DNA of 64,000 nt, taken from NCBI GenBank assembly GCA_033763315.1, contig JANRKS010000009.1:64001-128000 (forward strand). The letters are read 5' to 3'. The notes below the pieces were generated by a model. That model made no database searches. It had not been told where the DNA came from and saw only the letters and a program-made list of their open reading frames with translations. The DNA comes from Deltaproteobacteria bacterium (GTDB taxonomy: Bacteria; Myxococcota_A; Polyangia; Fen-1088). Shown here in pieces: positions 1-64,000 of this stretch. A program made the translations under genes and the position numbers. How positions within the stretch are numbered: the first letter of the stretch is position 1; every line of letters begins with the position of its first letter.

Positions 1-108
1 GTGGTCAGCGCTCCCAGCGACAAACTCGGCCCGCGCATTGGCCAGCTAAGCGACGACGTAATGACAGAAGTCAGCCGGCGGTTGGCCTTTTGGCTGGGCT
101 TTTCATGA
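1..108 (+). CDS. 3' end of PemK/MazF-family toxin (partial, window edge)
   Basis: Frame 1 reads VVSAPSDKLGPRIGQLSDDVMTEVSRRLAFWLGFS*, matching the typical MazF/PemK C-terminus (K-L-G-x-x-I-G-x-L...V-x-R-x-L-x-x-x-L-G). Confidence 0.7.
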   Translation: MVSAPSDKLGPRIGQLSDDVMTEVSRRLAFWLGFS

Positions 109-222
109 CTGTGGTTCATCGTCTTCTGAAACCGAAGCGCAGGGCGGCTTAAAGTACGCGCAGCTTTGAACGGGCTGCGGTGGATACTTGTTCGGGTGAA
201 CGGGGCACAAGATGAACGTGCT

Positions 223-242
223 GGTTTGTGTGTGCACAAACC
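223..242. terminator. Perfect 8-bp hairpin between convergent genes (possible terminator)
   Basis: GGTTTGTG-TGTG-CACAAACC; no U-tract. Confidence 0.25.
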
Positions 243-295
243 GCGGACCGACGGCACAGCGGTGACACAAGCTGGTGGCCCAGGGCAACGCGCGT

Positions 296-643
296 TCAGA
301 AGACATATGCGTCCAACATGTACGCGATTGCCAATCCGGTGGCGGTGCCCACGACGTCCCATGTGAGATCACGCCACGAAGCATCGCCGGGTCCACCCAG
401 ATCTAAGAGCTCTTTGCCCACACCCGCCGTCAACGCCAAAGCGGCGCCTGTGCCGAACCGCCAACGAAGATCGGTGGTCGTGGATGAGGCTGCGGCATAA
501 CCGGTCAATGAAAGCCCCGCCGACACGCTGCCATGCAAGTATTTATCGTGAGCGAACCATGGATCGGAATCGGCGGCTTGCACGCGTGGGGTGGCAGCGA
601 TCGGCATCAACAGCGCTGCTGCACAGGCCACGGCCGCTTTCAT
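296..643 (-). CDS. YfiM/DUF2279-like small exported membrane protein
   Basis: Signal peptide then DPWFAHDKYLH...GVGKELLD...ASWRDLTWDVVG; start ATG overlaps the upstream stop (ATGA). Confidence 0.7.
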   Translation of the reverse strand: MKAAVACAAALLMPIAATPRVQAADSDPWFAHDKYLHGSVSAGLSLTGYAAASSTTTDLRWRFGTGAALALTAGVGKELLDLGGPGDASWRDLTWDVVGTATGLAIAYMLDAYVF

Positions 644-1611
644 GCCTGCGTCTGCCCCGCGTTGATCACTTCGCGAATCACGTACGTCGCCTTGGCTTGC
701 GACTCGTGGTACGTGCGGATCTGCAGCTCTGCCAAGATGCCCAACATCACAGCCTGACCGCCCACCAGGAACAAGAACACGGCCACGCCAAACAGCGGGT
801 TCTTGTGCACCCACACGTGCTCGTGGTGAAAGAACTTTTGATAAAGCGTGAACATCGCCGCCAACGTTCCTGCGCCACACAACAGCGCGCCCAGCGTGCC
901 GAAGAAATACAGCGGCTTCGTGCCGTAGGAGCCCAGAAACTTCACCATCAGAAGGTCCAGCACAACCTTAAACGTGCGCAGCAAACCATACTTTGATTTA
1001 CCCTCAAGCCGCGGATGATGCGCCACTTCAAGTTCGGTGACGCGCGCCCCCTGCCAGTGCGCATAGATCGGAATGAACCGATGCATTTCGCCGTAAAGTC
1101 GCACGGGGGTTAGAACCTCACGGCGGTAAGCCTTCAGCGTGCAACCATAGTCATGCAGCCGCACTCCCGACACGCGCCCAATCAACCAATTGGCCAGCCA
1201 AGAGGGAAGTTTGCGGGTCCACAGTTTGTCTTTGCGAAAGCGCCGCCAACCTGAAACGACGTCAAAGCCTTCGTCAAGCTTCGCAAGGAGGCGAGGGATG
1301 TCCGCTGGGTCGTTTTGCATGTCCGCGTCCATGGGGATGATCACATCGCCGGTGGCGTGTGCGAAGCCCGCGGACATGGCCGCCGTTTGGCCGAAGTTGC
1401 GGCGCAGAATGATGATGCGCAACCAGGGGCGCGTGGCAGCTGCGGACTTTAGGGCATCGACGGAGCCATCGGAGGAGCCGTCGTCGATGATGATGATTTC
1501 GGGGTCGTGGCCTTGCGTGCGCAGCGAGGCCACGGCGTCGTCCAAGGCGGTGGCCAAACGGGGAATGGTTTGGACTTCGTTAAAGCAAGGGATGACGACG
1601 GAGAGGCGCAT
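640..1611 (-). CDS. GT2 polyprenyl-phosphate glycosyltransferase (ArnC/GtrB/DPM-synthase-like)
   Basis: VVIPCFNE, DDGSSD, RNFGQTAA, DADMQNDP, HRFIP motifs and two C-terminal TM helices. Confidence 0.92.
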   Translation of the reverse strand: MRLSVVIPCFNEVQTIPRLATALDDAVASLRTQGHDPEIIIIDDGSSDGSVDALKSAAATRPWLRIIILRRNFGQTAAMSAGFAHATGDVIIPMDADMQNDPADIPRLLAKLDEGFDVVSGWRRFRKDKLWTRKLPSWLANWLIGRVSGVRLHDYGCTLKAYRREVLTPVRLYGEMHRFIPIYAHWQGARVTELEVAHHPRLEGKSKYGLLRTFKVVLDLLMVKFLGSYGTKPLYFFGTLGALLCGAGTLAAMFTLYQKFFHHEHVWVHKNPLFGVAVFLFLVGGQAVMLGILAELQIRTYHESQAKATYVIREVINAGQTQA

Positions 1612-1719
1612 GGGGGTGCTCGTGACGCTAATCCTATGGAGGGGGAGGCGTCAAAGACCTGGACTAAATTGAAAGCGCCACAATGGCCACACTAGACTTT
1701 CTAAGTACCGCACCCTGCC

Positions 1720-1887
1720 GTCTAAGTACGAATTGTTTACTGCGTTCACCGCAGCGGTCGCCTCCTCGAGATCGCTTGTCGGTTTCGTGATCAACTAATG
1801 CATTTGCTGCGTAATGCGCAGCTCTTCATCGCTGTAACCTGACATCACCTTCGCCATCATGGGGATTGGCAGATCGCGCAAAGGCGC
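1720..1887 (-). pseudogene. Possible decayed response-regulator receiver C-terminal fragment
   Basis: Reads APLRDLPIPMMAKVMSGYSDEELRITQQMH*LITKPTSDLEE, resembling receiver beta4 to the KP motif, with an internal stop. Confidence 0.25.
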
Positions 1888-2023
1888 TCACGTTGCCGTG
1901 AGAATTAGGGATGGAACCATCTTTGGTGGCGGAGGTTTGAGGAAGTGGCAGCAGCTCATCGGCTGCGATAAACTACTGCCCGTTCGTTATTGATAGTCTG
2001 GGTGTTGATTGGTCAGACGGGTC

Positions 2024-2854
2024 TCAATTACAAGTGGTGGGATACCTGGTGAGATGATACGTCGCAGTGGAACCGGCGGTTATGAATACAGTCTTGCACG
2101 AGCTATAAGGCCCGCGCAATTCCTTGACGCCGGGTGAGATACTGTTGAAAAAACCATTGTGCTGCTGTCGGTAAACTACTGACCCCCCGACGACTTTGTA
2201 AATTAGCATCGGGTGGGGGACGATCGGGTATTCCGTGTTGTCCACAAACCTGAAGGCTTCTCCGAATTTAATCACCGGCGTGGGGCCGTCATCATAGGCA
2301 AGGAATACGGATAGATTGCCCTTACCCGATGCTGGAGTTACGTTGGGAGTTGTTGTCGAGGGATAGAAAAGCTGATAGCTGCTGAAAGTAAGTTCCGACC
2401 CTCCGTACGGCACATGGCAAGCGCCGCCGAGAAGTTTTCCGGGATGAATTCCACGAGGAAGGCCTCCGGAAACGACCGTGGCTCGGCATACGTGAAGGTT
2501 GTTGCCGTTTTCTATGCCTCCAATTAGCGAGTTATTCAGCCCATTAGGGCCCCAAGTCCCAACTCCCTCTAGGATCTGGTAGCTGGAAAAGCTGAGTTCC
2601 CCGCCGCCCCACCCGATATTGCACACGCGTGAGGCCTGTACGAGTTTTCCAGGGTGCCACACGCCATCCTTGAGCGCCCTGCAAACCCACAGTTGATTCT
2701 GCGGATTGCCATTGTTGTATTCAAAGCCGCCTAGCGTGTGCTCCCCGCGCGGCGACTTGGTGGAATCCCAGCTGTACCAGGACGCCTCAGCCGTCCTGGT
2801 GTAACTCACGGCCATAAACGCAAAAATAGCCAAACTCAGGTGTGTTCTTTTCAT
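2024..2854 (-). CDS. Secreted DM9-repeat (DUF3421) protein with unknown C-terminal domain
   Basis: Signal peptide (AEA|S); two repeats L(W/H)VCRA...HPGKL...C(N/H)(I/V)x(W/Y)GG.EL.FSSYQ; Thr/Pro linker; lower GC than the core. Confidence 0.8.
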   Translation of the reverse strand: MKRTHLSLAIFAFMAVSYTRTAEASWYSWDSTKSPRGEHTLGGFEYNNGNPQNQLWVCRALKDGVWHPGKLVQASRVCNIGWGGGELSFSSYQILEGVGTWGPNGLNNSLIGGIENGNNLHVCRATVVSGGLPRGIHPGKLLGGACHVPYGGSELTFSSYQLFYPSTTTPNVTPASGKGNLSVFLAYDDGPTPVIKFGEAFRFVDNTEYPIVPHPMLIYKVVGGSVVYRQQHNGFFNSISPGVKELRGPYSSCKTVFITAGSTATYHLTRYPTTCN

Positions 2855-3470
2855 TTGTCTGTGTCCTCAAAGTTAACATGGTTGATTGAACTACCGTCAT
2901 CGTTATTACCATGTGTGTGGCATTTTGCAATGGATCGCTAGTTCGCCGTATTAGGTTACATGCATTGCGTATTCATTCTTTTCCAAATTGGCCGCTTAAA
3001 CGCGGACCTGGCCCGGGGCTGGAAGGGCGCGAAGATGGCGAATGCAACAAGAAGGGCCGTGCGCCGTTTACCGACGATGGTTTCTCCCAGAGCTTGGCGT
3101 TGGTAATGGCCAAGGGGTCTGTGGCGATCGAGTGTGCAGAGTAGAGCGACGAAGGCGACTACAAGCCGACTGGCGCCGTCGAAATCCTGATTGCCAAGTC
3201 GCGCGCCGACTCCATGAGCGGGCTTTTGTGCGGCCTATGCGTGGCGAGTCGGATCCTCATCGCGAGGCTGCGCCGAGGATGCCCTTTAGGCGACTTCCCT
3301 GGTGTTACCGGTCGCCTTGGATGATGGTTTGCGATCCGGTTAGATGGTGGGCATCAAGGCTGCGCCAAGGGAATGGCAAACGCACGATGGCCATCGTAGC
3401 GAAGCCTGGTATTCGGCGTCGGCGGCGATTGCCATTGATCGAAACGCCACGGCAATGGCGCCTGCGGTTG

Positions 3471-3830
3471 TTACCCGACGGCGTCGCTTTCTGCCTCGAT
3501 GATGTGCGCTAGGGTGTCGCGTTCGACGAGTTTTTGCGGCGACGAGCGGCGCTTCTTAGGGCGGCGGTTGCCATCCTGGCGATTTCACGAAAGCCACCGT
3601 TGGTCGCCTCGTGCAGCATGGCAACGGCATCCGAGGTAAAGACTTCTCACTCGTAGCCGACACGGCCAAGCCGAAACGCAAGATAGGCAGCCGTGTCATC
3701 CGGGATGAGCGGATCGATTCGCAGTCTTCTGTGCAGCCGCGAACAGATCGAACGATTGCGCGGCATGCCGAGCCTGTCATGCAATTCAGGCAAGCCAACG
3801 AGGACGAGCGACAGAAGCGCGCGGCGCTTC
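3471..3830 (-). pseudogene. C-terminal half of ExeA/AAA_22-type transposition ATPase (Mu-like element)
   Basis: RALLSLVLVGLPELHDRL...RSICSRLHRRLRIDPLIPDDTAAYLAFRLGRVGYE*EVFTSDAVAMLHEATNGGFREI; one internal TGA; 5' part cut at the IS end at 3831. Confidence 0.75.
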
Positions 3831-3860
3831 TGACCTGCCCCGGTTCTCGGTACCAGTTGG

Positions 3861-4697
3861 TCAGTGAGTCCCGTCGATGCTGTATTGTCTGAATTTCTCG
3901 TTGGGGGTCAAGTAGTCTATAGCGCTGTGGGGTCGGTTCTCGTTGTAGTCCTTTCTGTACATCTCAATGATCACCGCAGCTTCGCGGCGATTGTGAAAGA
4001 CTTCCTGATTCAAACATTCTTCTCGAAGGCGGCCATTGAAGCTTTCGATGAAGCCATTCTGCCAAGGCTTCCCAGGCTGGATGTATGCAGTTTGAACGCC
4101 TGTGGCCGCTAACCACGCTTTGACTGCTTTGGCGATGAACTCTGGGCCGTTGTCGCTGCGGATGAACCGCGGTACTCCTCGTTCTGCGAAGAGCCTCGCC
4201 AAAACCGCAATGACATTCGAGGACTTCAAGGAGCCGCGGACCTCTGCAGCCAAACTTTGACGTGTGCACTCATCAGATATGGTGAGGCACTTGATCTTCT
4301 GCCCATTCATGCAGTTGTCGTGGACAAAATCGTAAGCCCATACATCGTTGGGCCTGGACGCAACGAGCTGTCGTGGGTCCTTCTTCGTCCCGCGCCGTTT
4401 CCTTCGTCTTCTCGGAACTTGCAGGCCCGCTTTTCGCCATAGTCGGTGAACTCGGTGCACGCCGAGAGTGAAGCCACCCCGACGCAGGTAATGCCGGGCC
4501 ATGCGGTACCCAAGCCGCGGATGCTTGTACGAGAAGTCGCGTAGACGCTTCAAGGGCTCTTCGTCGCGCCTGTCCATCTTGCTCTCGTAGCCAAGCCATG
4601 ATCGAGAAACGCCAACTAGCGCGCAAGCCCTTCGGCAAGAAAGGCCGCCGCTGCGCAGAAACCAAACCTGCGCGCGGCGGACTTGCGCGCTTACCAT
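3861..4697 (-). CDS. IS3 OrfB DDE transposase
   Basis: [40 protein letters not shown]. Confidence 0.95.
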
Positions 4698-4960
4698 TTT
4701 TTTCGGTTCAGCTCCTGAAGAAGATCGTTTTCAAGCACCTTCTCGGCCAACATCTTCTTCAGCCTGGCGTTCTCACCCTCAAGGTGCCGCAGACGTTTGG
4801 CATCAGGCACATCCATGCCGCCAAACTTTGCCTTCCAGCGGTAGAACGTCTGCTCGCTGATGCCGTGCTTCTTGCAGATGTCTTTCTGCGGGGCTTTACC
4901 GAGTTCGGCCTCACGCAGGATCCGAACAATTTGCTCCTCTTTGAAGACTTTCCGTTTCAT
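4691..4960 (-). CDS. IS3 OrfA (HTH plus leucine zipper)
   Basis: [14 protein letters not shown]...[18 protein letters not shown]...[14 protein letters not shown]. Confidence 0.95.
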
Positions 4961-5064
4961 TGCCCTTTGTCTGCCATTCTGCGGCAGAACTCACTTCCCC
5001 GGTGGCCCTAAATTTCGGGGGCAGGTCACCGGTGACATGCCTGGTTTCTTCGGGCCAGCAGTTA

Positions 5065-5300
5065 CTAGACAGCGCCTTGGTCGGGGCGGCCATCCACTTC
5101 CAGCGTCCTCTCGATGAGTGCGGCGGAGGCCGCAAGATGCTCGATGCGAATTTCTCGCAGAAGCGCGCACTGCTCGGCCGTGAGCTTGCGCCACCGTCCT
5201 CGCTCGCCACGCGACTTGGGCCGAAGCGCTTGCACGCCGCCCCCTTTAGGCGCATAGAGCCAGCGTTCAAGCGTCGACACTGAATACTCCGATCGAATGC
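5065..5300 (-). pseudogene. N-terminal HTH fragment of Mu-like DDE transposase (likely partner of the ExeA remnant)
   Basis: YSVSTLERWLYAPKGGGVQALRPKSRGERGRWRKLTAEQCALLREIRIEHLAASAALIERTLEVDGR, then a premature stop. Confidence 0.65.
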
Positions 5301-5458
5301 CACCGATCGAGTTGGTCTCAGTTTTGGTGAGCGACGATCGCCCCGGCGTTGTCAGGGCGGCTCTCCGCCTCCTCCTCATCCCAGGATTCGGGCTACCCTC
5401 AGCTTCTATCGACCCGCTGCGACGGGCCTATGGCCGTGTCCTTTCATCACGGCACGGT

Positions 5459-5810
5459 TCAAAGCGCCTCGTGGCGCACGATGTCCCAGGACCAAACTTG
5501 CCCAGGCCCAGTCGCCAGTAGCTCTGGCTTGGAAAACACGGTTAAACGGCGCTGTCGCCGACGCTCACAAACCTCGTGATTCGCCGCCAAGATTCGATAC
5601 ATCGTGCACAACGAACACAAATACTTGCCTTCGTCGAGCAGCCGCGCAAACACCTCCGTCGGCGCCAGCGCTTGTTTAGGCCGCCTTTTTCTTGATGGCG
5701 GTCGCGCGGCACTGTCGCGATGGCGATAGAACGTGGCGCGCCAGGCCAATGGCTGCGTATGCGCCAACGATTGTCAACGCGGGTCCATGCTCCTTGAAGA
5801 CCGCAATCAT
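5459..5810 (-). pseudogene. IS3 OrfB N-terminal remnant
   Basis: RATFYR...APTEVFARLLDEGKYLCS..TMYRIL...KPELLATGPGQVWSWDI; frameshifted, internally deleted and truncated. Confidence 0.8.
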
Positions 5811-5855
5811 GGCTTGTCGCTCCCCAGCGGTCGTCCCAAGAGAGCCGCGACTTTC

Positions 5856-7232
5856 CTAAGAAACTTCCCCCTCCGAGCTTGGAACCAGTTGGAAGCCCAG
5901 ACTACCTGCGCGCCTGCGAAGATTGTCGAGGGTCCGTTGGCGAAATCTTTCTTCGTGGTAGTCGGCACCCGGATCGACGTGGGCCGCCCCATGCTTAAGC
6001 GTGTTGTAGAAGAGCACGGCAATCTTGCGGGCCGTCGCAGTGACTGCTTTCGACTTTCCGACGCGGGCTGCAAGCCTACGGAAAAAGGCGCCCAGCGCTG
6101 TTTGCGTTTTGCCCACTGAAAGCGCGCACATCCGAAGTAGCACGCCGGCGCGGTTCGAGGAGCGTCGGGTCCGCGAACTGAGCACCTTACCGCCGGATAT
6201 CTCGCTGCCCGGGGCGAGAGTGAGCCACGACGTGAAGGGCTTGGCCGTAGGCCAGCGGGTCATATCGGTGCCGGTGCCGCACTCCCCGACGAGGCGCAGT
6301 GCTGAATACGGTCCAAGTCCATGAATTTGAGTAAGATCGACACCTCCTTTGAGGGTGTAGACTGCGGACCGCACGTCAAAATCAGGCTCGTTTCTACCTG
6401 GAGACTTCCTCCGAGGCTGGGGCATAACTTCCTTAGGCAGTGCACTCCGTTCATTCAAAGCAGCCAGGCAGCATTCGACCTCGACGTCACAGTCGCGCAT
6501 CCTCGCCTGATAGAAGTCGTAAAATTCGACAGCCTGACGAAGCTCAAACATATGCTCGGGACGGAAGTTGCCGGTGAGCGCTTCGCTGATTGTCTGCACG
6601 GATGCCTTGCAGCGCGGGTCACGGAACTGTGCCAAGGTCGCAGGCTGTCTTTCTCCATCGATGATCGCGCGAATGAGCTTCATTCCCGTTACGCCCGTTA
6701 CGTCGCTCACGACGTGGTAGAGTTGAAGATTTATCTGCATGAGTGCTTTCTGGATGTGCTGGACATGCGAGGCCGCGTACTCCACTAGGCCATCGCGAGT
6801 ACGCAGGTATGCCCTCAACGCAGTGATCTTCTCGTGTGGGCGGAAACTCCCCCGAACCAACCCGTACGCATGCAGCTGCTGGATTCACTGGGCGTCGTTC
6901 ACGTCAGTCTTCCGCCCAGGAACATTTTTGGCATCGCGTGCATTGACCAGCACTACCTCGAACCCCCGAGCTTCTAGGATCTCGTAGATGGCAACCTAGT
7001 AGATGCTTGTCGACTCGATCGCGATGGTCGTGATGCCGAGGTCCTTGAGCCAGTCGCCTAGGCGATAAAGATCTCCTGTAAAGCTTCGGAATGTGCGAAC
7101 CGGCTGCTGATCTGCATCCCGCGGCACGGCCACCACGTGGAAAGTTGCCCCGATGTCGATTCCAGCGGCATGCCTATGGACAATCGGCAGCCCAGCTTCG
7201 TCCCCTCTTTTCGTCTTACCCTTCGTCGCCAT
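5856..7232 (-). pseudogene. IS110 DEDD transposase/recombinase with two nonsense codons
   Basis: AGIDIG, IAIEST, PGRKTDVNDAQ and ISGGK motifs; in-frame stops at two expected Trp positions (IY*VA at 6996-6998 and DAQ*IQQ); RBS AGGAGG upstream. Confidence 0.9.
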
Positions 7233-7259
7233 GATTCCCTCCTGTTTAGATGAGGAGAT

Positions 7260-7420
7260 GGAAAGCGAGGCTGCGCATTGAATCACTTTCCTAAACGGGA
7301 TCGCCCCGGAGCGTCACCACTTCCAAGCACGCAGCAGCCTCGGGACCATGTTTTTTTCGGGATCGTTGTCGTCACCAAAAAGTGTGCGGCCGCTCGTTCC
7401 AACTCAGGTCAATCGTACAC
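7260..7420 (-). ncRNA. Candidate IS110 bridge RNA in the left end
   Basis: Two copies of GGTGACG-N(4/8)-CGATCCCG (7358-7376, 7296-7318); 9-bp stem 7266-7274 with 7334-7342 encloses the second copy; location matches where IS110-group elements encode bridge RNA. Boundaries are approximate. Confidence 0.65.
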
Positions 7421-7455
7421 GAGTTTCTCGAACCACAGGCAGGAGCGCCGCTCCT

Positions 7456-7804
7456 TTTGTAGCGCAACCAGCGCCTCGGCATGCTCGGCGCGCGCAGTGG
7501 CTTTATGGAGCTGCTTCTCCAGCTCAGCGATCTTGCGGTTGCGTTCATCAACGACCTTGGCTTTGCGGCCCCTCTTCTTAGGGGCCAGCAGCTCGCCACG
7601 CTCCCGGGCTCGGCGCCAATCGACCAGCTGCGAGGAGAAAAGTCCCTCGCGCCGCAACTGCGCCCCAATCTCGCCAGACGCCTTACAGGCGTCGGCTTGC
7701 CGCACTATCTCAAGCTTGTATTGCGCCGTAAATCGGCGCCGTTTTACTTTGGCCGACACCTGCACATCGCGCAGCTTTTCGGTCCCATTGAGAACATTTT
7801 CCAT
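7456..7804 (-). pseudogene. IS3 OrfA, interrupted near its 3' end by IS110
   Basis: KRRRFTAQYKLEIVRQADAC..GEIGAQLRREGLFSSQLVDWRR...LVALQK. Confidence 0.85.
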
Positions 7805-7871
7805 GAGTCATCCAATCACCGCCCTGGTGTCTAAATTCCCGGTCAGTGCCTGTCTCATCCAACCTGGCACA

Positions 7872-8212
7872 GAGGTCCATCGGCATGCGCACATTGCCGA
7901 CCACCGCTGGCGAAGATCTGCTTGCATTAGTTATGAGGCGTTACGAGCGTGCCAGCACCCTATTTACTCGAATCGTCCCGTTGAAGATTTGGGGCCGTCT
8001 GCTTGGCGACACCGCCGCGGTGGCCGCGATGCTTGACCGACTTCTGCACCATGGCCACGTCCTAAAGTGTGGTCTCAGAAGCTGGCGAACAAAACACCAC
8101 ACAAATTTGCAGCCGGAGCCTGTCTCCGCTTGCATGACGATGTCCCGGCCACTTTTCCTTTGGCCGGTTTTGAAGTGAGCATCTTTGGCCGGTTTTGAGG
8201 TGATCATCGAGG
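7872..8212 (+). mobile_element. IS21-family remnant: istB C-terminus and right end
   Basis: GEDLLALVMRRYERAST..SNRPVED.G.LLGDTAAVAAMLDRLLHHGHVLKCG.RSWR with compensating frameshifts; subterminal repeats TGGCCGGTTTTGA(A/G)GTGA at 8161 and 8186. Confidence 0.8.
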
Positions 8213-8250
8213 CGGACGCCCCTTGCTTCGTGTAACCTGGGGCCGCGTTA

Positions 8251-10593
8251 ATGAATACTAAGGTTCGCGCCGCGGCGGCCACAATACTCCTATTGCTCGG
8301 CCTGGTTTACTTTGCAGTCATCTTGAATCATCTGTATTCCGTCACGCGCTGGCTCGCGTGGCGCTATTTGATTCAGTGGTCGCTCGCCTCTTTTTGGACA
8401 TTCGGCTGCCTCTCCTTGGGACACTACTTGGTTCGCCACGTCCTTAAGCAGAAGTTCCCGGCGCGCGAACACGTTCTCTTGAGCTTGGCCACGGGTGTCC
8501 TCGCCTTTGGTTTGGTCCTGTTTAGCTGTGGTTTGTTGGGCGGTCTCAACGGCGTGTTCTTCCTCCTTTGCCCCTTCCTGCTGAGCTTGACATTCGGTCC
8601 GAGCTTCCTCGTGTACGCCAAGCGTCGCTGCATTCGTCTTGTACATTTGACCGCCGCCAATGGAAGAGCTGCGCTTTGGGGTGCAACAGCTCGCGTGTTC
8701 GGCTTGGCCGGCATCGCAATCATCGTTTTGCAGATTATGACGCCGCAGAACGTGGCCTTCGACGCTCACTGGTATCACGCGGCGATTGCAGAGTCTTACG
8801 CGGTGACAGGGCACATAAGACGTTTCAATGAGGGGTGGTTTCTCGGAACCTTGCCGCAACTTGCGACGTGGATCTACACCTGGGCTTTTCTCTGCCCCCG
8901 CGCTTCGTTGGCTTTTCGGATCGAGCTGGCCGCCCATCTCGAGCTTGTCTTGTTTCTGTTTACCTTGGCGGGTGTTGAGCCAACCGTTCGCTGGTTGCTT
9001 AAGGGAGAGGGCGCACGTGCGGCCTGGGTATCCGTCTTCTTGTTCCCGGGAATTTTCGTCTACGACTCAAACCTCAACCTATCGGCTGATCACATTCTCG
9101 GCTTCTGGACGTTGCCCGCCCTGTTGGTGGCACGACGCCTATTTCCGGTCGGCTCCGAGCAAATGGTTGGCATTCGTCGCTGCGTGCTTCTGGGTATCAT
9201 TTTGTCAGGTGCACTCCTCACCAAGTATCAGGTGCTTTATCTGGTGGTGGCTCTGACGTTCCTATTGTTTATGTCAACGTTTGATGACCTGTGGACTTCG
9301 CCGCGCGTTGCGAGGCCACGAATTGTCCTCTTGGCGTTTGCTCGGTTGTCGGTTGCGGGCGTTACCGTCGGCGTGTTGACGAGCCCGCACTGGCTAAAGA
9401 ACCTGATTTGGCATGGAAATCCCTTCTATCCATTCGCGCACAAGCTGTTCGGGGGCTTCCCCTGGACGGCTGGTACAGAGTTTCGCCTTCTGGATGCTGG
9501 CTGGACGCCCGAGGGCCCCCTTTGGGGGCGGTTAAAAGAGACGTTGGTCGCGTTGGCGTCTTTCTCTTTTAAGCCTCACGACTGGCCTGACTTTCACCGT
9601 GACCTTCCGATTTTCGGGTCCGTCTTTACCCTGATCATGATCCCTTGCTTGATCATTAAGCCACAGCGACGCCTATTTTCGCTGGCTTTGTCGACCCTTG
9701 TCGCGATTGGGACTTGGTATTGGACCTACCACCAGGATCGATACCTGCAATCGCTGTTGCCATGGATCGCCACTTTCACTGCAGCCGCTTTGGTCACCTT
9801 GTGGCGAACACAATCGCTGGCGATTCGCCTCGCACTGGTGAGCCTAATCGGCATCCAGCTAATTTGGGGATTCGAGCTTCCGGCTTTGCCAACCCACGCC
9901 ATGGCAGGCCGGTCGCCCATCATGTCAACGCTCGACCGGTTGTCTTCCGGTTACCGGGGCGACTGGGCCAATCGTGACGACCCTGCGACGAGTTTACCTC
10001 GCGTCGCGGCTCGGCTGCCAGAACGTGCCGTTGCCTTGCTGCATGAAGAGCACCTTCGATTGGGGCTTGGACACTGGATCGTGTCCGACAGCTTTGGTCG
10101 CCAAGGGGCCATTCGGTACCGCAACTGGGACACACGGAGGAGGGTCTACGACCGGCTAGCAGCACTCGGCGTCACACATATAATCCTGCGCGCAGAACCC
10201 ACCGGCGACTTTTCGTTGGCCGACAACATCGTGCTCTTTGACTTTCTGAAGGCGTTGCCTCTTGCGGCAGAGGTTGAGGGATACCGGATCTTTGAAATGA
10301 GGGACAGCCCAAGGTTGCAACCGACCGCCTACGCGGGGGCCCTGGTCGTCAAGTGCAACGGCGAGTTACGCACCGTCAGAACCGTCAAGTCTTTCGATAC
10401 GCTCGGCGGGTTTGCGAGCGATGATTGTGCCCCAGACCTTGGGCGTCTGGAATCAGCCTCTGCGCATGTTCGGTTTGTCATCGCGCCGCAAAAATTGAAT
10501 GCCCTAGGCGGTCGGCTGGGACCTAAATGGCAACAACTATTTTCGCACTCCGATGTCCTGGTATTTGCACGGGTGGCTGATAATGAATCCTAG
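8251..10593 (+). CDS. Polytopic membrane protein, probable GT-C fold glycosyltransferase
   Basis: Many TM segments; loop motif FDAHWYH; LLTKY; W.KN..WHGNPFYPF; QDRYL; soluble C-terminal domain. Confidence 0.65.
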   Translation: MNTKVRAAAATILLLLGLVYFAVILNHLYSVTRWLAWRYLIQWSLASFWTFGCLSLGHYLVRHVLKQKFPAREHVLLSLATGVLAFGLVLFSCGLLGGLNGVFFLLCPFLLSLTFGPSFLVYAKRRCIRLVHLTAANGRAALWGATARVFGLAGIAIIVLQIMTPQNVAFDAHWYHAAIAESYAVTGHIRRFNEGWFLGTLPQLATWIYTWAFLCPRASLAFRIELAAHLELVLFLFTLAGVEPTVRWLLKGEGARAAWVSVFLFPGIFVYDSNLNLSADHILGFWTLPALLVARRLFPVGSEQMVGIRRCVLLGIILSGALLTKYQVLYLVVALTFLLFMSTFDDLWTSPRVARPRIVLLAFARLSVAGVTVGVLTSPHWLKNLIWHGNPFYPFAHKLFGGFPWTAGTEFRLLDAGWTPEGPLWGRLKETLVALASFSFKPHDWPDFHRDLPIFGSVFTLIMIPCLIIKPQRRLFSLALSTLVAIGTWYWTYHQDRYLQSLLPWIATFTAAALVTLWRTQSLAIRLALVSLIGIQLIWGFELPALPTHAMAGRSPIMSTLDRLSSGYRGDWANRDDPATSLPRVAARLPERAVALLHEEHLRLGLGHWIVSDSFGRQGAIRYRNWDTRRRVYDRLAALGVTHIILRAEPTGDFSLADNIVLFDFLKALPLAAEVEGYRIFEMRDSPRLQPTAYAGALVVKCNGELRTVRTVKSFDTLGGFASDDCAPDLGRLESASAHVRFVIAPQKLNALGGRLGPKWQQLFSHSDVLVFARVADNES

Positions 10594-11788
10594 AATGTCC
10601 AACGCTTTGCAGAACAGAATTGGTCGTTTCATGACCGAGAGTACCTTCGCTCGAACACTACAGCAGCACTGGCTTGCTGGGAGCGTGTTGCTTCTCGCCG
10701 TGCTGGCGCGCGTCTTCCTACTCAAGGTCATCCCGAACACCGACGTTCCCGAAGGCTACGGCCCTTGGTACGACGAGATCGTGCAGTACGGGCGCGTGAA
10801 GGCGTGGGGACGTGACATCTCTGACTATGCTCCGCCTTATCTGTACCTGCTTTCGCTGGCCAGCCTGCTTCCTTTTCACAAGTTCGTTAACATCAAACTG
10901 GTTCCGCTGGTCTTCGATCTGTGGGCTGCTTGGTTATGTGTTCGGCTGGTCAAACGCATTCATCCCGTGGGGCCGATACCCATGCTGGCCGGTCTCTTGT
11001 TCCTGCTAGGGCCCACGGTCATGGCCAACAGTGCGCTGTGGGGACAGGTGGACGTCATATACATGACCTTCCTGCTCCTTTCTCTGATCTACGTGTTGGA
11101 CGAGCGGCCAACGCGCAGTGTGCTCGCTTTTTCGCTGGCACTTGCTTTCAAGTTGCAGGCAGCCTTCTTTTTACCAGCCCTTGTCGTGCTCTTCCTTGAG
11201 CGGGGTTGGCGTCTTTGGCGATTCGCTTTGGCGCCTGTCGGTTACCTCCTGCTTTCGGTTCCAGCGATACTAGCCGGACGTGCTATCGGCAACACTTTGA
11301 CTGTTTATCTCAGGCAGGTGGGCAGTCAAGGTTCGCTCGAACAGAACGCCGCCTCGATTTACCAGTGGCTTCCCTCACCTGATCCCCAGCTGCAAGCCCG
11401 AGCGGGCATCGTGTTTGCTGCGGCGGTGTGCGGATTCTTCATAGCGGCGATTCATTATTTGGCTAAGAACAAGTTCGACCGAAAAACTCAATTTTCCATC
11501 GCCATGTTGATGGCCGCGCTCCCTCCCTTCCTGCTGCCCAACATGCACGAGCGCTACGCGTATTGTTCAGATGTGCTGGCGACTTTGACTCCGTTCGTGG
11601 TTCCCAGCTTAACCTTGCCAGCCGGGCTCTTGATCTTTGCATCGCTGGCGTCGTATGGACCTTTTTTGCGTCACGATTGGCTGCCGCTTCCGTATGCTGC
11701 CGCCATCAATGCCGTTGCCTTGTACTTACTCGCTAAGAACATTGCGCGGACCACAGGTATGATTAGCGGTCGTACCCCTCAATCGTGA
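10583..11788 (+). CDS. GT-C glycosyltransferase (GT87/Gpi18-related mannosyltransferase-like)
   Basis: SDYAPPYLYLL, NSALWGQVD, FKLQAAF, MHERY motifs; multiple TM helices. Confidence 0.75.
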   Translation: MNPRMSNALQNRIGRFMTESTFARTLQQHWLAGSVLLLAVLARVFLLKVIPNTDVPEGYGPWYDEIVQYGRVKAWGRDISDYAPPYLYLLSLASLLPFHKFVNIKLVPLVFDLWAAWLCVRLVKRIHPVGPIPMLAGLLFLLGPTVMANSALWGQVDVIYMTFLLLSLIYVLDERPTRSVLAFSLALAFKLQAAFFLPALVVLFLERGWRLWRFALAPVGYLLLSVPAILAGRAIGNTLTVYLRQVGSQGSLEQNAASIYQWLPSPDPQLQARAGIVFAAAVCGFFIAAIHYLAKNKFDRKTQFSIAMLMAALPPFLLPNMHERYAYCSDVLATLTPFVVPSLTLPAGLLIFASLASYGPFLRHDWLPLPYAAAINAVALYLLAKNIARTTGMISGRTPQS

Positions 11789-11813
11789 ACTTGCCTGAGG
11801 CAGGGGGCCACTG

Positions 11814-13361
11814 TTGGACGGAATGACTATTGTGAACAGGCTCGGCCGCCAATGGAGGCTCATTGCGATCCTCGTTGTCGGCATCTGTGTCCGGGCCTTT
11901 TACTTGGGGCAATGTCCTCAAGGATTGAACCAGGACGAGACCTCGCTTGGGTACGACGCCTATTCCATCCTAAATTATGGAATGGATAGACACCTGACCC
12001 CGTACCCGGCGTTTCTTATTGCATGGGGCTCGGGCATGAATGTTTTGTCCGCCTACTTGGCTGTGCCATTCATCAAAGTCTTTGGACTGACGGCGCTATC
12101 GTTGCGACTTGTCAACGCGATATCTGGAATGGTATCGCTCGCCATCTTCTATACTTTTGTTAGGACCATCTCTGGAGAACGGCAAGCGCTGTGGTCGACT
12201 TTCGTCCTCGCGATCTGCCCCTGGCACATCATGATGTCGCGGTGGGGGTTGGAATCAAATGTCCTCCCGGCCTTCTTTTTGACGGCCGTGACTTGTTTTA
12301 TTAAAGCTCAAGAGAGGCCGCGCTTGTGGCCGTTGGTCGGCTCACTCTTTGGTCTCTGTTTATATGCCTATGGAACGGCGTACTTCGCTGTTCCTTTGTT
12401 TGTCACGCTTGGAACGCTCTACATGGCTCGGCGCCGGACCCTGAACTGGCGATGGTTCGTCGCAGGCGTTGCTTCGTTCATTCTCGTGTCAGCGCCGATA
12501 GTTGCCACAGTGCTCATCAATCGGCTGCGTTTGCCAAGTACGCGAATGCTCGGGATTGGCATCCCCCGGATGACAACCGTGCCGCGATACGAACAGCTTT
12601 CGTCTTTGTTTGGTCAAGACGGATTGCGACGCACTTGGCACAACATCACAGCGTTGGTGACCATGATCTTGAAGCAGGACGATGGTGCAAGTTGGAACAA
12701 CATTCCCGAATTCGGGATCGTCTATCCTATCGGTCTTGGATTTGCCGCTCTGGGCCTGCTGACGCTTGTGCAAAACACGTTGCGATACAGGCTCGCTTCG
12801 CAAGAAGTCTGGGTCGTTCTTTGGCTGCTTGTGGCGCTGCTCTTGGGAGTCGTTCAAGAGGCCAATATTAATCGCGTCAATCTCCTTTGGATGCCCGTCG
12901 TCTTCCTCGTCGCGAAAGGGCTCAACGAAGCGTCAACTGACGCATGGAGAGCTCGCGCTTTCATAGCGATGATGGGAGCGTTTTTTGTCGCGTTTTGCTT
13001 CTCCTATTTCGGCCCGTATCGATCCGCTAGCGACGGCTTCTTTCCGGGTTTTGGACGCGCGCTGAAGGTCGCGACCGCCACCGTCAACGGCGAGGTGTGC
13101 GTCACGGACCGAGTCAATATGCCTTACGTGTTCGCATTGTTCTACGACCGCACCGATCCGCGCAAATTCGCTCGAACGGTTGTCTACGAAGGTGAAGGAG
13201 AATTTCAAGGCGTGAAATCCTTTGACCGTTTCACCTTTGGGATCAGCCGCTGTCCGCCAGGGACTCAGGCCTACGTACTGGAGAGAGGCGAAGATGAACC
13301 TCTTGAAGCCACAGGGACCGAGATCTTTCGGTCGTCACGGTACGTGGTGGTCAAGAAGTAG
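11814..13361 (+). CDS. ArnT/PMT-like (GT83/GT39) GT-C glycosyltransferase
   Basis: P.GLNQDE..GYDAYSI, LRL, PWHIMMSRWGLESN motifs. Confidence 0.8.
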   Translation: MDGMTIVNRLGRQWRLIAILVVGICVRAFYLGQCPQGLNQDETSLGYDAYSILNYGMDRHLTPYPAFLIAWGSGMNVLSAYLAVPFIKVFGLTALSLRLVNAISGMVSLAIFYTFVRTISGERQALWSTFVLAICPWHIMMSRWGLESNVLPAFFLTAVTCFIKAQERPRLWPLVGSLFGLCLYAYGTAYFAVPLFVTLGTLYMARRRTLNWRWFVAGVASFILVSAPIVATVLINRLRLPSTRMLGIGIPRMTTVPRYEQLSSLFGQDGLRRTWHNITALVTMILKQDDGASWNNIPEFGIVYPIGLGFAALGLLTLVQNTLRYRLASQEVWVVLWLLVALLLGVVQEANINRVNLLWMPVVFLVAKGLNEASTDAWRARAFIAMMGAFFVAFCFSYFGPYRSASDGFFPGFGRALKVATATVNGEVCVTDRVNMPYVFALFYDRTDPRKFARTVVYEGEGEFQGVKSFDRFTFGISRCPPGTQAYVLERGEDEPLEATGTEIFRSSRYVVVKK

Positions 13362-13512
13362 TAATATGGTCGCCAAGGCAGGGCCCCTGGATGCCCTCTT
13401 CGTCTCAATGGCGATCGGCTGTGGGGCGCGTGGGGCACCGGCGATGTTGATTCCCCAGGGGCATCAACTTATGCTGCAAAAAGCATTCTTGCTGCGATAG
13501 TGAACGCAAAAC

Positions 13513-14511
13513 ATGGAATCTAAGGAATCCAAAGGTCGCCCGATCCTTTCCCTTGTCCTTCCCATCTTCAATGAAGAGGAGGTCATTCCTGAGCTTCACA
13601 AGCGACTCACGGAGTTCTTGGCGCAGCTGCCGGAGCTGCAGGGCAGTTGGGAGGTGATCTTTGTCAACGATGGCTCATCGGATAAGAGCCCCGGCATGCT
13701 CGACGAGCTGGGGCGCGCCGAACCGCGTTTTCACGTGGTGCATTTTGCGCGCAATTTCGGCCACCAGGCAGCGATCACAGCGGGGCTTGACCGTGCCGAG
13801 GGCGACGCCGTCGTTGTGATGGACGCGGACCTTCAGGATCCCCCTGAAGTGGTCAAAGCCATGATCGCCAAGTGGCGCGAAGGGTTTGATGTTGTTTATG
13901 GCGTGCGAACGAAGCGCATCGGCGAGACCATTTTCAAACGCGCCACCGCTTCGGCGTTTTACCGGCTAATGAATGCGGCGTTGGGCGTGAAAATTCCGCG
14001 TGACGCGGGCGATTTTCGTTTGATGAGCCGCCCGGTGGTCCTGACGTTGCGCAGCCTGCGGGAGAAGCACCGCTTCATGCGCGGCCTTGTGGCGTGGGTG
14101 GGCTTTCGCCAAACCAACGTCAATTACGAACGCCCCGAACGCTTTGCCGGCGAGACGAAGTACCCGTTGCGCAAGATGGTTAAGTTTGCCCTGGATGGCA
14201 TCACGTCGTTTTCCACAAGCCCCCTGCGCATCGCCACGTGGCTCGGCGCCTTTACTGGTCTGATCGCCGTGGGCATCGGGGTGTGGGCTGTTTACATCAA
14301 GCTGTTCACCAACCACACCGTCCAGGGCTGGACCACGATCATGCTGCTGGTGGCGCTCAGCTCATCGGGCCAAATGTTGATGTTGGGGCTCTTGGGCGAA
14401 TACGTCGGGCGCATTTACGAAGAAATCAAACAGCGCCCCCTGTATGTTGTTGCCAAAGAGTCCTCCGGTGACCAACAGCCCCAGCCCTCCCGATCCCACG
14501 AACCCTCCTGA
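13513..14511 (+). CDS. GT2 polyprenyl-phosphate glycosyltransferase (GtrB/YkcC-like)
   Basis: LPIFNEE, NDGSSD, RNFGHQAA, DADLQDPP, GDFRLMSR, GEYVGRIYEEIKQRP. Confidence 0.93.
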   Translation: MESKESKGRPILSLVLPIFNEEEVIPELHKRLTEFLAQLPELQGSWEVIFVNDGSSDKSPGMLDELGRAEPRFHVVHFARNFGHQAAITAGLDRAEGDAVVVMDADLQDPPEVVKAMIAKWREGFDVVYGVRTKRIGETIFKRATASAFYRLMNAALGVKIPRDAGDFRLMSRPVVLTLRSLREKHRFMRGLVAWVGFRQTNVNYERPERFAGETKYPLRKMVKFALDGITSFSTSPLRIATWLGAFTGLIAVGIGVWAVYIKLFTNHTVQGWTTIMLLVALSSSGQMLMLGLLGEYVGRIYEEIKQRPLYVVAKESSGDQQPQPSRSHEPS

Positions 14512-16663
14512 CGCCCCCACTGAGGGGGGCTCACCGGCCGCCGAACAGGCGTTGCCCGCCTCGGAAGAGCCCTCATTTCGGCTGCCCACCACTTCGCTTG
14601 CGTTTGATGCTGCGCCACCGGCGCTGACCAGCGTAGAGCCGATCGCCTTCGAGGCGGCGGCTGTGCCGTTGTCCAGGCCCCAAGCCCGGCGCATTCCTTG
14701 GCACCTGTTGGTTGATGTGGCCTTTCTTAAGACGCTTGCGCTGATCGCAGCCGTGGGCGCGTCCGTGGGCAACTGCCTTTACGCTTTGGTGTTCGCCGAA
14801 CTGTGGCCGGAATACATCATCCACAACCAGATCTCCGCCAAGCATCGCTACTGGGTGCAATGGGCGATGGTGGCCGGCGGTCTGGTCGCTGCGCTGCTGG
14901 TGTGGCTTGTGGAGCGCAAATTCGGCAAGCGATTCCCCGGCGCCGGCGCGCGCGCGATCCGGCGTTGGTCGCCGCTGGCGATGGCGGGCTTGGTGCCGTT
15001 GTTGGCCGATTCGCGCAGCTTTGAGGCCTCGGACATGACCGTGCTTGTGTTGGTTCCGCTGTTCGGGTGGGGCCTATACAAAACAATTTGTCTGAGCCAA
15101 GGGGCTTCGCCCGTATGGGGCAGCGTTGCGGTCAGCTTGAACCGCCGCTCGTTGTGGCAAAGCGGCGCCGCCTTTCTGCAGCGGCAGCGAAACTTGCCGC
15201 TCATCTTGGTGTTGGCGGGCGTCGCTGGCTACACGCTTTATTTTTCGTTCCACACCATCCAAACCCATTACCGCTTCGGCACTTCGTCGTTCGATATGGG
15301 CCTCGAGGACAACCTCGTGTGGAATGCCACCCGCTGGGGGCCGCTGTTCAAAATGTCGCCGTTTGGCGGTCCCGATGCCACGCACGCAGGCAACCACCAA
15401 ACTTACTTCGCTTATGTTTTAGCGTTGGTCTATCGGTTCTTTCCAGGGCCCGAAACGTTGTTGGTTTTGCAGGCGCTGCTGATGGGAGCGGCGGCGATCC
15501 CGCTGTTCTTTATCACACGACGGGCGCTTGGCCCTTGGGCGGGGGGCCTGCTGGCCTACCTCTATCTGCTTTACCCGCCGTTGCACGGCGCCAACCTTTA
15601 CGATTTTCATTATCTGCCGCTGGGCACGGTGTTCTTGTGGGCCGCTGTTTCAGCAGCGGAAACGCGCCGGTACGTGTGGATGGTGGTGGCGCTTATCTTG
15701 GCTGCCTCGGTTCGTGAAGACGTTAACGCCATGATGGCGGCGTTGGGCTTCATGATGGTGATCGAAGGCAAGCAGGTCAAAGCGGGCCTTGTGATGACAG
15801 CGTTGGGCGGCTTCTTGTTTGGGCTGTTGAAGTTCGTGGTGATGCCGAGGTACACGGGTGGCCACCAGTCGTTTTTGCACCAGTACCAAGATCTGGTGCC
15901 ACCGGGAGGCAACGGCTACCCCGCGGTTTTGGTCACGGTGTTCACAAACCCGTTCTACACCCTCACCACTTTGTTGGAACGCGACAAGCTTTATTATCTG
16001 CTGCAGATCATGGGGCCGCTTGTGTTCTTCCCGGTGCGTCGGGCGGTGGGGCTGTTGGCGTGTGTTGTGGGTATCTTTTTCACTTTGCTATCCACGCACT
16101 ACCTGCCCCAGATACAGATTTCTTTTCAGTACACCACCTATTGGACCACGTTCGTATTCATCGCCGTGGTGAGGAATCTGGCCTGGGTGCGCGCGCGGCA
16201 CGATCGTGGCACATTGGCGCCTTCGAAAGCGTGGATGGCGGCGATCGCGGCTGCATTGCTGGTCAGCTCGATTCAGTACGGCGCTGTTTTGGACACCCGC
16301 AACGCGCATGGGGGGTTCGGCCATTACCGGTTTGGCCTGTTGCCTGGTGATCACGAACGCCACAGGCAGGTCTACGAATTGATTGGTCTCATTCCGAAGG
16401 ACGCACGGGTGGTGGCGTCGGAGATGCTCGTGCCGCACGTGTCGTCGCGGAAGAACGCCTACACCCTGCGCACGGGCGTCTACGATGCCGACTACGCCTT
16501 GTTTGAACTCCCCACCCGGGGGGATGAAGGGCGGAACCTGCGGCCCTTCCTTGAAAAGGGCGAATTCGGCGTGGTTGACAAACAAGGCCACTATGCCTTG
16601 GCAAAGCGTGGGCACAAAACGGACCGAAACGGCGAGGTTATGGACTTGGTCCGATCTGACTAA
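14444..16663 (+). CDS. DUF2079-like membrane protein (putative GT-C); start uncertain
   Basis: SFDMG..DN..WN, H...F, NLYDFH, VRED motifs; many TM helices; Pro-rich N-terminus. Confidence 0.7.
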   Translation: MLLPKSPPVTNSPSPPDPTNPPDAPTEGGSPAAEQALPASEEPSFRLPTTSLAFDAAPPALTSVEPIAFEAAAVPLSRPQARRIPWHLLVDVAFLKTLALIAAVGASVGNCLYALVFAELWPEYIIHNQISAKHRYWVQWAMVAGGLVAALLVWLVERKFGKRFPGAGARAIRRWSPLAMAGLVPLLADSRSFEASDMTVLVLVPLFGWGLYKTICLSQGASPVWGSVAVSLNRRSLWQSGAAFLQRQRNLPLILVLAGVAGYTLYFSFHTIQTHYRFGTSSFDMGLEDNLVWNATRWGPLFKMSPFGGPDATHAGNHQTYFAYVLALVYRFFPGPETLLVLQALLMGAAAIPLFFITRRALGPWAGGLLAYLYLLYPPLHGANLYDFHYLPLGTVFLWAAVSAAETRRYVWMVVALILAASVREDVNAMMAALGFMMVIEGKQVKAGLVMTALGGFLFGLLKFVVMPRYTGGHQSFLHQYQDLVPPGGNGYPAVLVTVFTNPFYTLTTLLERDKLYYLLQIMGPLVFFPVRRAVGLLACVVGIFFTLLSTHYLPQIQISFQYTTYWTTFVFIAVVRNLAWVRARHDRGTLAPSKAWMAAIAAALLVSSIQYGAVLDTRNAHGGFGHYRFGLLPGDHERHRQVYELIGLIPKDARVVASEMLVPHVSSRKNAYTLRTGVYDADYALFELPTRGDEGRNLRPFLEKGEFGVVDKQGHYALAKRGHKTDRNGEVMDLVRSD

Positions 16664-16841
16664 CACCCCGCCGGCCGGCAAAGCGCACACGGTGCGCAAA
16701 TCGTCGCGCAAGACCGGCTCCCGCCAGGTACAATTGACCCGCTGTTTTTCGCGTGTTATCCGGGTACCAACTTCGGGGCACGCCACACTGGCCTTAACTG
16801 CAAACTTTACGAACCGCCGCGGAGTCTGACTCGGGAGATAC

Positions 16842-18227
16842 ATGGGCAAGCGTATTCTGGTCGCTGACGACAGCGTGACGATTCAGCGAGCCTTCGCGAT
16901 GGTGTTTGCCGTGGAGGACGTCAGTTTGATTGCGGCCCGTTCGTGGGAAGAGGCCATGACCTTGACCCGCCAACACAGGCCGGATCTGGTGTTTGCGGAC
17001 GTGAACCTGGGCGACCGGTCAGGCTACGACCTGTGCTCGGCCATTAAGAGCGACGGCACCTTGGCGGGGGTGCAGGTGCACATCTTGGCGTCCAACCAGG
17101 TGCCGTACGACGCCTCCAAGGGCAACCACGCCCGGGCCGATGGCCATTTCCTAAAGCCGTTCGACAGCGCCAAGCTGGTGGAAGCCGTCAACAAGGCGCT
17201 CAGCGTTTCGGCGCCTGTGGCGGTGGAACGTGCGCCGGCGGCCCCGATGGTGGAGCTTGCCGAGAGCACCTCACGCGTCCAGATCGAGGATGTTTCCTTC
17301 GAAGACGAGGATTCCTACGGCGAGTTTTCGATCGAATCCACGGCCAGCGCGGCGCCGCCACAGATGAAAACGCCGCCTCCGCAGGTGCAACCGCCTCGGC
17401 CCATGGCGCCCGCGATGTCACGGCCTGTGCCCGTCACGCCGCCACCAGTGGTGCTGCCCCAGGCGCGCCCGCCGATGCCGGCCGTTTCGGCGCCCGTGCC
17501 GCGTCCGGCGCCTCCCGTTGTTTCTACGCCTGTGGCGCGGCCGTCCACATCAATGCCGAATGTCTCGGCTCCGGCTCCGGCTCCGGCTCCGCGGCCCGCG
17601 GCCCCCTTGGCGTCCGCGCCCGCGCCGCGGCCGGCCCCCGCAGCGCCTGCGCCTTCGGCACCGATTACGGCCAAGGCCATGCCCCGGCCTTCGCTCATCC
17701 CGGGCGTGATGCCGCCGCGCGTGTCGTCCGATGCGCCCGTGCCGATGGTCCGCCCTCCCGCCACTTCGGGGCCGGCCCCTGCCGCCGCGGATTTCAGCCG
17801 CACAGTTATGGGTATGCCGGCGGTGTCGCAACCGGTGATTCCGGTGCCGATGCCGCGGTCGGAAGTTGTAACGGCGCGGGAAACCCCGGCTGTCAAAGGG
17901 CTGGGACAGTCACTGTTTGACGATCTGGGCCTGCCTCCGTCGTCGCCTCAGGCACCTGCGCCCGTGGCGCCTGTGGCTGAACCGCCCACGCCGATCGCTG
18001 GGCGCGCACCCACGGGACGCATTTCTGATCGGGTGGCCGAGCAGGTCAGTGCCAAGGTCGGCGATAAGCTGGGCGAAAAAATGGCCGAGCTTTCGGCGCG
18101 CGGCCCCGAATACGAAGCGATCGCGAAGCTTTCGCGCGAGATCATCGAACAGGTCGTTTGGGAGGTTGTTCCCGAATTGGCCGAAGTGATGATCAAAGAG
18201 CACATCGAGCGTTTGGCCAAGCGGTAA
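16842..18227 (+). CDS. romR: RomR-like polarity response regulator
   Basis: N-terminal receiver (ADDS, D at FADV, KPF), long Pro-rich linker, C-terminal SREIIEQVVWEVVPELAE; directly upstream of valS as in Myxococcus. Confidence 0.85.
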   Translation: MGKRILVADDSVTIQRAFAMVFAVEDVSLIAARSWEEAMTLTRQHRPDLVFADVNLGDRSGYDLCSAIKSDGTLAGVQVHILASNQVPYDASKGNHARADGHFLKPFDSAKLVEAVNKALSVSAPVAVERAPAAPMVELAESTSRVQIEDVSFEDEDSYGEFSIESTASAAPPQMKTPPPQVQPPRPMAPAMSRPVPVTPPPVVLPQARPPMPAVSAPVPRPAPPVVSTPVARPSTSMPNVSAPAPAPAPRPAAPLASAPAPRPAPAAPAPSAPITAKAMPRPSLIPGVMPPRVSSDAPVPMVRPPATSGPAPAAADFSRTVMGMPAVSQPVIPVPMPRSEVVTARETPAVKGLGQSLFDDLGLPPSSPQAPAPVAPVAEPPTPIAGRAPTGRISDRVAEQVSAKVGDKLGEKMAELSARGPEYEAIAKLSREIIEQVVWEVVPELAEVMIKEHIERLAKR

Positions 18228-18361
18228 CCGCGGCCCAAGCTCTTTCGCGGCCGGTTACGCTGGGCGGGATAGCCGCGCGTTGCGTTTGTGAGCAACCGTG
18301 TGTTTCGCCCGGCGCCTCCGTCCACTAAACTGCGCCGTTCCCCCACCTCAAAGATAGCCCC

Positions 18362-21094
18362 ATGACCACGCCGACCACGCCTTCATCGCCCGAAACCCAG
18401 GACACTCTCGAGAAAACCTACGACCCGAGCCGCCTCGAGAAGCGTTGGTACGACCATTGGGTTGAGAAGAAGTACTTCCACGCCGACGCGCAAGCTCCCA
18501 AGGCGCCGTGGTCGATGGTGATCCCGCCACCGAATGTCACCGGATCGCTGCACATGGGGCACGCGCTCGGCAGCACCATCGAAGACATCTTCACGCGCTG
18601 GCGCCGCATGGCCGCCTACAACGCCATGTGGCTGCCCGGCACCGATCACGCGGGCATCGCCACGCAAACGGTGGTGGAACGCGAGCTCATGAAAGTGGAG
18701 GGCAAGACCCGCCACGATCTGGGTCGCGACGAATTCATCAAGAAGGTGTGGAACTGGCGGGAGCGTTCAGGCAACCGCATCTTGGATCAGCTCAAGGCGC
18801 TGGGCTGTTCGCTTGACTGGGATCGCCTGAAATTCACGATGGATCCCGATTATTCGGCGGCCGTGATCGAGTGCTTTGTGCGTTTGCATGAAGAAGGCCT
18901 GATTTACCGCGCCGAACGCTTGATCAACTGGGACGTGGAAAGCCGCACGGCCCTGTCTGATCTGGAAGTGGAATACAAAGAGATCCAGGGGGAGCTTTAT
19001 GAGTTCGCGTATCCCTTGGCCGATGGCTCGGGCGAATTGGTGGTGGCCACCACGCGCACGGAAACCATGCTGGGTGACACCGCGGTGGCCGTGCATCCAG
19101 ATGATCCCCGGCACGCGGGCAAGATCGGCAAGATGATCAAGCACCCGATCTTGGGCTACGAATTTCCGATCATCGGTGACGCCACGCTGGTGGATATGGA
19201 ATTCGGCACGGGCGCGGTGAAGGTGACGCCCGCGCACGACCCCAACGACTTTGAGTGCGGTAAACGCCACAACCTGAAGATGATTTCGATCTTGGATGTG
19301 GCGGGCAAGATCAACGATAACGGCGGGCCATTCAAAGGCCTCAGCGCCAAAGAAGCACGCAAAGCGGTTAAAGCGAAATTGGCGGAGTTGGGGCTTGAGC
19401 GCGGCAGCAAAACGATGACTCACTCCGTGGGTTTTTCGCAGCGTTCTGACACCATCGTGGAGCCGATGCTTTCCACGCAGTGGTTCGTGAAGATGGAGCC
19501 TTTAGCGGCGCCTGCCATCGCCGCGGTGGAAGAGGGCAAGGTTAAGTTCGTTCCTGAGAGCTGGTCAAAAACCTACTTCCACTGGATGAACAACATCAAA
19601 GACTGGTGCATCTCGCGCCAGCTGTGGTGGGGGCACCGTGTGCCCGCGTGGCACTGCGCCGATTGCAAAGTGCCCACCGTGGCGCGCACCACGCCCGATA
19701 GGTGCGCCCACTGTGGCAGCACGAAGCTCACACAAGACGAAGACGTGTTGGACACGTGGTTCTCATCCTGGCTGTGGCCGTTCGCCACGCTGGGATGGCC
19801 GAACGAAACGCGCGAGTTGAAGACCTTTTATCCAACCACGGTGTTGGATACGGGTTACGACATTTTGTTCTTCTGGGTGGCGCGCATGATCATGGCGGGC
19901 TTGCACTTTATGGGCAAAGTGCCTTTCCGCACGGTGTACCTGCACACGCTGGTCACCGACGAAAAGGGCGAGAAGATGTCGAAGGTCAAGGGCAACGTGA
20001 TTGATCCGCTCGACATCATCGAGAAGCACGGCGCCGATTCGTTGCGGTTTGCGCTGGCGTGGCTAACCACCAGCGCTTCGCAAGGCAAGAACATCAAGTT
20101 TGCGATCGGCAACGTGGACGACGCGCGCCGCTTTGCCAACAAGATCTGGAACGCCACGCGCTTTGCGCTGATGAACCTGCAAGACTATGAGCCAAACCGG
20201 TTCGCCGATCGCACGGCAGAAGGCCCCGATGGCGCCGAGTTTGAGCTGCCCGAGCGCTGGATCTTGTCGCGGGCGCAACGCGTGTCGGATGACGTACACA
20301 AGGCGCTGGAAGAGTTCCGCATCGCGGACGCGGCGCAAATCATTTATCACTACATTTGGAACGAGGTGTGCGACTGGTACATCGAGTTGGCCAAAGGCCG
20401 CCTTTCGAAAGACGCTGGGCCGCAGGCCGCGGAAAACCGCTGGAAGGTGCAAGGCGCTCTCGTGACGGCGCTTGATGTGGCGATGCGCCTGCTGCATCCG
20501 TTTATGCCGTTTATTACCGAGGAAATTTGGCAAAAACTGCCAAAGCCCGATACGGCGCCTCAAAGCATTGTCATCACGTTGTACCCCATCACCGACGTTC
20601 GCTTTGTTGATGAGGCAGGTGAGGCCTCGATGGATTTGGTGCAGCGGGTGGTCACCGCGATCCGCTCGGTGCGCGCCGAACGCAACATTCCGTCGATCGC
20701 GCGGAACGCTGTGATTCTGACCGTGGCCGACGATTACAAGAAAACGATTCTCGACGGCTATAAGTCGATCGTTGCCGAACAAGCCAAGTGCAAAGAGGTG
20801 ACGGTGCGCCGCACGGGTGGCGCCCCTTCTGAGCCCGTGGCGGTGGCGATGGCGGGCGATGTGGAGGTGATGGTGGTGCTTGAATCTGCGGCCGACGCCG
20901 GAGCAGAAAAAGACAAGCTGCAAAAAGAACGCGCCAAACTTGTGCGCGACGTGGAGTTCTACAACAAACGCCTTGGCAACCCGGCCTTCGTTGATAAGGC
21001 GCCGCCCGACGTGATTGAGAAGGACAAAGCGCGGCTTGCGGACACGCACGCGGCGCTGGCGAAGGTGGACGAAGCGCTTGCACGTCTAGGATGA
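18362..21094 (+). CDS. valS: Valine--tRNA ligase
   Basis: PPPNVTGSLHMGH, DWCISRQLWWGH, KMSK, C-terminal coiled-coil arm. Confidence 0.98.
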   Translation: MTTPTTPSSPETQDTLEKTYDPSRLEKRWYDHWVEKKYFHADAQAPKAPWSMVIPPPNVTGSLHMGHALGSTIEDIFTRWRRMAAYNAMWLPGTDHAGIATQTVVERELMKVEGKTRHDLGRDEFIKKVWNWRERSGNRILDQLKALGCSLDWDRLKFTMDPDYSAAVIECFVRLHEEGLIYRAERLINWDVESRTALSDLEVEYKEIQGELYEFAYPLADGSGELVVATTRTETMLGDTAVAVHPDDPRHAGKIGKMIKHPILGYEFPIIGDATLVDMEFGTGAVKVTPAHDPNDFECGKRHNLKMISILDVAGKINDNGGPFKGLSAKEARKAVKAKLAELGLERGSKTMTHSVGFSQRSDTIVEPMLSTQWFVKMEPLAAPAIAAVEEGKVKFVPESWSKTYFHWMNNIKDWCISRQLWWGHRVPAWHCADCKVPTVARTTPDRCAHCGSTKLTQDEDVLDTWFSSWLWPFATLGWPNETRELKTFYPTTVLDTGYDILFFWVARMIMAGLHFMGKVPFRTVYLHTLVTDEKGEKMSKVKGNVIDPLDIIEKHGADSLRFALAWLTTSASQGKNIKFAIGNVDDARRFANKIWNATRFALMNLQDYEPNRFADRTAEGPDGAEFELPERWILSRAQRVSDDVHKALEEFRIADAAQIIYHYIWNEVCDWYIELAKGRLSKDAGPQAAENRWKVQGALVTALDVAMRLLHPFMPFITEEIWQKLPKPDTAPQSIVITLYPITDVRFVDEAGEASMDLVQRVVTAIRSVRAERNIPSIARNAVILTVADDYKKTILDGYKSIVAEQAKCKEVTVRRTGGAPSEPVAVAMAGDVEVMVVLESAADAGAEKDKLQKERAKLVRDVEFYNKRLGNPAFVDKAPPDVIEKDKARLADTHAALAKVDEALARLG

Positions 21095-21107
21095 TGCGCG
21101 GAGCGTT

Positions 21108-22067
21108 TTAGGGCAACGCGCGTGTGATGATGGCGGTAACGCCGGGGGCGAAAGCGCTCATGGCGAAACGCTGCACGAGCACGTTGCCCGAAATCACGCG
21201 CGCTTCGGGAGGCGAGGTCGACGCCATCACATGGCCCTCGATGCCCCACGTCCATCTTCGCCAAGCGAAGGTGACGCCCGTGGCCGCATAGGCTCCCCAC
21301 CAGACGCGCCATTGCGTGCGGCTGTCAAAGCGTGGGTCGGTGCTGTGTCCCGCAAGGGCGGTGGCCAACGCGAACGGACCGGCCATGAAGTGCAACTTCG
21401 TTGTTCCCCGGCCCGCATGCAACATGACGGCGGGCAAGGCGCCGAACGCTTTGGCATCCACGTTGCCAGCCACAGTCGAAACTTCACCGAATGTGGCCAG
21501 CGCTTGTGTTGTGATAGCAAGCCATGGGCGCGCAAACGGACGCCACAGCACGCCTGCACGCACCAACGGAGCCCACCGCCACGCAGGGCCAAGGCGCAAA
21601 GCACCGATCGCAAACAATGCTTCAAGCTCGTGTGGCTTTGGTGGGGAATCGATGGTTGGCGCTGCCGCTTTCACCACAGAGGGCACGACCTGCGGCGCGA
21701 TGTGCACGTTGTCGCGACGGCCGGCCACGATGAGTTCCGCCGCGGCCAACGCCAAAAGGCGCGTGTTGAGACCGGGGTCATCGGAAGCCAAGGTGAGCCG
21801 TCGCGAGGCTTGTGCCATGGCGCCATCCTTGACGGACACCAATGGCCCCTCGTTGTCGCAGGCGACATCGATCTGCGTGGGTTGTGCCCCCAAAGCCTCT
21901 ACGCCTGCGGCGGACAACTCAATGGCGATGAGCTTTTCCGCTTGTGCCAAGTTGATGGCCACGCAAGCATGGGCACGCAGCTGCACCCGTGCCGGTGCCG
22001 CGAAAGCTGAAGCGCTCAACATCCACAGACCCAACCCAACGGCCGCTGCAAGGCCACGAGGCTTCAC
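21108..22067 (-). CDS. Exported hypothetical protein of the ECF/FecR cassette, possible C-terminal beta-barrel
   Basis: Signal peptide; amphipathic beta-strand-like C-terminal half; overlaps the upstream stop. Confidence 0.6.
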   Translation of the reverse strand: MKPRGLAAAVGLGLWMLSASAFAAPARVQLRAHACVAINLAQAEKLIAIELSAAGVEALGAQPTQIDVACDNEGPLVSVKDGAMAQASRRLTLASDDPGLNTRLLALAAAELIVAGRRDNVHIAPQVVPSVVKAAAPTIDSPPKPHELEALFAIGALRLGPAWRWAPLVRAGVLWRPFARPWLAITTQALATFGEVSTVAGNVDAKAFGALPAVMLHAGRGTTKLHFMAGPFALATALAGHSTDPRFDSRTQWRVWWGAYAATGVTFAWRRWTWGIEGHVMASTSPPEARVISGNVLVQRFAMSAFAPGVTAIITRALP

Positions 22068-23170
22068 TCCAAGGCCCCGAACCGTTTCACGGCGCGGCTT
22101 CGTCGGCCTGCGGGGAAGGCTTGCAGGTAATCTTTGGCCGCGCGCTGGGCCTCAACGACGTCGCCTGCCTTAAACGATGCCTCCACCTGACGGGCAAGCG
22201 CGTCCTCGGCGAGATCGCCTCGCGGCGACAACCTGCGGCTCAGGGCAAATGCGTTGGCGGCTTCTTTGGGGCGGCCTAATTCTTCAAGCAACACCAAGCC
22301 CATGGTAAACGCCGCGAGGCTGGCGCGGGGATCGCGGTTGAACTTTTTCACGAAGCGATCGAGGTGCGGCAGCGCTTCGGCGGGATGGTGCGAAAGCCTG
22401 GCAGCGTCGGCGGCCAGCAGCAGATCGCCCGGATCTTTCCATGATTCGTCGTGGTTGTTCAAAGAGCGTTGCAGCTGCGTGAAGGCTTCATCAAAGCGTC
22501 CGCCTTGGGCCAACCTTTGCCAAGCTTGCGGTGCAGGGCGGTTCGCACTTACCGCTGGTTTGAATGATGGCAGGTTCGTTGCACTCGCAGGTGGCGTGGT
22601 GGCTGCGGGCGCACGAGGTGGCCACGTGAAACTTTGCCCTGCGTGCAATTGCGAGCGCTTGTTGCTGGTCTGCACCTGCACATGACCTTGCAACACTTCG
22701 ATTGCCACCTGGCCGGGGCTCTGTTGCACCACGAATGATGCGGAAAGAACCTGAACAAATAGCGACTGTACGTAAAGCGAAAAGGGAGCGCCTGCAGCTG
22801 CGGCCACATCGACTTGAACATGCGCGCCCAGCAAGTCCCACGCGCGTGCATCGGGCGCAACGCGTGGCTTCGTCAATGCATTCGGGTTTTCGTCAGCAGC
22901 CAACGACCGCACTTGCACGCCTGCGGGCAAAGCCGCTGCTTGTGACAAATACGAGGGCGCAAGAGGTTGCACTTCAAGGCGCGATTGCAGCCAGAAAAAG
23001 ACACCAGCCGCCGCGGCCAACATACCCATCATGAAGGTCAAAGGACGACGCCGCCCACGCGTGAGCCGGTGGTTGAGCGCGCGGTGTACAGCCTCGGCCC
23101 GCGCTGGTGTCCAGGCGGAAACGACGTGCGCCCTCACCTGCGCCACGGGTTCATGGTTCGTCATCGTCAC
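22064..23170 (-). CDS. FecR-like anti-sigma factor with C-terminal TPR-like domain
   Basis: Single TM, FecR-like V.VL.G.V.V segment, helical tail LAEDALAR..EA...YL..FP.G. Confidence 0.75.
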   Translation of the reverse strand: MTMTNHEPVAQVRAHVVSAWTPARAEAVHRALNHRLTRGRRRPLTFMMGMLAAAAGVFFWLQSRLEVQPLAPSYLSQAAALPAGVQVRSLAADENPNALTKPRVAPDARAWDLLGAHVQVDVAAAAGAPFSLYVQSLFVQVLSASFVVQQSPGQVAIEVLQGHVQVQTSNKRSQLHAGQSFTWPPRAPAATTPPASATNLPSFKPAVSANRPAPQAWQRLAQGGRFDEAFTQLQRSLNNHDESWKDPGDLLLAADAARLSHHPAEALPHLDRFVKKFNRDPRASLAAFTMGLVLLEELGRPKEAANAFALSRRLSPRGDLAEDALARQVEASFKAGDVVEAQRAAKDYLQAFPAGRRSRAVKRFGALE

Positions 23171-23711
23171 TCCTTTGGGCCTCGCCAGTCACCACCATGC
23201 CCGTTTCGTGTATCCATCGCTTCGCGGTGGCCAAAGAGCAGCCACACACGTTCGCCACGTAGGCCAGTGGCTCTTGCTCCACGACGCGCAAAACCCAGGC
23301 CGCGCGCCGCCGCGGGGACACGGACTCAAGACGTTGGTAAACCCGCGCAATCGCGGCGCACTCTTCAGGCGACGCTCCGGGCCACACCACATCATGGGTC
23401 AAGGAAGCCAGGCCCAAAAAGCGTTTGAATTTGCGCGTGCGCAAGCGCCGCGTGGCCGCCCGCACGGTGATGGTGGCCAACCAGCCTTTGACCGCGTCCG
23501 CATCGCGCACGGTGCGGAGCCCTTTGCATGCATCAACGAACACGTCTTGCACGAGATCATCAATTTCATCATCGCGGCCCAGAATGCGGATGCCGATGTA
23601 GGCCACATAACTGCTGTGTTCGCGGTAAAGCTGCGCCAACGTCATCGCCGGCTTCACGGCGTCATCTGCCGGCGCTGTCGGCAGAAGTTTGAGGTGGGGC
23701 ACGTTGGGCAT
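23151..23711 (-). CDS. ECF sigma-70 factor
   Basis: DDLVQDVF, GWL..I region 2; region 4 HTH VA..CGCSLATAKR. Confidence 0.88.
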   Translation of the reverse strand: MPNVPHLKLLPTAPADDAVKPAMTLAQLYREHSSYVAYIGIRILGRDDEIDDLVQDVFVDACKGLRTVRDADAVKGWLATITVRAATRRLRTRKFKRFLGLASLTHDVVWPGASPEECAAIARVYQRLESVSPRRRAAWVLRVVEQEPLAYVANVCGCSLATAKRWIHETGMVVTGEAQRSDDDEP

Positions 23712-23771
23712 GCGGAGGGAATCGCTAGATAGGTGGCAACAAGCTGTGAAGTTGGCTCATACGAAGCGCCA

Positions 23772-25052
23772 CTATTTTTGCGGCCATCCCACGGGATCTA
23801 GTGCCACTTGGGCTTGGGCGTCGAGTACGGCTTTACTTACGCTGTCTGGCACCTGTGGCCTTGAAGCCGCGGGCCACCAGGATGAAGCGCCCGCGTAGAG
23901 CCACACATAGGCATCCGTTGAGCGCAAGGCCGCCGCAATGCCGCGCGGCAGGTCAGCCGTTGTGGGGCGCGGCACGGTTGCCGGAACGGGGTTCATGAAC
24001 GCGTCCATGTCGTAATCGATCATCAAACCAAAGGACGCGGGCAGGGGCACCGAAAGGCGCATCGAGGTGGCGGCGTCGCACGTAACGGCATAGCGCGCGG
24101 GCCAAAGCAAAGGCCCACCCGCGCCCAGCCCATCCCAGTGGGTGACGACGTCGGGCTGCCAGGCTCGTTCAAGTTGATTGTGATCGGCGTGAACCAAGCT
24201 GCGAAACATCTGGAAAGGAGCCGCGGCGCGTGCGGGATACGCGGGTAAATACCCATCAATCAAACGGGTTTGGCCATTGGCAAGGCCCTGCCGCAAGCCA
24301 TCCAAAAACGCGGGATAAAGCGCGTAGGGATGGCTGGGCAGCGGGCGCCCCATGATGCAGACCTCTCGCCACATTTCGCTGTAGCCCCACAACAAAATGA
24401 GTTCGGCGCCGGGGAAGCCGCGCACCAAGGCTGCCGCCATTTCCGAGCCTCGCTTCAACACTAGGGCTTCGTCGCTGTCAAACGATCGATCTGTCGCCAC
24501 GGCGAAAACGCTTCGACCATACATCTGGTTTTCCAACCAAAGGCCTCGCATGCCTGCGGCTGCGGCTGACCTGGCCGCCATCTCCAAGTTGCGAACGATG
24601 ACCGCAAAAGCCGCTTCGTCGTCCCAAGTCATAGGCAGGCGGTTCAAACTTATCTTCTGAAAGTTGTGGACCAAACCGAGGTCACGCAACCCGCGGGCGG
24701 CTGCTTCAGCCTGTGCGAAGTCTCCAGAGGCAATTTCGGTGGGGGTTGCGAACACATCATCAAGCCCCAAGTCCAAAACGGCCCCCTGAAACGGTGAGGG
24801 CCCCTGGGCCAGTTGTGTCTGCAGAGCCTGGATCTCCGCGGTGCCAGTGACTACATCCTGGCTCACCGCCAGGGTCCGTAAGGGCAAAGGTCTTGCCACC
24901 AAAACGTTCGCGTCCCCGGAACAGGCGACGGCCAACGTCAACATAGGACCTATGGCCCACGGGCGGGTGCACACCCCGAAAAGATAACGAGCGCCGCGCC
25001 AGAAGCCACCTTTTGCGAAAGATGAAAGTATTTTCGATCGGGCCTGAGCCAA
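23772..25052 (-). CDS. Hypothetical putative lipoprotein, possibly glycoside-hydrolase-like barrel (start uncertain)
   Basis: Long ORF co-oriented with the ECF cassette; lipobox-like AVAC; no confident family motif. Confidence 0.55.
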   Translation of the reverse strand: MAQARSKILSSFAKGGFWRGARYLFGVCTRPWAIGPMLTLAVACSGDANVLVARPLPLRTLAVSQDVVTGTAEIQALQTQLAQGPSPFQGAVLDLGLDDVFATPTEIASGDFAQAEAAARGLRDLGLVHNFQKISLNRLPMTWDDEAAFAVIVRNLEMAARSAAAAGMRGLWLENQMYGRSVFAVATDRSFDSDEALVLKRGSEMAAALVRGFPGAELILLWGYSEMWREVCIMGRPLPSHPYALYPAFLDGLRQGLANGQTRLIDGYLPAYPARAAAPFQMFRSLVHADHNQLERAWQPDVVTHWDGLGAGGPLLWPARYAVTCDAATSMRLSVPLPASFGLMIDYDMDAFMNPVPATVPRPTTADLPRGIAAALRSTDAYVWLYAGASSWWPAASRPQVPDSVSKAVLDAQAQVALDPVGWPQK

Positions 25053-25073
25053 AAATGGTTCACGCTTTCACCA

Positions 25074-26774
25074 ATGGGCGTAATGTCCTCTTCTGCGCCC
25101 CAAGGCCGGCCCCGGGCCCGGTGTCTTTACGCGTTGGTTGTTCCCGTGTTGGTCATGCAAGCCTGCACGGGCGCCATCCCGGGTGATTCTGATGCCAAAG
25201 TCACCGATCTTTCGGATGACTCGCCCGATTCGCCGCCGCCGGGCAGCAAAGCGTGCGCCTCGTTGCCTGTGACCGAACGCAGGGCCGTTCCTCTGCGTCG
25301 GCTCACCCGCATCGAGTATGCGAACACCGTCCGCGACCTGTTGGGTGTGACCGTCAAGGACATGACGGCCTTGCCCGCAGATGATGCGTTGGGTGGCTAT
25401 TTTGCCAACGCCACGTTGACGGTTTCGGCGGCAGATGCCGAGTCGTACCAACAATCGGCGGAGACGGCGGCCGCCGCGATGGCGGTGACGAAATCCTTGC
25501 CATGCGATGTGGTGACACAAGGTGAACGCGGTTGTGCCCAAACATTTATCACGAACTTCGGTATGCGAGCGTTTCGTCGCAAGATATCCGACGATCGAAA
25601 GGCCGCGCTGCTCGCGCTTTACGACAACAAGCGCGCGCGTGGCGACTTCGAAGGCGCCATTCGTTTGGTGGTCGCCACCATTTTGCAATCAGCTGGGTTT
25701 CTTTACCGTGAAGACGAAACGACGAACGATGGGCGCCTTTCGGATTACAGCTTGGCCACACGGCTTTCGTACTTGTTGTGGGCCAGCCCTCCTGACGCTG
25801 AACTCCTGGAGCTGGCAGCCAAAGGCCAACTAAACGACCTTACGGTGATGAAGGGTCAAGTTAAGCGGCTTATGTCCAGCACCCGTGCGGATGCCGCGTG
25901 GTCGAGCTTCATTGGCCAATGGCTTGGCATGCCGAAGCTTGAGCAGATGTCGAAGGATGCAAGCCTTTACCCGCAGTTCACAGCCGCACTGAAAACATCG
26001 ATGCAGGCGGAAGTTGATAGGTTCGCGGTCAGCGTCTTTCGCGGTCAGGAGCCAACGTTGCAAAAGCTTCTGCAATCGAACGTTTCATTCGTAGATTCGT
26101 CGCTTGCAAAGCTTTACGACGTGCCGGCGCCCGCCAAAGACTTTGATCCCGTGACCTTGCCCGCCGAGCGGCGTTTCGGCGCTTTGACCTTGCCTGGTTG
26201 GTTGGCCGCAACGTCATTGCCGGATCAACCTTCGCCCATTCATCGAGGCTTGTTCATACGGCGGCGTTTGTTGTGCCAAGAGGTACCCGATCCTCCGCGT
26301 GACCTCATGGTGGTGGCACCCAAATTTGACCCCAACGTTCCAACCAAACAGCGGCTCGAAGCACATCGAAGCGATCCCAGCTGCTCTGGTTGCCACGCTC
26401 TCATGGATCCCTTGGGCTTTGGCTTTGCACACTACGACGCCATCGGCCGCTACCGCACGATGGACGGCAACACGCCTGTGGATAGCAAGGGGGCTTTGAC
26501 GGGCACCACGGCGGACGGCGACTTCGATGGCGCGCGTGAGTTGGTAAGCCAGTTGTTGAAAACCGACGAAGTGGCTTCTTGTTTCACCACGCAGTGGTTG
26601 CGATTTGCGCGCGGTGTGGCCGAAACGGAGGCCGAAATCTGTGAAATTGAACAAGTTACGGCGCGCTGGAAGGCGGACAACTTCAACATCTTGACGATGG
26701 TGGCGCAAATCGTTCAAAGCCCGCTGTTGATGCGCCAGGGCTCGCAGTTGCCTTTCGAGGAGTCTTCGCCATGA
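25074..26774 (+). CDS. DUF1587/1595/1592/1588/1585 lipoprotein with a heme-c motif
   Basis: Lipobox QAC; LRRLTR.EY.NTVRDL, LATRLSYLLWASPPD, SPIHRG, CSGCH, DPLGF. Confidence 0.88.
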   Translation: MGVMSSSAPQGRPRARCLYALVVPVLVMQACTGAIPGDSDAKVTDLSDDSPDSPPPGSKACASLPVTERRAVPLRRLTRIEYANTVRDLLGVTVKDMTALPADDALGGYFANATLTVSAADAESYQQSAETAAAAMAVTKSLPCDVVTQGERGCAQTFITNFGMRAFRRKISDDRKAALLALYDNKRARGDFEGAIRLVVATILQSAGFLYREDETTNDGRLSDYSLATRLSYLLWASPPDAELLELAAKGQLNDLTVMKGQVKRLMSSTRADAAWSSFIGQWLGMPKLEQMSKDASLYPQFTAALKTSMQAEVDRFAVSVFRGQEPTLQKLLQSNVSFVDSSLAKLYDVPAPAKDFDPVTLPAERRFGALTLPGWLAATSLPDQPSPIHRGLFIRRRLLCQEVPDPPRDLMVVAPKFDPNVPTKQRLEAHRSDPSCSGCHALMDPLGFGFAHYDAIGRYRTMDGNTPVDSKGALTGTTADGDFDGARELVSQLLKTDEVASCFTTQWLRFARGVAETEAEICEIEQVTARWKADNFNILTMVAQIVQSPLLMRQGSQLPFEESSP

Positions 26775-28150
26775 AGTTCTTGCGCTCATCTTCCATGACA
26801 CGTCGACGGTTGGTAGCGCAGTTTGGTGCGGGCGCGGCCTTGGCCCCGTTTGTGCCTTTGCTTGAACCGCGTAGCCATGCGGCAGCGGCGGCGCCTCCCA
26901 AACGATTGATCTTCCTCTACAGCTCCAACGGCATGACGCGCGAAAAATGGTTGCCAACCATGCAAGGTGGTCAGCTCGTGATGTCGGAGATTCTAAAGCC
27001 CTTGGAGCGACACAAGGCTGACGTCCTCGTCATTGATGGCCTCGGTTACAACGTCACGAAAAAGGGCGAAAAGGATGGCCACTACGGTGGCATGAATGCC
27101 GCTTTGACAGGTAGCCCGCCCAAAATCATCGATCCGGCAGAGGAAAACAGCCTTGCCACAGGGCCCTCGCTTGACCAGGTGGTTGCAAATGCCATCGGCG
27201 CCCAAAGCCGGTTTCGTTCGTTGGAGCTGGGCATTCAAGTCGACACTTACGCCGCCACCGTCGCTGCGCTTTCGTATCGGGCCGCGCTGCAACCGATCAT
27301 CCCTGAGAACGACATCTATAAAACGGTGACCCGCGTGTTTGGCAATTTCGCACCGGCCGACACAAGCCAAAACAAACTTATCGAACAACAACGCCTCGAT
27401 CGCAAAAGCGCAATTGATTTCGTGCTGAGCGATCTGAAGAGCTTGCGTGGGCGATTGGGCGCTCATGATCAAACGCGCCTCGACGCACACCTCGATTCGG
27501 TTCGCCAGCTCGAGATGGCGCTTGCGCCTGCGGCGTCAGCCACGCAGGCGTGTGTTCCCGTGCAGCCCGGCACCAAGCTTGATTACCGCAAGAACGACAA
27601 CATCCCGGCGCTTGGGCAGTTATCGATGGATCTGTTGGTGATGGCGATGGCTTGCGACCTGACCCGCGTGGGCACGATTCAGTATGGGCGCGCCGGTGCG
27701 CAACATCGCTTCACGTGGCTGGGCAGCGATTTTTTAACCGACCCCGACAACGGGCCGAACGATTCAACGAGCGGCATTCATGGCTTGGCCCACAACGAGG
27801 GAAATCCTTCCTCGCGCGCCAAGCTAGCGCGTTGCCACACTTGGTATGCCGAACAAGTGGCCCTGTTGGTGGATAAGTTGAAGGCCATTCCAGAAGGCGC
27901 CGGCACCATGGCCGACAACACGTTGGTTGTGTGGATGAACGAAATGGGGACCGGCAACCACAGTTTGCAAAATACGCCATGGACGTTGGTGGGGCGGCTC
28001 GGCGGCCAATTCAAGACCAACCGCGTGTTGGCATTTGCGGGTCAAGCGCACAACCGGCTTTTGGGCAATGTGGCGCAGGCGTTCATTGGCGGCGACGGAA
28101 AATTTGGTGATCCCGAATTCGGCAACGGGCCTTTGCCGGGGCTCAGCTAA
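26771..28150 (+). CDS. DUF1552 (HXXSHH-type) Tat-exported protein
   Basis: TRRRLV signal, PKRL, ILKPLE.HK, GPSLDQ, LDAHLDSVR.LE, ACDLTRV, HGLAH, ADNTLV. Confidence 0.88.
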   Translation: MKFLRSSSMTRRRLVAQFGAGAALAPFVPLLEPRSHAAAAAPPKRLIFLYSSNGMTREKWLPTMQGGQLVMSEILKPLERHKADVLVIDGLGYNVTKKGEKDGHYGGMNAALTGSPPKIIDPAEENSLATGPSLDQVVANAIGAQSRFRSLELGIQVDTYAATVAALSYRAALQPIIPENDIYKTVTRVFGNFAPADTSQNKLIEQQRLDRKSAIDFVLSDLKSLRGRLGAHDQTRLDAHLDSVRQLEMALAPAASATQACVPVQPGTKLDYRKNDNIPALGQLSMDLLVMAMACDLTRVGTIQYGRAGAQHRFTWLGSDFLTDPDNGPNDSTSGIHGLAHNEGNPSSRAKLARCHTWYAEQVALLVDKLKAIPEGAGTMADNTLVVWMNEMGTGNHSLQNTPWTLVGRLGGQFKTNRVLAFAGQAHNRLLGNVAQAFIGGDGKFGDPEFGNGPLPGLS

Positions 28151-28165
28151 TCGGGTGAAAGACCG

Positions 28166-28304
28166 GGCCAGATCAACGAGGGCGACATCATCCCCAACTT
28201 CGATCTACAAAGGCATTTTTGGCATGGAACACGGCACCTCGAAGCCTGGCGAAGCGGGCAAAAAGGCCTTGATCGACGCTTACGCGGCCGCCGACAGCTT
28301 CTGA
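28166..28304 (+). pseudogene. Internally deleted hydroxypyruvate-isomerase-family (Hyi-like) remnant
   Basis: GQINEGDIIPNF abuts, in another frame, YKGIFGMEHGTSKPGEAGKKALIDAYAAADSF*; both resemble non-adjacent Hyi-family segments. Confidence 0.5.
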
Positions 28305-28374
28305 AACCCGGGTGAGTGCTGGCTCACTTGCGGCGCAGCGGGCGCGGGCTTTTTTCGGTATGGTGGGGCCCAAC

Positions 28375-30729
28375 ATGCCAACCATGTTATCGAAGTCCGT
28401 GTTCCCGTTGGGCTTGACCGTTGCCGCTGCGGTGCTGGCCCCGTCCTTGGCCCTTGCGGAGGGCCGCGTGGTGCAGCTGCCCGAAGGGGGCAACCCGGCC
28501 AAGGTCATTGATAAAGGCGTGATCTGCGGCCCCATCGCGCTCGGCTGGGCGCTTGATGCCGATGGCCGCACGGTGACGCCGCCGCGCCAAGTGCCCGATG
28601 GCGGCACCCGTCAGTTCGCCACGCGTGTGGCTGAAACCAGTGCCAAGTGCAGCGAAAGCCAAGACTCGCTGACTTTGGTGGTGACTGGCAAGTGGCCTCA
28701 GCTTGAACCTGGTGCCGTGCAGTTCCTGCCTGGCGAAGGCCGCGTTGAATTGGTGGGGCAGGGGCTCACGGGCCTGCAGGTGGTCTCGCCGAACCCCGAG
28801 CCGAATGCGAACGCGCCTGAGGGACCGCGCAAAGACCGCGTCGAAAGTTGCATCGAGCCCACAGAAGTGGAACGCAACAAGAAGAAGTTTGAGTCGTGTG
28901 CCTTTCCCACGTCGCGCTTGTTGCCCGCCGACGCACGGCTTTATTGGTTGCCCGCCTACGCGCAACCGTCGCCCGACACCGCAATGTACGATGCAACCGG
29001 CGCACGGGTGGATCGCGAATCATTCTTGCTTCGCCCCGCGCGCGTGGTGTTGCCGTCTCATTTGGTTACCCGCGACGGCATTGATGTTTCCCGTGGGCCG
29101 GGCGTGGTGCCCTTGGCGTATCCCGAAGCCGTCGCCTCGGTTGATTGCGGCGTTTCCCGTTGCGACCTAGCGGAAAAGAACATTGTTCTGCGCAGCATCG
29201 CGGGGCCTGAATCGCAGATCACGATGCGGCTGCGCTTGAACCCGCGCATGTTCGTGCGCAACGCGAACGGTGGGCTTGAGCAGGAAGCTTTGTTGAAGTT
29301 GCCGCTGCTTTCATGCCCGGTGCAAGTGGTGTCGGGGCCCATTCTGCGCGATGTCACATCGCCCAAGGTGGTGGTGCGTATGGATCCCGGATGCGGTGAT
29401 GAAGCGGCCAGCTTGCATTGGTCGGTGGCAGGTGTGGACGCGCGTGTGGCGGAGGTGTTGAAGAAGAAGGAGGGCGTTTATGTGGTGTTGGTGGCTGAGC
29501 AAGTTTCACGCGAGCGCGTCACCATCACGGCCACGCGCTCCGGGCTTGATCCCGTTGTGGTGGGTTCGGCGATGCACACCTCGATCCCCGCGCCGCGTCC
29601 GCGTGCCGCGCTCGAATTGCAAGGCCATGGCCGCATCGATTTCATTCCCACGAACCGCAACGCGGTGGTGACGGTGGCGGCGTTGACGGGGGGCGCCCGT
29701 TTTGTGGTTGTGCCTGCCGAGGGCGCGTACGACGTCACCCGCGAGGGCGACAGCGTGATGGTTCGCGGCGACGATGCGGCGGCCGGCTTTTCATCGCTGC
29801 AGTTCGCATACCGTGTGAGCGGCCTGCCGAGCGAACTTGCCGACACCAACTTGGCTGTGATCACCGAATCGGTGCAACGCCAAGTGCGACAAGCGTCTGT
29901 GCCCGCGCGGTTTGCCTCTTCAGGGGGCGCCAAGGATCCTTTGGTTGAGTTTGTGTGCGTCGATAAAAAAGGCAAAGACGTTCACCTCGAACCCGGCAAG
30001 CCGTTTCGCATTCCGTTTGAAGGTCGCGAAAGCTGCCGTGTGATCATCCACCGCGAGCTGCTCAAACCAGAAGATGGGTTGCAGGAGATCTTGCTGGATG
30101 TGGACGTCACGGCCGCCGACGGCTCGCCACGTTCGCAAGCGCGTCTTTCTGAGCGCATGGTTCTACGCCCTGGCGTGGAGCCCAAGGTGTTTTGGGTGCG
30201 TGGTGGCGTGGATCAGTTTGATCGTGTGGTGGTGCGCGTGTCGCACGTGGTGGATGAAGAGCGATACGTCATCAGCCCCACGCTGCGTTCGGGCCTACCA
30301 TCGGTGCAGTGGTCAGCCATCGTTGAAGGCGGCCGGATTCGCCTTTATGCGACGGTGGCGATTCCCGCAGGGCTTTTCCGCGTGACGGCGCCCAGTGGTC
30401 AGTTGCGTTTGAACTTCGGCGTGTTGTCGCGTTTAACGTTGCTCGACGAGCTCGGCAAAGAGAGCATCTTCGGCATCGAGCTTGGCCTCATGGGCGTGGG
30501 CCTCACCACCGATGCGCTCTCGGGTACCACATACCCACCCACCTTGGCCGCCGTGGCCGGGTTGGGTGTGCGCGTGCCGCTCGGCCAAGGCGCGGCGGTG
30601 GGCATCAACGCCTGGTGCGCCTATGAGTTCCGCGATGACATCATCAAAGATGGCAAGTCTGTGGGCAGCCACTGGGCGTTTATTTTCGGCCCCAGCATCG
30701 CGGTGGGCAACGCGGGTCGCAACTTGTGA
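28375..30729 (+). CDS. Large exported Cys-containing hypothetical protein
   Basis: Signal peptide ending SLALA|E; beta-rich; C-terminal Gly/hydrophobic strand-like region; core-like codon usage. Start is approximate. Confidence 0.7.
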   Translation: MPTMLSKSVFPLGLTVAAAVLAPSLALAEGRVVQLPEGGNPAKVIDKGVICGPIALGWALDADGRTVTPPRQVPDGGTRQFATRVAETSAKCSESQDSLTLVVTGKWPQLEPGAVQFLPGEGRVELVGQGLTGLQVVSPNPEPNANAPEGPRKDRVESCIEPTEVERNKKKFESCAFPTSRLLPADARLYWLPAYAQPSPDTAMYDATGARVDRESFLLRPARVVLPSHLVTRDGIDVSRGPGVVPLAYPEAVASVDCGVSRCDLAEKNIVLRSIAGPESQITMRLRLNPRMFVRNANGGLEQEALLKLPLLSCPVQVVSGPILRDVTSPKVVVRMDPGCGDEAASLHWSVAGVDARVAEVLKKKEGVYVVLVAEQVSRERVTITATRSGLDPVVVGSAMHTSIPAPRPRAALELQGHGRIDFIPTNRNAVVTVAALTGGARFVVVPAEGAYDVTREGDSVMVRGDDAAAGFSSLQFAYRVSGLPSELADTNLAVITESVQRQVRQASVPARFASSGGAKDPLVEFVCVDKKGKDVHLEPGKPFRIPFEGRESCRVIIHRELLKPEDGLQEILLDVDVTAADGSPRSQARLSERMVLRPGVEPKVFWVRGGVDQFDRVVVRVSHVVDEERYVISPTLRSGLPSVQWSAIVEGGRIRLYATVAIPAGLFRVTAPSGQLRLNFGVLSRLTLLDELGKESIFGIELGLMGVGLTTDALSGTTYPPTLAAVAGLGVRVPLGQGAAVGINAWCAYEFRDDIIKDGKSVGSHWAFIFGPSIAVGNAGRNL

Positions 30730-30735
30730 GCGGGG

Positions 30736-31593
30736 TTATTTCAGCGCCGCTTTGGCTGCGTCCCAACGTGCGTCAAGTTCAGTCATGGGCGCGCCGCGCA
30801 CCTGCTTGCCTTCGGCCTCCAGGCTTTGCTCCATGTGACGGAAGCGGCTGCTGAAGCGCTCGACGGTGCCGCGTAAAGCGTTTTCAGGATCGATGCCCAA
30901 CTTGCGCGCGTAGTTCACCACCGAAAACAAAACATCACCAAGTTCATGTTCGATCTCCGTGGTGTTGCCGCTTTGTACGGCTTCATCCAATTCGCCGAGC
31001 TCTTCGTTGATCTTTTGGCGCGGCCCATTCACATCAGGCCAGTCAAAGCCCACCGCTGCGGCTTTGTCACCCACGCGCGCGGCACGCAACAAGGCCGGCG
31101 CTGAACGAGGCACGCCATCAAGCGCGCCGTGCTTGCCCTTCTCAGCTTTTTCTTCCGCCTTAAGCACCGACCAATTCGCCAAGACGCCTTGGCTATCGAT
31201 CTTCGCCGCTTGGGCTGCCTGTTCACCAAACACGTGCGGGTGACGGCGCACAAGCTTCTTCACAATGCCTTCCGCCACATCGTCGATGCCGAACCCACCT
31301 TCGGCGTGCCGCAGCTCGCTTTGAAACACGATCTGCAGCAACAGATCGCCCAGCTCTTCGCAGTGATCGGTGACGCTGCCGTCGTTGACGGCATCAACCA
31401 CCTCGTACGTTTCTTCGATCAAGTAAGGCAACAACGTTTGCAGCGTTTGCTCGCGATCCCAAGGGCAACCGTTGGGCGCCAACAGGCGCTGCATCAAGCC
31501 CACAAGGCGGCCGATGTTTTGCCCCGTTTGTTTGCCGGGCAGGGGCGTCAAATCAAGCGTATCCGCGGCGGGCGTGTGCAAAGAGGATGGCAT
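30736..31593 (-). CDS. mazG: Nucleoside triphosphate pyrophosphohydrolase MazG
   Basis: GCPWDREQT, IEETYEV, EELGDLLLQ, RRHPHVF, GFDWP, ELGDVLF. Confidence 0.95.
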   Translation of the reverse strand: MPSSLHTPAADTLDLTPLPGKQTGQNIGRLVGLMQRLLAPNGCPWDREQTLQTLLPYLIEETYEVVDAVNDGSVTDHCEELGDLLLQIVFQSELRHAEGGFGIDDVAEGIVKKLVRRHPHVFGEQAAQAAKIDSQGVLANWSVLKAEEKAEKGKHGALDGVPRSAPALLRAARVGDKAAAVGFDWPDVNGPRQKINEELGELDEAVQSGNTTEIEHELGDVLFSVVNYARKLGIDPENALRGTVERFSSRFRHMEQSLEAEGKQVRGAPMTELDARWDAAKAALK

Positions 31594-31708
31594 GGCGGCT
31601 GGCAGTATACGGGGTTAAGGGGCGTTGGGCGGCGGCCGAAACGAGGGTTGCCGGGGCTGCGCGCGGGCGTCATGCTAGGGCTTGGTGCGGGCTTAACCTT
31701 TTCAAAGC

Positions 31709-32713
31709 GTGGGCATGGAAGTAACCGATAGGTTCGTGGTTGAAGACAACGGGGTATTGTTGGCGCTGTCAGGGGAGCGTAACGGCAACCTGAAACGTCT
31801 CGAACGTGAAACGGGCGTGCGGGTCCACAGCCGAGGCAACGAGATCACCATCGTGGGCGGCGGAGATAAGGTAGCGATGGCCCGCCGTGTGCTTGATGGA
31901 TTGTTTCCCATGGCACGCTCAGGGCGGTTCTTAACCTCGGACGATGTGGCCAAAGCCGTGGGCGTGGCCCGGGGCAACGACGGCGGCGACGTGCATGAGG
32001 TTATGTCCGACACAATCTTGGTGGGCAGCCGCGCGCGGCCGATCGCCCCTAAAACGCTGGCCCAGAAGCAATACGTGGATGCCATTCGTGACAACGACAT
32101 CGTGTTTGGCGTGGGGCCCGCCGGCACGGGGAAAACCTACCTGGCGATGGCTTTGGCGGTGCGCGAACTGATGGAAAAGCGCGTAAAGCGCATTGTGCTT
32201 ACGCGTCCCGCCGTAGAAGCCGGCGAAAAACTCGGCTTCTTGCCGGGCAGCTTGGAAGACAAGGTATCGCCGTATTTGCGGCCGCTTTACGACGCGCTAT
32301 TCGACATGATGGATGCTGAGAAAGCCGAGCAGCTCGTGGAACGGAACCTGATCGAGATCGCGCCCATCGCGTTTATGCGTGGCCGCACCCTCAACGATGC
32401 ATTCGTTATCCTGGATGAGGCACAAAACACCACCAGCGAACAGATGCAGATGTTTTTGACGCGCCTTGGTTTTGAATCAAAGGCCGTGATCACAGGCGAC
32501 GTGACCCAGGTGGATTTGCCCTACGGCCGCCGCTCTGGCTTGGCCGAAGCGATGGCCATCCTTAAGGGGATTCCGGGCATCGAATTCCGTCATTTCAGCG
32601 ACGTGGACGTCTGCCGGCACCCGTTGGTGCAGAAGGTGATCCGCGCCTACGAGCGCCAACGCCAGCGGGAAAGTGGCGATCTGCCACCCCAGGCTGGTGA
32701 TCCAACGCCGTAG
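31709..32713 (+). CDS. phoH: PhoH-family ATPase
   Basis: [42 protein letters not shown]. Confidence 0.95.
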
Positions 32714-32738
32714 CAAAGTGTTATTCTGCCCACGCATC

Positions 32739-34391
32739 ATGCGTGATCAAGGCAGCGGAACCGACAACGGGGTGACCCCCACCAGCTTGGGGGATGCGGC
32801 CCGCGATCACTATGAATTGGGCGAACTGCTGGCCATTGCACGTGCCCTGGCCTCGGAACGCGACATCCGCACGTTGCTGGATTTGATCTTGGCGAAGTCA
32901 CGCCAGATCACGGGCGCCGACGCCGGCAGCGTCTACGTCGTGGAAGACATTGCCACCGTTGCCAGCGAGGATGATCCCTGGGCCGAAGTGGACGCCGGCC
33001 GTAAACAATTGCGCTTCATGTTGTCGCAGAACGATTCGATGAAGGTGGACTTCAAAGAATTCGTGCTGCCCGTGGATGAGCGTTCGATCGTGGGCAAAGC
33101 GGTGTTGGATCGCACCAAGATCAACATTGAAGATTTGCAAGCCTTGCAGCGTGACGACACGCAATCGCGCATTCGCCACAACAGAACGTTCGACGAGCGC
33201 ACAGGATACCAAGCGCGTTCGATGTTAACCGTGCCCTTGCTTTCCGCGCGGGGTGAGCCGCTTGGCGTGATTCAGCTCATCAACAAGAAGCGCGATCCGA
33301 ACGCGATGTTGACGACGCCCGCGGATGTGGCGGCCCATGTGGTGCCGTTCGATCCCCGTTCGGAAGAGCTTGCGCTGGCGTTGGCGGCACAAGCGGGCTT
33401 AAGCCTTGAGAATGCCGTTCTCTATGAAGAAATTCGTCGCCTGTTTGAAGGCTTCGTCGACGCGTCCGTGACGGCCATCGAATCGCGCGATCCCACAACG
33501 TCGGGCCATTCGCGCCGCGTGGCCACTTTGTCAGTGGCGTTGGCCGAACGGGTGGACGCGGTCAAAGACGGGCCTCTCGCCAACATCAGCTTCAGCCGCG
33601 ACGATCTGAGGCAGATCGAGTTCGCGGGCGTGCTGCACGATTTCGGCAAAGTGGGCGTGCGCGAAAACGTGCTGGTGAAAGCAAAGAAGCTTTACCCTCC
33701 GCAGCTTGATTCAATTCGGCAGCGGTTGGATTACGCCCGCAAATGCCTTGAGGTTGAGTTTCTGGCCGAACAGCTGCACATGATCGAGCGTGGTGGAGGC
33801 AATGCCGACGCTCTCACCCAGCTTGCGCGCAAACACGCCCACGATGAAGCGCGCATTGAACGCCTGTGGACGCTGGTGATGGCAGCCAACGAACCCACGA
33901 TCATGGACGGCGAGCGTTTGGATGAGTTGACGGATCTGGCGATGCTGAAGTTTAAAGACGCGCACGGTCGCATGCAGAACTATCTTTGCGACGAGGAAGT
34001 GGCGGCTTTGCAGGTGGCGCGCGGTAGTTTAACGGAGGCTGAACGCCGCGAGATCCAAAGCCACGTGAACCACACCATTTCGTTCTTAAAGACAATCCCA
34101 TGGGGGCGCGCCTTTGCACGCATTCCACACATCGCCGGCGCGCACCACGAATCGCTCGATGGCGGGGGGTACCCTTATGGCCTCAAGGGCGAAGAGATCC
34201 CGGTGGAGGCGCGCATGCTGACCATCTCTGACATTTTCGACGCGTTGACCGCCTCCGACCGCCCCTATAAGGCGGCTGTTCCCGTCACGCGTGCGTTGTC
34301 GATCTTGGAAGACGAAGTGCGCCGCGGCCGTTGCGATCCCTTGCTATTCAATGTGTTCATTGAGACCAAGATCTACGAAAAGGTTCTGTAG
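32739..34391 (+). CDS. GAF plus HD-GYP cyclic-dinucleotide phosphodiesterase
   Basis: GAF with QLINK..F; TSGHSRRV, LHDFGK, HHE.LDGGGYPYGL, DIFDALT..RPYK. Confidence 0.9.
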   Translation: MRDQGSGTDNGVTPTSLGDAARDHYELGELLAIARALASERDIRTLLDLILAKSRQITGADAGSVYVVEDIATVASEDDPWAEVDAGRKQLRFMLSQNDSMKVDFKEFVLPVDERSIVGKAVLDRTKINIEDLQALQRDDTQSRIRHNRTFDERTGYQARSMLTVPLLSARGEPLGVIQLINKKRDPNAMLTTPADVAAHVVPFDPRSEELALALAAQAGLSLENAVLYEEIRRLFEGFVDASVTAIESRDPTTSGHSRRVATLSVALAERVDAVKDGPLANISFSRDDLRQIEFAGVLHDFGKVGVRENVLVKAKKLYPPQLDSIRQRLDYARKCLEVEFLAEQLHMIERGGGNADALTQLARKHAHDEARIERLWTLVMAANEPTIMDGERLDELTDLAMLKFKDAHGRMQNYLCDEEVAALQVARGSLTEAERREIQSHVNHTISFLKTIPWGRAFARIPHIAGAHHESLDGGGYPYGLKGEEIPVEARMLTISDIFDALTASDRPYKAAVPVTRALSILEDEVRRGRCDPLLFNVFIETKIYEKVL

Positions 34392-34393
34392 AC

Positions 34394-34885
34394 GTGCCGG
34401 TTGATTCTGTTGTGCGAGGGCGCGCCCTCGGTGTTGTGCCGGCCGCGGATGTGCTTGCCGTCAAGAAGCGTTTGCGGCTGGCGTTGGCCGCGTTGGACCG
34501 CCGCAAGTGTTCCTGCACGTTGGTGTTGACCGATGACGATGAGATCCGGGCGTTGAACCGCGATTTTCGTTACATGGATCGAGCCACGGACGTGCTCAGC
34601 TTTCATCTGCAAGAGCTGGCTGGCGAAGCCGATCCCGCGGGTGACGGAATTCATCTGGGCGACATCGTGATCTCGATCGAAACAGCACGCAGGCGGGCCC
34701 CTGGAAAGAAGCTGGTGACTGAGCTTGAGCGTTTGGCGATACACGGCCTTTGCCACTTGTTTGGCCACGATCACAAGCGAGCCAAGCAAGCGACCGTCAT
34801 GTATGCGCTTGAACGCAGACTGCGTCGGCTTAAGGCCGCTTCCAAGGCGCCGTTGCGCTCTGGCAAGCGGCCCGTCAGCGTCTAA
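34394..34885 (+). CDS. ybeY: rRNA maturation endoribonuclease YbeY
   Basis: LNRDFR..D.ATDVLSF, LGDIVIS, HGLCHLFGHDH. Confidence 0.93.
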   Translation: MPVDSVVRGRALGVVPAADVLAVKKRLRLALAALDRRKCSCTLVLTDDDEIRALNRDFRYMDRATDVLSFHLQELAGEADPAGDGIHLGDIVISIETARRRAPGKKLVTELERLAIHGLCHLFGHDHKRAKQATVMYALERRLRRLKAASKAPLRSGKRPVSV

Positions 34886-34903
34886 CGGCTGCGGCCCCGA
34901 CTT

Positions 34904-36505
34904 TTACGCCTTGAGCAAGCCGGGGATGGGCCCTGTTTTGGCCGCGTCGTCGGAGCGGACCGGCCGGCCCGCGCAAACACTGCTCATCCAGGGGCCAAAG
35001 CCCTTGCCGCCAGCGGGCGACCAATCGGCGGCCGTTAAGCCGAAGCCCGCCGCGATGGTTTGCAGGTATTGATTCACCGAAGGAATCGGGCCGTTGACGG
35101 CCGGCCGCTTGCCGTTGTTGTAGCCCATGAAATCGTACATGTTGCCATTTTTCAACGCGGCGCTGCCGCCCACGCTGAAGTACGTGAAATCATGATACGA
35201 GTGTGATGTGTCGCGGCCATCAGTGTTCAACGCCGCCGCACAGTTGGTGATGCCGATAACGATCGAGTTCTCCAACATGTCACGACCCGTGGCCGGATCG
35301 ATCAACGTGGTCAAAAACTCGGCCACCTGCGCCACCTGAACGGCGAGCGTGTTGAATGTGCCCACCTTCGATGAATCACCATCGGCGCCCGCATGCCAAA
35401 CCGTGTTGTGGTCCTGATAGGAGCCGACAGACAGATAACCGATGCGAGACAAGTCGCACAGAAACGCCACGCCCATGAGCTTGTTGAAAGAGGCAAGGTC
35501 GCCGCCCTGCGAGGCCAGTGGCTTGCACTCAGGCGAAACCGTTGCCCCTGCGATACCGCCGGCGCTGCCGCCACTGCCGCTGGTGGCGCCCTTCTCAGCC
35601 GTGGCAAGGCTTTCATTGAGCAGATCGTAGTATTGCTCAAGGCTGCGTTTGTCATTGGCGGAAAGGCTCTTCTGCCCCAGCAATCGTTTGCGCTCCTGTT
35701 GGCTGAACCGCAGGCCCATCAACGAAGCGAAGTCGCTCGTGGACATCGCCGCCAGGGGATCGGATGGCACCGCGGGCGTGGTCATGCCCCCGGCACCAAT
35801 CTTTTGCATGGCTGCGGTGACCTTTTTGCCAGCATCAAAAATAGGGCCGTTATAGATATTGCTGGTGTTGCCTGACAGCGCTTGAATTGCGCCATTGGCG
35901 TCGATGGACTCGTCGGTATCGGCACCGCCACCGCCCCAGTTGGAACTGCCCATGAACATCGAACGCTGGCCCGAGGTGTGGATCTTCTTGGCAATGATGT
36001 TATCGATGGTCACCGAAGGACCCGACAACGAGCCTGACAAGGCGAAACGCGTCCGCGTGTTGAACTTGCCACTTTGGCCTCCGGCGCTCCAAGAGCCGTT
36101 GCCGTCCGAGATGTGCCCTTGCGCCCCGGAGTAGTTCATCGCCAACCCGTTGACCACCATCATCTCTTTTTGCAAACGTGGGTTGGACTTAAGCGCGCCC
36201 TGCTCGTAAAAGCCGCCGAGTTTTCCTGGCGTTGAGCCGAACGCGCCGATGCGCACGCCGTTTGCCATATCAACCTTCAAGAGGCTTGGGTCGGCGCCCC
36301 CGTACGCGCCTTTGGCGAACTCGGGGATGCGGTGATAGCCAAGCGCCATGTGCGATTGGGAAACGATGATTAGCCGCTTCAGCTTGTTCGCCGCCTGTGC
36401 ATGGGCCACCTTGCGGCCGAGCACCGTTTCCAAAAACGGCAGCGTCGAACACATGCCCAAGCCACTCAAAAACTTCCGTCGTTCCATTGCGTTTTTCCAG
36501 CTCAT
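34904..36505 (-). CDS. Divergent DUF1552-like Tat-exported protein
   Basis: ERRKFL Tat motif, KRLI, TIDNIIA, CDLSRI, MLENS, several His motifs; RBS GGAG upstream. Confidence 0.7.
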   Translation of the reverse strand: MSWKNAMERRKFLSGLGMCSTLPFLETVLGRKVAHAQAANKLKRLIIVSQSHMALGYHRIPEFAKGAYGGADPSLLKVDMANGVRIGAFGSTPGKLGGFYEQGALKSNPRLQKEMMVVNGLAMNYSGAQGHISDGNGSWSAGGQSGKFNTRTRFALSGSLSGPSVTIDNIIAKKIHTSGQRSMFMGSSNWGGGGADTDESIDANGAIQALSGNTSNIYNGPIFDAGKKVTAAMQKIGAGGMTTPAVPSDPLAAMSTSDFASLMGLRFSQQERKRLLGQKSLSANDKRSLEQYYDLLNESLATAEKGATSGSGGSAGGIAGATVSPECKPLASQGGDLASFNKLMGVAFLCDLSRIGYLSVGSYQDHNTVWHAGADGDSSKVGTFNTLAVQVAQVAEFLTTLIDPATGRDMLENSIVIGITNCAAALNTDGRDTSHSYHDFTYFSVGGSAALKNGNMYDFMGYNNGKRPAVNGPIPSVNQYLQTIAAGFGLTAADWSPAGGKGFGPWMSSVCAGRPVRSDDAAKTGPIPGLLKA

Positions 36506-36533
36506 GTTGAACTCCGTTGACAGGCGGTAAACC

Positions 36534-38279
36534 TCAGCGTGCGCTGAAGGCTGAACTGGTGACGTAATCCAAGATTGTGTCTTGCAGCGACAGGGTGTTG
36601 GAGGGCGCCTTCTCGTCGTCCGAGCAAAGGAAGTCCTCTTTGACGCCCACGGCAAATTGATCGAACCGATGCGCGAAGCAGGCGGCGGCTTGGTCGCTGT
36701 CACCGATCACGTCGCTCAACGCGCTGGCGTCGGCCACCGAGCGGCTCACGGTATCCACGGGCACGTTGACTTGCTCCCGCACATCAACGTCCACCATTTG
36801 CAACGTCTTGCGGTTTTTCACCTGCTCCTTGGCCAGCCGCGCGCCCGTCACCGAAAACGCTGACATGGCATAGCCGTAGGGATTCATGGCCGCGTGGCAG
36901 CCGATGCAACTGCCTCGCTCGGTGAGTTTCTCGAAGAACTGGCGCGACGACATCACGTCAGGCGCGTCTGTGGGCAGCGTGGTGTCAACCTTATCCGGCA
37001 AGGCGCCGATCGTGCCGCACAACATCGTGACCTTCACGCCGTAACCCCGGTGGGCGATGGGCAAATAATCACCATAGGCACCGTGGAGGCTGAAAGCCAC
37101 GCGGGTCAGCAAGCCATGGCGATCCGTGGCGCCGGCCCGCTTAACCTCGTTTGATTTGCTCGCGCCGTAAAGCTTCGCCAACCAATCGTGCCCTGGCACC
37201 ACGTCGTCGGTGCTCATGAAATCGCGCAAGGTGCCCCCATCCTTGAGCACCACGTTCTCGAACAGCGCGCCCACTTCTTGTCGCGCCGCCGCCGCCACAA
37301 GCGCGCTTTCTTCGTTTGTTGCCACATAACTTGGCGCACCCGGGGGTGACTTGAGCAGCGACAGATTCAACCATTGCTCAGCGAAATGGCGCAGCGTCTG
37401 CCGGCCCAGATCGGTGCGCAGCAACCGCTTGGCTTCGTCCTTGCGCACCTCAGCCTTCAAAATGCTGCCGTCGGCGATCTTTTCGCGCAAAGCCTGGTCG
37501 GGCAGGGCGCTGGTCAGCGTCATGGCCAAGCGTGACCCCATGGTGGCGGCATCGATTGTGCCTGCCATCGTCAGCTCGGCGTTGTCGTAACGAAGTGCGC
37601 TTTTCGCACTCAACATGACGGACGCAAGAAAGCCCGCGTAAGCCTTGGGCGCTTGGTATTTGGCCTTATTCGCCTTGTAGGCTTGCACGAAGTAATCGAA
37701 GTCTTCGCTCGCCACGGGCTCGCGTTCGAAGGCGTCGGCGAACTTGCGTGCCACTTCTTGTCCGCAGCCGCCTTCAAGGTCGGTGGTTTGATTGCAGCTT
37801 GTTCCTAAGAAGGATTCGATGGCTCCGCGAACGCTTGCCTGTTCTGACGCCAATGTTGCCAAGCGCGCCGCCAATGCCACATAGCCATCCACGAACTGGG
37901 CGGCGATGGCCTTGTTCTCGGTGTCGAAGCCTTTGGCTTTCAGGTTCACCGGCAAGTTTGCCAACATGGATTTGACTTGCGCGTCTTTGGCGGCATCGGG
38001 GCCGAACACTTGTGCCACAATGTTGGTGGCCGCGAACGCTGTGTTCGTGGATATCTGCCACGCAGGCCGACCTGTTCGCGCCGAGCAGGCGGCGGCCACC
38101 GGCGGATCGCCCGGAGGAGCTGTGTCGTTGCCTCCAGCACCGCCCCCACTGCCATCGTCCTCGCCTTGGTTGTTGTTACCGGCCACACTGCCGGTGCACG
38201 CCGTGGCGGCATAACCACCACACAGGGCTGCGCACAACCACCAGACCCGACCGAGCGGAGAAGCATTTCGAAACTGCAT
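36534..38279 (-). CDS. Divergent DUF1592/DUF1588-type lipoprotein with a heme-c motif
   Basis: Lipobox TAC; SRLAMTLTSALPD, R.GLLT, PIAHRG, CIGCH, MNPYGY. Confidence 0.78.
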   Translation of the reverse strand: MQFRNASPLGRVWWLCAALCGGYAATACTGSVAGNNNQGEDDGSGGGAGGNDTAPPGDPPVAAACSARTGRPAWQISTNTAFAATNIVAQVFGPDAAKDAQVKSMLANLPVNLKAKGFDTENKAIAAQFVDGYVALAARLATLASEQASVRGAIESFLGTSCNQTTDLEGGCGQEVARKFADAFEREPVASEDFDYFVQAYKANKAKYQAPKAYAGFLASVMLSAKSALRYDNAELTMAGTIDAATMGSRLAMTLTSALPDQALREKIADGSILKAEVRKDEAKRLLRTDLGRQTLRHFAEQWLNLSLLKSPPGAPSYVATNEESALVAAAARQEVGALFENVVLKDGGTLRDFMSTDDVVPGHDWLAKLYGASKSNEVKRAGATDRHGLLTRVAFSLHGAYGDYLPIAHRGYGVKVTMLCGTIGALPDKVDTTLPTDAPDVMSSRQFFEKLTERGSCIGCHAAMNPYGYAMSAFSVTGARLAKEQVKNRKTLQMVDVDVREQVNVPVDTVSRSVADASALSDVIGDSDQAAACFAHRFDQFAVGVKEDFLCSDDEKAPSNTLSLQDTILDYVTSSAFSAR

Positions 38280-38472
38280 GAATCCCTCCGAGACGCCCGG
38301 CCCAAGCGTTGGCCGAGTGCAATAATTTTATCTGGTCCATAGGACTCAGTGACAAAATACTATGGCCTAGTCGTCTAGAGCTCAATACGCAGATTGGCTC
38401 ACTGGTCCCCTTTTTACAGAGACATGCGTACGGGCGCTGACACGCCTATCGCTTAACGCATACGCTGTGGAA

Positions 38473-39624
38473 TCAAGCGGGGTGTGGCACAAGGCCGGCT
38501 TGCTGTAGGCGGGCCGCGGTGTGATCCAGCAGATAGAGCGCGCCGCCATCCGATTCAAGCAACGGTACGGACGTCACGCTGCTGGCAGGGAAAGTGCTGG
38601 CCAGGCGATCTTTCTGTCGCGCTTGTTCTGTGGCCACGGCATGAACGGTGATCGCTGCAAGAGAGACGGCTTGCGCAGATTCAGCCAACAACGCCGGCGC
38701 GTGCTCGAATGCCGGAAGGTCTTCAAGCGCATGCGCGATCTCGGCTGCGCGCAGCAAGGGCGGTGGTTCCAACACGCGGTTGACGATAAACGCCCTTGGA
38801 CCTACGCCCAACTCCTGCAGTTGCCGCGAAAAAGCGATGGCTTCGTCCATGGCCTGTGGCTCGGCGATGCACACCCCAACCACGGCTGTATCAGGGCCAT
38901 GAAGCAGCGCCTGCACCGCTTGGGTGCGCGCCAAGAAGCCTTCCAAAACAGGCTGAAAATCAGCCAAAAACGCGCCCAAATCCGAAAGGAACCGGCTTCC
39001 AACCAAACGCGAAAGCGCGCGCAAAACCATGCCGCCGCCTGAGCCGAGGCGTGCGACGCTAAGCAGGCGCTGGCCGCCTGTTTGGGGAATCAGCCACTTG
39101 ATCAATGGGCTGGCGATGGCGGCGGCGAGGCGGCTGGGGGCATCGAAGAACTCCAGCGCGTTGGCCGCAGGTGGCGTATCGAGCACCACCATATCGAAGC
39201 GTTTGTCTTCATAAAGCGTTTGCAGATACAAGGCCGCGGCATACTCCTGCGCGCCGGTCAGCGTTGTGGTGATCTGCTGATAGATCGAATTCTCCAGAAT
39301 TCGCTGCTTGCGTTGCGCGTCTTGAGCAAACTCCTGCACCAAGCGGGCGAAGGCTTGTTCCGTGTCAATGCGGGCGGCAAAAAGATGATTGGCGGGGATG
39401 CCCAGCTTTTGTGCCGTCTCGTGCGGCAAACTGCGTGGCTCGGCGTCCAACTGAGGCAGCGCCAAAGCGTCCACCAACCGCGGTGCGGGATCGATTGTCG
39501 CTACAACGGTTCGTAAGCCTGACCGTGCGGCCGCCACAGCGAATGATGCGGCGGTGGTGGTTTTGCCCACGCCACCCGGCCCGGCACAAATCACGAGGCG
39601 CCTGCCAAGCAGCGGGGCTTGCAT
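38473..39624 (-). CDS. ArsA/Get3-related P-loop ATPase (single domain)
   Basis: GPGGVGKTT, TIDPA.RL, VVLDTPP, IVNRV. Confidence 0.88.
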   Translation of the reverse strand: MQAPLLGRRLVICAGPGGVGKTTTAASFAVAAARSGLRTVVATIDPAPRLVDALALPQLDAEPRSLPHETAQKLGIPANHLFAARIDTEQAFARLVQEFAQDAQRKQRILENSIYQQITTTLTGAQEYAAALYLQTLYEDKRFDMVVLDTPPAANALEFFDAPSRLAAAIASPLIKWLIPQTGGQRLLSVARLGSGGGMVLRALSRLVGSRFLSDLGAFLADFQPVLEGFLARTQAVQALLHGPDTAVVGVCIAEPQAMDEAIAFSRQLQELGVGPRAFIVNRVLEPPPLLRAAEIAHALEDLPAFEHAPALLAESAQAVSLAAITVHAVATEQARQKDRLASTFPASSVTSVPLLESDGGALYLLDHTAARLQQAGLVPHPA

Positions 39625-40430
39625 CAGTCCACGCGCAACAAAATAACGGAGACGTTGTCTTTGCCGCCAGCGGCGTTGGCAGCATCGATTAGGTGCTGGC
39701 ACGCTTCCTCAAGATCGCGGTGCTGGTTCAACAGGCCCTCAATGGTGGCGTCCGGCAGCTCGCCCCACAGCCCGTCTGAACACAACAGGTACGTGTCTTG
39801 GCGCATGAACGTCTTCTGATACACCGTGGGCTCGACGTCGTCCTTGCTGCCAAGCGCTCTGGTCACCACGTTCTTCGGCGCCATCGCCGCCAATGCCGCT
39901 TCCGAGATGTCGGGCCGCGCGGCTTTCATCTCTTCGACCACCGAATGATCTCTGGTGAGGCGCGACAATTTGCCCTCACGCAAGCGGTAGGCGCGGGCGT
40001 CCCCGACGTGCGCCACGCTTAACTGTGTCTGCCCGATCGCCAACGCCACCGCTGTGGCCGCCATGCGGTTTAACTCGGGCGCGCGCGCCGCGGCCGCACG
40101 AATGGCCGCGTTTGCCACTTTGAGCCCCACGTTTAGAATGTTGGCCCCCAACGAGGCCTGCTTGGACATGGGGTAGGGCCATGGATCCCGCTCATGCGTC
40201 ACCCGGTGGGTGAAGAACGCTTCCATTTCTTCCACGGTGATCCGCGCGGCCACATCGCCCGCAGAGCGCCCGCCCATGCCGTCGGCGACGACGAACAAAC
40301 CAAGATCCATGCGCATCCCAAACGCGTCTTCGTTGTCCGTGCGAACGATGCCTTGGTGGGTGAGGCCAGCGCAATGCAGGTAAAGAGGAGGGATGGTCTC
40401 GTTTGGGCGGCTCATGACAGGTGGTTCCAC
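39624..40430 (-). CDS. PP2C-type Ser/Thr protein phosphatase
   Basis: R..NED, VADGMGG, HVGDAR.Y, TRDHS, LCSDGL, GGKDNVS. Confidence 0.93.
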   Translation of the reverse strand: MEPPVMSRPNETIPPLYLHCAGLTHQGIVRTDNEDAFGMRMDLGLFVVADGMGGRSAGDVAARITVEEMEAFFTHRVTHERDPWPYPMSKQASLGANILNVGLKVANAAIRAAAARAPELNRMAATAVALAIGQTQLSVAHVGDARAYRLREGKLSRLTRDHSVVEEMKAARPDISEAALAAMAPKNVVTRALGSKDDVEPTVYQKTFMRQDTYLLCSDGLWGELPDATIEGLLNQHRDLEEACQHLIDAANAAGGKDNVSVILLRVD

Positions 40431-40434
40431 GACT

Positions 40435-41943
40435 TTACACCCAAGCGGCGCGCTTCACCTCGTTCTTCCAACGGTCGTAGGCGCGATTCCGGTCGGCGTC
40501 GGACATCTTGGGCTCAAAGCGCGTGACCCGTGTGGCAGACGCGCCGGCGGGCAGGCCCGGCCATGGACGAAGGCCTGCGCCCACGGCCGCCAAACGTGCG
40601 GCGCCGAGGGCTGTCGTTTCAACCATAGACGGACGTTCGATGGGTGCCCCCAACAGATCGGCCTGTATCTGCATCAACAAGTTATTCGCGGTGGCCCCGC
40701 CATCCACGCGCAGCACGTTTAGCCGGCAGCCTGCGTCTGATTCCATGGCTTTCACGATGTCCACGTTTTGAAACGCCATGGCTTCTAACGTTGCCCGCGC
40801 CAGATGGCCTTGCCCCGCGCCACGCGTAAGGCCGCTGATCATGCCACGCGCGTCCGGCCGCCAGTGTGGTGCCCCCAACCCTGTGAACGCAGGCACAATC
40901 GTCACGCCGCCGCTATCGAGAACCGAAGCCGCGAGCGTCTCAATGTCGGCCGCATGCTTGATGATTTGCAAACCGTCGCGAAGCCACTGCACCAGCGCGC
41001 CACAAACGAACGCCCCGCCTTCGAGCGCATATGTGGTGTGGCTATCGGCCGTCGTCCACGCCACCGTGGTGAGCAGGCGATTGTGTGAAACCACCGCCGC
41101 ATCGCCGACGTTCATCAACAAGAACGAACCTGTGCCAAAGGTGCATTTGGCGTCGCCGGGGCTCACGCAGCCTTGCCCAAAGAGTGCCGCTTGTTGATCG
41201 CCGGCCATGCCCGCGATGACCACGCCGTCGTCAAGGCCAGCCACGCCGCGCGTGCGCGCCAAGGTTCCAAAGCATGGCGTGACTTTGGGCAGTACGACCT
41301 TGGGAATGTTGAAGAGAGCGCACAGCTCGTCGCTCCACGTGCCGGTGTGAATGTTGAACAATTGCGTGCGCGCCGCGTTCGACGCGTCTGTGATGTGTTC
41401 ACCAGAAAGCCTGTACACCAAGAAACTATCGATGGTGCCAAACGCCAGTTGCCCGGCTTCGGCGCGGGCGCGCAGTTCTGGATCGCTGTCCAGCAACCAT
41501 TGCAGCTTCGACGCTGAAAAATAGGGGTCAATCAGCAATCCCGTGAGCGCGGCGATGCGGGCTTCCTGCCCCTTTTGTTTGCGCTCTTCGCAGGCACCCG
41601 TGGTGCGCCGATCCTGCCACACAAGCGCGGGCGCCACGGGCTTGCCCGTGCTCTTATCCCACAGCACGACCGTTTCACGCTGGTTGGTGATGCCGATGGC
41701 TGCGATCACGTGATTTTGTGAAAGGCTGGCTCTGGCGGCTGACAAAGCAGCGAGAACGGATTGCCAGATCGCTTCCGGATCGTGTTCCACCTGGCCTGGG
41801 GCTGGATAACTTTGCGGGATCTCCTGGTAGCCCCGTCCCACAATGTTCTCGTCACCGTCCAACAAAAGAACGGTTGTGCCAGTGGTGCCCTGATCGATCG
41901 CGGCGATGAGCGGTTGCGACGTCATCGCCGCAGTGTACGTCAA
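40435..41943 (-). CDS. glpK: Glycerol kinase
   Basis: IDQGTTGT, GITNQRET, WQDRR, DPYFSASK, GDQQAALFG, AFTGLGAPHW, VDGGATAN. Confidence 0.96.
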   Translation of the reverse strand: MTYTAAMTSQPLIAAIDQGTTGTTVLLLDGDENIVGRGYQEIPQSYPAPGQVEHDPEAIWQSVLAALSAARASLSQNHVIAAIGITNQRETVVLWDKSTGKPVAPALVWQDRRTTGACEERKQKGQEARIAALTGLLIDPYFSASKLQWLLDSDPELRARAEAGQLAFGTIDSFLVYRLSGEHITDASNAARTQLFNIHTGTWSDELCALFNIPKVVLPKVTPCFGTLARTRGVAGLDDGVVIAGMAGDQQAALFGQGCVSPGDAKCTFGTGSFLLMNVGDAAVVSHNRLLTTVAWTTADSHTTYALEGGAFVCGALVQWLRDGLQIIKHAADIETLAASVLDSGGVTIVPAFTGLGAPHWRPDARGMISGLTRGAGQGHLARATLEAMAFQNVDIVKAMESDAGCRLNVLRVDGGATANNLLMQIQADLLGAPIERPSMVETTALGAARLAAVGAGLRPWPGLPAGASATRVTRFEPKMSDADRNRAYDRWKNEVKRAAWV

Positions 41944-42773
41944 TTGCCAGGCAGGTGGCGCGCAAAGAACTTCGCCAAAGCTTGCGCGAGCACGTGTTTT
42001 TCGAGATCAATTCCGGCCAAGTGACCCGAGCGCGCAAGCCACAGGCGTTCCACATCTTCGCTGCCAAGGCTGCCAGCGATTTCAAGCGAATCCTCCAAGG
42101 GGATCGTTTCGTCCTTCTGACCGTGCGCCACCAATGCCGGCTGTTTGATGCTGGGCAAATCAGCACGCACCACCTGCATCAGATCCAACAAACGGTTGAG
42201 CGCCGGCAACGGCATCACAGGCAGGCCGGGGTTCTGGCTTTTCATCGCCGGATCCTGCACATCGGGTCCGCCCCACTTCGGCACATAACCGAGGGGGCTG
42301 TTCACCATGAAATCAGGCAGCTTGTTGAGCCATCGAATGCCGCGCACCTGCGACGCTTTCATACGTAAGGGCGTGGCCACAACCGCGAACGCCGCCACAT
42401 CTTGCGGCCGCTGCTTGGCCAAACGCAACGCCAGCAAACCACCCGTTGAAAAGCCAACCACGCCTGCCGGTCGCCCGTTGTTGGTCGCCAAGACCCGATC
42501 GAGCGCTTCATTCGCTGACGCCAGCCAGTCCTGCCAACCCGTCTTAACGAGAGCTTCGGGCGTTTGTGCGTGACCGGCCAACACGGGACCCACAACCGCG
42601 TATCCTTCCTTGCCGAGCGATTCGCCTAACGGACGCACCTCGAACGGCGTTCCGGTTAGGCCGTGCAAACAGACGATGCCTCCGCGTGTGCCCGCAATCG
42701 AAAACGGGCTGGTGTCGCCGCTGCCTTGGCTGGGCGTCTTGGTGAGCTTGGCCCAGGTTTCTTTGAAGGACAT
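41940..42773 (-). CDS. Alpha/beta-hydrolase carboxylesterase (monoacylglycerol-lipase-like)
   Basis: LHGLTGTP, GFSTGG nucleophile elbow, D at QKDETI, H at SGH. Confidence 0.88.
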   Translation of the reverse strand: MSFKETWAKLTKTPSQGSGDTSPFSIAGTRGGIVCLHGLTGTPFEVRPLGESLGKEGYAVVGPVLAGHAQTPEALVKTGWQDWLASANEALDRVLATNNGRPAGVVGFSTGGLLALRLAKQRPQDVAAFAVVATPLRMKASQVRGIRWLNKLPDFMVNSPLGYVPKWGGPDVQDPAMKSQNPGLPVMPLPALNRLLDLMQVVRADLPSIKQPALVAHGQKDETIPLEDSLEIAGSLGSEDVERLWLARSGHLAGIDLEKHVLAQALAKFFARHLPGN

Positions 42774-43002
42774 GTTCGTTCGGTTGGTGGTGGGAGAGTG
42801 TAAGGAACGGCTGGCTTGCACATCTTAGAGCGTAAGGCGCGCCACAGGAAGGCGTGTGTGCGGGAAAAAGTTGCCGAGTTCAGCAAAGTTACGCCCAAAA
42901 GACATTAAACCGGGACGGCGCGCCAGCCGAAGAGGGAAGGAGAAGGAAAACCGCCAAAGGAATGACGATGAGGCGGTTATGCGACGGGAAAGCCGAACAA
43001 CA

Positions 43003-44493
43003 ATGAATTTAGCCGTGTCAGAGGGCAACGCGCGCAAGGCAAGTGGCACGCCACGAAGCCCAAGCCGCGTGCGCCCGCAGACGCCGCATCGTCGCGTGTT
43101 GATCGTGGATGACGAGGAGAACCTTCGCCACATGCTGCAGCTGATGCTGCGCAAAGAAGGTTATGAATCAGTGGGCGTGGCTGACGTGCAAAGCGCGCTG
43201 CAGTCGTTGCAAAGTGATTCGTTCGACATCGTGCTCACCGATCTGCGTATGCCCGGGCGCAGCGGCATGGAACTGGTGGACGAGATCCGCCGCCAACGAC
43301 TGCCTTGCACGGTCGTTGTGATGACCGCCTACGGCAGCAAGGATGTGGCCATCCAAGCGCTTAAGCACGGAGCTTACGACTATATCTCTAAGCCGTTTGA
43401 TTCGGATGAACTGATCTTGCTCCTGCGCAAAGCCGAAGAGCGCGAACGCTTGGCGCAAGAGAACGTGCGTTTGCGCCGCCAACTGGCTCAGGTGCCGGCG
43501 GTGACCGGCGTGCCCGGCATGGTGGGCACCGCCCCGTGCATGGCTGACCTTTACCGAACCATTCAAAAGGTCGCTGAGTTTCGAACCACCGTGCTGATTC
43601 AAGGGGAATCGGGCACCGGGAAAGAGCTCGTGGCGCGAGCGCTTCACGCGCTTTCCCCGCGTCATGCGGCGCCCTTCGTGGCGATCAACTGCGGTGCGAT
43701 CCCGGGCACGTTGCTTGAATCCGAATTGTTCGGCCACAAACGCGGCGCCTTCACGGACGCAAGCCGCGATCACAAAGGCATGTTCGAAGAGGCCAACGGC
43801 GGCACGATCTTTTTGGACGAGGTGGCCGACATGCCCATGCCACTGCAGGTGAAGTTGCTCCGCACGCTGCAGGAGAGCCACGTTCGTCGTCTCGGTGATG
43901 AGCGTGATGTGCCGGTGGACGTGCGCGTGGTGGCGGCGTCGGCGCGCGAGCTATCTGAAGCTGTGGCGTCGGGGCAGTTTCGCAGCGACTTGTTTTATAG
44001 GCTCAATGTCATCACATTGCGCGTTCCGTCGCTGCGTGAACGGCGCGAGGACATTCCGGCTTTGGTTGCACATTTGCTTGAGCGGCTCAACGAACGATTG
44101 GGCTTGAGCATTCAACGCGTTTCCAACGCTGCGATGGCGGTTATGATGGATGCGCCTTGGCACGGCAACGTTCGCGAACTTGAGAACGCGCTTGAGCGCG
44201 CGATGGTGTTGGCCGAAGGCGATGAGGTCACCGCGGCTGGCTTGCCGGCGGGCCTTGCCACCGTTGCGTCCGGGCCTGCCGCTGATGTGCAGCTACGGCC
44301 CGCGTTGCGACGCGCAGAAGAGCGTGTCATTCGCGAAGCCCTGCAAAGCACGAACGGCAACCGAACGCAGGCCGCTTTGCGCCTTGGCGTTTCCCACCGC
44401 ACGCTGCTTTACAAAATTCGAGAACACGGACTGGGCGCTGACGACGTTCCCGCGCCAGAGGCAAGCGACGACGTTCAGGAGAATGAGAAATGA
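43003..44493 (+). CDS. Sigma54-dependent NtrC-family response regulator (same position as the regulator upstream of pilM in Myxococcus)
   Basis: Receiver, GESGTGKE, ELFGH..GAFTDA, W.GNVRELEN, Fis HTH. Start uncertain. Confidence 0.92.
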   Translation: MNLAVSEGNARKASGTPRSPSRVRPQTPHRRVLIVDDEENLRHMLQLMLRKEGYESVGVADVQSALQSLQSDSFDIVLTDLRMPGRSGMELVDEIRRQRLPCTVVVMTAYGSKDVAIQALKHGAYDYISKPFDSDELILLLRKAEERERLAQENVRLRRQLAQVPAVTGVPGMVGTAPCMADLYRTIQKVAEFRTTVLIQGESGTGKELVARALHALSPRHAAPFVAINCGAIPGTLLESELFGHKRGAFTDASRDHKGMFEEANGGTIFLDEVADMPMPLQVKLLRTLQESHVRRLGDERDVPVDVRVVAASARELSEAVASGQFRSDLFYRLNVITLRVPSLRERREDIPALVAHLLERLNERLGLSIQRVSNAAMAVMMDAPWHGNVRELENALERAMVLAEGDEVTAAGLPAGLATVASGPAADVQLRPALRRAEERVIREALQSTNGNRTQAALRLGVSHRTLLYKIREHGLGADDVPAPEASDDVQENEK

Positions 44494-44523
44494 CCCCGGA
44501 CGGGCGTAACGCAAACTACTTTT

Positions 44524-44552
44524 TTGACAGCGCATTCGATGCGGCTTACTGT
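44524..44552 (+). promoter_or_regulatory. Sigma70-type promoter for pilMNOPQ
   Basis: TTGACA, 17-bp spacer, TACTGT, about 85 nt upstream of the pilM ATG. Confidence 0.6.
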
Positions 44553-44637
44553 GGTTTACAATTCACCACATGTAGTTTCTGTTTCGTGAACCGGCGACAA
44601 CCTCGCGTAATCACACGCGAAGGGGAAGGACTGACGC

Positions 44638-45693
44638 ATGGCGCGTAACTGCGTAGGCCTCGACATAGGGTCGAGCTCGATCAAAATGGTCCAGTTAAAG
44701 GAAGCTTCCGACGGCATCCACCTGGTCAATTTTGGCATCGAGCTTCTGCCCTCCGAAACCATCGTCGACGGCGCCATTATGAACCAAACGGCGGTGGTGG
44801 AAGCCATTCGCCGGCTGCGCGACAACTTGCGCATTCGCCAAAAGGACGTGGCCACCGCCATTTCCGGGCACTCGGTGATCATCAAGAAGATCCAGGTGCC
44901 CGAGATGACGCCCGAGGAGCTTGAAGAGCAGATCCCGTGGGAGGCTGAACACCACATCCCGTTTTCCAAAGACGACGTTCACATTGATCACGAGATCCTG
45001 AACAAGAGCAACGGTCAGGGCCAGATGGACTTGATGCTGGTGGCCGCCAAGAAGGAAGTGGTGGAGGACTACTCACTGGTGGTGCGCGAGGCGAAGCTGA
45101 TGCCCAGCGTGATGGAGGTGGCGGCGTTTTCAGTGCAGAACGCCTTCGAGGTGGCTTACTCCATGCCTGCCGACGAAGCGGTGGTGCTGGTGAACGTGGG
45201 CGCTGCGCTTTCAAATATCAACATCGTGGCGGGCGGGACCAGCGCTTTTACGCGCGACGTGACGATGGGTGGCGACGCGTTCACAGAAGAAATTCAAAAG
45301 CGCCTGAACGTGAGTCGCGATGAAGCGGAAGCGTGGAAGATTGGCTCCACGGGCGACGGCGCGCACGAAGTGATTCCGCAAGAAGTGGAAGCGGTGTTGA
45401 CTGAAGTGGCCGAGAGCATGGCCGGCAAGTTTCAGCGCTCGCTCGATTTTTTCTTGGCCACCGCGGGCGATTTGAAGCTGACCAAAATCTATTTGTGCGG
45501 CGGCGCGTGCAAGGTGCCCGCGTTGCAGAAGGCGCTGGAATCCCGGGCCAAAGTGCCGGTGGAAGTGATGGATCCATTTCGCCGCTTCATCGTCGACGAG
45601 AAGAAGTTCGACATGACCTTCTTGCAGGAGCACGCGCCCGAGGCCACTGTCGCTGTGGGTCTTGGGCTGCGCCGCGTGGGGGATAGGCAATGA
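44638..45693 (+). CDS. pilM: Type IV pilus actin-like protein PilM
   Basis: GLDIGSSSIK, EAEHHIPF, LVAAKKE, LCGG..KV, AVGLGLR. Confidence 0.96.
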   Translation: MARNCVGLDIGSSSIKMVQLKEASDGIHLVNFGIELLPSETIVDGAIMNQTAVVEAIRRLRDNLRIRQKDVATAISGHSVIIKKIQVPEMTPEELEEQIPWEAEHHIPFSKDDVHIDHEILNKSNGQGQMDLMLVAAKKEVVEDYSLVVREAKLMPSVMEVAAFSVQNAFEVAYSMPADEAVVLVNVGAALSNINIVAGGTSAFTRDVTMGGDAFTEEIQKRLNVSRDEAEAWKIGSTGDGAHEVIPQEVEAVLTEVAESMAGKFQRSLDFFLATAGDLKLTKIYLCGGACKVPALQKALESRAKVPVEVMDPFRRFIVDEKKFDMTFLQEHAPEATVAVGLGLRRVGDRQ

Positions 45694-46331
45694 TTCGCAT
45701 AAACCTCCTCCCCCAGAAGAAACAACGCAAAGCCGAGGCGGGCCAAAAGCAGCTCGTCTATATGGCGTTCTCGCTCTTGGTGGTGGTGGGCGGTCTGGTG
45801 GTGCTGCACATGAGCGTTCAAGGCGAGCTGGACGCCATCAACCGGGACAACCAAGTCATTCAAGCCGAGATCGACAGGTTCAAATCAGAGCTTGGCGACT
45901 ACGACAAAGTGCGCGCGCAGCGCGAAGAGCTTTTGCGCCAGCAAGATACGATCAAGAAACTCGAAGAGCGCCGGACGGGGCCCGTGTTCCTGTTGCGCGA
46001 AATCGCTGAGATCTTGACCGCAGGCAAGGGCCCCACGTTCGACCGTCTGACTTACGAAGAGACGGTCAGGCGCGATCCCAACTCGGGCTTCAACGCCGCG
46101 TGGGACGTGCGACGGGTGTGGCTGCAAAGCTTCGAAGAGCAGGAGCGCCACGTGAAGATCGCGGGCGCCGCGAAATCCAACGAAGACGTCGCTGAGTTCC
46201 TCAAACGGTTGCAGGCGTCTGTGTTCTTTCAGAACGTTGTTCTGGAGCAGACATCGCAGGTGGCTTCGGGACGCGCCAACACCAACGTGAAACACATGAC
46301 GTTCAACCTCAGTACCGGAGTGATTTACTGA
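45690..46331 (+). CDS. pilN: PilN
   Basis: MIRINLLP N-terminus, TM, coiled coil; operon order. Confidence 0.93.
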   Translation: MIRINLLPQKKQRKAEAGQKQLVYMAFSLLVVVGGLVVLHMSVQGELDAINRDNQVIQAEIDRFKSELGDYDKVRAQREELLRQQDTIKKLEERRTGPVFLLREIAEILTAGKGPTFDRLTYEETVRRDPNSGFNAAWDVRRVWLQSFEEQERHVKIAGAAKSNEDVAEFLKRLQASVFFQNVVLEQTSQVASGRANTNVKHMTFNLSTGVIY

Positions 46332-46332
46332 C

Positions 46333-46926
46333 ATGAACGAACTTATCGCAAAGCTGCTGAAGCTGAAGACGCCCGCCAAGGTGGGCGCCTGCATTGGCGC
46401 AGCGGTTGCCATTTGTGGCCTCTACTACGTGGCGTTCTATCAAGACGTTGATGAGGGCATCACCCGCGCCAAGGCAGCCCAAGAAGCCGCCAAACAGGAA
46501 CGCGAATCTTACGAGAAACGCAAGACTGAATACTTGGCGTATCGCAACGAGCTGACGTTGTTGCAAGAAAAGCAGCGCGAAATTTTGCGCGCGCTGCCCA
46601 AGGAGCAAGAAATTCCATCGTTCATCAGCAGCATTCAAGAGCAGGCCGAATTGGCCGGTCTCGAAGTGCTGACGCTGAACATCGACGACGAGCTGCCCGA
46701 GCCGCTTTACATCAAAATTCCTGTGAAGATGGAAGTGCGCGGCAGCTACCACGCCATCACCAAATTCTTCAAGAGCGTGTCGGAGCTGCGGCGCATTGTG
46801 AACGTGGAAGAGTTGGCGATGAGCCCCGAGCGCACCGTGAGCGAGGCCGAAAGCGATGCGCCCGTGAAACTGCGCGCCCGCTTTATTGCGGCGACCTTCC
46901 GTTACCGCGAAGGCAAAGGGAGCTGA
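46333..46926 (+). CDS. pilO: PilO
   Basis: LP...EIP, Y.KIPV...VRGSYH....FF..V..L.RIVNV. Confidence 0.93.
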   Translation: MNELIAKLLKLKTPAKVGACIGAAVAICGLYYVAFYQDVDEGITRAKAAQEAAKQERESYEKRKTEYLAYRNELTLLQEKQREILRALPKEQEIPSFISSIQEQAELAGLEVLTLNIDDELPEPLYIKIPVKMEVRGSYHAITKFFKSVSELRRIVNVEELAMSPERTVSEAESDAPVKLRARFIAATFRYREGKGS

Positions 46927-46928
46927 CC

Positions 46929-47468
46929 ATGAAGAATGTGCAAGCGCTTTTGATTGCAGGCAGTGTGGCCTTTGCGGGGGTGGGGACGGGCGCCTTGGCT
47001 CAGGCGCCAGCCAAGCCTGCCGCTGTGGCGACCGGCACCATCGCGCCTGCCGCGCCTGCCACCCCCGAACAGCGGATGACGGTGTTGCGGCGCAAGGTGT
47101 TGCGCGATGAGGATTTCGTTGAATCGGATGTGAATCGCGATCCCTTCCGATCGTTTATCTCCTTGTTTGAAACCAAGGCCGCGCCGACGTCTCGGGCGAT
47201 GCCCGCCATCTTCGATAAGTTTGCGCTTGAAGAGCTTTCGCTGATCGCGGTGATCTCCGGCACCGAACGGCCTATGGCCATGTTTCGAGATCCCGGAGGC
47301 ATGGGGCAGGTGATCAAGCGTGGTGACTACCTTTCAAAATCGGGGGCCCGGGTGACCAAGATCCTAGGCGACCGCGTAATTCTTGAGCTCAATGAGGTCG
47401 TCGGGACTGGCGAAGCCCGTGCGATCGAAAAAGCGATTCTCGTCAATCCGGAGGCAGCTCAACAATGA
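46929..47468 (+). CDS. pilP: PilP
   Basis: RDPF motif, L.L.AVI, AM..DP.G.G..I..G; operon order. Confidence 0.85.
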   Translation: MKNVQALLIAGSVAFAGVGTGALAQAPAKPAAVATGTIAPAAPATPEQRMTVLRRKVLRDEDFVESDVNRDPFRSFISLFETKAAPTSRAMPAIFDKFALEELSLIAVISGTERPMAMFRDPGGMGQVIKRGDYLSKSGARVTKILGDRVILELNEVVGTGEARAIEKAILVNPEAAQQ

Positions 47469-50400
47469 GCCGAACGAAGGCAATCATGGGATCCATGGCC
47501 GCGCATAAGTGGATCGTCCTAACAGTGGCTGGCGCGTTGGTGCAGGTGCAAGCGCCTGCCGTGGCCGCGGCTCCGGCGTCTGCAGAGGCAGCGGCGGCGG
47601 GGCCGATCGTGGTGCAAGAGCAGCCTGATGGGCGTACGCGCTTGACCATACGAGCTTCCGCCAAACCAAAGTTCACAACTTGGAAGATGGAGCGACCATC
47701 GCGCGTGGTGGTGGACATCACTGGCGCCACCGTTGCTGGCGTGGAATCGCCGTTCGATGCGGGCACCTTCGCGGTTGGCAATGTCAGCGCAGGCACAGAG
47801 GCAAGCAAGACCCGCGTGACGCTTACACTGCGCCGAGGTGCGGATTACCAAGTGCAAGCGCAAGGCAACAACATCGTTGTAGACGTCACGCCGTGGGAGG
47901 CACCGCCTCGTGCAGCCGTCGCGTCAGATCCGGCGCTGCTTGAGGCTGCGCGCAAAGAAGCGGCAGACGCGGCCAAAGCGCGCGCGGAAGCCGAGGCGCG
48001 AGCGAATAAGGCCGAAGCGGAAGCCCACAAGGCTGTGGCTGCGGCGAACCAAGCGCAGGCCACAGTAAAATCTCTGGCGGAAGAGAAGCAACAGGCCGAA
48101 CGGGCGCGGCAAGAAGCGGCGGAGCGTGCGGCGCGTAGCGTGGCCGATGAACGCAAGCAAGCCGAACTTGCAAAGCAAGAAGCCGCAGCGCAAGCCGCGC
48201 GTCTTGTGGCCGAAGAACGTCGCCAAGCGGAACAGGTGCGCAAGCAAGCCGAACTTGCGAAGCAAGAGGCCGCAGCGCAAGCCGCGCGTCTTGTGGCCGA
48301 AGAACGTCGCCAAGCGGAACAGGTGCGGCAGCAAGCCGCTTTGCAAGTGCGCCAAACCGCCGCCGAGGCGTTGGCAAGACTGGACGCCGAAAAGGCTGCA
48401 TTGGAAGCGTCACGGGCGAAGGCCGAGGCTGCGCAGGTTGAAGCCGCGAAGATGACAGAAGCCCTGGCCACGGAACGCGCGGCGATCGAACGCGCGCGCA
48501 AGGGTGTGGAAGACGCCGCCCGTGCGGCTGCGGTCGCCAAGCAAGCCGCCACAGAAGGACAACGTCGCAGTGAAAGGGACGCGGCCGACAAGGCCGCCAA
48601 ACACCTGGCGCAAGAGCAAGCGGCACTTGATGTGCGGCGCGCACAGGCTCAAGCCTCCGAGCAAGCCGCCGTCCAGGCGATGCAACGCCTGGCCCTACAA
48701 ACGCGCGAGGTGGAAAGCCGTCAACAGCAAGCTGAACACGCGAGGGCACAGGCCCTGGCTGCCGCCCAAATGCTGGAGAAGGACCGTCAACAAGCGGCTT
48801 CTGCGCGTGCGGAGGCGGAGCGCTTGCGTGCCAACGCCCAGGACGCTGACCGCAAAGCCAAAGCTTTGCTCGCGGCGGCGATGGCCGAGCAGAAGCGGGC
48901 AGAGGAGCGGCAGAAACAAGGGCGCCAAGACGACGAGCAAGCCAGCCGTATGGTGGCGCAAGCCCGGCAACAAACCGAACAAGCTCGCGAGGCCGCAGAG
49001 GCTGCACGATCAGAGGTGGCGCGCTCCGAGGCCGAACGCAAACGATTGGTGAACGAGCGTGAGGCGCTCGCAAAACAACAAGCGGCGCTCGCCATGGCGG
49101 AGCAACAAGCCGCCGCCGTGGCAAAACGAGCGAACGACGTCACGGCCAAGGCTGCGGCCGTGGAAGCAGCGATGGCGCAGCTTGAGCGAGACAAGCAAAG
49201 CCTCGCGCAGCAACGCAAAGCCTTGGAAGCCGAGCAGGCCACGATTGCCGCCGCCGCCAGGGCCAATGCGGCCGAGCGCGAGAAGATCGACAGCAAAGCC
49301 TCGTCTTTTGAGAAGGCTATGAAAGATCAGCAGCTGGCGTTGGCAAAGGCCGCGGCGGCGCAAGAGCGGGAACAAGCGCGCTTGCGGCAAGCCGAACAAG
49401 AGCTCTTGGCAACCAAGGGTGAACTTGCAAAGCGGGAACAAGCCTTGGCTGCGGCGAAGAAGGATGCCCAAGGTAAACGCGCAAGCGAAGAGCAGGCAAA
49501 GTTGGATGCGGCTGAGGCTGCGCTGAAAAAGGCGCTCGCCGCCCACGCAGAGGCAGAACAACGTCGTCAATCACAAGAAGATAAACTGAGCGCGCTCGCG
49601 CTTGAGCGGCAATCGCTTGAAGCGAGCCGCGCCAAAATGGTGCAAGAGTTGGACGCCGTCAAATCCGAGTTGGCCTCGGCCAAAGCGGAAGTGGCCCGCC
49701 TCAAGGCCGCGCCGAAACCCGCCCCCGCGCCGGTGGTTGCCGTGGCCGCGGCGCCCGCGGTGCGCCCCGCCGTCGCGCCCGTTCAGGAGAACCACGTTGT
49801 TTACGCCGCTGCGGAACGTCCTCGCAGCGTCACCTTGCGTGTGCCCAGCCGCGTGAGCCGCATCGACTTTGTGGACGAGCCCGCGCGTTCGTCGGTGATC
49901 ATCGATCTCGAAGAGCCAACGGAATTCTCCATTGAACGCAGCACGGGCCGTCGTGTCACCCTGCGTTTGCATCACGCCGATTTGCCCAAGCTGCTCGAAC
50001 GCAGCATGGACGCCACTCAATATTTCGGCCCCGTACGCTTGATCAATTCGTACCGCGACCCAAGCGAACGTGGTTCTGTTCGCGTGGAGGTGGAACTGGC
50101 TGAAATGGTGCCGAACCGCGTGCGCACCGACGGCGCCCGGCTGTATTGGGATTTTGATAAGGCGCGACCGGGCAGCGCCGCCACCGTTGATGTGTTCGAG
50201 CTGCCTCCCGTGCGCGTGGCGGCGTTTCACACGATGGCCTTGCCTGTGATGGTGGCGCAAGAAGGCGCCGGGTCATCGCGTCGGCCTTCAGCCTCCAAGA
50301 AGCGCTTCACTGGCCGACGCATCGATCTTGATTTCAAGGGCGCCGACATCCACAACATCTTGCGCCTGTTGGCCGAGGTGGGCGGCGTCAACATCGTCAC

Positions 50401-51625
50401 CTCTGACGACGTCAAAGGTGAAGTGACCATCAAGATGCGCGACGTGCCCTGGGATCAGGCCTTGGACGTGGTCTTGCGGGCCAAGACGCTGGGCCAAGTG
50501 CGCGAGGGCAATCTGATCCGCGTGGCCCCTATCCAGGTGCTTGAGAAAGAGCTTGAGCAGGAGATCTCCAAGCAAAAGCAAATGACCGAGGTGATGCCCA
50601 CCGAGACGCGTCTCATTGGCGTCTCGTATGCTGAAGCCAAAGAGCTTGAGTCGCGTGCCAAGGACCTGCTTTCGGCGCGGGGCAAAGTGTCTGTGGACGA
50701 ACGCACCAACAATTTGATCGTTTCAGACGTGGCCAAGAATCTGGCCTTGGTGGAAGAGCTGGTGCGCAACCTAGACACACAGACATCTCAGGTTGTCATC
50801 GAGGCGCGCATCATCGAAGCGCGTTCAACCTTCGTCCGTGCCCTGGGCGTGCAGTGGGGCGGCACCACCTTCTTGGACGCCGAGCACGGCAACCCCACAG
50901 GCCTGGTGTTTCCGAACTCCGTCGGCATCGGCGGTGGCGCTTCTGACTCCATCGGCAGCACGCAAGGCTTGGTGCCTAACCCACGCAGCGGCATTGCGGG
51001 TTCAGCAAGCCAAAGCCCCAACTATGCGGTGAACTTGCCTGCGGCGGTCGGCGCCGGCAGCGGTGGTGCTTTGGGCCTCACTTTGGGATCCGTTGCGGGC
51101 GCTTTGAATTTGAACTTGCGCTTGTCGGCGCTTGAGCAAAGTGGCCAGGTACGGATCTTATCGTCACCGCGCATCTCCACGATGGACAACGTGCAAGCGT
51201 CTATCGAGCAGGGCGTGGCGATTCCGATCTCGGTGGTCAGCGCCCAGGGCGTACAAACGGTGTTCGTAGACGCAAAGCTCAACCTAACAGTAAAGCCTCA
51301 CGTCACCAACGAAGGCACCGTCATCTTAACTGTGCATGTGACACGTAACGAACCTGACTTCGTGAACACGGGCGCTCGTGGCGACCCCACCATCTTGAAG
51401 AAGGAAGCCAAGACCGTGATGTTGGTGCGCGACGGTGACACCGCGGTGATTGGTGGTATCTACCAACGCAACTCAGGCTTGAACTATAGCAAGGTGCCTT
51501 TCTTCGCGGACATTCCCATCGTTGGCTTCTTCTTCCGTAGCCGCAGAGAGAACGACGACCGCACGGAATTCCTTGTTTTCATCACACCGCGCATCGCCAA
51601 CCGATCGCGCTCCTTGGCGCAATGA
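47465..51625 (+). CDS. pilQ: Type IV pilus secretin PilQ with AMIN domains and a long helical insert
   Basis: AMIN-like P.RVVVDI; FTGRRIDLDFK.ADI, VPWDQAL, QVVIEARI, KVPFFADIP..GFFFR. Confidence 0.95.
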   Translation: MSRTKAIMGSMAAHKWIVLTVAGALVQVQAPAVAAAPASAEAAAAGPIVVQEQPDGRTRLTIRASAKPKFTTWKMERPSRVVVDITGATVAGVESPFDAGTFAVGNVSAGTEASKTRVTLTLRRGADYQVQAQGNNIVVDVTPWEAPPRAAVASDPALLEAARKEAADAAKARAEAEARANKAEAEAHKAVAAANQAQATVKSLAEEKQQAERARQEAAERAARSVADERKQAELAKQEAAAQAARLVAEERRQAEQVRKQAELAKQEAAAQAARLVAEERRQAEQVRQQAALQVRQTAAEALARLDAEKAALEASRAKAEAAQVEAAKMTEALATERAAIERARKGVEDAARAAAVAKQAATEGQRRSERDAADKAAKHLAQEQAALDVRRAQAQASEQAAVQAMQRLALQTREVESRQQQAEHARAQALAAAQMLEKDRQQAASARAEAERLRANAQDADRKAKALLAAAMAEQKRAEERQKQGRQDDEQASRMVAQARQQTEQAREAAEAARSEVARSEAERKRLVNEREALAKQQAALAMAEQQAAAVAKRANDVTAKAAAVEAAMAQLERDKQSLAQQRKALEAEQATIAAAARANAAEREKIDSKASSFEKAMKDQQLALAKAAAAQEREQARLRQAEQELLATKGELAKREQALAAAKKDAQGKRASEEQAKLDAAEAALKKALAAHAEAEQRRQSQEDKLSALALERQSLEASRAKMVQELDAVKSELASAKAEVARLKAAPKPAPAPVVAVAAAPAVRPAVAPVQENHVVYAAAERPRSVTLRVPSRVSRIDFVDEPARSSVIIDLEEPTEFSIERSTGRRVTLRLHHADLPKLLERSMDATQYFGPVRLINSYRDPSERGSVRVEVELAEMVPNRVRTDGARLYWDFDKARPGSAATVDVFELPPVRVAAFHTMALPVMVAQEGAGSSRRPSASKKRFTGRRIDLDFKGADIHNILRLLAEVGGVNIVTSDDVKGEVTIKMRDVPWDQALDVVLRAKTLGQVREGNLIRVAPIQVLEKELEQEISKQKQMTEVMPTETRLIGVSYAEAKELESRAKDLLSARGKVSVDERTNNLIVSDVAKNLALVEELVRNLDTQTSQVVIEARIIEARSTFVRALGVQWGGTTFLDAEHGNPTGLVFPNSVGIGGGASDSIGSTQGLVPNPRSGIAGSASQSPNYAVNLPAAVGAGSGGALGLTLGSVAGALNLNLRLSALEQSGQVRILSSPRISTMDNVQASIEQGVAIPISVVSAQGVQTVFVDAKLNLTVKPHVTNEGTVILTVHVTRNEPDFVNTGARGDPTILKKEAKTVMLVRDGDTAVIGGIYQRNSGLNYSKVPFFADIPIVGFFFRSRRENDDRTEFLVFITPRIANRSRSLAQ
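48152..48325 (+). repeat. 2 x 87-bp in-frame tandem duplication inside pilQ
   Basis: RKQAELAKQEAAAQAARLVAEERRQAEQV twice; copies differ by two synonymous substitutions. Confidence 0.9.
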
Positions 51626-52155
51626 CATCAGACAAACCCATCGTGTTGATAGGATTTATGGCCACCGGAAAGAGCACCGTCGGGCGGTTGGTTGCCGCGC
51701 GTACGGAACGGGCCTTTATCGATCTTGATGCCGCCATCGAAGCAGCGGCGGGAAAGTCGGTGGCCGAGATCTTCAAACAAGAGGGTGAGCCTGGTTTTCG
51801 CGCGCAAGAATCTGCGGCCCTGCAAATGGCATTGGAAAAGCGCGATGTCGTCATCGCCACGGGGGGCGGAGCCGCGTGTCGTGAAAACAACCTGCGCGCG
51901 ATGTTGGAAGCAGGTTTCGTGGTGGCGTTGCAGGCCGATCCCGCTGAGGTGATCCGCCGGGTGGGATCGGGATCAGGACGGCCATTGCTTGATGGCCAAG
52001 CCGATCCTCAACAAGCCGCCATGAAATTGCTCGCCGAGCGCGAGCCGTTTTACGCGCGGGCACACGCCCGCATCGATACCGTGGGCAGGCCGCCCGAGCA
52101 TGTGGCCACCGACGTTATCAACGCTTTCGACAGCACAAGGAGCGATGAGCGATGA
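51622..52155 (+). CDS. aroK: Shikimate kinase
   Basis: GFMATGKST, GE..FR..E, ATGGG, RPLL, R.PFY. Confidence 0.95.
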   Translation: MTSDKPIVLIGFMATGKSTVGRLVAARTERAFIDLDAAIEAAAGKSVAEIFKQEGEPGFRAQESAALQMALEKRDVVIATGGGAACRENNLRAMLEAGFVVALQADPAEVIRRVGSGSGRPLLDGQADPQQAAMKLLAEREPFYARAHARIDTVGRPPEHVATDVINAFDSTRSDER

Positions 52156-53000
52156 ACCGCACACAGCAGAATGAGGGCACCTTGAAGAGGCACAGCATGA
52201 ACACAGCGATGAAATCAGTTGTGGCCTTGATGGCCGCCGCGGTTCCGTTGCTGGCGGGATGCACGACCGACGTCAACGGCGCCTTCATCATCGTACAGAA
52301 CCAGGTGCCGGAGCTTGTATCGGGCGCTTGCGCTGTGCCCAGCAAGGCTTCCGAAACGCGGCAGATCGCAGGCACCGGGGCCTATGATGTGGATCTCGAC
52401 AAGCCGTATCCTTACTTTCTCTACCCGTTGCTCCGCAACGATCTGCCGGTGGCCGCCACCGAGGGCACCATTGAGGTGAACCGCATTGAATACACGGGCG
52501 TGGAGGTGAAGATCGAACCGCCCGCAGGCGTGGCCTTTCCTTCCACCGCCGATTGCCCCACCGAGTTCAAATTCGCCGAACGTGCCTCCATCCCGCCCAC
52601 GGGTGAGGTGGGATCTGCGGTGCAGGTGTTCTTGCCCTGTCACTCGGCCACGCTGCTGAAGATGTTCAATTCAGGCGCTCTGCCCAAAGACTTCGCCACA
52701 TATGTTCGCTTCAAAGTCACTATCCGCGCCATCGGCAAGCACGGCAATGGCACCTTGAAGTCCGATCCGTTTGAGTACATCGTCCGCGTCTGCAAAGGGT
52801 GCTTGCAAACCGGCTATTCCCCGATGTTTGCTCCCTTCGAGTACCCTGGGGTGCCCGCCTGCACGGCTCTTGCCGCGAATCCGTATCAAGGAAACCCTTG
52901 CAACCCGGCCCAGGACGGTCAAATCCTTTGTTGCAAGAAGGCCGACGATAAGCTGGATTGTCCCGGCCGCCCGGCCGCCACTTCAGCCGCCGCGCCGTAA
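52152..53000 (+). CDS. Cys-rich hypothetical lipoprotein (start may be ~52197-52210)
   Basis: Lipobox LLAGC; VCKGCL and C...CC..C C-terminus; lies between pilQ-aroK and mglC. Confidence 0.7.
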   Translation: MNRTQQNEGTLKRHSMNTAMKSVVALMAAAVPLLAGCTTDVNGAFIIVQNQVPELVSGACAVPSKASETRQIAGTGAYDVDLDKPYPYFLYPLLRNDLPVAATEGTIEVNRIEYTGVEVKIEPPAGVAFPSTADCPTEFKFAERASIPPTGEVGSAVQVFLPCHSATLLKMFNSGALPKDFATYVRFKVTIRAIGKHGNGTLKSDPFEYIVRVCKGCLQTGYSPMFAPFEYPGVPACTALAANPYQGNPCNPAQDGQILCCKKADDKLDCPGRPAATSAAAP

Positions 53001-53061
53001 CCGCTTTGTCCCGCCCCGCTTGACACCGGGGGAACTGCGAGATTAGAAGGCCTCTGCGACT

Positions 53062-53418
53062 ATGTTTCGCGAGACAATTCAAAAGGTTGTGGAAGGGATC
53101 GATGGCGGCCTGGCCGGCGTGTTGATGGGCTTTGACGGAATCTCCGTGGATGCCTACACCAAGCCGCAGGCCACCACCGACATAAACACCGTGGGCATGG
53201 AGTTCGCCCACGTGCTGGGGCAGATCCGTAAAGCCGCTGAATTGTTAGAAGTGGGCGCCTTGGACGAGGTGAGCCTGAGCACCGAAACACTCCGCGTGGC
53301 CATTCGAGTGATCAACGAGGAATACTTCGTTGCCTGTGTGCTCGGACCCGCGGGTAACCTGGCAAAGGCACGCTACTTGTTACGGGTCTCGGCGCCGGCC
53401 ATCAAGGCGGAGCTGTAA
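53062..53418 (+). CDS. mglC: Roadblock/LC7 protein, MglC-like
   Basis: 118 aa; MGFDGI.VD motif, [12 protein letters not shown]; same pilQ...accBC neighbourhood as Myxococcus mglC. Confidence 0.8.
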
Positions 53419-53423
53419 GCCTC

Positions 53424-53975
53424 GTGGCAAAAGCAACGTCTCCCAAACCGCCAGCGAAGGCGGCGCAAGCAACATCTTCGGGCCCTTCACGGCCTGTGAT
53501 TCTTGTGCTCCACGGCCCCAATTTGAATCTACTCGGTACCCGCGAGCCGCACATCTATGGGCACGTTACCCTCGACGATATCAACGAGGGGTTGGTCGCC
53601 CAGGGGCAGGCCGCTGGCGTGGAGGTTCACGCCTATCAGTCGAACCACGAGGGTGCCCTCATCGATTTGGTCCAGCAGGCCCGGCACACCGCTGCGGCCA
53701 TCGTGATCAACGCCGGCGGCTTCACGCATACGTCTGTGGCCTTGCGAGACGCCTTGGCGGCTTGCGATCTACCTGTCATAGAAGTTCATCTTTCAAATCT
53801 GGCAAAGCGTGAGGACTTCAGGCATCGTTCGCTGCTGGCAGCGGTGGCGGTGGGGCAGATAGCGGGGTTCGGTGCCTTGAGCTACCGGCTGGGTCTGGAA
53901 GCCGCCATTGAATGTTCTCGAGCTACGCCAAAGCAATCTTCTGAAGGTTCCAAGAAAGGATCTACCTCGCGATGA
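53424..53975 (+). CDS. aroQ: Type II 3-dehydroquinate dehydratase
   Basis: [38 protein letters not shown]...RE.FR. Confidence 0.96.
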
Positions 53976-54520
53976 CCAAGCGCAAAGGGACGGTGTCCAA
54001 GCGGTCCGTTTCACCCGCCACCGCCCGCACCACAGTGGCGCCAACCCCGCCCACAACGGGGGGCTTTGATCTGAAGTTGTTGCGGGATCTGGCCCGCATC
54101 GCGAATGAGTACGACCTGGAATCGGTTGAACTGCGGCCCGATGGTGGCATCTGCATCAGCCGCGTGCCGGCGTCAGGCGCACGTATGGTGGCGGCGCCCA
54201 TGTCCCCCGCGTCGTTAAGCTTGGTGCCGCCCGTGGCGTCATCTCCCAGCCCCAAGGCTGAAGCGCCGAAGCTTGAAGACGGCGTGATGATCACGTCCCC
54301 CTTCGTCGGCACATTCTACCGCGCGAGCAGCCCCGAAAACCCGCCTTTCGCTGAGGTGGGGCAATCCATCCGCAAAGGCCAGGTGGTTTGCATCGTGGAA
54401 GCGATGAAGTTGATGAACGAAATCGAAGCGGACGTCGACGGTAAGCTTATCGAGGTCTTGGTCAAGAACGGCGAGCACGTGGAATACGGTCAACCGTTGT
54501 TCCGCATGGCGAAGCTTTAA
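53972..54520 (+). CDS. accB: Acetyl-CoA carboxylase biotin carboxyl carrier protein
   Basis: [17 protein letters not shown] biotinylation motif. Confidence 0.96.
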
Positions 54521-54538
54521 ACCCAACCGGGCAACGGC

Positions 54539-55861
54539 GTGTTCAAGAAGGTTCTCATCGCGAACCGAGGGGAAATTGCCCTTCGGGTTATCCGGGCCTG
54601 TCGTGAGATGGGCATCAAGACTGTGGCGGTGCATTCCACCGCTGACGCCGAGGCTATGCACGTGCGCCGTGCCGACGAAAAGGTGTGCATTGGCCCGCCG
54701 CCTTCGCGCCAAAGTTACAATTCGATTCCTGCGTTGATCAGCGCGGCTGAAGTCACGCACGCCGACGCCATCCACCCCGGTTACGGCTTCTTATCCGAGA
54801 ACGCCGAATTCGCGGATGTGGTGCAAAAGTGTGGCCTCACGTGGATTGGGCCGCAGCCTTCTGTCATCCGCATGATGGGCGACAAGGTCCAGGCCCGTAA
54901 CACAATGACCGCCGCGGGCGTGCCTGTTTTGCCCGGTACAGGCGTGCTTCGCACGGACGAAGAAGCTGAAGAAGCGGTGGATCGCATCGGTTTGCCTGTG
55001 ATCATCAAGGCCGTTGGTGGCGGCGGTGGTCGCGGCATGAAGATCGTCAAAGAGCGCAAGCATTTGCCGTCGCAATTGGCGGCGGCGCGCTCAGAGGCCC
55101 AAGCTGGTTTCTCAAACCCCGCCGTCTACATCGAGCGGTACGTGGGCAAGCCTCGCCACATCGAGGTGCAGGTTTTAGGCGACGGTGAAAACGCCATGGC
55201 CTTGGGCGAGCGCGAGTGTTCGATTCAGCGTCGCCACCAAAAGCTTGTGGAAGAGGCGCCGTCGGTTGCGTTGGACGACAAGAGCCGCGCTGAACTGCTG
55301 AAGGTGGCACGCAAGGCCACCGCCGCTTTGAACTACAAGACGGTGGGCACACTCGAATTCCTGCTCGACGAAGACAAGCGCTTTTACTTTATGGAGATGA
55401 ACACCCGCATCCAGGTGGAACACACCGTGACGGAAGAGGTGTTTGGCGTGGATCTCGTCCGAGAGCAGATCGAGCTGGCGGCGGGATCCAAGCTGCGTCT
55501 GAAGAAGGATATGAAGCCACGCGGCCACTCGATCGAGCTGCGCATCAACGCGGAGGATCCCGTGACCTTTGCACCCTCGCCAGGCCTCATCACAGGCCTG
55601 CGCATGCCGGGCGGTTTGGGAGTGCGCATCGACACCCACATCTACCAAGGTTATCGGGTGCCGTCCTACTACGACTCACTGTTGGCCAAGCTCATCGTTC
55701 ACGGTGACACGCGGCTGCTTGCGATCGATCGTCTGCGTCGTTGCTTGGACGAGTTTGAGGTCGAGGGCTGCAAAACCAACGTCGACTTCTACAAACGCCT
55801 CATCGCACACCCAGATTTCGTTGCGGGCCGCTTAGACACACACTTCCTTGAGCGCATGTAG
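54539..55861 (+). CDS. accC: Biotin carboxylase
   Basis: IANRGEIA, HPGYGFLSEN, GGGGRGM, EMNTRIQVEH. Confidence 0.97.
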   Translation: MFKKVLIANRGEIALRVIRACREMGIKTVAVHSTADAEAMHVRRADEKVCIGPPPSRQSYNSIPALISAAEVTHADAIHPGYGFLSENAEFADVVQKCGLTWIGPQPSVIRMMGDKVQARNTMTAAGVPVLPGTGVLRTDEEAEEAVDRIGLPVIIKAVGGGGGRGMKIVKERKHLPSQLAAARSEAQAGFSNPAVYIERYVGKPRHIEVQVLGDGENAMALGERECSIQRRHQKLVEEAPSVALDDKSRAELLKVARKATAALNYKTVGTLEFLLDEDKRFYFMEMNTRIQVEHTVTEEVFGVDLVREQIELAAGSKLRLKKDMKPRGHSIELRINAEDPVTFAPSPGLITGLRMPGGLGVRIDTHIYQGYRVPSYYDSLLAKLIVHGDTRLLAIDRLRRCLDEFEVEGCKTNVDFYKRLIAHPDFVAGRLDTHFLERM

Positions 55862-56076
55862 GCCCTAGCCCCGCAGGTGCGTCTGCGCCGCCTTCGGTTT
55901 GTGGCATCTCACACAATCGGTGCGGCAGACAGCGGTTTAGGTCAAGTCGCTCCCCCGAACGGTCGATCAGAAAAAGGGGCGCTGCTCCTGACAATCATTC
56001 TACTTCTCTTTACACGCCGTAAGTTCCCGGTAAGACTGTAGAAAATCTCGTCGTCCAAGGGGCCCCCGTTACCGCC

Positions 56077-58479
56077 GTGAGTAAAAAGGAAAAATTCCTC
56101 GCTTCGGCTCAGAAGCACCTCGAACGAGGAAGCCTCGACAAGGCTTTGGCCGATTACCAAAAAGCGGCGGAAGACGATCCGAAGGACACGCGCGTTTGGC
56201 TCAAGATTGCCGAGCTGCAGGTCAAACGAGGGCGCAAAGAAGACGCCCGCGATGTCTATCTTAAGACCGCGGAGATCTACACGGAGCAGGGGTTTTTCCA
56301 GCGTGCCGTGGCGGTCTACAAGAATTTGCTGAAGCTCACGCCGGGCTTCGTTGACGCTCACTTCAAGTTGGCCGATCTGTTTCGCCAATTAGGCCTGCTT
56401 TCGGACGCCATGCAACAGTACGAGTTGGCGGCGGCTGTCTATCAGAAGCTGGGCAAGGTGGCCGAAGCCATGGGTGCCATGCGCAAGATCGTGGATCTGA
56501 ATCCCGATCACGTTTTGGCACGCATCAAACTTGCGGAGGCGGCATCATCCGCCGGCCTCAAGGACGAAGCGATAGCGTCGTTTCGACAGGCGGCCGAACA
56601 GCTGCGCACCCAAGGGCGCAGCGACGAATTCTTGCGTGTGGCTGAACGCTTGTTGGCCCACGCGCCGAACGATCTTGCGTTCGCCAAAGAGGTGGCCGCG
56701 GGCTACATCGAAAGGGGCAACGCTCGTTTCGCCTTGGCCAAACTGCAGCCGTGTTTTGCCGCCGATCCACGCGATCTTGAAACGCTGGCGTTGTTGGCCA
56801 AAGCGTTTGAACAGCTGGGCCAGGTGGCCAAAACGCTGTCAGTCACCAAAGAGATTGGCCGCATTCATCGAGATGCCGGTCGCATGGCCGAAGCGTTGGC
56901 TGCGTTCCAAAAAGCCGCGGCGCTTGATCCTTCGGACGATGAAGCGCGCAATGAAGTGACGCGCGCGCAGGCATCGTCGGCGGCCCGCGCCGCCCCCAGC
57001 AGCCCCGCGGCTGTGAGGCAAGCTGGCAAACCAAGTCCGTTTGCTTCGATCACCTTTAGCGAGATGGCCATTCCGCAGTTCCTGCTGCCCAAAGAAAGCA
57101 GCACCTCGATGCCCGCGATCACCATGTCGCCTGAAGCGATGACGGGCGCCTCGCGGCGATCAGCGTCTCCCACGCCTGCTGTGGATACCGAACGCCTCAT
57201 TTCAGAGGCCGATCTGTTCATCAAATACAATTTGTTCGATAGGGCTGTTGAACATGTGCGGCGGGTGTTTGATCAAGCACCCGATCACCCAGGTGCCCGT
57301 GAACGTTTGGCCTACGCGCTGGTGCAGCTTGGTCGCCACCAAGAGGCTGCTACGCAATACGCGTTGCTGGGCGAGCTCTTCCGGTTTTCTGATCCCGCGC
57401 GCTCGTCGGTTTACATGAAGCAGGCGGCGGCCACACGGCCGCAGCACGAAGCCGGCGACCAAACCACCGAGACGGGCAACACGCCTGAATTCTCGATGTC
57501 GTCCACGGACACGTCTGGCGAGGTGCTGGATTTCGAATCCTTGGATGCGGAATTCATCGAGGAGGACGATGATGACGAGGCACCGGCCAGCGTGACGCCG
57601 GCCCTGTTGTCGCTGTCGGATCTGGCCAGCCAGGTGAACGCACGCACGGACAAGGTGTCGGCGTACAAGCCCGAACCCGGTGAGGAAACTTCGGATGATT
57701 GGGCGCCTCCTACGTCTGAGATGACGCTGCCGTCGTTCGACGAATTTGATCGCGTGGAACGCACATCGGCGGAGGGCTTCTCCGAAGCGGCTCTATCCGC
57801 TGATTTGGAACAGGTGGACTTTTTCATCAATGAGGGCCTGGCCGATGAAGCCCAAAGCCTGCTGGATGATCTTGTCACCCGTTACCCGCGCCACCCGGCG
57901 GTGGCTGAGCGGTTCGCGCGTCTTCGTGATCTCAGCAGCCGCGGCGCTGTGCCGCAAAGCCCGCCCCACACCGATTCATCTGCGCCGCGCGCCGAGTTGG
58001 CCACGGGTGAATCGGCCGATTCTGCCACGCACGCTGATCTCGGCGTCGCCTACAAAGAGATGGGCTTGTTCGACGCGGCCATCAAAGAATTCAAAGTTTT
58101 GTCGCAGGATCCTGACCGCGAGATTGATGCCCTGATCATGATTGGTGAGTGCTACGAGGGCAAAAATGCGCTGCCGGATGCGGTCATCCATTACAAGAAA
58201 GCGCTGAACCGCGCGCACATCAGTGACGCTCAAGCCACGCAGATCTACTTTCAGTTGGGGCGCGTCTTCGAAGCTTTAGGCGACGGCAAAGAAGCGCTGT
58301 ATTTTTTCGAGAAGGTGGTGCGGCGCAATCCGAACCACGCCGATGTGTCCGCCCGCGTGGCGCGCTTGGGTGGGGGCGGGGGGGCCTCAAAGCCAGCGAA
58401 TCCACTAGCCGCGGCGGACTCTGCCAGTGTAAACGTGGCTTTGGACGCAATCTCCGGCGGCAACCGTTCCCGATCTTGA
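56077..58479 (+). CDS. sgmX: Multi-TPR protein, SgmX-like
   Basis: N-terminal TPR array, acidic linkers, C-terminal H.DLG.AYKEMGL.D.AI.EF TPR block; directly after accC as in Myxococcus. Confidence 0.72.
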   Translation: MSKKEKFLASAQKHLERGSLDKALADYQKAAEDDPKDTRVWLKIAELQVKRGRKEDARDVYLKTAEIYTEQGFFQRAVAVYKNLLKLTPGFVDAHFKLADLFRQLGLLSDAMQQYELAAAVYQKLGKVAEAMGAMRKIVDLNPDHVLARIKLAEAASSAGLKDEAIASFRQAAEQLRTQGRSDEFLRVAERLLAHAPNDLAFAKEVAAGYIERGNARFALAKLQPCFAADPRDLETLALLAKAFEQLGQVAKTLSVTKEIGRIHRDAGRMAEALAAFQKAAALDPSDDEARNEVTRAQASSAARAAPSSPAAVRQAGKPSPFASITFSEMAIPQFLLPKESSTSMPAITMSPEAMTGASRRSASPTPAVDTERLISEADLFIKYNLFDRAVEHVRRVFDQAPDHPGARERLAYALVQLGRHQEAATQYALLGELFRFSDPARSSVYMKQAAATRPQHEAGDQTTETGNTPEFSMSSTDTSGEVLDFESLDAEFIEEDDDDEAPASVTPALLSLSDLASQVNARTDKVSAYKPEPGEETSDDWAPPTSEMTLPSFDEFDRVERTSAEGFSEAALSADLEQVDFFINEGLADEAQSLLDDLVTRYPRHPAVAERFARLRDLSSRGAVPQSPPHTDSSAPRAELATGESADSATHADLGVAYKEMGLFDAAIKEFKVLSQDPDREIDALIMIGECYEGKNALPDAVIHYKKALNRAHISDAQATQIYFQLGRVFEALGDGKEALYFFEKVVRRNPNHADVSARVARLGGGGGASKPANPLAAADSASVNVALDAISGGNRSRS

Positions 58480-58506
58480 TCCGCTGGGGCGGGGGGAGCT
58501 GCTAGG

Positions 58507-59463
58507 GTGGGAGCAGGTGACGCAATGACTTTGATGGATTCCGCAATTACGTACTTTCAAGGCCTGCAGGACCGCATATGCGACGCTTTGGCCGAAATCG
58601 AAGGCGCAAGCTTTCGGGAAGACACCTGGCAGCGTGACGGTGGTGGTGGGGGCCGCAGCCGCGTCCTAACAGGTGGCAAGGTGTTCGAGAAAGCCGGCGT
58701 CAACTTCTCCGACGTGCACGGCGAGTTGCGACCAGATTTTTCCGGTGCGCTGCCGGGCGACGGTTTGAAGTTTCGCGCCACTGGCATTTCGTTGGTGATT
58801 CATCCACGCAACCCCTACGTGCCGACTGTGCACGCGAATTTTCGCCGCATCGAACGCGGCAGCGTGGGCTGGTTTGGCGGTGGTGCGGATCTCACGCCGT
58901 ATTACGTGTTTGCCGAAGATGCCAAACACTTTCACCGCACGTTAAAGACCGCGTGCGACGCAGGCGGCGGCGCCGGCACCTATGATCGTTTCAAAGCTTG
59001 GTGCGATCGCTATTTCTTCATCGCCCACAGAAACGAGCCGCGCGGCATTGGCGGCGTGTTTTTTGATTATTTGGGTGCGGGAGGCGAAGCCACCGCCCGC
59101 GAAACGGGCGTGCCCGAGGCGGCCTTCGAGAAGAACCCAGAAGATACGTTTGCGTTCCTGCGTTCGGTGGGTGACGCGTTCTTGCCGGCGTATTTGCCGA
59201 TCGTGCACAAACACAAAGACGACGCGTTTGGCGATCGCGAGCGGCGGTGGCAATTGCACCGCCGCGGCCGCTACGTTGAGTTCAACTTAGTATACGACCG
59301 AGGCACAGTGTTTGGGTTGCGCACGGACGGTCGTGTGGAATCCATCTTGATGTCGTTGCCCCCCGAGGTCACCTGGGAATACAACTATGCGCCGCCCACG
59401 GGCAGCCCTGAAGCCCAAAGCCTTGAGCAGATCATCTCGCGGCGCAACTGGGCTGATCTGTAA
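58507..59463 (+). CDS. hemF: Oxygen-dependent coproporphyrinogen III oxidase
   Basis: FEKAGVNFS.VHG, HPRNPYVPT.HAN.R, WFGGGADLTP, RRGRYVEFNL.YDRGT.FGL. Confidence 0.97.
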   Translation: MGAGDAMTLMDSAITYFQGLQDRICDALAEIEGASFREDTWQRDGGGGGRSRVLTGGKVFEKAGVNFSDVHGELRPDFSGALPGDGLKFRATGISLVIHPRNPYVPTVHANFRRIERGSVGWFGGGADLTPYYVFAEDAKHFHRTLKTACDAGGGAGTYDRFKAWCDRYFFIAHRNEPRGIGGVFFDYLGAGGEATARETGVPEAAFEKNPEDTFAFLRSVGDAFLPAYLPIVHKHKDDAFGDRERRWQLHRRGRYVEFNLVYDRGTVFGLRTDGRVESILMSLPPEVTWEYNYAPPTGSPEAQSLEQIISRRNWADL

Positions 59464-59529
59464 CGCCGTTCGATTGGCTGACTAAACTCGCTGGAGCTTG
59501 CGCCCGTGTCCCGCTAAGGTTGGGGAACG

Positions 59530-60969
59530 ATGAGCAAGCTAAACGGTTTTTCTCGGAGTTTGTGGAGCGTTGGCGCTTGGGCGTGTGGGGCTTTTGTGTG
59601 TTTGGGCCTGGCGGAGGCGGCCTGGGCCAAGGCCAAACCCGTGCGGTTCATCACGTTGGCGCCTGGGCATTTTCATGCAGCCTTGGTGCAAAAGCAGATG
59701 CTGCCGCAGGTTGACCCCACCGTCACCGTTTATGCGCCGCTGGGCTTCGATCTCACGGAGCACATCAAGCGAATCGTTGGCTTTAACACGCGGGCAGAGG
59801 CACCCACGGCCTGGGGCCTCGATGTGCGAGCACAGGAAAATTACCTGTCGCTGTTCCGCAAGGAAAAGCGCGGCAGCGTCGTTGTTATCTCAGGCCGCAA
59901 CGCCGGCAAGATTGAGCTCATCGAAACGTCGGTGGATGGCGGCATGCACGTGTTGGTCGATAAGCCGTGGATCATCGAACCCGAAGACTTCGGCAAGTTG
60001 GAGCGCGTGTTGGCCAAGGCCAAACAGCGTGGGGTACTTGCGTACGACATCATGACTGAACGCTTCGAGCCAACCAATGCCCTGCAAAAGGAATTGGTCA
60101 ATGCGCCTGACGTCTTCGGCCAAATCGATCCGGGCACGGCTGCATCGCCTGGCGTGTACATCGAGAACGTGCACCACTTCATGAAGATGGTGGCCGGGCG
60201 GCCCAACATTCGCCCCACATGGTTTTTCGACAGCCGCCAACAAGGCGAGGGCATGGCCGACACCGGCACGCACTTGGTGGATCTTGTGCAGTGGACGTTG
60301 GCACCGGACCAAGCGTTGGACGCCAAGCGCGACATCGAAGTGCTGCAGGCACAACGCTGGCCCACCCCTGTGACACAAGCGCAGTTTCGCAACGTCACGG
60401 CCACCGACGGTCCCTGGCCAGCGTTCCTGACCGAGGCCGTGGTGAAAGACCAACTCAATGTGTTTGCGAACACGCAAGTCACGTACAAGTTGCGTGGCAC
60501 GTTTGTGCAAATGGCGTCGATGTGGAGTTGGGAAGCCGAAAAGGGCGGAGGCGACTGGCACTACGCCGTGTACCGAGGCACGCGTTCGACCGTGGAAATA
60601 AGGCAAGGCCGCCAACAGAAGTTCGTGCCCGAGTTGTACGTGGTGCCGCGGTCGCCCGCGGATGCAATGTCTGTGCAACAGGCTTTGCGCGCGCGCCTCG
60701 CCTCCCTGGGCGATCGCTTTGCGGGCGTTTCGTTGCAGGAGGAATCTGGAACTTTTCACGTGATCGTTCCCCAGCCTCTACGGCTTGGTCACGAAGCGCA
60801 CTTTGGCGAGGTCACGCGCAATTTCCTGGCTTACTTGAACGCACCTCGCACTTTGCCGGCATGGGAGAGCACCAATTTGTTGGCGAAGTACTGGGTGACC
60901 ACGCAGGCCACGAAGCTTTCGCGGCAAAGCGCGCCGCTTGCGGGCTTCTCGTCTAAAGCCCCGCGCTGA
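59530..60969 (+). CDS. Exported Gfo/Idh/MocA-like oxidoreductase
   Basis: Signal peptide; L.PGHFHAALVQK, VLVDKPW, YDIMTERF, QGEG..D...HLVDL, GHEAHF. Confidence 0.75.
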   Translation: MSKLNGFSRSLWSVGAWACGAFVCLGLAEAAWAKAKPVRFITLAPGHFHAALVQKQMLPQVDPTVTVYAPLGFDLTEHIKRIVGFNTRAEAPTAWGLDVRAQENYLSLFRKEKRGSVVVISGRNAGKIELIETSVDGGMHVLVDKPWIIEPEDFGKLERVLAKAKQRGVLAYDIMTERFEPTNALQKELVNAPDVFGQIDPGTAASPGVYIENVHHFMKMVAGRPNIRPTWFFDSRQQGEGMADTGTHLVDLVQWTLAPDQALDAKRDIEVLQAQRWPTPVTQAQFRNVTATDGPWPAFLTEAVVKDQLNVFANTQVTYKLRGTFVQMASMWSWEAEKGGGDWHYAVYRGTRSTVEIRQGRQQKFVPELYVVPRSPADAMSVQQALRARLASLGDRFAGVSLQEESGTFHVIVPQPLRLGHEAHFGEVTRNFLAYLNAPRTLPAWESTNLLAKYWVTTQATKLSRQSAPLAGFSSKAPR

Positions 60970-61135
60970 CGCTGGCTTTTCGAGTTTTGACGCTTGCGAC
61001 ATGTCGCCGGGCTTCCTACACCAAGCGCGCAAATTGCAGCCCCTGCGTTAAAGGGTTTTCTTCCCCGGCAGGCCGGTGATAACCTGCCTAACACTTCAGT
61101 TCTTTGACCTGAAGATGGCTTGGAAAAACAGCGAT

Positions 61136-64000
61136 ATGCCGACGGTTCGTGAGTTTGAGCAGGCATTTGCAGACGACCCGACCCACCAGCAAGCTTTCTT
61201 GTCGTTGCGCAAAGCGTACGGCGAGAAGCAGCGGTTTGATAAACTCGTAACGCTTTACGAGTCACGGGCGCAGGCAACCACCAGCGACGAAGAGGCGGCC
61301 GACCTGTACCACCAGGCGGCCGAGCTTCGCATTGACCAATTGGCTGACGCCGCGAATGCGGAGACCGTGCTGCAATACGCGTTGCAACGGTTACCTGGTC
61401 ATCCCAAGGCCTCCGACCGGCTGCGCGCGCTTTACCGCGAGCAAGAGCGGATGAGCGATTACCTCACGATGTTGGAGGTGACGGCGGGGCAGGTGGTGGA
61501 ATCGGGCCAGCCGGATCGGCGAGCGGCGCTCAACGCCGAGCTTGGACAACTTGATCATCGTTACATTCAGCCGCTTGAGCAAACGCCGCAGGGGCAGCGT
61601 GCAGAGATCACGCCGGAGGCGCTACGCACGGTTGTGTCGGCTCGCAAGATCCACCGCGCGCTTGGCAATTGGTCGCAGGTCATGCGTATGTATGATCTTG
61701 AAGTCTCAGCCACGGCGGACGACAAACGCAAAGCCGATCTGCTCTTGGCGTGCGCAAAGCTGCTGGCGGAGAAGGCCAACGATCTACCGAACGCCGCCAT
61801 ACGCGTGGCCGAATCGATCCGATTGCGTGCAGGCGACGATCGCGCGCTTGAACTGCAAGCTTGGATTCTCTCGCAGCCGGCTTGGCAAGAGCCAAACGGC
61901 AAAGCGCGGGCTGCTGCGCTTTACCAGCAATTGGCGCGGCGGCGTCATGAAGGCGGCGACGTGGAGGGCGCCATCGGTCTGCTGCGCCGGGCGCTGACAG
62001 CGGTGCCAGGACACCCTGAATCAAGCGACGCGCTTGAGAAGATCCTGTTGTTCGCGGGCCGCTTCAAGGAGCTGGATCGGTATTACCGTGAACGCACCAC
62101 TGAAGCGCCCGACCGGGCGGCCAAGGTCGTGTGGGTGCAAAAGCGGGCCAAGCTCGCGCAAGAGCATCTCAAAGATGACGGTGAAATCTTGCGCGTGTAC
62201 GAAGAGCTGGCGGCGTTGGAGCCACCGGCAAGCGCATCGAATCAGCAGCTGGCCAAGCTTTACAGCGAGCGCCAGAACTTTGCGAAACTGGCCGAGCTGC
62301 GTGAGCGTCAACTGGCCGTCATTTCCGAGATCGACGCGCGCTTGCCCTTGCTGCGCGAGCTGGCGTCGCTTTATCGCGATCGTTTGGGTGATGCCGATCA
62401 GGCGGCTGTGTATTTGCACGCCATTTTGCAGCTGGATCCCACGGATGAAGACGCGCTCAAAGCGTATGGCGACCATTTCCGTAAACGCGGCGATTTTCAC
62501 GCCTTGGTGGATCTGCTTGAGTTCGCCGCTGACAGCGCGGCGGCGGCGGGGCCTTCAACCGCGCATGAGCCGAAGATTTCGCAATGGCTGCAAGAAGTGG
62601 CGGCTGTGGCCGAACGCAACTTGGCGGATGTGGATCGCGCGATCGGCGCTTGGCGCAAACTTGAAGATCTGGGATTCAACGTTGACCAGGCACGCGAGAC
62701 GCAAAAGCGCCTGTTGCTCAAGGAAAAGCGGTGGGAAGGCATGGCCGACCTGCTGGCGCGCGAAGCGCAAGCGGCACCCGACACGGGCAAACGCATCGAA
62801 GTTTTGCGGCGTTTGGCTCGGCATTACCAAGACAAGTTGGCCGCCAACGAAAAAGCGGTTGAAACGTACCGTCTGATCTTGTCGTTGGATCCTGCAGACG
62901 CTGCCGCGTTCCGCGCGGTCGTGGATGTGTTCGAGGCCGAACAAAATTGGCTGTCGCTGGCGGAATTGCTTCGGTCGCATGTGCCCGTCGTGCCACCAGC
63001 CGAACAGGTGACCTTGCTGCGGCGTTTGGCGGGCCTCTATTCAGAACAGCTGGGGCGCCCACAAGATGCAACGTGGGCAGCCGAGCAGATCCTGGCGTTG
63101 GTGCCGGGCGACCGCGACGCTTACTTCCGCTTAGAAGACAATTTGGAAGCCGCAGGGGATCTGCCGCGGCTCGCGCAAGTGCTGGTTGATCACGCTGCGA
63201 CGGTTTCAAGAACCGACAAGCCTGTGTTGATCGCGCGCGCGGCGCGCATCACGCAAGACGACCTTGAGCAGTCTCGCCGCCGCACCGCTGTGGGAGCAGG
63301 TGCTTGAGTTATCGCCTTACGATCCCGCCTCCTTGTTTGCTTTGGCGAAGATCTACACAGAGCTTGAGCGCGCCGCAGATCTGGCCCGCATTCTTGAGCT
63401 GCAAATTGCCCAGGCCGCTGACGATCCTGGCACACAGGTGGCGGCCTTGCGTCGGTTGGCCGAGGTGTGCACAGAACACCTGGCAGACGACGAACGTGCG
63501 TTGCTTGCGTGGGAACGCCTCCTGGCGTTGGTGCCTGAGGATCCTGAAGCGCTGCGAGCCTCGTGTGACCTTTACCGCGAGCGTGGCGACTTCTCCCGCT
63601 TGGCCGACGCGTTGGGCAGGCAAGTGGCTGTGCTTGGCGATCCCGCAGCGGCTGTGGCCTTAAGCCTTGAGCGTGCGCACGTGCTCGAAGTGCGTCTTGC
63701 GCGGCCCTCTGAAGCGATCGAAGTGCTTGAGCAGGTTGTCGACGGCCTGGATCCACACAACGTCACGGCGTTTGCGCACTTGCGCCGCTTGGCCGAAGCG
63801 CAAGAGGATTGGCAAAAGGTTGTGACTGTGGCTGAGCGGCAAATGCTGCTGAACGAAAGCCACGAAGATAAGGTGCAAACGGCGATGGAGATCGCCGTGA
63901 TTCACCGCGATCGCCTGGGCGATCCTGACAAAGCGATTGCGTCTTACGAACGCGTGCTTGGCATGGATGCCGCTCACAGGCCTGCGCTGCAGGCGCTGGC
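61136..64000 (+). CDS. Giant TPR-repeat protein (myxobacterial type), frameshifted at ~63270 and running off the window
   Basis: Repeated L.L.P....A...L..LY....W..L units; after 63271 the same repeats continue in another frame (LAAAPLWEQVLELSPYD...) without a stop to the end. Confidence 0.8.

Follow-up and report, generated by a model that had tools for sequence, protein, structure and literature searches.

Insertion sequences of the IS110 group encode a DEDD/serine recombinase whose guide is a bridge RNA specified by the left end of the element. These RNA-guided recombinases are under development as genome-writing tools, and the choice of their natural targets has been little described.

According to the reports on IS621 and IS622 (Durrant 2024, PMC11208160; Hiraizumi 2024, PMC11208158), these elements possess a recombinase with the DEDD_Tnp_IS110 and Transposase_20 domains, a long left end and nearly no right end, a two-loop RNA composed of a target loop and a donor loop, and a 2-nt core common to target and donor. 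The clade of IS110 elements analyzed in this work resembles them in all these respects, its RNA and core being predicted, and the extra bases of its donor loop match the right target flank, as the handshake guides of IS621/IS622 would. The transposase of the clade (about 457 aa) is, however, longer than the IS621/IS622 recombinase, and, whereas IS621 in nature targets REP sequences, at a CT core, the clade is found at a homopolymer A-run within another insertion sequence, with a probable AA core.

An element known to target IS3 elements is ISEc21, which is directed to the codons of the DDE motif (Siddiquee, Pong, Hall, Ataide 2024, PMC11187229). The likeness is drawn from the description in that paper: in both cases an IS110-type element has a guide RNA from the upstream non-coding region, has its natural target inside IS3-family elements, in a conserved and functionally constrained stretch, and inserts in a single orientation without target duplication; moreover, natural retargeting is described for the ISEc21 relative ISMch6 and occurs likewise in the clade. 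The target itself is different, since ISEc21 recognizes the codons that surround the DDE motif's second D and the clade the slippery A-run between orfA and orfB; indeed, the junctions of the clade lie at the orfA end and orfB start, about 120 codons before the rve domain. Also the order of the guide segments is reversed in the clade with respect to ISEc21, where the segment complementary to the top strand is located 3' of the one complementary to the bottom strand.

Other mobile elements serve as specific targets for further members of the IS110/IS1111 family: according to works cited in PMC11208160, IS1383 targets IS1384 at its inverted repeats, and IS4321/IS5075 target those of the Tn21 family. 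Their targets are terminal inverted repeats, whereas that of the clade is a coding and recoding signal; in addition, IS4321/IS5075 belong to the IS1111 group, with the RNA in the right end, whereas the clade has it in the left end. A search confined to the text of articles retrieved no statement of an IS110-family element targeting the IS3 frameshift site. The target tables of Durrant 2024 and Supplementary Figs 11-12 of Siddiquee 2024 may bear on this point, and the E. coli and Citrobacter members of the clade may have an ISfinder name and a recorded target. The locus described below very probably harbors a dead IS110-group copy that was guided by its RNA into the A-run slippery site of an IS3 element and that belongs to a large, multi-phylum clade with the same habit.

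A decayed IS110 copy within an IS3 element

In the window (i.e., the whole stretch of 64,000 nucleotides analyzed), a 1.6 kb IS110-family element splits the orfA of a minus-strand IS3 element (Table 1). The first-pass annotation had read on that strand an orfA ending in ...LVALQK, about 1.6 kb of IS110, KVAALLG...* and then orfB, and the letters bear this out, the left junction being ...GCG CTA CAA AAG / GAG CGG... (7463-7449) and the right one ...TTT CTT AGG / AAA GTC GCG GCT... (5863-5845). Its borders follow from the 79 + 80 homologous loci used for comparison and from the point at which IS3 homology breaks off. The neighbourhood is an IS graveyard, in which two IS3 elements lie together with an IstB fragment of IS21 and a fragment of a further transposase.

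The transposase frame, with its two internal stops read as X, exhibits the N-terminal DEDD/RuvC-like and C-terminal Tnp domains of the IS110 family (Pfam DEDD_Tnp_IS110, PF01548, E = 5.7e-19; Transposase_20, PF02371, E = 8e-9, on the read-through product). The left end, upstream of the gene, is 222 nt long, while the right end extends only 3 nt beyond the stop codon, which itself falls within the right end. The product shares 69-78% identity with six full-length homologues, from which it differs by two extra codons and by two in-frame nonsense codons (TAG 6998-6996 and TGA 6887-6885). Since all six aligned homologues have Trp at both positions, the copy is, judging from its letters, a dead relic that is no longer mobile. 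It is single-copy in its own genome, and a search with the element DNA in 89 genomes of the same family revealed no close DNA relative among the 88 others, only seven of which gave matches, all weak and partial (the best 67% over 440 nt). The promoter scan of 5700-7900 detected no sigma-70-like site.

The interrupted element shows the organization of the IS3 family, i.e., an orfA with HTH_Tnp_1 (Pfam, 7804-7463), an orfB with rve in the -1 frame, and an A-run, predicted to be slippery, in their overlap. The second of these features is read in C23, an uninterrupted IS3 relative from the same genome, whose orfB carries rve (Pfam; the frame was obtained by coordinate arithmetic) and which reads ...LVELQKKVAALLGRPLGSEKP* through an A8 run. 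The window copy shares with it 74% DNA identity over 7455-7875, and its end repeat was recognized by eye. The orfB remnant is frameshifted, internally deleted and truncated; it gave no Pfam match itself and is homologous at the DNA level to the C23 orfB over 5481-5668 and 5721-5854. IS3 homology picks up within 1-2 nt on either side of the insert (window 7455 corresponds to position 1489 of L003, and window 5854 to L003 1487), and the slippery run is reduced to 4 A (7458-7455).

Compared with its relatives, the left junction of the window copy is devoid of about 9 nt, namely the initial 6 nt or so of the left end and 3 A. The first-pass annotation had pointed to AGGA at both junctions; the letters are there, but their reading as a junction repeat was wrong. 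On the right, AGGA stems from the conserved IS110 right end (TTAGG plus AA), and on the left from interior left-end sequence laid bare by the deletion; thus, the repeat is a coincidence arising from that loss. AGGA as a core or a target duplication was dismissed because the junctions in relatives read A6-7/CC... on the left and TTAGG/AA... on the right. The left junction being damaged, the absence of duplication can be read in the window only at the right side.

Table 1. Coordinates of the interrupted IS3 element and of the IS110 copy that it harbors (positions in the window).
Feature	Positions	Strand	Basis or remarks
Left part of the IS3-family element, with orfA 7804-7455 (ending ...LVALQK) and a terminal repeat region at about 7873-7850	7455..7873	minus	HTH_Tnp_1, C23 homology
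IS110-family (IS110 group) insertion sequence, decayed	5853..7454	minus	Borders from homologous loci and IS3 homology break
Non-coding left end with predicted bridge-RNA gene, core about 7400-7262	7233..7454	minus	Alignments A4, A5; consensus fold; pair counts
Target loop 5' strand CACACTTTT	7378..7386	minus	A4 columns 110-118; covariation with right flanks
Target loop 3' strand GAAAAAAAC	7350..7358	minus	Same sense as left target A-run plus element's first base
Donor loop 3' strand TTTAGGAAAG	7286..7295	minus	Same sense as TTAGG, then AA, then first right-flank bases
Transposase pseudogene (DEDD/RuvC-like and Tnp domains)	5856..7232	minus	458-459 codons; natural stop TAG 5858-5856
Right end TTTCTTAGG (5863-5855) and probable AA core (5854-5853)	5853..5863	minus	Right-end motif in relatives, empty sites
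Remainder of IS3 orfA: (K)VAALLGRPLGSDKP*	5807..5852	minus	Matches C23 copy
IS3 orfB remnant	5470..5810	minus	Start ATG overlaps orfA stop; ends after ...VWSWDI

The predicted left-end RNA and the target site across the clade

The comparative analysis of the left ends predicts a two-loop RNA supported by covariation: 96.4% of the cells are paired in the fold, vs. 87.2% when shuffled and 32-50% when slid. Of the 21 pairs, 12 show compensatory changes, and the strand is set by G-U pairs. No bridge-RNA family turned up in an Rfam scan of positions 1-14000 (E up to 1), whose only three hits were weak and fell outside the element. In the clade, one strand of the target loop reads (T/G)AAAAAAAC and the 5' strand is complementary to AAAG(C/T), that is, to the run end and the next codon; in the window, CACACTTTT is complementary to AAAAGTGTG and agrees with the AAAAGT present at the IS3 site. 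The other loop corresponds to the right end of the element itself (TTAGG-AA). The guides apparently follow in the loops an order reversed with respect to that of IS621. The 5' strand of the donor loop was considered as a guide for the right donor side (the left-end start); no such guide was found in it, and its words differ among loci sharing the same left-end start.

The two independently fetched sets used for these comparisons (79 genome and 80 metagenome loci, 159 in total) stem from a clade for which the protein search returned at least 7887 clusters at E <= 1e-50 and which ranges over Acidobacteriota, Myxococcota, Pseudomonas, Enterobacteriaceae plasmids, and E. coli. The 3' strand of the target loop matches the left junction at 7.85 of 9 positions vs. 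5.97 in shuffled pairings, a comparison that is partly circular in that left junctions were found by a guide-word search, and that is checked independently by an own-window test, by the IS3 frames, and by three empty sites. The 5' strand of the target loop matches the right flank at 146 of 276 positions (shuffled, 114.7) and the donor loop matches the right end at 7.93 of 10 (shuffled, 7.2); in all three cases, none of 10000 shuffles reached the observed value. In the own-window test, none of the eight non-A-run guides fits the upstream window of another locus better than its own (0-2 mismatches), with ties for L025 and L038 (four other loci each). Moreover, TTCAGG guides go with CTCAGG ends in the five loci readable on both sides (L047, L049, L067, L081, and L082), and an IS3 variant with the heptamer GGGAAAA carries an IS110 whose guide is CAGGGAAAC.

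According to the first-pass annotation, this lineage might be programmed to hit an A-rich frameshift motif of IS3, in which case the flanks should repeatedly be orfA/orfB junctions. For the clade this holds, most relatives lying at the same A-run with matching guides; the opposite outcome, with the other copies in unrelated and non-A-rich targets, was found in neither set. An A-run of at least five precedes the element in 52 of the 69 readable left junctions of the genome set (6 A in 40, 7 A in 11, 5 A in one) and in 49 of 58 from the metagenome set. As for the flanks, 35 of 53 distinct upstream ORFs contain HTH_Tnp_1, typical of the IS3 orfA, and only two of these 35 belong to the ten non-A-run ones; among the distinct downstream ORFs, 27 of 61 contain rve. 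Judged by ad hoc peptide patterns, the flanks are IS3-like in 51 of 74 loci and in 60 of 77, and in E. coli PGAP labels one flank 'transposase, missing C-terminus' and the other 'IS3 family transposase, missing N-terminus'. The orientation relative to the IS3 orfA/orfB is identical in all loci.

The right-end motif T[TC][TAC]C[TA][TC](G)AG was located in 73 of the 79 genome loci and in 77 of the 80 metagenome loci; most have the form TTTCTTAG, and TTTCTCAG, TTTCATAG, TTCCTTAG, and one TCTCGAG variant are present as well. Uninterrupted IS3 copies, whose alignment had been suggested in the first-pass annotation to fix the empty site, set the insertion point in two genomes: the empty site L086 has 8 A, vs. 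7 A on the left plus 3 A on the right in the occupied copy of the same genome, and the empty sites L184 and L185 read CAGGGAAAAGTT or CAGGGAAAAATT, vs. the occupied L057. Thus, the element adds 2 A and no other duplication, and its insertion is site- and orientation-specific, without duplication beyond the shared core. This core is most likely AA. A single fixed register is contradicted by the tandem copies with right-end/left-end junctions present in relatives, which in two genomes have 3 A where 2 are expected, and by four genome and two metagenome loci where the run is one A shorter than expected from the frame.

Origin of the association with IS3

By analogy with IS621 and ISEc21, the RNA would be expressed and the element would form a circle and insert; the tandem copies with right-end/left-end junctions point only indirectly to a circular intermediate and RNA-dependent recombination. 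The IS110 copy would have entered the slippery site (CAA AAA AAA G) at which IS3 shifts from orfA to orfB, and the circular form (junction TTAGG-AA-CC...) would recombine with this site at the core, most likely AA, an event that would set the element in one fixed orientation. The insertion separates orfA from orfB and disrupts the heptamer, and the IS3 copy should therefore make no OrfAB transposase. Hence the insertion presumably disables IS3, and the site might represent a "safe harbour" for IS110, as the first reading had suggested. Both partners decayed later in the window, IS110 by nonsense codons and the loss of about 9 nt, and orfB by frameshift and truncation.

A question concerns how far the recognition extends. 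The idea that A7 runs are rare and that IS3 is the sole landing place does not hold, the window's genome (60.6% GC) having 291 A-runs of at least 7 (224 + 55 + 11 + 1). At 50 sites of this genome an A7-8 run precedes G(C/T), and only two of them look IS3-like; the motif alone thus fails to explain the IS3 bias, and either recognition extends further or selection removes insertions elsewhere. According to a different model, which we regard as improbable though worth serious consideration, the element would target just a motif of about 10 nt, Y-A7-G-(C/T), wherever it occurs, and the IS3 enrichment would be due to survivorship, since those insertions that fall in IS3 are neutral and are kept or propagated along with it, while those in host genes are lost. 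A-run insertions outside IS3 do exist (e.g., L027, L035, L050, L059, L107, L124, L135, and L143), in the window's genome the motif occurs about 25 times as often outside IS3 as within it, and the guide-flank matches that can be demonstrated span only about 9 + 5 nt. However, the guides track variants that are specific to IS3 sites (GGGAAAA in L057, CTCTCAAA in L081, and TTGGCAAA in L040/L042) and not generic A-runs, and IS3-like flanks prevail among the judged loci of both sets, as counted by the ad hoc patterns above. This model qualifies the guided insertion into the IS3 slippery site and does not replace it.

It is very unlikely that the distribution is due to hitch-hiking, i.e., to one ancient IS3::IS110 composite spreading as a unit, moved by the IS3 transposase of sister copies. 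The IS3 ends are intact around the insert, so that mobilization in trans is conceivable, and many loci are short contigs ending within IS3. Nevertheless, occupied and empty copies of IS3s sharing 100% and 96-97% identity coexist in the same genomes, one IS110 is present in two different and unrelated IS3 types of a single genome (L029/L030 vs. L031), the flanking IS3 proteins are highly diverse (28-57% identical to the C23 copy), and retargeted members occupy other transposase genes. Finally, a chance landing in an IS-rich patch, with a meaningless A-run position, might be suggested by the IS graveyard and by the single copy in the genome, but is refuted by the same base-level position in most of the 159 loci of the two collections and deserves practically no credit.

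Implications for IS110 and IS3 elements

We can speculate further that the clade is a specialized hyperparasite of IS3, locked with it in an arms race whose object is the frameshift signal, acting as a brake on IS3 and switching it by register slips, a reading that, taken as a whole, we consider doubtful. If it were true, IS3 lineages would evade by changing the heptamer from A AAA AAA to G GGA AAA, GGCAAAAG or CTCTCAAAAG, the escape heptamers would stay within the limits of ribosomal slippage, and the guide loop of IS110 would track each change. The knock-out of OrfAB would represent a natural brake on IS3 expansion, from which the host would benefit. Insertion or excision with a register slip of the AA core in the homopolymer would lengthen or shorten the run by one A, and such one-A changes would toggle IS3 copies between frameshift-dependent and fused-frame states.

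Apart from this, the association accounts for a common annotation pattern ('transposase, partial', IS110, 'IS3 transposase, partial') and for the frequent very short contigs around the IS110 genes of the clade. A natural homopolymer target with a probable AA core offers a test of how register is kept in bridge recombination, and the clade opens the question of whether one IS family limits another. A large, multi-phylum IS110 clade very probably has as its target the signal for programmed frameshifting in the IS3 family, which means that a recoding signal can act as a stable, multicopy landing pad, stable because it leaves the host element little room for mutation.

The interrupted IS3 element and its surroundings

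The first-pass annotation had placed an IS110-family element inside the frameshift window of an IS3-family element, and this placement is confirmed by the minus-strand reading, by the Pfam domains and by comparison with an uninterrupted IS3 copy on another contig of the same genome (C23; 74% DNA identity). The C23 copy, which has HTH_Tnp_1 in orfA, rve in orfB and, from the coordinates, orfB in the -1 frame, reads ...LVELQKKVAALLGRPLGSEKP followed by a stop across CTA CAA AAA AAA GTG. Since the homology of the window IS3 breaks off and resumes within 1-2 nt of one C23 position, the original observation was correct. The insert between the two IS3 halves consists of 1.6 kb of foreign DNA, with a non-coding left end of 222 nt before the transposase frame, and it stops 3 nt past the transposase stop codon; the orfB remnant begins with an ATG overlapping the orfA stop. 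From the separation of orfA and orfB and from the broken heptamer, we infer that such an insertion would silence the IS3.

Features of the IS110-containing region (window coordinates)
Feature	Position	Strand	Remarks
IstB fragment (IS21-type helper), C-terminal	7846-8175	+	PF01695, E = 2.6e-15, profile positions 162-236 of 238
Interrupted IS3-family element, start	near 7873	minus	
IS3 orfA	7804 to 7455	minus	ends ...GCG CTA CAA AAG; HTH_Tnp_1 (Pfam)
IS110 transposase frame	7232-5856	minus	458 codons; DEDD_Tnp_IS110 and Transposase_20
IS3 orfA remainder	from 5852	minus	...A GTC GCG GCT CTC TTG GGA..., i.e. (K)VAALLGRPLGSDKP, then stop
HTH_32-like transposase N-terminal fragment	5068-5379 (region to 5460)	minus	E = 1e-5, under the Pfam cut-off
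Second IS3-family element, intact-looking	3861-4960	minus	orfA 4960-4691, HTH_Tnp_1; orfB 4697-3861, rve

As for the IS110 of the window, it is dead, an ordinary relic. Its transposase frame carries two nonsense codons (codon 79 is TAG, codon 116 is TGA), both at positions occupied by Trp in 6/6 aligned homologues, and an additional 2-codon insertion relative to them. In its relatives the left junction consists of 6-7 A followed by a left end beginning CC(N)TC, whereas the window has only 4 A and then GGAGCGG..., a stretch that falls in the interior of the left end when aligned; some 9 nt across the junction are absent. Because this loss exposes interior sequence, the AGGA found at both junctions, previously read as a repeat, is a coincidence: on the right it belongs to the conserved end TTAGG-AA and on the left to the exposed interior. 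The orfB of the interrupted IS3 carries a frameshift and an internal deletion and breaks off near 5470. The IS110 is a single copy in its own genome, and no close relative was found in 88 other genomes of the same family.

The surrounding region is an IS graveyard. The interrupted IS3 apparently truncates the IstB fragment with its left end, and the HTH_32-like fragment comes after the break in its orfB. The second IS3 harbors an unoccupied slippery run, G-A7-TGG near 4700, which fits the left guide word of the IS110 and not the right one; a site resembling this run also occurs on C23 near 2511. The transposase stop TAG lies within the guide-matched right-end word (5851-5863 in the window, and in all loci with a TTTCTTAG/GAAAGC junction) and is in frame with the downstream IS3 orfB (TAG GAA AGC ...), a shared frame that may be a one-in-three coincidence fixed by conserved sequences.

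Insertion sites of the IS110 relatives

The proposal that this clade targets the A-run of IS3 elements is supported by the left junctions of its members, at least five A being present in 52 of the 69 readable in genomes and in 49 of the 58 readable in metagenomes. The genome set comprised 79 loci from many phyla (one genome per species, 57-73% protein identity); the run before the element contains 6 A at 40 loci, 7 A at 11, 5 A at one and 4 A at one, the shorter ones being 3 A (13 loci, nine of them copies within one genome), 2 A (two) and 0 A (one). The 80 metagenome loci, run through the identical script, gave 6 A at 28, 7 A at 12 and 5 A at nine. In the genome set the right end was found at 73 loci by the motif T[TC][TAC]C[TA][TC](G)AG, mostly as TTTCTTAG, with a few TTTCTCAG, TTTCATAG and TTCCTTAG and one TCTCGAG variant.

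The usual flank translations are ...EREILK(K) before and (K)AAAFFAKE.. up to a stop after the element, or ...VQK(K) and (K)VAALLG... By peptide patterns that we devised ad hoc for the ends of IS3 orfA, at least one side is IS3-like at 51 of the 74 genome loci and 60 of the 77 metagenome loci that could be judged. According to Pfam, HTH_Tnp_1 is carried by 35 of the 53 distinct upstream ORFs of at least 30 aa in the genome set (two of the 10 at non-A-run sites, 33 of the remaining 43) and rve by 27 of the 61 distinct ones downstream, counts limited by the many contigs that end within the flanking IS. Such ends fit the very short contigs carrying most homologous proteins; the best 120 lie mostly on contigs of 1.5-5 kb, which fits assembly breaks at the surrounding multicopy repeat.

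Since one IS110 occupies two unrelated IS3 subfamilies of a single genome (loci L029/L030 versus L031), and the IS3 proteins on the flanks share only 28-57% identity with the C23 copy, the insertions represent independent events. Plasmids carry the clade as well, in 420 records, of which 275 have near-full copies; a Citrobacter and a Bradyrhizobium example show the same left junction. Matches also occur in 546 of 5426 E. coli genomes, 74 of them with a near-full copy, where NCBI annotates the flanks as 'transposase, missing C-terminus' and 'IS3 family transposase, missing N-terminus'. On two E. coli chromosomes (L181 and L182) the IS3-family flanks read ...MENEILKK and ATALLMSDS, the host being presumably IS2-like; at L181 the IS110 gene is split.

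Concerning empty sites and INDEPENDENCE, the L029 genome has an insert-free, 100% identical IS3 copy reading GAG ATC CAA AAA AAA GCC (8 A), and in its occupied IS3 7 A precede the element and 3 A follow it. The L057 genome has two empty copies (97% and 96% identical) reading CAGGGAAAAGTT and CAGGGAAAAATT, and 3 + 3 A at the occupied one. The net gain at both occupied sites is two A and nothing more, as expected from a shared 2-nt core. Tandem head-to-tail copies (L029/L030 4319-4345; L036 4330-4350 and 5943; L038 4343-4365) join right and left ends as TTAGG-AAA-CC or TTAGG-AAA-CG in two genomes and as TTAGG-AA-CC in one, i.e., with one A above the single-insertion arithmetic in two of the three. 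At L028, L069, L079, one more genome locus and two metagenome loci, 2 A are present at the right junction instead of the 3 that the orfA frame calls for; precise excision there would leave the A-run one short and join orfA to orfB in a single frame. These A counts (3 versus 2 in the tandems, one too few at six loci) speak against a single fixed register of the probable AA core in the homopolymer.

The predicted left-end RNA and its guides

The alignment of 53 distinct left ends, window copy included, yielded a consensus fold with two internal loops of like build. Its 21 pairs are formed in 96.4% of cells, versus 87.2% in column shuffles and 32-50% with slid partners; 12 of them show changes on both sides, and none of 500 shuffles equaled the observed covariation score. 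Invariant G-U pairs place the predicted RNA on the transposase strand.

In loop 1, the putative target loop, the 3' strand is (T/G/C)AAAAAAAC; of its 9 positions, 7.85 match the left junction across 20 distinct pairs (shuffled 5.97, maximum 7.1; 0/10000). Because the left junctions had been located by the guide word, which makes this comparison partly circular, a control was added: with 0-2 mismatches, each of the eight non-A-run guides fits its own upstream window no worse than it fits those of 55-64 other loci. For six of them their own window is strictly best, and two (L025, L038) each tie with four other windows. The 5' strand is the complement of ...AAAG(C/T)... and covaries with the right flank, matching it at 146 of 276 positions against 114.7 after shuffling (maximum 137; 0/10000). 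In the alignment, columns 141-149 contain the strand identical to the left target, on the 3' side of this loop; the complement of the right target is on the 5' side, in columns 110-118.

The 3' strand of loop 2, the putative donor loop, is TTTAGGAA(A/G/T)G and tracks the right end (7.93/10 agreement; shuffled 7.2; 0/10000): TTCAGG guides occur with CTCAGG ends at the five loci readable for both (L047, L049, L067, L081, L082), and an ATAGG guide with a CATAGG end at one. At its end, this strand tends to match the start of the right target flank, in the manner of a handshake guide (PMC11208158). No guide for the left-end start was found in the loops of this alignment. The guide words of the window copy are intact (7386-7378, 7358-7350, 7295-7286).

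Members with different guide words occupy matching sites. At L057 the host is an IS3 (flanks with HTH_Tnp_1 and rve) whose slippery heptamer is G GGA AAA, reading V Q G K V A, and at L081 the site is IS3-like ...EILS(K); at least one guide has thus followed a change of the IS3 heptamer. Off the A-run, members still tend toward other transposase genes, such as DDE_Tnp_1_4 (L038, L041, L043), Y2_Tnp (L023) and a gene with a Mu-transposase C-terminal domain (L025). Two loci of a single Vicinamibacterales genome have swapped flanks: L040 lies between IS3 orfA (left) and a DDE_Tnp_1_4-type gene (right), and L042 shows the opposite arrangement, which looks like a rearrangement through recombination between two IS110 copies.

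IS3 bias and known systems

The A-run motif alone is insufficient to explain the IS3 bias, since of the 50 places in the window genome (60.6% GC) where A7-8 precedes G(C/T), only two look IS3-like. Either recognition extends beyond the part demonstrated, or selection and co-spread enrich the IS3-borne copies. The latter would qualify the main reading and can draw on the excess of motif sites outside IS3, as well as on the relatives inserted in A-runs outside IS3; we consider it rather unlikely. The reading that we prefer, already suggested as a possibility in the first-pass annotation, is that of an IS110 lineage aimed at the IS3 frameshift motif, for which the sites of the relatives and the guide/flank agreement argue at the sequence level.

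That bridge or seek RNAs guide IS110-family recombinases is established (PMC11208160, PMC11208158 and PMC11187229), and titles cited in PMC11208160 report that IS1383 targets the inverted repeats of IS1384 and IS4321/IS5075 those of Tn21. No description of frameshift-site targeting by this family was found in the full-text literature searched, and a prior record in ISfinder or in supplementary files is possible. PMC11187229 describes ISEc21 as using catalytic codons as its site, whereas the present clade uses a recoding signal, and the order of the target-matching strands in the loop is apparently opposite. The clade further differs from known systems in its homopolymeric target and very wide distribution. 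The window relic, dead as it is, points to a supported target preference at the level of the whole clade.

Follow-up and report, generated by a model that had tools for sequence, protein, structure and literature searches.

The minus-strand segment 7399-7258 of the window, i.e. of the whole 64,000-nucleotide stretch of DNA analysed here, can with high confidence be regarded, on comparative sequence grounds, as the gene for the bridge RNA (seekRNA) of an insertion sequence of the IS110 family. This two-loop non-coding RNA gene lies upstream of the transposase ATG at 7232 and on the same strand. Its product, as judged by comparison with homologues, consists of a closing stem holding two stem-loops. 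By analogy with IS621, loop 1 of the RNA in complex with the transposase would pair with an A-run target and loop 2 with the excised element at its joined ends; strand exchange would take place at an AA core, and a few extra bases in the loops would act as handshake guides once strands have been exchanged. A bispecific guide RNA with two loops, the first for the target and the second for the donor, was the core of the original prediction, and it is upheld by the fold and by the covariation of both loop-1 strands, of the right end and of the handshake bases. The strings of sequence quoted in that prediction all lie on the minus strand where it had placed them.

The element and its host

The IS110-family element (5853-7454, minus strand, about 1.6 kb) sits in a decayed IS3 element and was found as a single copy in a search of the 7.6-Mb assembly. 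Its right end, ...GTTTCTTAGG followed by AA, is reached at 5853 and is conserved in relatives. The left border is approximate (7455-7451); homology to a related IS3 copy of the same genome (contig C23) ends at 7455. The right end (5853-5865) comprises an inverted-repeat copy AGTTTCT (5865-5859), an overlapping TTAGG (5859-5855) and the core AA (5854-5853). Its left counterpart AGAAACT (7422-7428) is the best inverted repeat with the right end, 7 nt long, and covaries in relatives. The left junction (7442-7460), ACAAAA-GGA-GCGGCGCTCC, is aberrant, being devoid of the AA core and of the C with which left ends begin.

The transposase pseudogene (5856-7232, minus strand) starts with the ATG at 7232 and contains the DEDD_Tnp_IS110 (PF01548, 5.7e-19) and Transposase_20 (PF02371, 8e-09) domains of Pfam; it also passes the NCBIfam model NF033542, 'IS110 family RNA-guided transposase', with 219 bits at a cut-off of 140. 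The frame is not intact, as it is interrupted by an in-frame TAG at 6998-6996 (codon 79) and a TGA at 6887-6885 (codon 116), both at positions that are tryptophan (W) in relatives; the natural stop falls within the conserved right end, 3 bases from the end of the element. Among solved structures, a protein sequence search returned no transposase-related chain at E <= 0.001, and a profile search gave just four weak, unrelated chains at E <= 1 (best 0.079). The ATG is preceded by GGAGGG (7237-7242, minus strand), a Shine-Dalgarno-like sequence by inference of function, whose GGAG block is conserved in the alignment of relatives described below. No sigma-70 consensus promoter was found in 5700-7600. 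A TTG..C / TA.. motif was noticed by eye in the left end, and the element as a whole lies in a patch of decayed insertion sequences.

IS3-family elements shift frame at A-runs (A_AAA_AAG sites). The IS3-type orfA of the host element (HTH_Tnp_1; 7455-7804, minus strand) is interrupted at its own A-run frameshift site: it extends to the insertion point and its frame continues directly beyond the IS110-family element, in the right flank AGTCGCGG (5845-5852, minus strand), where the interrupted IS3 reading frame picks up again (...KVAALLG...). At the corresponding site of the related IS3 copy on contig C23 the sequence is CTAC-A8-GTGG, unoccupied, and its A-run is what we take to be the IS3-family frameshift site.

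Fold of the RNA and its conservation in relatives

In the window RNA, all of it on the minus strand, the closing stem P1 would be formed by a 5′ strand at 7395-7399 and a 3′ strand at 7261-7265, the latter placed by comparison of the fold with homologues; four of the five P1 pairs form in the window. Loop 1, the putative target-binding loop (7344-7391), has a base stem (7391-7387 with 7348-7344) and a capping hairpin (7377-7358) that leave a 5′ guide CACACUUUU (7386-7378) and a 3′ guide AAAAAAACA (7357-7349) facing each other. Loop 2, the putative donor-binding loop (7267-7341), is enclosed by the stem CGAGGCTGC/GCAGCCTCG (7341-7334 with 7274-7267), which the original prediction had drawn and in which 8/8 pairs form; it is capped by a hairpin at 7319-7296, with a 5′ strand at 7333-7320 and a 3′ strand at 7295-7275, the latter containing UUAGGAA (7294-7288) and the handshake AG (7287-7286). 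The scaffold GGTGACG..CGATCCCG occurs twice in the window (7376-7358 and 7318-7296) and in none of 100 dinucleotide shuffles, so that the repeat itself, also part of the original prediction, stands; its identity in both loops turned out to be peculiar to the window copy. The part shared family-wide is shorter, each stem-loop having an internal loop that is capped by a UGG.G...CCCG hairpin.

The predicted fold of the window RNA taken as a single sequence is no better than that of shuffles (z -0.8), and the covariance models of Rfam gave no match at E <= 1 in 5000-8600. The single-sequence fold being uninformative and Rfam silent on this region, the case rests on relatives. A scan of one genome per species yielded 13 loci among 56 candidate stretches, and a profile scan of metagenome contigs counted at least 498 relatives in 599 stretches, and the top 80 were retained. 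Relatives are also present in 423 plasmid records, annotated merely as 'IS110 family transposase'; an intact copy in a cultured host is that of plasmid pDSHI01 of Dinoroseobacter shibae DFL 12. Loci were kept if they contained the motif CC[CG]N-TTAGGAA and at least 230 nt upstream; after removal of seven exact duplicates and one near-duplicate, the alignment consisted of 56 sequences, including that of the window. In the same taxonomic order, a relative of the transposase at E <= 1e-40 was found in 5/88 other genomes, none of them close. As delimited by such sequence matches, the RNA family is large, being found in metagenomes, on plasmids and, for the 13 loci of the species scan, in MAG records whose titles name Nannocystaceae, Alphaproteobacteria, cyanobacteria and Planctomycetales.

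The fold proposed by RNAalifold for the alignment has a closing stem and two stem-loops, the second of them capped by a hairpin, and shows compensatory changes in 18 of its 29 pairs. The structure that was tested is a hand-edited version of 31 pairs in five helices, obtained by dropping two doubtful pairs and by adding the loop-1 cap and one closing-stem pair; the RNAalifold pair 127-197 / 128-196 was excluded from it as a likely clade effect. In this structure 94.8% of 1736 cells are paired and 17 of the 31 pairs have changes on both sides, while 0/500 shuffles reach any of the five measures considered and slid controls gave 34-51%. According to a tally of the pair table, G-U pairs account for about 287 of the 1736 cells; since they would be A-C mismatches on the other strand, their frequency indicates that the transposase strand is the transcribed one.

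A covariance model derived from the other 55 sequences, with the window excluded, matches 7399-7258 over its full length with 111.9 bits (E 1.1e-25), the runner-up in the window scoring 14.9 bits, and this segment is its sole match in the 7.6-Mb genome. The window RNA forms 29 of the 31 family pairs, one of the two exceptions being an alignment shift at its longer loop-1 cap. The original prediction had expected a fold conserved among homologues, and this expectation agrees with the recovery of the window by the model as well as with the compensatory changes.

Guide strands, target and donor

That loop 1 reads the target is supported by sequence covariation of both its strands with the flanks. 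The 3′ strand, between CCCG and the base stem, equals 5 nt of left flank, then the AA core, then base 1 of the element, and would pair with the bottom strand. In 48 unique loci it is identical to left-flank positions LT-1 to LT-5 in 48, 48, 48, 46 and 31 cases, against permuted means of 44.2, 40.5, 37.5, 35.6 and 19.8, with identities within the A-run being inflated, as the left border was mostly placed via the guide. At most 2 of 2000 permutations reach such values, although, here as below, permutation counts overstate significance because the relatives are not independent. For the variant loci and for ten loci that were re-placed, it is homology of the left end, and not the guide, that fixes the border. 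A flank CAGCAAAC goes with a guide AAGCAAAC in L017, as opposed to CAGGAAAC with AAGGAAAC in L014 and L016, variants that depart from plain A, and the guides TTTGACAAC, TTTGAAAAC, TTAAGAAAC and CTTAAAAAC are each identical to their own adjoining flank. The 3′ strand next carries C, the first base of the element (LE1), which is invariant in both RNA and DNA; the base after that agrees with position 2 of the element (LE2) in 22 of 48 loci, where permutation gives 15.9 (50/2000).

In the loop-1 5′ strand, variable bases precede a U-run; the strand is complementary to the A-run (top strand) and to the right flank. Contiguous Watson-Crick runs past the U-run average 2.57, compared with 1.18 in permuted pairs (0/2000; 46 loci), three registers having been allowed for the real pairs and likewise in the permutations. 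In L094, 12 contiguous bases of this strand match.

These results also bear on the idea that the RNA is nothing but a structured 5′ leader for translational control of the transposase and that it matches the flanks by chance or through A-rich sequence. Such a leader would be in keeping with the closing-stem 3′ strand, which is CCUCC-like and could pair with the downstream GGAGG ribosome-binding site, and with single-sequence folding being no better than for shuffles. It leaves unexplained that guides departing from plain A match their own flanks, that right-flank covariation is matched in 0/2000 permutations and that changes in loop 2 and the right end compensate each other (see below). A leader role could coexist with a guide role; taken as the explanation of the RNA in its own right, it is very improbable.

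As for the sites that a target-reading loop 1 would select, an A-run of 6-8 extends through the core, where the crossover is placed, in 40 of 46 reconstructed sites. Among upstream flank peptides of at least 40 residues, 22 of 38 match HTH_Tnp_1 (IS3-type OrfA), and further ones match N-terminal domains of transposases of the IS630 type and others; the flank peptides end in ...ERDILKK, ...LVLSKK, ...IIEIQKK or ...TFKK. Given the A-runs in 40 of the 46 sites and the transposase peptides in the flanks, the family mostly lands in the slippery A-run of other insertion sequences, and its preferred targets appear to be mostly A6-8 slippery sites within transposase genes similar to those of IS3 and IS630. 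Insertion at the A-run would cut the frameshift site of the other element. The reading of the loop strings ACTTTTT and AAAAAAA as fitting an A-run slippery site, put forward in the original prediction, is in line with the A6-8 of these 40 sites and with the A8 of the IS3 copy on contig C23. In the accessible portions of the literature there is no report of frameshift-site targeting by IS110 elements, the supplements of PMC11208160 and PMC11187229 being places where the family or its targets may already be listed; the accessible portion of the preprint 10.64898/2026.10.21.760802 makes no mention of IS1111, guide order or IS3.

The ends of the element are uniform across the family. The right end is ...GTTTCTTAGGAA in 51/51 loci whose contig reaches it (53 tabulated), with its TTAGGAA part fixed by locus selection, and the left end begins with C after the A-run in 53/53 loci. 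Two short metagenome contigs, L027 and L032, contain a TTAGG-AA-C junction between right and left end, as expected of a circle or a tandem dimer; the junction of L027 contains no sigma-70 consensus promoter. As AA is the sole dinucleotide common to left, right and joined junctions, it was taken as the core. The best inverted repeat measures 5-17 nt, mostly 6-10, with a mean of 7.87 against 6.25 for permuted pairs (0/200). Where it is the AGAAAC repeat, extended by 0-11 bases, its left copy is found 27-42 nt into the left end, and the complement begins 5-9 nt from the right end. This subterminal repeat covaries (AGAAACTC/GAGTTTCT, AGAAGCTC/GAGCTTCT and AGAAACTT/AAGTTTCT) and reaches 16-17 nt in L014-L017.

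Donor reading by loop 2 is supported for its 3′ strand, whose UUAGGAA equals the TTAGG of the right end plus the AA core. Since the loci were selected by CC[CG]N-TTAGGAA, the invariance of UUAGGAA in the alignment is partly due to selection, and loci without the motif were therefore revisited (L022 left out). In these, a right end CATAGGAA goes with loop 2 UAUAGGAA (L045 and L047), and a right end CTTGGGAA with loop 2 UUUGGGAA (L097), which, as read from the sequences, are two independent compensated changes of loop 2 and right end. The original prediction had proposed to test loop bases for covariation with target and donor, and such covariation is observed for loop 1 with both flanks and for loop 2 with the right end. 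In the window itself, loop 2 matches the right end and its flank at 10/10 positions (TTAGGAAAGT), better than the 6 of 7 initially claimed for the resemblance to the right-end junction, because five bases of the end, two of the core, two of the handshake and one chance base add up.

The two bases after UUAGGAA follow the right flank, i.e. DNA that is not loop 2's own. At the first of them (RT1) 35/45 loci match, against 29.3 in permutations (1/2000); at the second (RT2) there are 17/45 Watson-Crick matches against 10.7 (14/2000), or 28/45 against 17.6 (1/2000) when G-U pairs are counted; at RT3 no signal was detected with respect to the right flank in the 45 loci. The AAAGT after TTAGGAA is core-adjacent flank read as a handshake, and not donor.

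The same composition of the 3′ strands suggests another reading, in which the loops read the two junctions of the integrated element, for excision or circle formation, rather than capturing target and donor. Indeed, the loop-1 3′ strand is left flank, core and first base of the element, the loop-2 3′ strand is right end, core and the first two bases of the flank, and circle formation by ISEc21 reportedly needs flanking target bases and the non-coding region (PMC11187229). This reading is unlikely in view of the loop-1 5′ strand, which is complementary to the right flank and not to the left end and so fits an uninterrupted target, and of the extra bases, which number just one or two, like the handshake guides of IS621 (PMC11208158). 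Both roles are compatible with each other, and target and donor reading is retained here as the principal one.

A partner for the other strand of loop 2 was sought as well. The loop-2 5′ strand is 14 nt long, GCGGACUUG being conserved and followed by 3-4 variable bases. Neither mutual information nor complementarity with left-end positions 1-14 gave a consistent diagonal, nor did per-column complementarity to right flank, left end and left flank. Longest exact matches, in sense and antisense orientation, with 45 nt of left end and 42 nt of right end were mostly no better than in permuted pairs, the sense match to the left end reaching 4.39 against 4.16 (7/300). A same-sense resemblance of this strand to the right end, and to the part of the left end before the repeat, was considered and dropped as inconsistent by eye. 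Thus, the initial statement that the variable parts of the loops resemble target and donor holds for both strands of loop 1 and for the 3′ strand of loop 2, and not for the loop-2 5′ strand, for which no partner was found in these comparisons.

When the guides of the window copy are laid on its own site, the right junction fits, with the handshake AG facing a flank AG and the loop-1 5′ strand suiting the AAAGT of the site. On the left, the loop-1 3′ strand (A7-C-A) predicts a junction ...AAAAAAA|C that the observed ACAAAA-GGA-GCGG does not fit. The left end is about 5-8 nt shorter than those of the closest relatives, and alignment with ten relatives is compatible with a deletion of about 8 nt or with substitutions at the left border. 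The unoccupied IS3 copy on C23 (A8-GTGG) suits the loop-1 strands slightly better than the site actually occupied. On account of the two stops in the transposase, of the lack of a second copy and of the left tip without core, the window copy is regarded as a fossil. One may ask whether it is still used, i.e. whether its RNA is produced and acts together with a transposase provided in trans, since it retains all family-invariant positions and scores 111.9 bits. Such continued use is hardly to be expected: in its own genome there is no second copy of the element, no other encoded relative of the transposase at E <= 1e-40 and no second match to the RNA, absences that are not proven because the genome is 90.85% complete. 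Furthermore, the left tip is devoid of the core and first bases, so that the element could not be recognized as a donor.

Comparison with known systems and meaning for the family

The comparisons that follow draw on three publications on IS110-family guide RNAs (PMC11208160, PMC11208158 and PMC11187229). With IS621 (PMC11208160, PMC11208158) the family shares an RNA upstream of the gene of a DEDD/Tnp recombinase, internal loops for target and donor, a core dinucleotide read by both strands and a two-base extension that matches non-cognate DNA; in IS621, once strands have been exchanged, two bases located 3′ of the right guides pair with the non-cognate DNA. The guides are ordered differently. 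[quoted passage not shown] Further differences are the core (AA here, CT in IS621), the length of the subterminal inverted repeat (6-17 bp here, 2-3 bp in IS621) and the guide for the right donor half, which was not found here.

[quoted passage not shown] The present family resembles it in the upstream non-coding region, in the matches to both strands of the target and in being an insertion sequence that targets another, but the top-strand match lies 5′ of the bottom-strand match. The latter order is that of the IS1111-type elements ISEc11, ISPa11 and ISKpn4, which carry their non-coding region and RNA on the downstream side of the transposase gene (PMC11187229); long subterminal repeats are the hallmark of the IS1111 group (PMC11208160). 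The family is like the IS1111-type seekRNAs in this order of matches and in subterminal inverted repeats of several bases (7-17 bp in that type; 5-17 nt, mostly 6-10, here), and unlike them in having its RNA upstream, with the transposase stop located in the right end. The strand logic is shared with the known cases, the left half being read via the bottom strand and the right half via the top strand.

Since the strand order is mirrored, the roles of the strands relative to the transposase gene are probably swapped, and we infer by analogy that the complex may work like that of IS621, the DNA being rotated by 180 degrees with respect to the gene. The RNA is of a known kind, and what sets it apart is a variant architecture at the level of the family together with an unusual choice of target. 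Whether this amounts to a third architecture of IS110-family guide RNAs, and the family to a specialized parasite of other insertion sequences via the A-run of their programmed frameshift site, the one sequence they can hardly change, is a tentative proposal that we hold with somewhat more doubt than confidence. Its apparent traits would be the upstream RNA, the IS1111-type strand order, the mirrored handshake and a long, asymmetrically placed subterminal inverted repeat. If it is correct, guide order evolved independently of where on the circle the crossover site lies, and something other than a loop strand may recognize the right donor half.

Bridge RNAs are under development as programmable recombination tools, with few architectures tested so far, and the family shows that guide order is separable from RNA position. 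Natural intact members are abundant for tests of the mirrored arrangement, given the at least 498 metagenome relatives and the 423 plasmid records mentioned above. Taken alone, the window copy is ordinary, a dead element. It is at the level of the family that one insertion sequence is found to use an RNA guide against the conserved frameshift site of others, and by inserting there the invader would silence the host element and gain landing sites that are numerous, safe and repeated.

Insertion-sequence surroundings of the element

The IS110-family relic lies within a decayed IS3-type element, which is adjoined by two overlapping open reading frames of 89 and 278 amino acids (window 3861-4960, minus strand). 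These resemble an orfA-orfB pair and would form another, putative IS3-type element beside the decayed one, which would make the region an insertion-sequence cluster. On another contig of the source genome, a related IS3 copy (L007, G000:C23:134600-135700), 73% identical, retains an intact and unoccupied A8 frameshift site, which matches the loop-1 (target-binding) strands of the window element.

Joined ends and tandem copies among relatives

In two short metagenome contigs (L027:1-1729 and L032:1-1695) the right end is fused to the left end as TTAGG-AA-C..., and the identical junction is found close to each contig end, at a spacing of about 1.6 kb; such a pattern would be expected if the element were present as a circular intermediate or a tandem dimer. 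Another locus (L085:1-3993) carries two element copies in tandem, separated by 34 bp, each in its own A-run of one IS630-like gene. In L090 the first site appears empty, yet its right flank is that of the first site, probably as the result of assembly collapse.

Subterminal repeats and the guide RNA

Near their two ends, the window element (7422-7428 and 5859-5865) and its relatives carry inverted copies of a subterminal repeat, AGAAAC.. on the left and ..GTTTCT on the right, which covary with each other. The left copy, some 30-40 nt into the element, follows a small covarying hairpin of the CCGCC-TGTR-GGCGG type.

Among the relatives, L065 and L100 are 5'-truncated copies, in which unrelated DNA, starting within the base stem, substitutes for the sequence upstream of loop 1. 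L070 and L076 show a guide deletion, the A-run being gone from the loop-1 3' strand (CCCGUAACAUGG), while the RNA is conserved elsewhere and the insertion site is a normal CCA7.

The stretch from the closing-stem 3' strand to the ribosome-binding site (window 7237-7265, minus strand) corresponds to columns 220-255 of A2, the alignment of 56 guide-RNA regions. The 3' strand is CCUCC-like, and the transposase gene's ribosome-binding site, GGAGG, located about 20 nt downstream, could, by base complementarity, be its alternative pairing partner. If this candidate pairing is true, translation of the transposase would be tied to RNA folding.
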